From assembly GCA_003693705.1 (NCBI GenBank), contig RBZT01000588.1, positions 1-64,000 of the forward strand: DNA of 64,000 nt, in the 5' to 3' direction. The notes beneath the pieces were generated by a model, which saw only the letters and a program-made list of their open reading frames with translations, ran no database searches and was not told the origin of the DNA. Position 1 is the first letter of the stretch; each line of letters begins with the position of its first letter. Source of the DNA: Polymyxa betae A26-41 (taxonomy: Eukaryota; Protista; Endomyxa: Phytomyxea). Shown here one piece after another: positions 1 through 64,000 of this stretch. The position numbers and the translations under genes were made by a program.

Positions 1-160
1 TTGTTGTTGTACAGGCCACCTCCCAGACCTCCACCTCCCAAACCCCCAGTAGGACCGTTGTTGTTGTACAGGCCACCTCCCAGACCTCCACCTCCCAAAC
101 CCCTAGTAGGACCGTTGTTGTTGTACAGTCCACCTCCCAGACCTCCGCCTCCCAACCCCC
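1..160. repeat. 57-bp coding tandem repeat (19 aa, GGLGGGGLGGGLYNNNGPT on the minus strand), about 2.8 copies visible
   Basis: Units at 1-57, 58-114 and 115-~160 differ at only a few bases. Confidence 0.95.
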
Positions 161-952
161 CATTATTTCTGTTAAGGCCAGCGTTAAGGCTGTTCAGACC
201 TAGGCCGTTGCCGCCGAATCCATTAAGATTCTGAGGCTGGAATGGAGCTGCCCCATAGCCTTGCGGTTGATAAGGCGGCAGTGCAGCTTCGTTGTGGCCG
301 TTATATGGCGCCCGTTGTGGTTGCTGTTGTTGGCCTTGGCTGTCATCATCTACTGATTGGCCATTCCCTTGATCGTCGTCGCTGTTCTCGTTAGCTTCGG
401 TTTGGTATGACGGATCAAGCACCTGAATGTGAATGAAAAACTGCAAAACCATAACTAACTGAGATATTCACCTTTGATACGATATGCAAAACGCCATTAT
501 CGAAATAGTGATCACCTTCGACAACGTACGCGTCGTTGACGGCGATGATTCGATCGTTGTCGATATCAATGGGCTCCGATACGATAACGCTGCCGTCTAG
601 AGCTTCCATTGTGCCATTTAGCAGATCAGTTGAGAAGTTCCCCCTCACAATATGGTATCTTATGAGATCTGCCTATAAACTCGTTTAGTCGTCTGACATA
701 ATCGTATCGAAATCTTATTACTAGTTCAGTCTGATTTGTTGGCCAGCTGTAGTTTTGGCAGGCATCATCATTTGGAGAAAAAATTGTGTAAGGCCCTTCA
801 TCATCAGTCAGTTCGTCTATCACGCCAGTGGAATTTAGATAATCGAAGAAGATTGATATATGTTTAATCTTATTTGCAACTGATGATATATCATCGGCCT
901 TGACCGAGTATGCGAAAAGAAGGCACGTCAAGGCCAATGTTAACGTTGGCAT
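1..952 (-). CDS. Secreted fasciclin (FAS1) domain protein with acidic/Gln linker and Gly/Asn-rich tandem-repeat tail; 3' end lies outside the window
   Basis: Signal peptide MPTLTLALTCLLFAYSVKA. FAS1 H1 motif YTIFSPNDDA, YH motif (ADLIRYHIV, restored by splicing intron 673-721) and H2 motif NGVLHIVSKVL (intron 423-471). Exon 3 reads VLDPSYQTEANENSDDDQ...GGLGGGGLGGGLYNNNGPT repeats, open to base 1. Confidence 0.85.
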
Positions 953-1131
953 TCTGTTGTTTGGAATGAGGATCCCCTTCCGTTCGGGACCAGGATCATA
1001 ACCTTGAGGAGTTCCTGTCCATAATGATCCGCCATTCTCCGATCAAGTCGTATCCATATGCTAAATGTGGATAAAGGTACGTCCTTGAGGGAATTGTTTC
1101 GTCCTGCCTGGATTCAGGACCTTCTGGATCA

Positions 1132-1272
1132 TGTACACGTTCATATCTGGAAGAATCTAAGTTGATATGGTCACAGTCACGAATATGCTATCAGCCATGG
1201 CTGTACACGCTCATATCTGGAATGAATCTAAGCTGATTTCGTCTCAGTCACGAATATGCTGTCAGTAACTGG
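1132..1272 (+). repeat. ~70-bp tandem duplication spanning the P450 5' region and start codon
   Basis: tgtacacgttcatatctggaa-gaatctaagttgat...cagtcacgaatATGctatcag (1132-1201) aligns with tgtacacgctcatatctggaatgaatctaagctgat...cagtcacgaatATGctgtcag (1202-1272). Confidence 0.9.
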
Positions 1273-2773
1273 TATCAAGCCATTTGTTCAAGCTGGATTT
1301 CTTTCGGTTGTGGCCTATGTCGCTTTTAAAGTCATCCAATATTTCGTCTGGTGCCGGAAACTTTCTCGAGCTCTTCGCACAGTCAAGGGTGTTTCCGAGA
1401 ATCCGAATTGGCTTTTGGGAGATGTACGTTTAATCAAGGAAGCGGGCAGTTTGACTAATCTGAGAGCCGCCGCATTCGATCGGTTTCCTGGAGAGCGTTT
1501 TCTAAAGGTCTACTTAGGGCCAATGCCTATTCTGATGAGTCGTGAATACGATTTCTTCAAGTTCGTAACTAGCAATCAAACAGGAAGCCCGACACCCTTC
1601 GGGAAAGTTCGTAATGCAGTGATTCACGTTCTGATTGGATTTTATAATGTCATCGCGTTGGATGGACCTGAATGGTCTTTGCACCGAGGAACGTTAACGT
1701 CTTTATTTAGTTTAAAAAACTTACAAAATGCAATCGACTTCTCCAATACACTTTATGACCGTCTTGAACATCTCTGGGACGAAGAAATTGCTGCCCAATC
1801 TTCAACATCTCAGTCTGCTGTTATCGATTTCGAACCGTACGCAAGCCAGCTTGCCGCTGGAACAATCATCAATTTGCTTTTCTCAATAGACGCTGGTGTT
1901 TTGAAGCAAAACATTCACACACTGCCGCCGATGATCGAAAAGTTTGAAGCAGCTCAGAAAGAAACGGAGCAACTCATGCGGCTTCCGCCTTTCATGTCCA
2001 ATTGGCCACTTCCAGCTCGTATCAAACTTTATTGGCGCTGTCGCGAGGCCGATAACGAGTTCCAGGCCATCATTCAACAGCGTCGTGACAAGTTTCAAAA
2101 TGAATACGTGCCGAATCAAGACCTCAGTCAAGATGCGTTCGATTTGATGTTAAACCCAGCTGTCCAGCCACCGTTTTCCAACGAAGCAATCCACGATAAC
2201 ATTCTGGCCTTATCCTGGGCCGGACATCGTCCTGCTGAACTGCTTATATCATGGTGCCTCTATTACCTGGCTAAATATCCCCAACATCAAGAGACCGTTT
2301 TCGAAGAAGTCGCCGCGCTTCCGCGCCCTTTTGTGTACGACGACATTAGTCGCTGTACGAACCTGGATAAGTTCATCAATGAGGTTTTACGAATCACATC
2401 GATCGCTCCCTCGATGTTGAAGCATTCGACAACTGACGAAACCAACTACAATGGATTGCAATTGCCCAAAGGGCTTTGGGTTATGGTATCGATTTTCGAT
2501 ATGCATCGCGACCCGACGTATTTTGAAAAGCCCGATGTCTTCGATCCGGAACGGGAACTTGCAAGCAACTCCAAATTCAATCCATTCTCGGCAGGAGAAA
2601 AACGCTGTCTGGGTATGAAACCTGCTCGGTTGGAATGTCGCGCTTTTATCGCTGCAATTATTCGCGGTTATCGAGTGGAATTAGTGCCTGGAGCCAATTA
2701 CAATGTGATACGTCACTTCCTGGTCCGGCCTGAAGCAGGAATGAAAATTCGTATTCACAAGCGAAGCTCATAA
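1256..2773 (+). CDS. Cytochrome P450, N-terminal membrane anchor, intronless, atypical I-helix (AGHRPA)
   Basis: 505-aa ORF with a TM anchor, Pro/Gly hinge NPNWLLGD, C-helix WSLHR, K-helix EVLR, PERF-like FDPER and heme motif PFSAGEKRCLG. Confidence 0.95.
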   Translation: MLSVTGIKPFVQAGFLSVVAYVAFKVIQYFVWCRKLSRALRTVKGVSENPNWLLGDVRLIKEAGSLTNLRAAAFDRFPGERFLKVYLGPMPILMSREYDFFKFVTSNQTGSPTPFGKVRNAVIHVLIGFYNVIALDGPEWSLHRGTLTSLFSLKNLQNAIDFSNTLYDRLEHLWDEEIAAQSSTSQSAVIDFEPYASQLAAGTIINLLFSIDAGVLKQNIHTLPPMIEKFEAAQKETEQLMRLPPFMSNWPLPARIKLYWRCREADNEFQAIIQQRRDKFQNEYVPNQDLSQDAFDLMLNPAVQPPFSNEAIHDNILALSWAGHRPAELLISWCLYYLAKYPQHQETVFEEVAALPRPFVYDDISRCTNLDKFINEVLRITSIAPSMLKHSTTDETNYNGLQLPKGLWVMVSIFDMHRDPTYFEKPDVFDPERELASNSKFNPFSAGEKRCLGMKPARLECRAFIAAIIRGYRVELVPGANYNVIRHFLVRPEAGMKIRIHKRSS

Positions 2774-3029
2774 TGCTACGTCTGTACGCTGCAATTGCTG
2801 ATGTACCCAGTCCACTCCCAAACCATTCTAAATACACCCCTAAATAAATCTCAGTGTTTGGGCGATGACAGCTTTCCAGCTGACTTTGTAGCTCTGGCCT
2901 AGTTAGAGATGTTTGTCTCTCAAATACATTCTACATCAGAGATGTAAGAGATAAAACGTTTTGTAACATTACAAGAAGCGTAACATTACTTTCAATGAAG
3001 AGAAGGGCTCCAGAATTGCGTGATCGATA

Positions 3030-4756
3030 ATGACTTCGTCAGGACCAGTTGGCCATGACATCCTGACGCAGGAAGCGCTGTCGGCCAAGACCGCCGATCA
3101 GCTTCGGGAGCTCTGCCGAGATGCAGGCGTCTCGTCATCCGGCAGGAAGAACGAGCTGATCGCGCGCTTGCTACAATCCAGACAATTTCGCGTCAGGACG
3201 GCCGATCCCGCCCGACCCAACCAACCGGCCAATGTACATTTTAATGCTGTTGCGTGTATAGATGAATTATTTTTCTTAAAGCTGCTTTGCTTGTTCTGTT
3301 TTTCATTGTGATTAAATCGCTGCGCTTAGGGAGGCATGCGATTACGGCGCCCAGCACCACCCGAGCATACACGTCTCTTGCCAGTACAGCCGAATGTAGG
3401 TTGAAACGGGGGATTGCACGACCACTAACCGCCTGCGTTTAGCTCCTACCGCCGCGAAGGAAATCGCCGCCGAAGCGACCAGCTGCTCCTGGTCCCGTTG
3501 ATCCACGACTTCAGCGAAGCTCGGTGCCGCCACAACAACCGCCTCCAGGTTGTCAGGCTTTATTAACGAGATTATTTGCTACAAATTTGTGTTGGGGCGA
3601 TGGCGTCATTGGTTGATTCTGGATTATTTACAGTCGTGGATGATTTCATCCCAGACCGCGAAGAAGAATCGCTCCCGATGATGGATCTCGATGACGATTA
3701 TGAACCCGCTCCGATGATGGAACCTGTTTCGATCTCAGTGAAAGCAGAGCCCATTGTTGAATCCGAGCCGATTGTCCAAAGGAAATCCATCACTGCTGAT
3801 GTCAAGCTCGAACCGTATCGATGATGCCTGTTTGCTCTTCATATCGTCACGTTATTGTGTCTTAGGTTTGATGGATTCTCGGTGGCGTTTGTCTGTCATT
3901 CGAATCTGAATCGAAGTATGGAGGCCCACTATCTCTGTATGCAGGCCGATCCCTTCAAAAACAACGCCAAAAATATCAGAAGCTATGGAGCGGTACCGAA
4001 TTTCTTGTCTTCCTCGCTGTTTCGAATAGCCGCATTTCTGGCTGCTGCGATTAATGGAACTCATTATCTAGTTGATAGGGCGGTCGTGTGAATCTACCTG
4101 GAACGACGGCCAACAGTCCACACATCTTCGATTTCGGAGTCGCCGGCTATGCAGATATTCAAAAGACATTGATTGAGAATGATCGAGACCAGTTCTATAC
4201 TCGAATGGGAATATTGAAAATGATCGACAGGAATCTGCAATTGAAACCCAAACCCGAACGGTATTCGCTGCTGATCCTTTTCAGTTGCTTTTGGCACTTT
4301 GGCGCTTCTTCTAGTTCTCCTCGATTGCAGTTTATTATATTTGGACTGAATTTAACATTACAGATGGCAAGATGAGCCCAGACATTTCAACTTGATTGTC
4401 TGCTTCGAACAGAGAATTTTTGGTAAATTATTTTTCAGACACCATATTTTTTAATGTTTAAAATCGCTTGCCCAGATATCGTTGTGGAAGATCTGTACTC
4501 CCGGAAGCCAGCCCAGCACAGACTCGCACATGTCGTGAATATTGAGACCCCCGATAATTTCGCTTCTGCTAAGATTGGCGGTACATTAGCCTGCCAGCTT
4601 GTAGAAATGGTTTGTACGAGCTCCTGGTGTTCTGCGCCCTACCAATCATTGTCTTTGCAGATCGCGAAATCTCCTGATTGGGAAGCCGAGTTTCCAGCTC
4701 TGTTGGGGATTATCGAACAGACTGTACAGCTACAACACGCTGTCGTGTTTTATTAA
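3030..4756 (+). CDS. SSU72: RNA Pol II CTD phosphatase Ssu72 with N-terminal SAP domain and Pro-rich/acidic linker (multi-exon)
   Basis: SAP motif LSAKTADQLRELCRDAGVSSSGRKNELIARLL. Ssu72 catalytic loop VCHSNLNRSMEAH, plus IRSYG, VNLPG, YTRMGILKMIDRN..KPKPERWQ, CFEQRIFD and HVVNIETPDN. GT-AG introns 3234-3329, 3549-3633 and 3815-3865 keep the frame. Confidence 0.85.
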
Positions 4757-4881
4757 ACTAGAATCACAAATTGATTTTAAAAGTAATGCAGGACATTTCG
4801 ATATCAGTCCGAACGCTGTCTAGATTAAAGACATCATGATTGATACACAGACGTCTGAAATGCAGTGCACAGCTCGATGAG

Positions 4882-7125
4882 CTAGCTGCTTGGTGGGCGA
4901 CGACGAAGATTTGCATACGTCGTTCCCACGTTGACGACGAACGTGGATGCAAACTCAGCTATGGAATCGGCGTGTAGATTGCCGTTATCGATCTTATGAA
5001 GGCTGACCAGCAGATAGGACATGCGATTCATGACCTCTTTCTTGCTGTTCACACGAAGATCAACACACCAGGATCGATCATCATTGGGGAAGGAGACGAG
5101 AATGGGCGCCGTAGTCTTGGCACCCTGCGAAATCGACACCAAATGGACCGGAAGATTGCTCTGGACGTCGACCAGCTGGACCTTCATGGCCGCCGTCTCG
5201 CTGAGCTGCATGTCCATGACTTCCAGTACGACCTTCTCCTGAGTGAACAGCCAATGTGGATATCCAGCCTATGAGACCGAACGAGCATCTGAATGTCGCA
5301 ATGCGATTCTCAAAGCGACAATACCTTCCAGTAAATGTGGCAGCTCTCCAGAAAACGTGGCAGCAGAGGCGACGTCGATCGCCACGACGTTTGTGCATCG
5401 TTGATCGGAAAGATGGGTGCTGGAACAGTGAGAGCGGGCGGCGGCGGCACCGTCATACGGGTTTGGGGATCATCACCAGCACGATAGACACGACGGGATG
5501 ACGTCAGCTGACAGACGCTCGACAGGCACGAATCGACGATCGTCACGTGTTTCTTGTCGTCGACGCGCAGCAGCTGCGACCGTATCACGTACAGTTTCGA
5601 TTTGTCGCCGACTTTGGCCTTCCGCACGCCCGAGAACGAGATCGTCCCTTGCGACGGGATCACGTCCTTCGTCTTGATGCGACAGCAGGCCTCGATGGCG
5701 CCGCCGCCGACCGCGCAGAGATCCAGCCTCATCTTGTACGAGCCGCCGTCCGGCAACGGGGCCAGCATGGTGGTCTCGACGGGAGTGTCGTGATAGGTGG
5801 ACATGAACAGATGGATGGCGCCGTTATCATCGATCTGTTCGAGGTCATACCGGACTCAATACACGAGCAACAATGGCGAAAACCTTGAGAAGCGGAATCT
5901 CCCACTTCACCACCATCTCGAACATGCTCTTCTCACTTCGCGTCGAATAAATATCGGCGTTGATGACCTGCTGGACCATCTCGGGCGACGACAGCTGGCT
6001 GATCAGACGGGACATGACGTCCTGGAAGTCGGTGCGACAGACCAGGATCATCTGTTGCTGGGCGCCTTCGTTCATATCCGACGAGATCAGTACCGGGGCT
6101 GGATCGTTATCGCCGGTCATGGCGATCGAGTTCTGGCGCGACGCGCTGATCTCGTACGGAATGTAGAAACAGTTGTACTGGGCGAACAGATCGCGTCCCT
6201 TCAGAATCCAATCCATCCCAGCATGAATGGCCTCGTACATAACTCGGCGCTGGTTGCGATATTGTGGCAGCAGCGACAGACGGATATGCAGGCAGGGATG
6301 CCCATCATCCAAACCCGTGTCGTGCTGCAGCGAGAACTTGAGAAATCCGGCCAGGATCTGGGGCGGGCCGCCACCCGTGTTCATGATCGCGGATCCGGGT
6401 TGGGTCTGGGCCAATAGGGCGCCAGGCCGAGGCCCGATACGGTCCTTGGCGAACAGGACCCAGGGCCCAAGACCATTGGTCGCCCATTGCTCCACGTACG
6501 AATCGAACACCGAACGGATGCGTTGTTCGTCGCCGCTATCGCCACAATTGCCGCCGTGAACGGCGAAGAACGACGACCAGTCGTTGGCCGTCATCTGGAC
6601 GAGGATAATGTTCGTGGTCGACAGACACCGGGCTCGATTGGACATGACGATTTCGCAATCGAGGGTGACCGCCGGGTTGGCTGGCGCTGGGCGTTTCGCC
6701 GGCTGGAAAACGGGATCCGGCTGGAAGTTCTCGATGCGAACGCGTTTCGAGCCAGAATACGGGAACATGGACGATTTCAAGACTCGAGCGCTATCCTCGG
6801 CGATGTCATCGTCGAGAATCCAAGGCTCGAGGACGGTCTGCGGTTGCCATGGATCCGGGCCGACTTGCGGCGGCAGGGACAGGTCCATGGCATGGGGCGG
6901 TCGATGCGCCATCTGCGGCCCAGATTCGTCCATAAACGAATCGATATTGGTCCGGCCGTCGACCGGCCGCAATAATTCGATCGGAGGCGCGCTGGGCGGC
7001 GGTTCGTCCTCGACCATGCGGTTGGCGAGCGAACCTGGACGCTGCATCTGGACTGAAAGCGGCTGGGTATCGTACGGCGAGAAGAAGTTGACGGGGGAGA
7101 TGTTGTCCAATTCCAACGACACCAT
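4882..7125 (-). CDS. Multidomain protein: disordered N-terminus, RimJ/RimL-like GNAT fold, two beta-rich C-terminal domains (3 exons)
   Basis: GNAT-like pattern IILVQMTANDW...YVEQWATNGLGPWVLFAKD...LAGFLKF...IRLSLLPQYRNQRRVMYEAIHAGMDWIL. Two GT-AG introns join ORFs 5845-7125, 5310-5804 and 4882-5217 in frame (LLK|IDDNGAIHLFMSTYH and HIYWK|AGYPHW). Confidence 0.6.
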
Positions 7126-7411
7126 GGACGACGAAGGGATGGATGGGAAAGGTTTCGGCCGATCTCTGATTACAACAATGTCGCCATTCCGATGCTGATA
7201 CTGCTGGGACAGCTATTGCGTCCCATTGTCCGGGCCCATCTTCCACCAATCGTCGACTGGTTGCAACAACTCGACCGACCGGAGATCCAGACCAATCGCA
7301 CTTTACGACGACCAGACCAGCGGGCCAGTACTACGACCTGCTGTTGCTGTTACCCACCGGGTTCTCTGTATTGATAGATTTTCGGCAGTATGAAGGGGAG
7401 GTTATGGCGTC

Positions 7412-10400
7412 CTACATGGTCTGCAGCTTGCTGAGCTGATAGTAGACGCCCTGTTTCTGTAACAGCTCAGAATGGGTGCCAAGCTCTACGACCCGACCGT
7501 GATCGAGCACGGCAATGATGTCTGCTTTCTGGATTGTCGCTAGGCGATGGGCGACGACGATGGAGGTTCGTCCCTCCATCAACATATTTAAAGCTGACTG
7601 AACCAGAGCCTCACTTTCAGTGTCCAATGCAGAGGTCGCCTAAAGGAACATGAAGTTAGCAGAAATGGGCACGTGATATCATAGCAGTACTTCGTCTAAC
7701 AGCAGCAGCTGCGGATCGATTAGAAGGGCCCGGGCGATGGCAATTCGTTGACGTTGGCCTCCGGATAATTTCGATCCCCGTGGCCCGACTTCGGTTTGGA
7801 ATCCATCCGCCAAACGATTAATGAACTCCATGGCGTTGGCCAACTTGGCGGCCTGAACCGAGTTAAACAGGCGATGGCAGCAGCGATAAATTCCTTTTTT
7901 ACTTCTTTGACTTTGCTTTCTGGAGCAGTCGGATCACCATAGCAGATGTTATCATAAATTGTGCCATTAAATAAAACCGGCTCTTGAGAAACCAATCCGA
8001 TTTGTCTGCGGAGGTCGGTGATATCAATCTCCTGTAATGGCGTCTCTCCTGGTTGTTATTATCAGCACAATGCTTCCAATTCTAGCAGCGAACTTTACCT
8101 ATCATAATGCCACCAGCTTCGGGATCGTAGAATCGAGGAATCAGGCTTGCCGTTGACGTTTTGCCTTTGAACAATTTAGAAAAGCTGCTTTCGCTTCCTT
8201 ACAATTTGACATACCTGAACCCGATGGGCCAACAAGGGCTAGCGTCTTACCAGCAGGGCACGTTACTGTCATACTATCAAGAACCTATCACAAATATGAC
8301 GATATTTGATGGTGTCATGAGTAAATAGCCAACCTTGACATCAGGCCGGTTTGGATATCGGAAGTCGACATTTTTGAATGAAATCGAGCGCCCTTTCAAG
8401 GGCAGCGTCTTGCCAGACTTGGCACCGATCGTGGTCTTCATGTCTAGAAACCTGAAAACCTCTCGGGCCGCCAGTTTCGCTTTGGCTCCATCTGGTGCCA
8501 TTTCCATTACCTAATAGAGCAATCTCAGTGTCTGTACAGAAATCAACTTCTCGTTTCATGTACTTGTCCAACACCCATCATACTCATAACGATTGAGAAG
8601 AACACCTTGAACAGATGCATTGGCTCAGTCATAAGTCCTTCCTTGACAAGCCACGACCCATAATAGAATGCCACGCCTGAATTAGGTCATCGCAGACCGA
8701 TGCCGAAATGGGCCGGTACGTACCGTAAACGGCAAACATCACGAACTGACTTAGAGCGAAACCAAACCCGGCCAGGACGGAACCCTTTCGACCTTGTTCG
8801 ACCGCCGGAATCAAATTGGTCTCGAAATCTTGCAGAATCTGATACCAATGAGTATTGAGCCAAATAGCAGCCAAACTAAACTATTAACCTGGCGTTCGGC
8901 TGATAAAGAAGCGACCGTCCTGATGCCATTGACTGCTTCGTTCGCCAGTCGACCGGCAAATTCGTAGGCAGATTTGCTGTTCGATCCAGCGATGAACGCA
9001 AACTGATTGCTGAGTTGAGAAATTTACAGACTAAACTGAAGATATAGAAACCTGGGCAGCACCTGCCGCAGCGATGATGGGACCAGCTGCCAACATCACC
9101 AATGTTAACCGCCAACTGTAATAGAAGGCGATTCCCAGACCGGCGACTTCAATGAAATCAATATAATGTGGAGACTCTCAAGGGGCGATGATATACCGAG
9201 CATTGTTGTCATTTGAATAATAGTGGAGCTCGAGCCAACAGTGAGACCTCGAACGGCTACAGACCGAAATTAGGAGATGAGCCATCATCACTGTTCGCAT
9301 CTTACATTCGCAATCGTTGCTGAGTTTCATATTCAGGATTCCAGGCGAGTTGTTTACATCGTCGAACCAGGCCACATCCTGACCACAATCAAAGCCCGAC
9401 AATGAAGTCAATACGAATGTAAAACCTGGGCTAAAAAGCATTTGAACAACTCATTGCGCAGCTTCAACGTTAATCGCTCGCCGACCACCGCGAACGAGCC
9501 AAACGCGACCGCAGCAGCAACCACCTTTGCAATAAATCAGTCGAACACAAACAGGATGGTTGGTGATTTGAACCTGGTAAACTCCCAGCCCAAGATACAC
9601 GAGACCCCATAGTCGTGATAACTCTTCGACATTCGGCTTGAAGAAAGCTTGTAGCATCTCGGCCAGGATGAATGAGAACGACGGCATAACGAGGCCCATG
9701 GCTATCGATGCCAGGGCACCACTCAGCAGAAACGGCAGAGAATCCAGCGAGAACTTCCAGAGGCGGTTCATTTCGCTGGAACTGATCTTCGGCGGCGGTA
9801 CTGCCTCGGCTGGTTTCGATTCGTCCGGCTTCGATATTGTAGAAGCAACGGCGCCTTCGTCGCTTTTTGTTGGTTCTCCCTCTTTCGAGGTCAAATCAGA
9901 AAGCTTGACATCGTTCGTGTCAATATCACTGGCCGGATCCAGGGCCGACGCTTTGGTCATGCCGGCATACACGCCCCCGAGCGCCACGAGCTCGGCATGC
10001 GTGCCCTGTTCGTGCAATTTTCCGTTCTTCAGAACACAGATCTGATGGGCATCGCGAATCGTTGAAAGCCGATGAGCGATCACCAGCGTGGTTTTCGTTT
10101 GGGATGCGTTATTGAGCGCCTAAGACAATGCATTTGAGTGTCTCCTGTTTTTAAAAATATCTTCGGAACCTGCTGGACAAGCTTTTCGCTGTGCGAATCC
10201 AATGCAGACGTCGCTTCATCAAAAAGTAGAATTTGCGGGCTGCCCACGATAGCTCTGGCGATACAGACCCTCTGCAAGAAAAACGTAAAAAGTTGGCGCT
10301 TTCAAAGGGTCTGAAGGCGTACCTGTTTCTGTCCACCACTTAATCGTTCATTACCGCTGCCACCAACATCGGTCTCGTATTTATCTGGGAGATGACTGAC

Positions 10401-12372
10401 GATAAAATCGTGGCAGTACGCCACTTTGCAAGCGTTCTGGAAATCCTGATCACTGGCCTCCGATCCGTTCTTCCCATACAGTAAATTCGTCCGAATTGTG
10501 CCAGTAAAAAGAGTCGGTTGCTGAAAGACGACTCCTGCACATGGTCAGTGCAATCACGAAGATCACCAAAACATTTAAGCACCGATATGTTTCCGCAACG
10601 AAGCGACATTCACCGAGCGAATATCGACGCCATCGATCGTGATTCGGCCGCTATCCGGATCGTAGAATCGATTAAGCAATTGACCGATCGTGGATTTACC
10701 ACTCCTGAAATCGAGCGATAAACAATACAGAAAGAGCCAAATTGTTCGCGTCTACCCGGTTTCACCAACCAATGCACAAGATGTTCCAGGTGGGATGGTC
10801 AGATTCAGGTTGTCCAAGATCTTCTGATTCGGTCGTGTCGGATACGAGAAGCACACATTCTCGAATTTGATTTCGCCTCGTACAGGGACTGATAGCGTGG
10901 TACCTAAATAGCCGAAACAAACTCAGCTAAACATTCATCGAACTCTCCCTTCATACCGGTCTCGTCCAGCGGATCAATTTTCGATTTCCTTTTGATAACA
11001 GCCCAGATCCCAGGTGCACATCCGATACCGCCCGTGATATTGGTCACAGATGGACCCATTTGCCCTGAAATAAATCAGCGACAAGGTTTGTTACGACCAC
11101 AGGCCACACAAACCAAGGCCGAATGCTCCCATTAGGACTGAGAAGAATACCGCCAGAACTTGGCCCTGGCTGTATTTTCCGATAGCAATCATATGACCAC
11201 CGAACCATAGAGCACCGCCATCTAAAATGATTCATGAACTGCAATGAACCCCAGACCCCGCAGTGGATTCATACAGGTTAAGAACATAGTTCCCCACATT
11301 GCGCCAATCGACATTCCAACCATGAGGCCTTTTCGAATGCCCGACTGGGCAGCAGATTCCAGTTTGGACGAGAACCTGTTTAGTTCTCGATCCTGAGATC
11401 TGAAGATCTTGACAGTTCGAATGGCAGAGAGCACCTAGAGAAAGTTTTAAATAAGCAGAATTGTATAAATGACGAGGATTTAGGACCTCTTCGGAAACGC
11501 TACCAGCCGAAGCGAAGGCTTCGCGGCTATCGGAATTGTCCTTCTTTAGATACTTGCCAAAGATTGTGGCTGTGACAGACAATACAGGGACCGAGCATAG
11601 AATCACGAGAGTGAGCTCCCAGCCTTTGTAGAGCCCAACTCCCAACCCGCCAATAAACATCGCAATAAACTGAAAACAGTTGCCGACGTTTTGCCCTAAA
11701 GCGTCCCGAACCTGTCGCCGTTATTGGGACGAAAACGTGAATCCTTTCCAGGAACCTACCTGCGATATATCGGCTCCAATGCGCGTCGACAACATGCCGG
11801 GCTCCTGGCTGTCGTACCAGCCCACGTCCTGTCGCAGAAGCGACGACAGATAGAGACGGCGGAGACGAAAGCCCTGACGATCGGCGGCCGTGGCCCATCC
11901 GGTCACCTGACAATCTGTTGAATGAAGGCACGAACGATGAATGATGCACCGAGATGAACGAAAACAATCAGTTTGAATGAAAATCGGAGCCTTTGCCGCT
12001 GACCTGCAACCAGGATCCGACGAATGACACGACACCGACGAGAACGATGTCGGTCGCCTTCTTCGTCACCTGGCGATGGAAGTCGTCGGGCGAGCTGGTG
12101 CCTCCGAACGACCCGAATAGATCGCCGAAAAGCAGCGAAAACGCTGCCGTTTTCTCAATTCAACCATTACAAATGAAAAGAAACTCGAAGAGACCTGGTA
12201 GGCATAGACCGTTGACAATGCCGCCGAGGGTCCCGACGATCATCAATATACAATCCAGTCGGTCAGCGAATTCAAACATGCTGAGATACGAAACTGGGGG
12301 ATCGGGCGGCCTGGACGCCTTGGTGTCGTCGGCCGGATTCTCGGCCATCTGGACGACAACATGATTGTCCAT
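7412..12372 (-). CDS. Full-length ABCB/MDR (P-glycoprotein-type) ABC transporter, many introns
   Basis: [24 protein letters not shown], Walker A GETGSGKST and GPSGSGKT, signatures LSGGQKQR and LSGGQRQR, Walker [13 protein letters not shown], and two AHRL H-loops. TMD-NBD-TMD-NBD order. Confidence 0.95.
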
Positions 12373-12729
12373 AATGACGCCTATTAGAAATGGCAGGAGC
12401 TATAAAGACACAATAGGTTACTATTGCCATGTCAGTGAGTGACAGAAACAAACAACGCATCCGTGCATGACGACGCAGTTCGCTCTGGGACCTGAATGAT
12501 GAGTTCGAGTTATCTGGGTGGCGGGAACCATCCCGACCCGACTTGCATGCAGGGAAGTCACAGAATTTTCTAGGGAATGTTGACCCAGAGGCTGCAAGAC
12601 CGCCTAACCGATTAAGAGCTGGGTTGCGGCGCGACAGATTTCGAGGGCGACATCTATCCAGCTTGAGGATGGGAATAAAAAAACAAGATGGAATATGTAT
12701 TAATCGATTTGATACAAGAGTAATGCTGA

Positions 12730-14257
12730 CTACGAAGACATCAGTTCCGGGCCGGTGGCTTCCAGATAGATGACAGCTTCATGAACCTTCTCAGTCCAGG
12801 TATTCAATTGGGTCCTAAGACTTTCCACCTGAACAAGAACGTTCAGGGAATACTGAACCATCAGAGGATAAGAATCGTGTTCCGACCTGCTGCATATTAA
12901 GAACACGAGGCTGGACACGTTTGATTCGAACAATTTGGACCACTTGGTCGATGACGCCTTGAATGACGCCAAGAGACATCGCTTTCATCAACAGCAACTC
13001 AACCTAAATTGGCGATGAATGCAACAACGAACGAAGTCGTCATAAAGATGAACCTCATCGATCGTTATCTGGCAAATCTTCGAGATTTCGTCGAATTTGA
13101 TGTTCCGATCGTTGCTGGGCCGCTTGAACACCATCTCCATCAAGTTCATGATGCGAATCTTTTGACGAAGGAATGCGGCGTTGTTGCTCAGAATGGGCTG
13201 TGAACCGCTGTTTTGCTTATAAAGCGCTTCGAACTTTTCAATTGAGCCCTTTGCGATAGTTTACAATGTGTAGTAAAGCTGAGCTGCTTCAGCATACCTG
13301 ATCGAATGCATTGAGCATGTCATTGATCCACTGGTGAGAAGTGCCCTTAAGAGAGTTCAGAATGGGATGCTGTAAAAGTTCACCAAAATTGTATTGGTCA
13401 TCGGACGCCAAAGCAGACAGACCAAGATTGCTGCTTAACTCAACCTGAAAACGTTCGTTAATACAGCCAGCAGAAACCAGATTGTAGCATACTTGTTGCT
13501 GCAATGGGATGTTTTCCAGAGGAGTGTATGACAGGTATAAAATCGCATTCCGGAAGAATTCAGCAGCGGTACCGACGACCTATTGGCGTCAATCAACTTG
13601 AAGAAGCAGAAGCCTTGGTCGCCGTACTTTATGATATTCCATTTTAACTTGGAACAGACGGCTCGGGATAATGGCGGGAAGCTCGGCCGGGTAAGAATCA
13701 AGTCCAGATTGAGCTTCCTCGAGACGGGCGTGGCATCCAGGGTGGTCTCCTTTCAACAATACCCAGGATGCTCTAAACAAAATGTTTCAAGGAGAGATAT
13801 ATCGTAGATACACGAGATGCAATACAGTTCCAGTTTCAGGAGCAGCGAAGGGCCAAATTCATTTTTTACTAGACTTGTCTTTGACTCGACAAATTCTATC
13901 TTCGATTGGATATCTACAAAACATCAGATCCTGATTCACCTGAAAGAAGTAGCAACCTTTAATCTGATGTGAAGCTTCAAAAACAATTTGCACCAAAGTT
14001 AACGGGTCGATTTCTTTAGCGCATTTTGAAACAAAATCGTTATATAATTTCAGAGTATTCTGGTCGGCGTTGAAATAGCCGGTCTTGATCGCTTCTGATA
14101 GTTTACAGCCTAGCTGATGCCATAATCTACAGCAGACTAAACTACAGCGACCCACGAATCAAGACAGCACCAACTTGTTCGTGAATAATTCACCGAGTTC
14201 CTGGAATACGTTGGCCTGGGCGGGTGCAACGGCGACCTGAGCGTTGATATAATCCAT
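12730..14257 (-). CDS. PSMD13: 26S proteasome lid subunit Rpn9/PSMD13
   Basis: MDYINAQ...ELFTNK|[61 protein letters not shown]. Confidence 0.93.
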
Positions 14258-14691
14258 AATCGATGACGAAGACAGCGGCGATAAGAAGCTCAGCAGAATT
14301 GTGCGTACTTAAAGAGACTCTGAGTTGTATGAAAGCTGTGTAACATAATCATAGAGTCTTCTGCTACGAGGTATAACTGGATCGGTTTCTCGTAATGTTC
14401 GAACAATAAACACGTTATTCATAATAGAGGAAGGTGAAATTTCGTTTTGTTAGGAATGAATCTCCTTTCGTAGATTTTCATGAATTGAGGGATCATGAAT
14501 GCTATAGTGGCCTAGAAAACTTGAATGGGCTGCACGAGAATATTGTCCCTTCGTTCTCTCTTGATCCGTTAGAAGCCATGATGGATACTTGACGCAACAA
14601 CATTGTCGACGAGACATATGCAAACGAAAAATTTTACAAATGAAACGAGTAACAGGCAACTAAGAGACAAATGGACAATAATTGCACTGTA

Positions 14692-17600
14692 TTATGACAG
14701 AAGCAAATGCGATTGGGGTTGCGATTGCCATCGCAAAATGCCGCCATCCACGTCCATGATGCTGTTCCCAGAAGCACGTTTTTGGACCAACCTTTGAATT
14801 TCTTCTTCAACAGTAGACACAGGTCCCATTATCCTTTCACTTAAGAAAGAATTTGACTCAGAAACAACATTAGCGCTCTCCAATGACCTGAAATGGATTT
14901 TCTTATTAACCAGAAGCAAAGCTTTGTGATAAAAAATACTGACCCGCGGATACGGCCAATTTCCTGTAAATAGTCTGGAAGATAAGGCGACATTCCTGCG
15001 GTCGAACGAATATGATACGTTGTGAAGTCGATCAGAATGAAAAGGCAATGCTCCAAAATGAACCTAGCGCATCATATGAAAATCGCCCAGACATCCGTTG
15101 CATGAAAACCCACCTATGCATCTGATCGAACATAACATTTCCCTCTTTGATTGGGCGGGTGACACTTTGTACTGTGTTGACGCAATAGTCGATGAGATCG
15201 ACAACAAAACTAATGGGTAAAGGAAATCCAGAGTCGGGATCAGAGCGTGCCGTTAAGTCGAACGAGAATAGATCGGTCAAATTTCGAGCCTAGACAAACA
15301 GAAAATTAAACAGCGGTCGAGAAGCAATATCGACAAATGCACCTGTTGCGAGCGAATAAAAGCTAAAGGAATAGAGATTGACTGCAAAGCAAGCGATTGC
15401 TCTCGACCAAAATTCTGAGGTGGTGAATACATAGCGGATGTCACTTGTCGAGACAGCGCGACACACGTCTGACAAAGAACACGTCGCTGTTCCTGAATAA
15501 TGCTGGTAGGCATTTCTCGAAAGCGACCTTGAATGTGCCCTATTTGAACATTGATATGAATATCAGATCTGAAACAGATATAGATACAATGTGCTCAGAA
15601 AACGAAAAGAATGAAAGTTGTTAGAAACCAGTTACCAATTTCGTAGCAGAACATGAAGCATCGCTGCACTTTTAGAAGGTTGTCGATATTCAATGGTGAC
15701 TCTAGATTGCATTGAAGCTGATTCCGGAAGACAACAGCGAACTCAACAATTTGTCGATGTAGCAAAGGTGATCTGGCAAGAATGTGTCAGAACAAATAAG
15801 CAGGAGACGCCGTATAGTTACATAGGTGACGTTACAACCAAGGCTGTGGCAATATCCAAGATCAGGCCCCAGATATCCGAATGTCGGCGCATCACTTCCG
15901 CTATCGATGAGCGAAGCCAGCTGTTGCTGATTGTGGATAAAACTCCGATCGACAATAGAATGTCGCTACAAGACGAGATATAAGTATAAAGGGAGCGGAG
16001 TGAAGAACGGAAGGGGTACCTTCCCTTTGGATGAACACTGATCGACATCACGAACATGAGGAAAATCTTCAATCGAGAATAGCTGTCCCCGGGGCTTCCA
16101 GCACGGGTTGGGGATAAGAAATGCGACGATAACGATTGAACCGCATTAATAATCTAAGCACGAAGTCGTAAGAAAACGGACCGCATCAAAGAGAAATCGA
16201 ACCTCGTTGGCAGCACTCAGCGAGCTGCATTGAATTAAGCCAGGAAGCTGCCGAGCGATAAACCCAGTCTGATCGAAAGCCGCCAGACGGGCTCCAATCC
16301 GAACAACAGTATCGGCCCAAAATGGAGGCAGAGAAACGTCACCCGATCCTGCCTCTTGACCACGATTGTAATGCCTGATCGCCTGAAGATTAAATACAGA
16401 CAGAATCGAATCGCAGATCAGCGCATAAACCGGCAGCTCTGGGCTGCGAATTCGTGAGCACGTTTCAACAGCATCTAAAACCACCGATTGATTCAGAAAA
16501 CGACGGATGGGAGTGGAAAAATTGAGGAAAAAAAAGCAGCGAAGACCAAACAGGCAAACAGCATTACCAGTGTGAAGCTGCAAGGCTTGCATTAACGCTG
16601 AGAGGTTGTCCTCACTAAGCGGAGATGAGCAGTGGTAGGCGATGGCAGCCAGCAACAGAGCTGCATCCTTAACGACCGACAATGGGATCCCTTCTAAAGA
16701 GAGAACATTGGCGGCCAGGACAGAGCGATGCTGAATGCGCATTTCCTCAGTAAATGTCGTCGCAGCGTTCAGTAAGACCGAATTCAGGAAGAGTTTCCAT
16801 TTAGTGACGCAGCACGACTGTGCGTTACGGACGGCAACAGACAACGACGCCCATTGCTCCGGAGTCGGCAATAAATCATGAAGCCAGGCATCGAATGGCA
16901 GGCTCGAAACCAGTGACAGACCGGTTGCAGGGTCATTAGCGTAAACGAGCTCGATCGACAAGATCTGAAAGGCATGCGACCTAAGCGAGCAGAATTAGAA
17001 ATAATACCATCAAAAATGGTGTTTGGAAGTACCGCACTTGCAAAGACGCAAGTCGAGCCATTTCCGAGTCGACCGGAATGGGATTGCTAAGCGCAAATGC
17101 AATGTTCGACCAGAACGTCTCCCCGAATTCTTGGACGACGCGATCAGCGATCATGGAAGTCGTTGTGGAGCGATATTGAACAGCAGCGACCCACAGCTGA
17201 GCAAATACAGACAGAGCCTAGAACAATTCAGGGACATTTGAAAATAAGCAATCTGGACAAAAGCGACTTTTTCGAAAACGACGGGATCGTCGCGTTTCTG
17301 GACCATTAACTCGTGCAGTGGTTTAATCAGATTCGTCTCAGAGTCGCTGGACTGAGAGAGCAATCGCTCAGCCAATCCAGGCTGGTACTTCAGCGCCGTA
17401 ACGATGAATTCCACAGCTGAATTCTGCAGAAAAACGACATCTAGAGCCAATAAGCGACCTACGAACAAGGCATCAGATTCGTGACATTCAGATCAGACGA
17501 CACCGTACAGCATTGACTCTTCAGGTCGACGACACGAGACTGGCTCAGGAGGCCAGCAACGGTAACAACGGGACGATCCATCAGCGAAGATAGTACGACC

Positions 17601-20325
17601 AAACGAGTCAGCGTGGCAATCGAGTGCCGAGCCCATTGGTATTCAGGCAAGTCCAGATAAAGAGCGATCGTCTGCATCAATCGGGCGCTATCCAGCCCGG
17701 ATCGGAAACAGACATCGAGCAGCGATTTGTTCAGTTGCTCGGATGAGTTCCAGTCGACGCGAATCGCCAGTAGAGATCGCACAACACGGAAAGCGTAACC
17801 GAGAAGTCCTGAAACAGCGTCTTTGATTCGAGTCGGAACACCGAATTCGAGGCGATCTCGATACGATAAAATCGGCTGAAAGAGCGCTCGTTGCATGGCC
17901 GATTCGTTACAAAGGCGAACAACGAGACGATGGCCAATCTGACCACGAAGAGTCAACTGCGAGCGCAGATCGTCACTGGACAGCAAAGAAGCAAACAGAG
18001 CAAAGACGGATTCGCCCAGAGACCAGCGCGATTTGTCGTCGGAAAACCGCCACGAATCATAGATGACGAAAACGTCATTGCACACAAAATCGATTAATCG
18101 ATTACAAAGATGAGCGAAATCGTCGATTGGAAAATGCAGATCAACCTCTGACTGAAGAAGGATTGACTCCAGAAGACGAATGATGTTACTCGTACCGCGG
18201 AACGCGCCCGATGCGATATCAATCTCATAGAGAAAGATGTGAGCGAGGTCGGGCAGCGCATATCGCTGCAGCTGCCGGTTGACAACGGCATCGAATTTAG
18301 GAACATGGCAGAGTAAGCCTAATAACGTCTCAACAAGAAATCCACCGTTGAAGGACGAGCCTATCATAACGATTAAGATCAACGAGAGAAAACGTCAAAG
18401 GCGCGAATCATACTGGAATCGAGCTTAATCGAATGGAGCGCAATGCACACAGATTCGATCATGTCTGGCGACAGCATTGCAGCAGCATTGAGACCGTTAC
18501 CGACGCTTTGCTCCTGTGATACGCTTCGAAACGTGAACTTGGCAAATTCCAAAAGGAATCCATCGGCAATACTAAACAGACCAGCAGAAACTGTCCTTCC
18601 GAATAGCGTCTGTAATTTGGTGAGGCAAGACGGATCCGCGGCTTGCAGTACGAGTAAGGCGCGCTCAGCGTTCAGCGGTGAAGCCGTCAGCATGACGAGC
18701 AGCTTCAAAAGACATTGACACTCGGCGTAATTCACCGACGGCAGTGGCGTCAGCTGCAGTGTCGAAACGACGTCCCGGAAACGATGGAATGCATTGTCGA
18801 AGAATGGGAACGACGATGGGGCCGAAGTGCCATCCCGGCACGATTCTTCAATCTCGGCCCAGATCCGGTCGCTCAGCTCGGCGTTGCCTTCCAACATGCG
18901 ACCGTACAAAGGCCCCAAATGCGCATCGTAATAATCAGGCAGAGCCGGAATGATGACATTCTGCACATCGGATCGAGACAACGCAAAGAACAGCTCGTGG
19001 TATGAAATTCGAGCCAACTGGGCGGCAAGATCCAGCAGATGATCGGCGTCGATCAGTTCAAGCACACTCAACAACACCTTGAAAACATCCAGGCGGACCG
19101 CAGCTGAGAGATGAGCTAGGACACGGTTCTGCAACGACGATACATGACGAACAGTGAGCGATTCACTAAATGGTATCAATCAGTAACGGTCCAATAGCAG
19201 CGACAATCTTGTTACGATCCAGAGAGTGTAATGTTACGATCCAGACATTGATACGTTAGGCAAAGATAGACAGCCCACGACAGCAGCATCGGCCCCGACT
19301 CCGGCAACGACGGCGACAAGCGGGTGAATAAACGTTCGTCTAAAGATAACGGCTCGGAAAGAACGGCATGAAACTCGGCAGATGGGTCATAGAGGCGCAA
19401 CGATAGCGGGTACAGCTGCATAAGACGGAGATAGATCTGCAGCCAGAGCGCCGATAGCGTGCATGATAGGCGCCGGCCCTCAGCAGACAGCAGCGTATAG
19501 AGCGACCAGCCGCCAGAAAGCTGCTCGCTGATATAGAGCTCTACCAGAATCGCGACCTGGGCAGCGTTCGGCGACGAGCGGATCACGAACAGATGTGCGA
19601 GTATAATCTGAAGCAGGAGCGCTTGCTGCTGGACGACATCGTCCGCCCAGAGACGAATCAGATCGGGTGATGGTAGCGACGGCGGCGTCGCCACACGCGC
19701 CAGGTCCCGAAATCGATTTAACACCGAATCGAAAAGGTCACCGCACTGTGAAATAACGTTCCGAGCAGCGCTGCAATACGGATGTGTGGCATCACCTGAA
19801 AGCAATGAGAAAAATGAAGATTCGACAGCAGATTTTGTATCGGTACCAGATGTCTGCAGTAGAATGGCCAAAAGCACATAAAGTTGGCAACGTTCCTGGT
19901 GATAGAAGGCGTAAAGCGACGGGAGGTCGGGTTCGGCAGCGGCGGATGTATGACGCTGCCGAACATATTGTGTCATGAGGTTCAGGGCGTCGTTGTATGG
20001 TAGACTCTATGGTCTTCGTTAGTGATGCAAAAATCGGATCAGTTTGCGATTACAAGACGATCGGCAATTGCTTGGATTTTCGGAATGGGTTGGCTTGGAG
20101 TAGCAGCACCAACCCCATCACGTTTGGTCAATCTGAGCTGATCCAAGATCTCATTCCGAAGTAGTTCTTGCTCCTGACGGAAATCAGCGGCGAGTCTGTT
20201 GGTGTCCAGCATCGTACCAGGCGAGCCAGCGACACCTGGGTCGGATCCGAATTTCGAATATACCGGCATAGTTCCGATGGCGAACGCAGCGCTGCCGCTG
20301 TCGATGTCGTGACAGCTGTAGTCAT
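14692..20325 (-). CDS. NUP188: Nucleoporin Nup188-like large alpha-solenoid protein (multi-exon)
   Basis: N-terminus ALRSPSELCRYI...LEQELL (after the first intron) resembles Nup188 RSSRELW..IEAEL. FYHQERCQLY..LL...HPY motif; FVIYDSWRF...RWSLG; FIVTALKYQPGLAERLL. The 3' end is approximate. Confidence 0.8.
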
Positions 20326-20444
20326 CTGCTTGAAATTTAATCACACATGAGATTTGATAAAAATGACCCAAATAGACAGAAGGTTTCTTCTCGGACTTTG
20401 CTTATAACGTTACTAAGGCGATGCTAAATAATTGAAGAATTGAG

Positions 20445-21073
20445 ATGAATCAGGTAATACAGAAATCTGGCAACGCTTGTACCAACTGGACCGCGTTCAG
20501 CATTGTAGAAATTTTGGAACGCTGTTAAGACTAAGATCAACTGGGAATTGAAAATATCGGAAAAACAGAGAAATATTGTGGCATCAAGAAAATCTTTTGC
20601 CGGTTGGGATGCTTTGAATTGGATTGGATTCGATGACTTTGTTGGTATCAACGGGCGGTGCGATATCAATAACACAGGACCTGAGGTACGCCGGTTTATC
20701 GCGTTTTGTGTTTCTCAGGAGCTCCTATTTCTGTTCTCAGAGCTGCCATGATTCACCCATTGGTTGGGATGCATTGCAGTCCCTCGATAACTGGAAAAAC
20801 AAATTCGAGAACGACGCCCCGATTCGCTACTGTTTCCCAACCAGGGGTAAGCACAACATGCTTATTCCTGGTTCGAATGAACCGATGGGACGAAACAAGG
20901 CTCAATGTTCAATGCTAAATTGCGAAAATATGCAATTCGTCAGCTTGATATACCTATGGCAAACTAAAGACAATGACTTCGCGCTTTATTTTGTGCTGTC
21001 CAAAATCGAATTGAACAATTTGTCTGGAAGTACAAGAGAGCACACATTCTGTTACGATTTGAAGCGAAAATAA
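20445..21073 (+). CDS. Small spliced hypothetical protein (two GWDAL motifs)
   Basis: Plausible GT-AG splicing gives MNQ|KFWNAVKTKINWELK...FAGWDALNW...GPE|SCHDSPIGWDALQSLDNW. No family recognised; 3' end uncertain. Confidence 0.35.
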
Positions 21074-21128
21074 AAATCCATATCACAGCTCTCGGAATTT
21101 ATTTTTGGCGTCTTAAACAGTCTATTAA

Positions 21129-23663
21129 TTATATATTCAAAGACATAATGCGATCTATATATCCTGGCCTTGAGGAATGGGCAATAATCCCAAGGACGCA
21201 AAGATCCTCAATTGCTTGAAGGAATCTTGCCTGCAGCTGAACCTCATTCGTCTTCTTATTATTCATACATTTGAATTTGCTGAAGATACTGCCATAATCC
21301 ACAGATATGCTTGGTGCTTCACATACATACTGGTACACCTTCAGTATATCCAGTTCGGGATGGTCGCAAAGGCTTTTTAGAAGGAACGCTTCAATATTAT
21401 CGATACTTAACTGCATCGGAAAGTGAATCAGGATGGGAATGATACGTTCAGAAAAGGGAATGCTACCTTCTCCAAAGCATTGGCATCATCGAAGAGAAAC
21501 TGGGTGGATCCTGGAAGCTTTGAAAGATGTGGCAGCTTCTCGTGAATAAAATCGCTCAAAAACTGTGACAGCCTTGCACTAACAGCGTTAACTGATGGAG
21601 CAGAAACCTTATCGGGAAGTGCTTGCAATAGACGCCTGAAGCACCGTTCAATGAGGAAAGAAAAACAAGAACGAGTGATCAACAGACTTAGAAACACGAC
21701 TGGACGCCTTGACAGAAGTGACCACAGTCGGTTGAGTGGTTTCGAGGTTGTCAAAATTATCGAGCAAATATTGCATCTGTTGCGCTTCCTTTTCCATCTG
21801 TGAATTAAACAGAATGTCATGCCAAAGGTTCAGCGTCTTTGTCAATGCTGGTCTGCTCCGACAAGTATTTAAACAATGCAGCAACTGGAAAATCGGGCCT
21901 TCACTGCTTCTCTTCGGATCAAAGCCTTGCACCGAAAAGAATCTTTCCAGGGGGGTTGTCAGACCCCCCATTGACAGGGACTTCTCGTTGGCAGTCCAGG
22001 TGTTATCCAGTAAATCGCAAAAAATTGAGAAAGCCTTCCAGCAATTTTCCCGAGTGATTTTCGACTTCGCCAGAGATTTTAGCTTCGGTTTACCGCTAAG
22101 GAATAGCATTACACCCGTCTTGATCTGGTGGCCCAAAACCCGCAAAGATTGGTTGGCGTCATCAAATCTACGCTGAAGATAACGAACAACATCAGGGCCG
22201 AATTGCACTGGCAGACGACAGCTGAGCAGAAGTTCCTGTAGAGCCTTATGAGCATGCTGAGACCGAATTGAGAATTCCCGAATTGTCAAGAATCTCGTTG
22301 TTTGAGCAAACAGAAATTCGTTCAGAATGGCAGCATGCGACGACACTCCAAGAACCAGAACGATATTGGTGATGCTGGTCAATCGGTGAATGACATTATT
22401 GACCAACGTCTGATCGAGACATTCAATACTATCGATGACAACGGCAAGCGGCGTCTGCGACGAAATCTTCGTTAAAACATCTTCCGGTCGAGGCGCCGTT
22501 TTACGTAGAACCTTCACCGAGCCGACGATGTTCCACAGACAATCAACAACACTGGTAGAGTTCTGTAGAAGACCGACTTGGTAGCCTCTACTAATAAGGA
22601 ACTGGCGAAGGCGCTCGAAACGCAACCCGTTATCAGAGCGGTCGATGCCTGTGGCGATCACGGCCGTTGGAAGCGAATGCGAGGGCGCCCGTATAAACTC
22701 GAAAACCGATTCAAAAAGTTCAGAATTCGAACGGGCAATTTGGTTGGCGATAACTTCATCAATCGTCTTCGACACATCATCAAGCAGATTGATAGCCTCC
22801 GTATTGAATGCAGAAGTCGCCTTGCCTTTACTCTGAGCGGGACGGAACTGCACCGAGTCGTGCAGCGAAATGGAAAGACGATCCTCACCATTATCATCAT
22901 CGTCGTCACATATCTCATCATCACTTGTTATACAGGTATCGACAGAATCCGACTCGAACTCTTCTTCGTCTTGGCTCATTGGATCGTCATTCTCATACTC
23001 GCCCGCAGATGAACAACATTCGTCCGAGATGACCATGGGCAATGCGATTCTCTCCTCAAGGCATCCGGCAGTAATGCTGGCTCGGGCTCGCCGCTTAGCC
23101 AATCTGGCAGTCTTGCCATTGACGATTGCCACACTGCAATCGTCAATCGCCGACACCGGCGATGGCGGAGCACTAGCTTCGATTACCATACTGGAGTCGT
23201 CACGCATTGATAACCTTCGCGAAGGCGGCCCGTGATCTTGGCACAAATACTGGAAGCCGGATTGTTGTTTTTGGAGAGATTCTTCCACCAAAGCGCACGA
23301 GGGATGGCACCGCCTTGGACAGCCCTTCGTTGAGCACTTCAACAAGATGCCTTGAGAATTCATGCAACTGATGCATTCAAAGGTCTTAGATCGTCGCCCG
23401 CCAGCAGATAAACAGACAGAATGGGACCAAGAGCCTTCTTCCGTTTGCATAACCGGCTGCCATTTCGCCGACGTCTTATCCCACAATACCAGGCATCGAT
23501 CGCATTTGTGGGCTTCTATTCCCTCCTTGCATGTGTCACATTCGAACGCCGCTTTTCGAGACGCGGCCGGATAGCAACCCCTATGAACAGAGACTGTACA
23601 GGTTCGGCAACGGCGAATGGGCCCGGCCTTACTTCCACAAACAGCACATCGTGGCAAGGCCAT
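21129..23663 (-). CDS. ORC3: Origin recognition complex subunit 3 with N-terminal PZP (PHD-Zn knuckle-PHD) module
   Basis: ORC3 motifs LPTAVIATGIDRSD, PLAVVIDSIECLD, IVLVLGVSS, LPVQFGPDVVRYL and winged-helix end QARFLQAIEDLCVLGII. Residues 6-144 carry a full C4HC3 + C2HC + C4HC2H ligand set. Two short 3' introns (first 21636-21687). Confidence 0.88.
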
Positions 23664-24673
23664 GTCCTCAACGAAGAAGACGAGGAGGCCGCACTCCGTC
23701 GCTCAAATCACCATCGTCAAAGCGTGCAAGTCTTCCCACTTCTCAGCTGGCTGGCTGAATGAGCTTCCAACAGCTTGCATATACCGGGCTTGGAGAAGTA
23801 ACTTCAAATCAATGACTGAGCAAGCACCTGAATTTATTTTTGTCTCAGCTTGTTTTTGAATTCGATTTGATTCGGCTAGTTTGCCGATCTTTGGTCAACA
23901 GGAGGAGCCAAAATCAGCCTGTTTCGTATCTTTAACAGTATCTGGCAACTGATTGAAAATTGTGTTTATATGAAGATAGGCCTTATGCTGCAACAAAGTA
24001 ATTGAAAGAATAAATGATGACATTGAAGCCAGAGACGTAGACTTGATGTCACTCATTGGTGATCCATATTTGTATCTGTAGAGTGCAGCCGCACGAGCTT
24101 CAATCGGAAGTGAACTGCGATAGTATATTTTTGCTCTGTAAGGAGCAATTCTGGGAGCAAGAACAAACGGCGTTTTGAAATAAAGAAAAAATGTATTTCA
24201 TCACAAGTTTCGGCAGATGGAAACGCCAAACTGCTCGTTGTACAGCAAATTGCGATAGCTCTCGTTGTACCACAGATTGTCAAAGAGGTGCTTCTCTTTC
24301 ATGATCTTTTATGCGGTTTTAAGTTCGTCGCTGGGCGATCTTCAGGTCTCACAAAAGTCACAAGATGATACTATGCTGATCCCTTCCAGTTTATCGTATC
24401 ACGCATGCTTGAAAATCAAGTTTATCATGGGGACAGGCTTGAGAAACGACGATGCCATCTGAAAACATATGCAAAAACAAAACATTTGCGTGCGCAAGTA
24501 TCTGAAAACTGTTGCGCGTTTTTGTTACTTTTCCTGAAATGACCTTCGCAGTCTTTTTCCAAACTTCCAATTCGCTTTCGCAAATTCGGATTGTGCTTTT
24601 TCTGTTACCGAGTCGCTCCTAAAGCCGTCATTACTGTTTACACGCTGTCATTTCCGTATGCTTTAAGAGAATC

Positions 24674-26993
24674 ATGCAGATCCCAAACGATCACGAGAGC
24701 TCTAATAGTCGATCCGGCCATCCTCATCTGAACGATTCTTATAGCTCGTTCGACCAATTTCCTCTTTGGGAGGAACCTGACGATCGCTCGCTTCGAAATC
24801 TGTTCTATGGCCGATTCGAGCGAGGTGTCAAAGGAATGCAGCGAATTTTTCGCTGGCCTTTCCTCCTTTTTTTCTTCACAATTATCTTTATTGAACTGAT
24901 TCTCTACTTTGTTTTACGAGCTGTGATTTATGCTTATGAGACATTAATGTCTCGCTTATTCGATACGCATCATGCTGATCTGGTTGCGTTGGAGGAAGCT
25001 AAGACTTACAAGGTCAGAATTATTTTCTCATTTCATTGCTTCTCTGAATTGTTCAGGACTGGCTTGATCGAGCTAAGCGTTTAGATTCCGAAATGGACCA
25101 CGATTTCTACAAGGCGATTGATCAGTCACCGTTTTATTCATGGAAAACGGTTAAAACCATGACTAGGCAGTTGACGGCCAGCGCGAATGCGTTTCAACAA
25201 ACCCCAAATCGTCGTACGATTCTAGAACTGGAGATGCGTCTGGGTCGATCGTATAACGCCAATACTGCCAGTCTTGGTATTGATAGCGAACGTCTCTATG
25301 CTGAAACTTTTGCTGGTTGTTGACTTTTTCTTCCTGACGCACAATTTTTTATAATCGTTTTCACAGGAACAAAGAACATTCTGCAACGATATATCGATAC
25401 TGTGTTAGAGGCGACGAATCTGGTATGGAGAGCTGACTTATATAGTTAGAAGTTTGTAATGCGTCTCCAGTATATTGGTGCGGATGAGAAGATCATTCCT
25501 ACAGAGCGGAAACTAGAGAATGTGACCCGATGGAAAGCCACCTTTGGACGTACCGCTCTTTGCTTGAGTTCTGGTGGCACTATTGCGTATTACCATTTTG
25601 GTGTTGTTCGCGCTCTACTTCGCTGTGGAAGACTTCCACAGATTATATGTGGCAGGTAACCTACTTGATTGTTTTCAGTATTCGAGCTTTCACTGAGTGA
25701 CCTAATTGTGGTCTTAGCTCTGGGGGAGCGTTGGTAGCTGCCGTTATTGGAACAAGAACAGATCAAGAACTTGAGAATATTCTGACTCCTGACATCCATA
25801 AGTATCTAAGTTGCTGTAGGGACTCATGGGGAACCATCCTCTCGTAGGTTCCTCGGTCTGTGCTGATATCGATGTGTTTATTCGACGCAGGCGTTTTTTT
25901 CTGAACAATAAGCTGTTTGATGAAAAGCAATGGAGACAAATATCTGGTGATTTGCTTTTCGATGACATGACCTTCAAAGAAGCCTATAAAAAAACAGGTC
26001 TATTTTTTATGTTGGTGTTTAGTTTCAAATTCTAATTTCTGCTTTTAGGCCGCATTTTATGCATAACCTGCACGAGCGACAACAAATGGGGCGCACCAAT
26101 TGTTTTGTGAGTAAAGTAGCCAAATTGATAGTACATGCACTCATGATATCATGGGTTAGAAATTACATGACGACGCCATCGGTTGTCATTCGAGATGCAG
26201 TCCTGGCGAGCTCTGCGATTCCGCCCCTTCTTTCTCCTATAACGCTCATGTGTAAAACTGCTAGAGGAAGCATCCAGGTTGCTAACATGTCTGCTTGCCT
26301 ATCTATATCTTACGATCCTCTTCAGCCTTTTGTCGACTTTGGCAAATGCTGGTCTGATGGTGCCATTAAGAACGATATTCCATCCAAACAGCTTGCTGAA
26401 CAATTCAACGTCAATTACTTAATAGTGAGCCAGGTCCGTTGCATCATCAAAATTTCCATTTTGCTACGAATTCAGAGAGTAGTTTCCTGAGTGCGAATTC
26501 TAGGTAAATCCTCATATTGTCCCTTTCGTATATGAGTGTCGAGGATCACCTGGATGTCCAACCCGGCGATATGGAAGTGGATTACGCGGGGGATTTCTAT
26601 TCAGCGCCACCGAGGCTCTGTTGAAGCTCGATATGCGAAAATGGATGCGAATGATTTCCGAATTGGATTTGATGCCCATGGTCTTTAGCCAGGTTTGGTT
26701 TCAAATTTACGAACTCGAATGCTTTTTTTACAGTAGGACTGCAGGATTGGTCGAACTTGTTTCTTCAAAAGCATTGGGGAAATGTAACTATTTATCCAAC
26801 TAGAGGCTGGCGAGCTCTGTATGATACGGTCCTCGTGGTCACCAACCCAACATATCTTCGCATGAAACAGTATATCGAGACTGGAGAGCACTCAACCTAT
26901 CCAAAGATAGCAATGATCGCCAACCACTTCAGTTTAGAACAGACATTACTCACGGCCGAAATTAGGCTGTCCCACCAGCAAGCGCCAGTTTAA
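24674..26993 (+). CDS. Patatin-like phospholipase / triacylglycerol lipase (TGL/SDP1 family) with N-terminal TM helix
   Basis: FGRTALCLSSGG..YHFGVVRALL, nucleophile elbow GSSGG (split by an intron), MTFKEAYKKTGRIL, LNYMTTPSVVI..AVLASSAIP, WSDGA, FNVNYLIVSQVNPHIVPF. Confidence 0.93.
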
Positions 26994-27482
26994 ACATTGT
27001 ATTATGCCATCTACTTATTTTGTTTAAACTTCAATGCTTTCTAATATTAAAGCATATGACGTTGTGGCATGTTACATAGTATTATTTGATCAGTTAGGTC
27101 TGATCACGAGAAAAAAACAAGTATCGACATCTGCTTTAAATTCAGCTTTCAAATAGTGCTGTACATAAAGGATCTACTTTTCATGATCACGCCCCAACGT
27201 TGCTCTTGACCTATGGTACGTTCAATGTGGAGGAGTCTCGATTGAATGATCGGACCACTAAGAGCCCTCGCGATTCTAAGTGTCCTGACTTCAATGGACA
27301 TAGACATGGTATTTGTGATCCTTCATTACAGAGTTGTCCCTACCGTATTCTACGAAAGTTGCCCCCCTCAAATGTACAGCGCTGCCTTCCTCCTCTTGTC
27401 GCTTCCAAAGACTGTTCCGTTTTCATGACAGAATTGATCTATCGATAAAAAACATGCAACATTGAAAATTGTATTATGAATG

Positions 27483-28773
27483 TTAAACAGTTAATTGTGT
27501 TAAAGTGTTGAATAGGGAATCCGCGTCTTCCTTTGACTTTGTCTTGAGTAGATATGATTCGAATTGCTGGGAATCTTCAACGGAGACGCTGGTCAAACGA
27601 ACCATTTTGTCATGAGACCTCTCCAATGCCATGTTCTTGAAAAGAGACGCATTCAAAGCTAAGCGATGCGTCTTTGCCATTCGAAGCACCAAACGCGATC
27701 GGATCTCACCATCTTCGCCTTGGTAGGTATTTACATGCAAGTCTCCATTGCCGCATTCTTGCCATTGCTGCTTCTTCTCTGACTTTCCATCAACATTCTT
27801 CTCAACCGTTTTTAAGTGGTAGGCAGCAACCGGAACCTTTAGAACAATCTTATCGTTCTCTTCCCCGGATTCTACAGGTTCGGCTAAGGGCTCTTTGGCG
27901 GGAGTTTCCTGCTCAAATGTCTTCGAAGCAAATTGGAAGGAGGTTGTGGCGGGCGCTTCGGTGGTGCTGCCGCTGGACAAGAACGAGAAGGAGGCTCCGG
28001 TGCTGTCGCCGGATAGGGCGGAAAATGAGGCAGGCTGATCTCCTTCGCTCGATCCAAATTTGAATGGTGTCGTCGTGCTAGAAGTTCCGAAAGCCGGAAC
28101 AGAAGAGCCGAATGAAAACGTCGTGGCTGAGGTCGTGCTTTCGCCAGGTGCAACACCGAACTTAAAGGTGGTCGTCGAAGAATCTCCACCGAATTTGAAC
28201 TCTTGGGCGCTCGGGTTCAAAGCGGATTTCTTGGGCAAAGGAGACTTGTCCTCTTTGGCATCAGGTTTAGGTGCTTCACAGGCAGCACATTTATTCTTTG
28301 AAGCGTCGTTGTTAATCAAGCAGACTTCGCAGTTCCACGATCCGGTTTTCGGCATAAATTTCAGCAAAGGATTTTCATCTGAAACGCCATAAGGAATTTC
28401 AAAACAGAGACACGATATATTTACGGTTTGAATCTGATGCTGGAGCGGGAGCGAATCCTTCCGATTTCAACTCGACTGGCTTCTCTTGAGCCTTTGACTC
28501 TGCTGTGTCCTCAGCTTGACCGGCGAAATTGAAAACAGGAAAAGCACTTGGCGTGCTAGACACAGTCGATCGGCGCTTTCGACTGACCTTGACGACCCTA
28601 GACGAGCGTCAAAAGTTTTAGCATTTCAACGCGATTTCGGAAGCATACTCGCGCTGAGCAATCTCCTCTTCGGAGGCTGGAGTCCAGGTGGAGGCACCCT
28701 GCTCTTCCTGGGACGCCTCTGACTCACTGTCGCCCTGTTTCAGGTCAGTCTCGGCTTGACGCTTGCGGCCCAT
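27483..28773 (-). CDS. Nup50/Nup2-like FG nucleoporin with RanBP2-type Zn finger and C-terminal Ran-binding domain
   Basis: N-terminus MGRKRQAETDL...ASEEEIAQREVVKVSRKR (Nup50 importin-alpha-binding pattern). WNCEVCLINNDASKNKCAACEAPKP Zn finger. FKFG/FSFG repeats. RanBD VESGEEND...WQECGNGDL...SRLVLRM. Confidence 0.8.
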
Positions 28774-29001
28774 AACGAGAATCGATAGGTAAAAAAGCCC
28801 TGTTGTGACTGAAGATTCGCAGGCAGCCACTCCGTCACGGACCTCAAAATAACATCCACGTTCTCTTCAAGAATCGCTTTGCAATAACGCCTGCACACAC
28901 TTAAGCTACGTTGTTGATGACTACTCCATGAATTCGGTCTGAATGCTGCTGTGGATCTACTATTTAAATCATAGCTGCGTGTTTATTTGAAATTGTCGCC
29001 T

Positions 29002-32000
29002 TCAGAATAAAGCAAAATCTTCAGGATTTGCTTGCAGATGACGATTCTCCATAATCGGAATCCAATGCGCCCATCGAAGCTGCTGGAGAATTTCTATACG
29101 TAATTTATGCAAATGCTACATTCCCGGTTAGATTTAGTGGTTAATAACTGATTTACCGAGTGACCTTATCTCTGGCTACAATCGTTTCATTTTCATTAAG
29201 CAACTGAAGAGCCTGTCCAAGGCGGTTCTGTATTTTATGGTACCTAGAACATTTCAATAAGAACCAGGTTCCAAAAAAAATCGACTCTTTCCAACCAGGC
29301 ATTAAGCAAAATTATCTCATTATTAAGATCGGAATCTTTGCCATCAGTCCACTGCTGAAGTAACTTCATGGTATCTGTAAAAAGCACTTGATCTCGCTCA
29401 TCTGATTATGTAATTAGTTAATAGTAATCAGATAAAACTTTAAAAAATGTAATGGATACCTTTACATTTCATCAAACAAGTTGCTTTATAAGTCAATGCA
29501 GACACAAGTGTTTTCTTCTTCTCCTTGATGCTCTTGGTAAAGGCATTGGATTGGCTTCCAGGTGGTGGACGCACACCACAGCTTGAAGCCAAGGCGTTAA
29601 CATCGATTTCCTCCACGATAGAGGATGCTAATTCAATAGCCTGAGCACATGCGATTATTGAACAATTTAGAATTAGGTGTCCGTTGAAGCAAACTTTTTT
29701 TCTGAGGCGATCTGCTTCTACGATGTCATCAGACTGTTCAGCTTGCGATACATAGCCTTTAAGTTCTATTAGCAAAGCAGGATGATAGCGGGGATTGTCT
29801 TTAAGAATAAGCTCGAGCCCTAAATTACAGTATCTAGGAACAAATTGATCATAATCAAGAGAGAGATGACGACAAGTACTTGTCAACGTATGACTGTGGT
29901 TGCTTGTTGATCCAGCTTAATAGACAATCTCGCAGCGCAGTCTGGGGCGTTCTTTCCTCATCGCCTGTAAGAGAACCTTTATCATCATTCGTGTTAGATT
30001 TATCTAGGAACAAGTGAATTTGATGAAGAGCAGATCGAAAAAAGCGACACCTTTCATTGGCTCAAGATATCCATGGCAGATCACTGGGAATTTGATAGGA
30101 TGATTCGGTTGGTCTTCTTTATCAAAAATAAGGCTCCCGATCAAACAGCAAGCGCTAGTGAATCCTTTGGGTGTCGACAGAGAATCAGGCAGCGTCACAT
30201 AGTATGTTGAAGTCTGTGGTTCCGAATGAATAATTCAGCCTATATCGTGATAATGCTGACCTCATGTAAGTGCAGCGTCTCACGTCCAGTTTTCTTTGCT
30301 TTCTTGTGAAATCTGAGCAACAATTTTGATGAAATCAGACCAGCAACAATGAAATTAGGTACAAGGCGCTATTGAAATCTCGATGAACTTCCAGATCGAT
30401 CGATTTTGACAGCTTCCGAACAACTTTGATGGGCATTGTTTGCAGGTTCACAAGCAAACTTCTGTCATCGTGCTTTATCTGGATTCGCACCGTGTAGTCT
30501 CCCTAGTTAGCAAGTTGGTAACAAAGTCAATCGAAGAATTGATTACCTTCTCCAAAGTGACAGATTTAGGATACGCGTCTGTTATGTTGACCATTTTCTT
30601 GCCAGAATCGAATATTTGACAAATCTGTGAATCAAATTCCGATTCGTATAGGAGATTGTTGAGTAGTGGGTACTCAACGGTGACAGCAGACGACGTCGGC
30701 TACCAACAGTCACGAATTTTCAAATTAATGTACCTGAAACACCAAACCTGGTTGAATTTATACATCAGAGTGAGATCATAGGAATGTCGTTGTTTCGGAA
30801 GAGTATCGCGAATCGACAGACCCTTTATTAGGCCTGATAATTAAAACCAATATTCAGAATAATTCGCAACAGATTCAAAGAATTGCTGATCTTACCTTCT
30901 GAAATCGGATTCAGCGGCAGCGACCATGAATTGAAACTCGCACACAAATGGAGTGTTTCTGTCTTCAGCAATGAACAGACTTCAGTTCGGAGGACGCGAT
31001 CAACAGCTATATGAACTTATGATTCCAGAAAACCCCAAAGAATGAGCAGGTTTACACGACAGATGTAATACAGGAGAGGCCAGGGATAGGCCACACCAAT
31101 CAACACGCAGGCTCGCTTTCGTTTCGCCCAACGCCGACCAGAATTGGGCCAGGGTCACCTAACGGAACGTTCATTCCAGCCCAACAATTTCGACTGAACA
31201 TCATACCTCCAGAGTCGTCCTTTCCTTGACAGTGATGTGGACTTCATGCTTATTGGTTCCTTGAAGAGTGACATATTTACGTAGTGATGTATGTTTGTGA
31301 CTTCTTTGGTTTTCATTATAAAGGGTATGGAGTACGAATTGGCGTCCATCACTGTTGCCTTGTGCAGAAATTGTGATGCGTGCCGAAACGGCACCAACAG
31401 GAACACTGAGAAAATTTCTAGAAATAGTGCCCGGCTTGAACTGGAGTTCATTGAATTCAATTGCAGAGGCACCATCGTCTCGCATTGGTACGACAACAGT
31501 AACTGGGATGCGGAACATGGCCACAGGACCTAGTAAAATTGTTACAGGAAACCGAATTACGATAAACGATCAGAGACCAGGCTTAAAAAAACCTGCCATC
31601 TCCGTTTTTTACCATTCGAGACAGGATCATCAATAATGCTGATAATTTCTGTATAATGAACCTGGTTCGGCGACAGTTGTGTAGGATTGATGGCAACACT
31701 GAAAGTGCGACCCTGATTTGATAGAGTTATAAAATTTCAGTATACCAACAACGATCGAACCTCATTATGAAGAACCAAGGAAACTGGACACGATACCCAG
31801 CTAGCATCGCATTTTAGAGAGAGATGTAATTCCAGCTTGGATTTAGCAGCTGAGTAATCAGTCATAATGTCATTAAGCTTGGTTACGTCTCTTTTACCAT
31901 TATCGGAGTCATCAGGCAGATGAGGAACGACTTTGATCGAATGCGTCGATTCTCTCTGTATAATTTTTAGAGGCTGTACGTTTTCAGGCAACAAACTGAC

Positions 32001-34302
32001 AGTGATTTGATATGGTTCCCTTAGATAGATGCCTTGATTAATTTTTTCCACTGAAATCTGGAACCGAATATCATGCCTCGGATCGTCACGGTGCTATCCA
32101 TGAATTAATGCCCACTGACAGGAGTGAACAAACTTACCCGATTCAAATAGCCGGCGGCCTGTTGGCTGCTTAGCAGCCCATGACCAACAGTGAGAGGATC
32201 GAGGTCGCCCATAGCGACAGCGGTATTCTCAATAGCCCTTCTCACCCGAGCAACCGAACATTTGATACCGTTATGCCGAGCAAACGCCAGCAAATTCGAT
32301 ATAGCGCCAGCAGCGTTCGGGCTTGACATTGAGGTTCCTTAAGCACTTATCAGCTCGAATCTGTTCGCTAAAAGGGGCTTGCCATTCATCAGCTGCTTAT
32401 TATTGAGAGTCCACGTGGGTACTGGAGCAATCGCCGCTCCTGGAGCGGAGATAGTGACACCTTGGCCGCCATCAGCGGAAGGACCGCGAGACGACCACGT
32501 CGTCTGCTGCGGAGGAACATCATCGCGAACCGAGTACAGCTGAAAAATAGCTCAGCAACCTTATTGATAGCATTTCTGTCACCTAATTACTTGTTGGGCC
32601 ATTTCAGAGCTTACGAATGCTCCGACGGATATTGCAGCGTCGGTCGTGCCGGCTGGAGCTCCAACCGTGCTCAAAGCTGGGCCGGCGTTGCCAGCTGAAC
32701 CGACAAAAATTATCTGACAAGTTTTAGAAAACGAGGAAAGACGAGATATCCTTTACATTATGTTTGTTGACAGCGTCGCGAAGAAGCTCGCAGATGCGAC
32801 CCTGATTTGGAATCGAGGTGGGTTCACCGTAGGACATATTGATGATGTCAACTTTGGCTTCGACAGCTGCAGCGAATGCTCTCATCAAAGCTGCACTCGT
32901 TTCCATGGAGCCTGATAAGCGGATGATTTTATGGAGTGAAAGGGCTTTGCTTTGCATAAAAACGAACCGAGACGTGTGTCGCCAATTTTCATTGACACAA
33001 TTTGAGCTTCCGGATTGATTCCGTTCAGCTCAGTTTGATCAGGGAAACAGGCAGCTGAAATACCAGCGACATGTGTTCCATGCGAACCTGGAAGATGTCC
33101 AGTAAGTATCGACTGCATTAACAAAATATACGACAAACCCGCGACGGTTACGACGGAGATGACATTACCATCTTCGTAACTATGAAGATCTAATGATTTA
33201 CTACTCGAAACGAAGTCCCAGCAAACTCACACATTAAATGAGTACGATAGCAGCTCAGCTCCAAAAGTGGAATATTCGCGCTTGAAACGATATTCACCCA
33301 TGAGCTTTGCTGAGCCCAGATCCCCGGATTCACTCGTATCTAGAGCGATTTGCCAGCGGCCTGGAAAAATCCAAATCATTTCGTTGTAATCGAGGAATAT
33401 CGCGACGACCTTCTTCATTCTTGAACATGATTGCATCATAAAAAGGGCCGACGTCTAGGGTTGAAAACTTATCGGACATGGAAGAGAGCCTATACAAAAG
33501 TCAAAGGTTGCCATAAGCATTTAGACAAAAATGACACTCTTTCAGACGAGCTTCGAAATCAGAGGAGATTTCGTCGGTTTTTGAACCCTGTGATAAGTTG
33601 AAACGAGTTTCCAGAGCGATTAGAAACAGAATTTGCCTGATGTTTAAGGAAATCTGAGTGTAATTCAAGCTCTACGACGCGGTTCTGTTCGATAAACGGT
33701 TCACGACGTTTTTTCCGATGCTGTTTCACCAAAGGCTTTGGAAACAGAATGTAGGCTTCCACCAAACCCAGTCGAACTTCTACACAAATGTTTGAAAAGG
33801 TCAATGTAAATGTCCCAAGACCTACTTGATTCATTAGCCGGTGAGCAAATAGATTTCATCCATTCCTCTGGGATTTTCAATGTCCTTCCGCTTTTTCCAA
33901 CAACGGTTCCAGAGTCGGAATTGATCGCGGTTAAAGACATCCGAATATCTCCTGCTCCGCTGCAATCGATCAGATCTGACACCGATTAGGAATTAAACAG
34001 ACAATACTTGAGCTGAATGATACCCAAGATCTTTGGCAGACCGGACGAAGTGACTTGGAGGCCTGCTGCATTTGGATCGACACCTGCGATGTCTGCCTCA
34101 AAAATATTGTCTCAGGCCAAGAGAATGTCAAACCGGTGTCAAAGATGGCAATGACTACAGGAGCCGCCTTGCGATCAGAGCTACCATAGTCTATATCCAG
34201 ATGGTGTGCTCTCGGGATCATTCTCAAATTCAATTTGAAGTTGGCTCGAAACGAAGGGCTGCGCCAATATATTGCAACAAATGAGATGTTGTCAGGTGCC
34301 AT
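29002..34302 (-). CDS. TPP2: Tripeptidyl peptidase II (S8 subtilisin family), many introns; start codon uncertain
   Basis: Catalytic triad motifs [16 protein letters not shown] and [13 protein letters not shown]. Also [21 protein letters not shown] and C-terminus LRWAHW...NPEDFALF*. Confidence 0.93.
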
Positions 34303-34559
34303 TATTTCCAAACTTGAAGTTTTCGGGGATCAAGATTTATTAATAAATGGACCATTCCAACTGAATCCGTGCATTTTTTATCTGAGGGAATGAATTGGGT
34401 TGGATTGTTGTCGTGCCTTTCGACAAGGTGGGCGGCACTTTTACTGTATTGGTGGGCACAGACCCAAAGGTCCATGGCTTTCCTATTATTGATAATTCGG
34501 AGGCCTATACCCTTAAACGAAATCGGCGAGTTTCAGCCCAGCAAAGAGCTTAGCGACCT

Positions 34560-34798
34560 AGCATTGGAGGGCAGCCACCGGCTGGCCCAATCATACAGGG
34601 AGTTGAACCCTGTAGGCTACCAATGTTTCGATCTCATGCTGGTCTCCCAGCTTCTATCACTTACTGTATACTAAACTGGACAGCCGTGTTTGTAAGCAGT
34701 CTATTTGAGGGGATGACAGAAGATAGTCTTTTGTTAATGGGCTAAAGCGACAAAGGTTAGCCCTTTGACAGTTAAACTTAGGCAAGAGCCGTCTTTTT
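34560..34798. ncRNA. Candidate structured non-coding RNA of unknown class
   Basis: Three-way junction (cattgg 34562-67/ccaatg 34620-25 enclosing two hairpins), hairpin 34638-51, hairpin 34732-70, then T5 at 34794-98. It lies in the divergent TPP2/RAP spacer. Confidence 0.3.
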
Positions 34799-35003
34799 CA
34801 ATATGTCATACTTACAATATGTTGCCTCATGCTTACACAATGATGCCTCAAAACCCAGAAGAGAGACGAGGAGTCTTTCTCATCCTGTTGAAGGTCGTAT
34901 CGTACAATGGCCGAAGGCTCAGGGTTTAGGGTTTTCCGTAGCTTTCACCGACACGGTGGTGATCTCGGAACCCACTGCAATTGCAGCCACGAATGGCAGT
35001 GAA

Positions 35004-37140
35004 ATGGTCATTCTGAAAGGGTTTCGTATCAGCTCCGGTTTGCCTTTATGTTTGCGGGCCCGATCATCCTCCAGCAGGGCATCTATAACATGCCGGCGGC
35101 AGGGTTCCATATTCCCTGCTGTGTCAAAAATGGCCTTGGAGAATCTCATGCAGTTTGCTTCACGAGACGCTGTTTCCATGCATCCATCAGAGATTGTGCA
35201 AATTGCTAAACGCATACATAATTTGCAGCTAGCTGGTGCCAAGGCAGATCGTTGCAGATTGACTGAGACAATGCTGCCAATGATCTCACTGTATGTCGAC
35301 CAGTATCTGACTAGTTCAAGACCTGGCCACATCTGTGCTATCTTGAACGCTTTAGCTCTTTGCGATGTTCAAAATTTTGAACCGGCAACTACCAAACGCC
35401 TGCTGGATAAGCTCACAGAATCGGTGCATTTAACCACACCGAAGCAACTCTCATCATCGCTCGCAGCGATGGTCAGATTGCAAAATTGCCACAAACAAGC
35501 TATCCAAGTTTGTTCAGAAGCAGCTTTATCTAAGCTATCGAACCTCGGACCCTCTGATCTGATCTTGATACTGAAGTCCATAAGCCAGTAAGATAACTGA
35601 CTTCGCTATTTGCCATCAGTTGCTAACATTTCAGGTCCAAGGTTCCTGTGTCTCCCAAACTTATTGGGTCTGCTGCCGATCGGATATCCAGTCACATCGA
35701 TACGATCTCTATTCGAGGCTTAATTTCTCTGCTGTTTGCTTTTACAGTATCCAAATGGCCAGCTCAGGATTTGATTGCTGCTGTAGAACCCCGCATTACC
35801 TGCCTTTCCCATACTAGTGTTGCTGGTCATCAAATTGCTACGATGACTTGGATTCTCGCTAAGCAAGGTTGCCGTCATGCGGATCCTTATCATCGTTTAT
35901 CTTCCATAGCGTTATACACGTACTGGCAGCTGTGGCAATTCTTGAAGATCAGCAACTGATCCTCTTTAGGCGACTAGCTGGATTTGATGAAGAGGCTTTG
36001 TGTAAAACTCTATGGTCCTTCGCCGTTGCCCAAGTGAGGTGCACAAGGCTAGCAACAGAGATTGTCCACGAACTAGCAGAGCTACCTATTTCGACCTCCA
36101 GTATAGCATTGGCGATTTGGTCTGTAGCAAAGCTTAAAATGTACCATTTGGTTGAGGATGCCTTTAATGCATTCCGGGATCGGATTGTGAATGAAATTGA
36201 CGGCTTCTCGGGTGGAGATTTAAAGCGACTCCGTTGGGCATTCGCATCAGCAGGTATAACAGATGGGACATTATGTGAAACCATTTTCAGCCGTTCGTTC
36301 CAGCTTTGCCAGCAAAGAGACGTGGAATCCCTTGCATCGCTTATGCGGGGACTCAGCATAACAGGCCAATGCATTAGCTTATTATCGAAATCGGCATCAT
36401 CAATTTTAGAATCGGGCATGGAAAAATGCAAAGATAATGATATTGCAGCAATGGCATGGTCGCTATCTGTGGCTCTTCAGGGAGATCACAAATTTTTCGA
36501 CCATGTTATCAATTTCATCGGGCCACATTTCTGCAGGGACCTTTATCCTATATTGATGTGGTCATTTGCTTGTGTACAACGAGTGTTGCCTATTGATTGC
36601 CTGGCTGTTCTTTGTTCTGAAAACGTCACACTATCGACATCACAAAAATGTCAGATTCATCAGTGGAGGTTAGCCAGTAAGATCGTTGGTAAAAGGCAAC
36701 TTTTTTGCTATACTGTCATCGGTCTGAATTTTATTGCAGCTTCCAGTGATGCTCATCAAGCTCTTCTTAGTGCATGCGAGCGAGAGATGCGAAATGTATC
36801 ATCTAGGGCTAAGGCCTATCCCATTCATCGTCATATAATGAGATATCTACCCACCAAATTCGAAAGCAATGTTATCTGTTCCAAGACATCGCTGCAACTC
36901 AACTTTGCATCTGCAAGCGAATCCATTGTGCTAGAAGTTGTCGACAGCCATGATTTTATTCGATGCTATGAAAGCCGTGTTTTGAATGGGGCTACCAGGT
37001 TCAAAACAAGGTTGCTTGAACAGCATGGTTGGAGGGTAGTCTACGTGGATGCTGCCACTTGGCATCAACTAAAATCAAAGAACGATCGCACGCACTATAT
37101 CGATTCGGTTCTTGCTAATCAAGATTCCTTTAATCGCTAG
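35004..37140 (+). CDS. RAP-domain helical-repeat (FASTK/OPR/HPR-like) RNA-binding protein, probably mitochondrial
   Basis: Repeats of the type xIAxxxWSxAxL (ALCKTLWSFAVA, IALAIWSVAKL, LKRLRWAFASA, IAAMAWSLSVA). C-terminal RAP domain IVLEVVDSHDF...GATRFKTRLLEQHGWRVVYV...W. Arg/Ser-rich presequence from ATG 35004; the frame is open from 34803. Confidence 0.85.
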
Positions 37141-37981
37141 CTACTGGCTTGTTGACTCTGGCAAAATCGGGTCTGTCTTTCGTCCTACTGTGAATACACA
37201 CGAACCCCGGAACCTATCTATAATTTGTACAGTAATGCGGATATTATTCCAGGTGAGATTTTGGGTCGCCAGGATCTGCCGTTAGACAGTTTTCCTGCTA
37301 CTTTATTGATCAACACCACTTTGTATTGGATTGAAACGTGCCTCTGTCTTATCCTTTGGAATGCTTCTAGCTGAAGTTGCAGACGCAAAGCATGAGCCAA
37401 TTCATCGAAGCTCGAGATATTTTGAGTTTATTAATTCATAGATGTATGTTAATTGAAACTGAGGGAATAATGGCTCACTGCTGCCAAGTCGTGTTCAATG
37501 CCATTCCTAGATTTTCACACTGCCAAGCCGATTACTGCAGGTTTTTACTCGCTGAACAGTTCTTTGAGAGTGAATGACGTTCAAACCATTTCAACGCTTC
37601 GATGATGGTCTGGTCCTCTGAGGCTCTGCTTGTCATGTTTCTACAGCGCTTCCAAACTAAAAAGGTTCAGAAAAATCTCAAAATTTCGTTTCCCATTGCG
37701 AATTCCACATCATTTGGCTCGTCATCCCCAACTTTACCGTGCTCTGATTGCGAAACAAACCTGATTGATGGTGAAACGTGACTCGTGACTTGCCTGTTGC
37801 ATAAGTTAAAGCAGCAACAAAAAATTGCGCGATCTGATGTGCGTGAGGATATTGCGCGACTGTGGACGTTACCCGTAAGGTGGCCCTTAAGCTGTTAAGC
37901 ATAGCATGATGGGCGGCCCCAAGCAATGCTGCGAGACGGCCCTATCTCCATTCCTATTTCAATCAAGAGCACGCCACTACG

Positions 37982-61629: not shown

Positions 61630-63136
61630 TTCCAAAAACATAACCATAATGGAATCAAATAAAACTAACTGAGCCAAGTAAAGGTAGTCTTGTTACTTAG
61701 AAGTTGTGTAACGAGTTGTCAAGTGCGTAACATTACATTAGAGGCGCAGCAGTCTCGAGGTCTCTGGGTCTACATTAGGTGGCTCTCCATTCAAGCAGTT
61801 ATCGCCAACATTGTTAGAGGTTAGATTAGAGTGATGTAGCAGGCGGTCGATCGAAAGGTATCACGCCAGCATCAATCAGGATGGACCTAATTGAGGAAAG
61901 ATTACTCAAGATTCATTCTTGTTGAATATACTGCAGCGAAATCCTTCCTAAGCAAACGGATTTAGAAGGAGTTCATAGACCTTTGTGCTATAATGTTTTC
62001 CGGTTTTTGAATAGCACTCTTGTCACATTCGTATTACAGATCGGCAGCTGGACATAGCGGACCAACATTGGCATTAAGTTCGATTCGTTTTGAAACCTTC
62101 GCTGGTTTGCCGATAAATCAGATCATCTGGCTGCCAAGTTTGGCATAGATCAAGAATCGAAGTTGTGCCGATTGCTAATGAAGGCTGTGCCCAAATGCGC
62201 TCGAGTGTCTCTCAATGAATGCAGATTTTGTAATTTGTAGAGCAGAGACGAATTCTGCCGATCACCGGCGCGGGTAGGATCGGGGCTTCCACAATACAGA
62301 CATAGGAACCCGGAGAGTAATCCCAACAGCCGAAAGCTTGCTGTATCGTGGATGTTTAAACTGAAAGCCAGTTATGAGCTGGTTTCCATTTGCTCAGGAA
62401 AGCCGCAAATGGAATTGGATTCATTACGGGACGGGCGCCGATCAAGGAACACTCATCTGAATACGAATCGCGGAGCTGACCTTACTGCAACTACGAGGGG
62501 GTTACTGGCATCGATGAGATACATTGCCGATCGAAATCAAAATCTCATCGGCTGGTCATTGGTTATATTGTCTGCGAAGACCAATGGGATTGACCCAATC
62601 GGGTGTTGCCTTCTGAATCTTTATTGAAACCCAGAGCACTTCAGGTTCTAGAACCGTCTTTCTAGAGAACGACAAACAGGTTTTGGTCAAGTCACTCCCA
62701 CCAACAATCGGAACTCTCCCGGATTCCAATAATCAAAGCCGTTCTCCAGCAAGCAATGGCTGATATAGGTATATATTGTGACGCAGCGAGCCATTCGATA
62801 TTCGGTGCCTGAGGCGGAGTACATGTAGCCCCTGATGTATCTTCTTGTCGAATGCACTGAAATGTATTTTTAGATCAGCGCTGAAACCCGCCCCAACCAA
62901 AACATATTAGAAATGGCCAACAAATTCGCAACTAAGCTGTACAGCTAGATCCCGAATGGGGCGCCATGTTTAGCGCTAGCGCGGCCTTTGCCTAAGTACA
63001 CAACCACTTGAAAGCAATCCCATTCGGCACTCCAGATTCAATACGAACATTTGTTGCTGTCAGTTAGCTGTTGGCTATTTTAGAAACCTGCTGGCTGCCA
63101 AAACGATCGCAATAAACAAGCTTGATCCTTTCGCTG

Positions 63137-64000
63137 ATGGAGCCATCCTCTGTCTGGTCCAAAACCCTTTCACAAGTTTGTTGTGAGGATGTTTGAACTT
63201 AATAACCTTGTTGATGAGTGGCATTAGTATTATGATGAAATACAAGAGGCTGCCAAGTTGGTGTTATCTCGTTTGGGAGAAGTCGATGTTGCTGTGGTGC
63301 TCGGAAGTGGGCTGAGCTCTTTCTCATCGAATTTATCTTCGACAAAGAAAGTTGCATACGAAGATATACCTCATATGCCTCGCACTACAGTTTCTGGTGG
63401 AGAGATCAAAATATTGTCAGCGCTGTATATTAACATTGTAAAGGACACGCTGGCGAGCTTATCTCTGGTCAATTACCGACAAAATCTGGGAACACCTTGA
63501 GGATTTTATGCTTCTCTGGGCGAGTTCACTGGTATGAAGGGTTTACTTTTGAACAGGTACGCCGTCGCTGAATATCTTTCCTCGTAATGCCAAAATCCAC
63601 CTTCAGGTTAACTTTCTAGTTAGACTGGCAGCTGCCTGCGGCTGTTCGTCGTATATTCTGACAAATAGTGCTGGTGGTGCGATTCCTCACATGAATCCCG
63701 GATCAGCGATGATTATAACAGATCACATTCGGTTCACTCGAATCGGTTTGTTTGTTTGTGCACATCCAATGTTTTCTGCTCACATTTTTCTGTTAAAGAT
63801 CCACTTCGGGACGTTGTTGCTGATCAACGCTTATGCCCTCCTAATCTTGAAAATGTCAGTGTCTGAATTGCTGATTCTAAATCTTACGGGTGATTCAGAC
63901 CGGCCTTTACAGTAATCGGCTCATCAAGTTAGCAAAAGAAGCAGCTGAGAAATTAGGGGAAACCGTCTACGAAGGCGTGTACTGCTGGTGTGGAGGGCCC
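63137..64000 (+). CDS. PNP: Purine nucleoside phosphorylase (PNP-I type), truncated by the window end
   Basis: VAVVLGSGL, YEDIPHMP.TTVSGHAG, GRVHWYEG, ILTNSAGG, IITDHI, EGVYCWCGGP. Confidence 0.92.

Follow-up and report, generated by a model that had tools for sequence, protein, structure and literature searches.

A compact PZP zinc-finger module apparently fused to ORC3 in the sugar-beet root parasite Polymyxa betae

Lineages differ in how the origin recognition complex (ORC) locates its sites when no consensus DNA sequence guides it, and the means include the BAH domain of Orc1, the PHD finger of plant Orc1, the AT-hooks of fission-yeast Orc4 and basic disordered regions in animals. S. pombe Orc4 with its AT-hooks, and metazoan ORC1 and CDC6 with their disordered basic regions, carry flexibly tethered accessory extensions outside the AAA+ fold which add affinity for DNA or chromatin, while in metazoans ORC3-HP1 and ORC-LRWD1 (ORCA) associations link ORC to heterochromatin. 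In plants and green algae the PHD-type finger lies N-terminal to the AAA+ body of ORC1 (Arabidopsis ORC1a/b) and in plants came from a protein outside ORC through domain shuffling (PMC7058166). A further set of chromatin proteins, comprising JADE1/2/3, BRPF1/2/3, AF10/AF17, PHF14 and yeast NTO1, carries PZP modules in which a first PHD finger (PHD1), a Zn knuckle and a second PHD finger (PHD2) follow one another. JADE and BRPF scaffold HBO1, an acetyltransferase originally identified as an ORC-bound protein that takes part in the licensing of origins, and PZP modules therefore already act near ORC in trans.

We analysed a window of 64,000 nucleotides (positions 1 to 64,000 of contig RBZT01000588.1) from one unannotated draft assembly of Polymyxa betae, an unculturable obligate parasite of sugar-beet roots. 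On its minus strand, to which all gene features below belong, lies what appears from the sequence to be a real and undescribed domain fusion between a PZP module and ORC3. A first-pass annotation had described an uninterrupted ORF of 671 aa at 21648-23663 carrying the PZP module, an acidic linker and the ORC3 core; this ORF exists as described, save that its final ~13 codons (to 21648) run into an intron. The full gene is predicted to comprise three exons and two short introns and to encode a product of ~808 aa. Exon 1 (21688-23663) extends from an ATG at 23663 over about 658 codons and includes the PZP module, the linker and the greater part of the ORC3 core. It is followed by intron 1 (21636-21687; about 52 nt, GT..CAG), by exon 2 (21467-21635; 56 codons), placed by its frame and its colinearity with the ORC3 relative P0001, by intron 2 (21411-21466; 56 nt, GTAGCA...GCAG, phase 0), read from the sequence, and by exon 3 (21129-21410), which is predicted to encode the ORC3 C-terminal winged helix and ends in a stop codon at 21129-21131. 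The donor of intron 1 is ambiguous; we picked 21687 by enumerating in-frame GT..AG introns, as it yields a length equal to that of P0001, with 21705, 21700 and 21697 as further possible donors. Exons were searched one by one and the three-exon join was checked for frame and length only. Since the PZP module begins five residues past the ATG no additional upstream coding exon is required. A spacer of about 1 kb (23664-24673) separates the ORC3 start from a plus-strand ORF beginning at 24674 and is likely to be a divergent promoter region.

Set beside the systems outlined above, the fusion is a variation on a known theme, that of ORC subunits bearing chromatin or DNA anchors. It shares with plant and green-algal ORC1 the placing of a PHD-type finger N-terminal to the AAA+ body of an ORC subunit, but the subunit is another one, the plant finger is one PHD embedded in a BAH domain and not a tripartite PZP, and its H3 ligand has been shown experimentally whereas the H3 face is altered here. 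The earlier statement that readers within ORC sit on Orc1 or S. pombe Orc4 and not on Orc3 was incomplete in its list, as 713 proteins from Ascomycota, grouped in one Atlas cluster, carry ORC4_C (99 %), AAA (99 %) and PHD (98 %). These ascomycete proteins, for which no describing paper was found in the literature searched, likewise place a PHD-type finger on a subunit other than ORC1; they differ from the P. betae protein in subunit (ORC4), in having a single PHD and in belonging to a fungal lineage. The closest functional likeness to a basic PZP module on an acidic leash is offered by the S. pombe Orc4 AT-hooks and the metazoan ORC1 and CDC6 regions, which are short linear motifs or disordered and not folded multi-zinc units, and which reside on other subunits. 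The metazoan ORC3-HP1 and ORC-LRWD1 associations resemble the locus in having ORC3 as a contact between ORC and chromatin marks, but there reading is indirect through a separate protein while here a reader-type fold lies within the ORC3 polypeptide. The known PZP proteins for their part share the order of fingers, the ligand pattern and the fold, whereas the P. betae module lacks EPC, bromo or PWWP partners and is fused in cis to ORC3.

The ORC3 core, previously called recognisable, proved to be so: within exon 1 it spans 21688-22793 (aa ~291-658), and its strongest stretch (22122-22463, aa 401-514) scores 48.1 bits with ORC3_N against a Pfam cut-off of 25. A six-frame genome search recovers the same domain at 37.5 bits (22122-22484). 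The core is 27-34 % identical to P0001, and a profile built from the window sequence and P0001 matched only the Drosophila and human ORC3 chains among solved structures (E 1e-7 to 4e-6). Exon 3 scores 24.6 bits with ORC_WH_C, below the cut-off of 26.4 (P0001 scores 23.6 bits), and is 46 % identical to the P0001 C-terminus, including a nearly identical 18-residue run; a PDB search with a two-sequence profile of the C-terminal region (exon 3 and P0001) gave no match. The ORC3 insertion domain PF19675, which does not match P0001 either, gave no match at E ≤ 1, the corresponding region being present in length but divergent. This is the one ORC3_N locus in the 27.09-Mb, 1001-contig genome, which also encodes the partner subunits ORC2 (C328), ORC1 (C459) and ORC5 (C220) together with CDC6 (C729); ORC4_C was not detected in it. 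Judged by these similarities the gene is the sole ORC3 of the genome and is predicted to be divergent but complete, from the AAA+-like N-domain to the winged helix.

The PZP module occupies aa 1-150 (23214-23663) and is a compact variant consisting of PHD1 (23529-23648; C6-C45, C4HC3), the Zn knuckle (23412-23504) and an atypical PHD2 (23232-23375; C97-H144, C4HC2H). The zinc ligands assigned in the first reading were all correctly positioned, namely C6, C9, C19, C22, H27, C30, C42 and C45 in PHD1, where their spacing is canonical, C54, C57, H81 and C84 in the knuckle, and C97, C100, C110, C115, H120, C123, C141 and H144 in PHD2. Among five aligned family members the ligands, those of the knuckle included, are invariant, save that one member has its C6 equivalent shifted. 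Single-sequence Pfam scans stayed below the gathering scores for both PHD_2, in PHD1 (23.9 bits, cut-off 28), and zf-HC5HC2H (24.5 bits, cut-off 29.1). Searched against the PDB, a profile of the five members matched, over positions 4-152, the JADE1 PZP (E 9.8e-17) as well as PHF14 (1e-14), JADE3, NTO1, AF10 (9e-10) and BRPF1 (1e-9). An AF2 model of the module reached a pLDDT of 84.1 and a pTM of 0.79; the best 16 PDB matches to this model in Foldseek were all PZP structures (TM 0.62-0.70), and an Atlas shape search returned JADE1, PHF14, BRD1, ATX2, KDM4 and AF17 (TM 0.67-0.75 over 138-148 residues). Sequence profile and model agree in predicting that aa 1-150 form an integrated three-part PZP fold.

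Within this fold the connector between the knuckle and PHD2 numbers 12 residues, and 12-15 in relatives, in place of the long connector of about 30 residues seen in the known PZP proteins, and JADE1 carries about 20 extra residues in the profile alignment to the family. On alignment, therefore, the module is assigned to a compact PZP subfamily. Its members are all roughly equidistant (26-32 % identity), which lends no support to the idea that the module arose when the standalone PZP gene L002 was recently duplicated. The retention of all zinc ligands at about 30 % identity points to purifying selection on the fold. In another eukaryote a C5 DNA methyltransferase (P0004) bears a compact PZP of the same subfamily, so that the module looks like a portable chromatin-targeting unit. 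Between the module and the ORC3 core lies a Ser/Asp-rich acidic linker (22794-23213; aa 151-290, net charge -20), which is probably disordered; its predicted pLDDT is under 50 from aa 149 onward.

The explanation we consider reasonably probable is that of a single three-exon ORC3 gene in which a PZP module, an acidic linker and a complete ORC3 are combined, the PZP module serving as an extra chromatin-anchoring arm. The module would be translated together with ORC3 and would tether ORC to chromatin on a long flexible leash of about 140 residues. Its likeliest contact would be nucleosomal or linker DNA, comparable to that made by the basic patches through which the JADE1 PZP binds DNA (PMC13483916), or else some non-canonical surface on a histone; that the module reads the H3 N-terminus in its free, unmodified form would be less likely. 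The acidic linker could in addition fold back onto the basic module and so gate it.

The preference for DNA or a non-canonical histone surface follows from the charge of the module, which is basic as a whole (+8 to +11, with +11 across aa 1-150), and from the switch of its PHD1 face from acidic to basic. The H3 tail is strongly basic, and PHD1 here has a net charge of +5, compared with -2 to -6 in all four relatives and -5 in JADE1, with E41 as the first acidic residue past C6. Arg20 sits after the third Cys, where JADE3 has Asp221, a residue which contacts H3 R2 (PMC13483916), and R-K-A takes the place of the JADE P-E-G turn, which cages H3 Ala1 (PMC13483916). The C2-C3 loop also falls about four residues short of its JADE1 counterpart, while the aromatic/Tyr core positions of the module are conserved in the family alignment. 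The module had earlier been named a histone reader; the acidic H3(1-4)-binding face of such modules is not present, and the basic PHD1 together with Arg20 in place of Asp makes it doubtful that the free N-terminus of H3 is read in the canonical way, as far as specificity can be judged by charge and by a small number of aligned residues. It is rather unlikely, on the same evidence of charge reversal, substitutions and shortened loop, that the module reads the unmodified H3 tail in the canonical BRPF1/JADE/AF10/PHF14 manner and steers ORC to origins or heterochromatin by H3 modification state, even though in fold and zinc scaffold it resembles solved PZPs, all of which are reported to bind H3 (PMC13483916, PMC8421203, PMC4705663), and the aromatic/Tyr core is retained.

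Searches for the same architecture elsewhere brought up no further case. An exhaustive phmmer search gave four matches and no PZP-ORC3 fusion, although with a sequence this divergent it does not reach far and the fusion may also occur in distant lineages; the combination was likewise absent among Atlas sequence and structure neighbours and from the literature searched. Word-index searches, run separately with the complete ORF, with its ORC3 portion and with P0001, returned only P0001 itself and a clam ORC3, and metagenome scans found nothing on the genomic context of relatives. P0001, the one ORC3 relative found, is probably from Plasmodiophora brassicae and lacks a PZP module in its deposited, 5′-incomplete model. 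Its N-terminal stretch is acidic, comparable to the P. betae linker, and does not begin with Met; Met18 corresponds to a point equivalent to the linker, and the 17 residues ahead of it resemble a pyrimidine tract with CAG behind it, so that the model is probably cut off at an intron on its 5′ side. The absence of a PZP module from P0001 is thus weak evidence.

P0001 also lends support to the view that the PZP module lies outside the working ORC3, transcription or translation starting inside the linker and the upstream frame being a recently captured or decaying neighbour gene or a rarely used isoform. Taken from Met18, P0001 begins at the linker equivalent and has no PZP module, and the P. betae linker contains internal Met codons (Met153, 159, 210 and 229) which might yield a PZP-less isoform and to that extent count against the fusion. 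Four RNA sequencing runs, from which the organism is evidently missing, yielded zero reads at the locus. We regard this as unlikely, given that P0001 lacks a Met start and is probably truncated, that a PZP-only product would meet no stop codon for 2 kb, and that the intact ligands and the confident AF2 model indicate a module under selection.

A role of the PZP module in protein interaction or regulation, either as the intramolecular partner of the linker or as a dock for an acidic partner, would make sense of the charge complementarity between module (+11) and linker (-20) and of the non-canonical histone-binding face. Every PZP characterised in the literature consulted acts on nucleosomes, and the sister fusion to a DNA methyltransferase suggests chromatin targeting, so that we consider such a role quite unlikely. 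The two modules share one exon in a single continuous frame of 671 codons, which upholds the earlier conclusion that they were not merged by a gene model; a joining of two adjacent genes by an indel or mis-join in this single draft, which derives from a binned root metagenome (PMC6328671), is highly implausible in view of a published coverage of 225x (PMC6328671), the presence of 79-85 % of the locus's sampled words in four sequencing runs from another study, and the improbability by chance of an in-frame join through a stop-free 140-codon spacer, the linker remaining stop-free in 7 of 5000 shuffles.

The PZP-bearing ORC3 that we favour would operate beside the ORC1 of the same genome, which keeps an N-terminal extension of ~380 aa. 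With the threshold relaxed to E ≤ 10, Pfam still detected neither BAH nor PHD in this N-terminal part of ORC1, and BAH was absent from a whole-genome profile search, a method which itself carries a caveat. Atlas features of the ORC1 N-terminus lean towards BAH/PHD clusters, at only 0.76-0.79, and its single-sequence AF2 model has a pLDDT of 30; the extension is possibly BAH/PHD-like. As ORC1 retains this extension, any route through the PZP module would add to the ORC1 route and not replace it. A wider proposal, in which plasmodiophorid ORC is placed by an Orc3-borne PZP module that reads a histone or nucleosome feature, perhaps with a new specificity arising from its charge-reversed PHD1, licensing proceeds independently of the Orc1 BAH, and the compact PZP acts as a general targeting cassette, appears to us rather improbable.

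The fusion is so far predicted from one unannotated draft genome of an unculturable parasite. A folded PZP module on Orc3 would extend the anchors by which ORC engages chromatin to a further subunit and to a further kind of module. The basic PHD1 face poses a concrete question as to whether the ligand is the H3 tail, DNA or something else. As JADE and BRPF already act at origins through HBO1, the fusion looks like a natural link in cis between PZP modules and ORC.

We identified a 671-codon frame on the (-) strand, from an ATG at 23663 to 21648, as the first-pass annotation had described it; none of the remaining frames in the ORC3 region exceeds 146 codons. The 3' end of this ORF is intron sequence read through. 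Enumeration of in-frame GT..AG pairs in combination with length comparison to an ORC3 relative, P0001, placed the exon borders on the (-) strand at 23663-21688 (exon 1), 21635-21467 (exon 2) and 21410-21129 (exon 3, stop codon included), separated by intron 1 (21687-21636, ~52 nt, with alternative donors possible at 21705, 21700 and 21697) and intron 2 (21466-21411, 56 nt, GTAGCA..GCAG, phase 0). The predicted three-exon product of ~808 residues is a model whose join was checked for frame only, and database searches were run with the exons one by one. The ~1 kb spacer between the ORC3 ATG and a (+) ORF at 24674 fits a divergent promoter, and an additional 5' exon is unnecessary. The divergent (+) gene across this spacer occupies 24674-26490, and its later ORF carries a 'DGA...ND' stretch that may resemble patatin-like lipases. 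In 2-kb blocks, the GC content of the window ranges from 42 to 56% and lies mostly at 42-50%. Four small sequencing runs of 2022 from another study (59-71 million letters each) contain 79-85% of the sampled words of window 20900-24100, and might be RNA-derived because exonic sequence makes up a similar proportion of the locus. Four RNA runs assigned by species label alone gave no reads at the ORC3 locus and evidently do not contain the organism.

The C-terminal half of the protein is, judged by its profile matches, a genuine ORC3, bearing out the core recognised in the first-pass annotation. A Pfam scan of the window protein alone placed ORC3_N at aa 401-514 (48.1 bits, cut-off 25), while ORC_WH_C scored 24.6 bits against a cut-off of 26.4 in the ORF 21129-21416. 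Exhaustive phmmer searching of 1.84 billion representatives returned P0001 as the sole ORC3 relative (722 aa, E 3.6e-30, 27-34% identity), colinear with the window protein from residue ~253 to the C-terminus and itself matching ORC3_N at profile positions 44-319. A profile built from the two matched Drosophila and human ORC3 only, among all solved structures. P. betae belongs to the Plasmodiophorida within the Rhizaria. The window protein is absent from databases because its genome is an unannotated draft (1,001 contigs, 27,085,946 bp, 45.1% GC; PMC6328671). Our genome-wide searches covered 27,085,814 bases in 1001 contigs and found a single ORC3_N locus, together with ORC2, ORC5, an ORC1 on contig C459 (best PDB matches ORC1 1e-22 vs CDC6 2.5e-12) and a short CDC6 on C729. 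ORC4_C (PF14629) gave no match at E<=0.01 in this draft, which is roughly 91% complete; ORC4 may be divergent, intron-split or outside the draft.

The N-terminal half is, on ligand pattern and modelled fold, a genuine PZP of a compact kind. All zinc ligands previously listed for PHD1, the Zn knuckle and PHD2 were found at their positions, with PHD_2 (aa 19-46, 23.9 bits, cut-off 28) and zf-HC5HC2H (aa 89-144, 24.5 bits, cut-off 29.1) falling below threshold when the window protein was scanned alone. Residues 1-150 returned three small relatives (P0002, P0003 and P0004) in the exhaustive phmmer search, and the genome itself encodes a standalone compact-PZP paralogue on C162 as well as a canonical double-PZP protein on C766 (zf-HC5HC2H_2, 95 bits). 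In a five-way alignment the ligands are invariant except for C6 in one member, at an overall identity of 23-32%, and the five-member profile matches solved PZPs end to end (JADE1 9.8e-17, PHF14 1e-14, JADE3, NTO1, AF10 and BRPF1). An alignment-based AlphaFold model (pLDDT 84.1, pTM 0.79) had PZP structures as 16 of its 16 best PDB matches (TM 0.62-0.70), and its ESM Atlas shape neighbours were JADE1, PHF14, BRD1, ATX2, KDM4 and AF17 (TM 0.67-0.75), with no ORC proteins among them. The knuckle-PHD2 connector is 12-15 residues in this subfamily, whereas that of JADE1 is about 30. The 402-aa ORF of the C162 paralogue contains an in-frame intron (GTGAGG...CAG, 81 or 93 nt, at 1753-1833 or to 1845 of its excised locus) precisely where the Zn knuckle meets PHD2, a site at which the ORC3 copy has no intron. 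The large (-) gene at about 11776-14956 of C766 (excised as 10264-13701) has at least four extended-PHD matches; a single 749-aa ORF within it holds two PZPs, one of them canonical and BRPF/JADE-like.

The claim that this is not a gene-model merge holds, PZP and ORC3 lying in a common exon and a common frame. The 140-codon linker remained free of stops in only 7 of 5000 shuffles, and a product limited to the PZP would lack a stop codon. Conservation of the ligands at about 30% identity shows, on the aligned evidence, that the PZP fold is under selection. These features together make a translated PZP-ORC3 fusion the simplest reading. The P0001 model has no PZP and does not begin with Met; its first 17 residues look like the translation of a pyrimidine tract with a terminal CAG, directly before Met18. 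The model was probably cut at an intron, and its missing PZP is therefore weak evidence either way. Both P0001 and P0002 are 2015 UniParc entries, likely from Plasmodiophora brassicae; a single ORC3 is recorded for the UniProt proteome of this species (PMC7058166).

Characterised PZPs all bind nucleosomes and hold the free H3 N-terminus with PHD1 (PMC13483916, PMC4705663, PMC8421203), and the JADE1 PZP binds DNA strongly via basic patches on its knuckle/PHD2 side (PMC13483916). A canonical reader of unmodified H3 is less favoured here: PHD1 is basic, with a net charge of +5 compared to a range of -2 to -6 for its four relatives and a value of -5 for JADE1; Arg20 stands in place of the Asp that follows the third Cys and binds the H3 R2 backbone in JADE3 (PMC13483916); and R-K-A is aligned to the Ala1-caging P-E-G turn. 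Together with the charge of the module (+11 over aa 1-150) and linker (-20), these residues favour a putative DNA or nucleosome anchor, which would sit on a long acidic leash that possibly gates it. The compact PZP would also fit a portable chromatin-targeting cassette, since in P0004, from an environmental eukaryote (ENA ERZ23498369; DNA_methylase 113 bits, PHD_2 36 bits), a member of this subfamily is joined to a C-5 cytosine DNA methyltransferase. P0004 resembles the ADD-DNMT3 arrangement in logic, but with a PZP in place of ADD.

The ORC1 of this genome (C459:113532-116954, ORF 340-1980) has an N-terminal extension of ~380 residues with a basic head, predicted strands and a non-canonical Cys-rich motif (C-x2-C-x8-C-x2-C-x-H-x2-C-x2-C...). 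Pfam gave no match to BAH or PHD in this N-terminus, nor to BAH anywhere in the genome, a search that carries its own caveat; language-model features placed the extension weakly toward BAH/PHD clusters (0.76-0.79). Among 132 eukaryotes surveyed for ORC, PHD was reported on Chloroplastida ORC1 only (PMC7058166), and the ESM Atlas ORC3 clusters contain no PHD family. The list of ORC readers in the first-pass annotation was incomplete, as it lacked the PHD-bearing ORC4 proteins that form a large cluster of Ascomycota in the Atlas. Full-text literature searching turned up nothing relevant to an ORC3 with PHD or PZP. Comparable fusions may occur in distant, poorly sampled lineages. The PZP-ORC3 fusion adds a real and apparently undescribed variant to the known theme of ORC subunits that carry readers.
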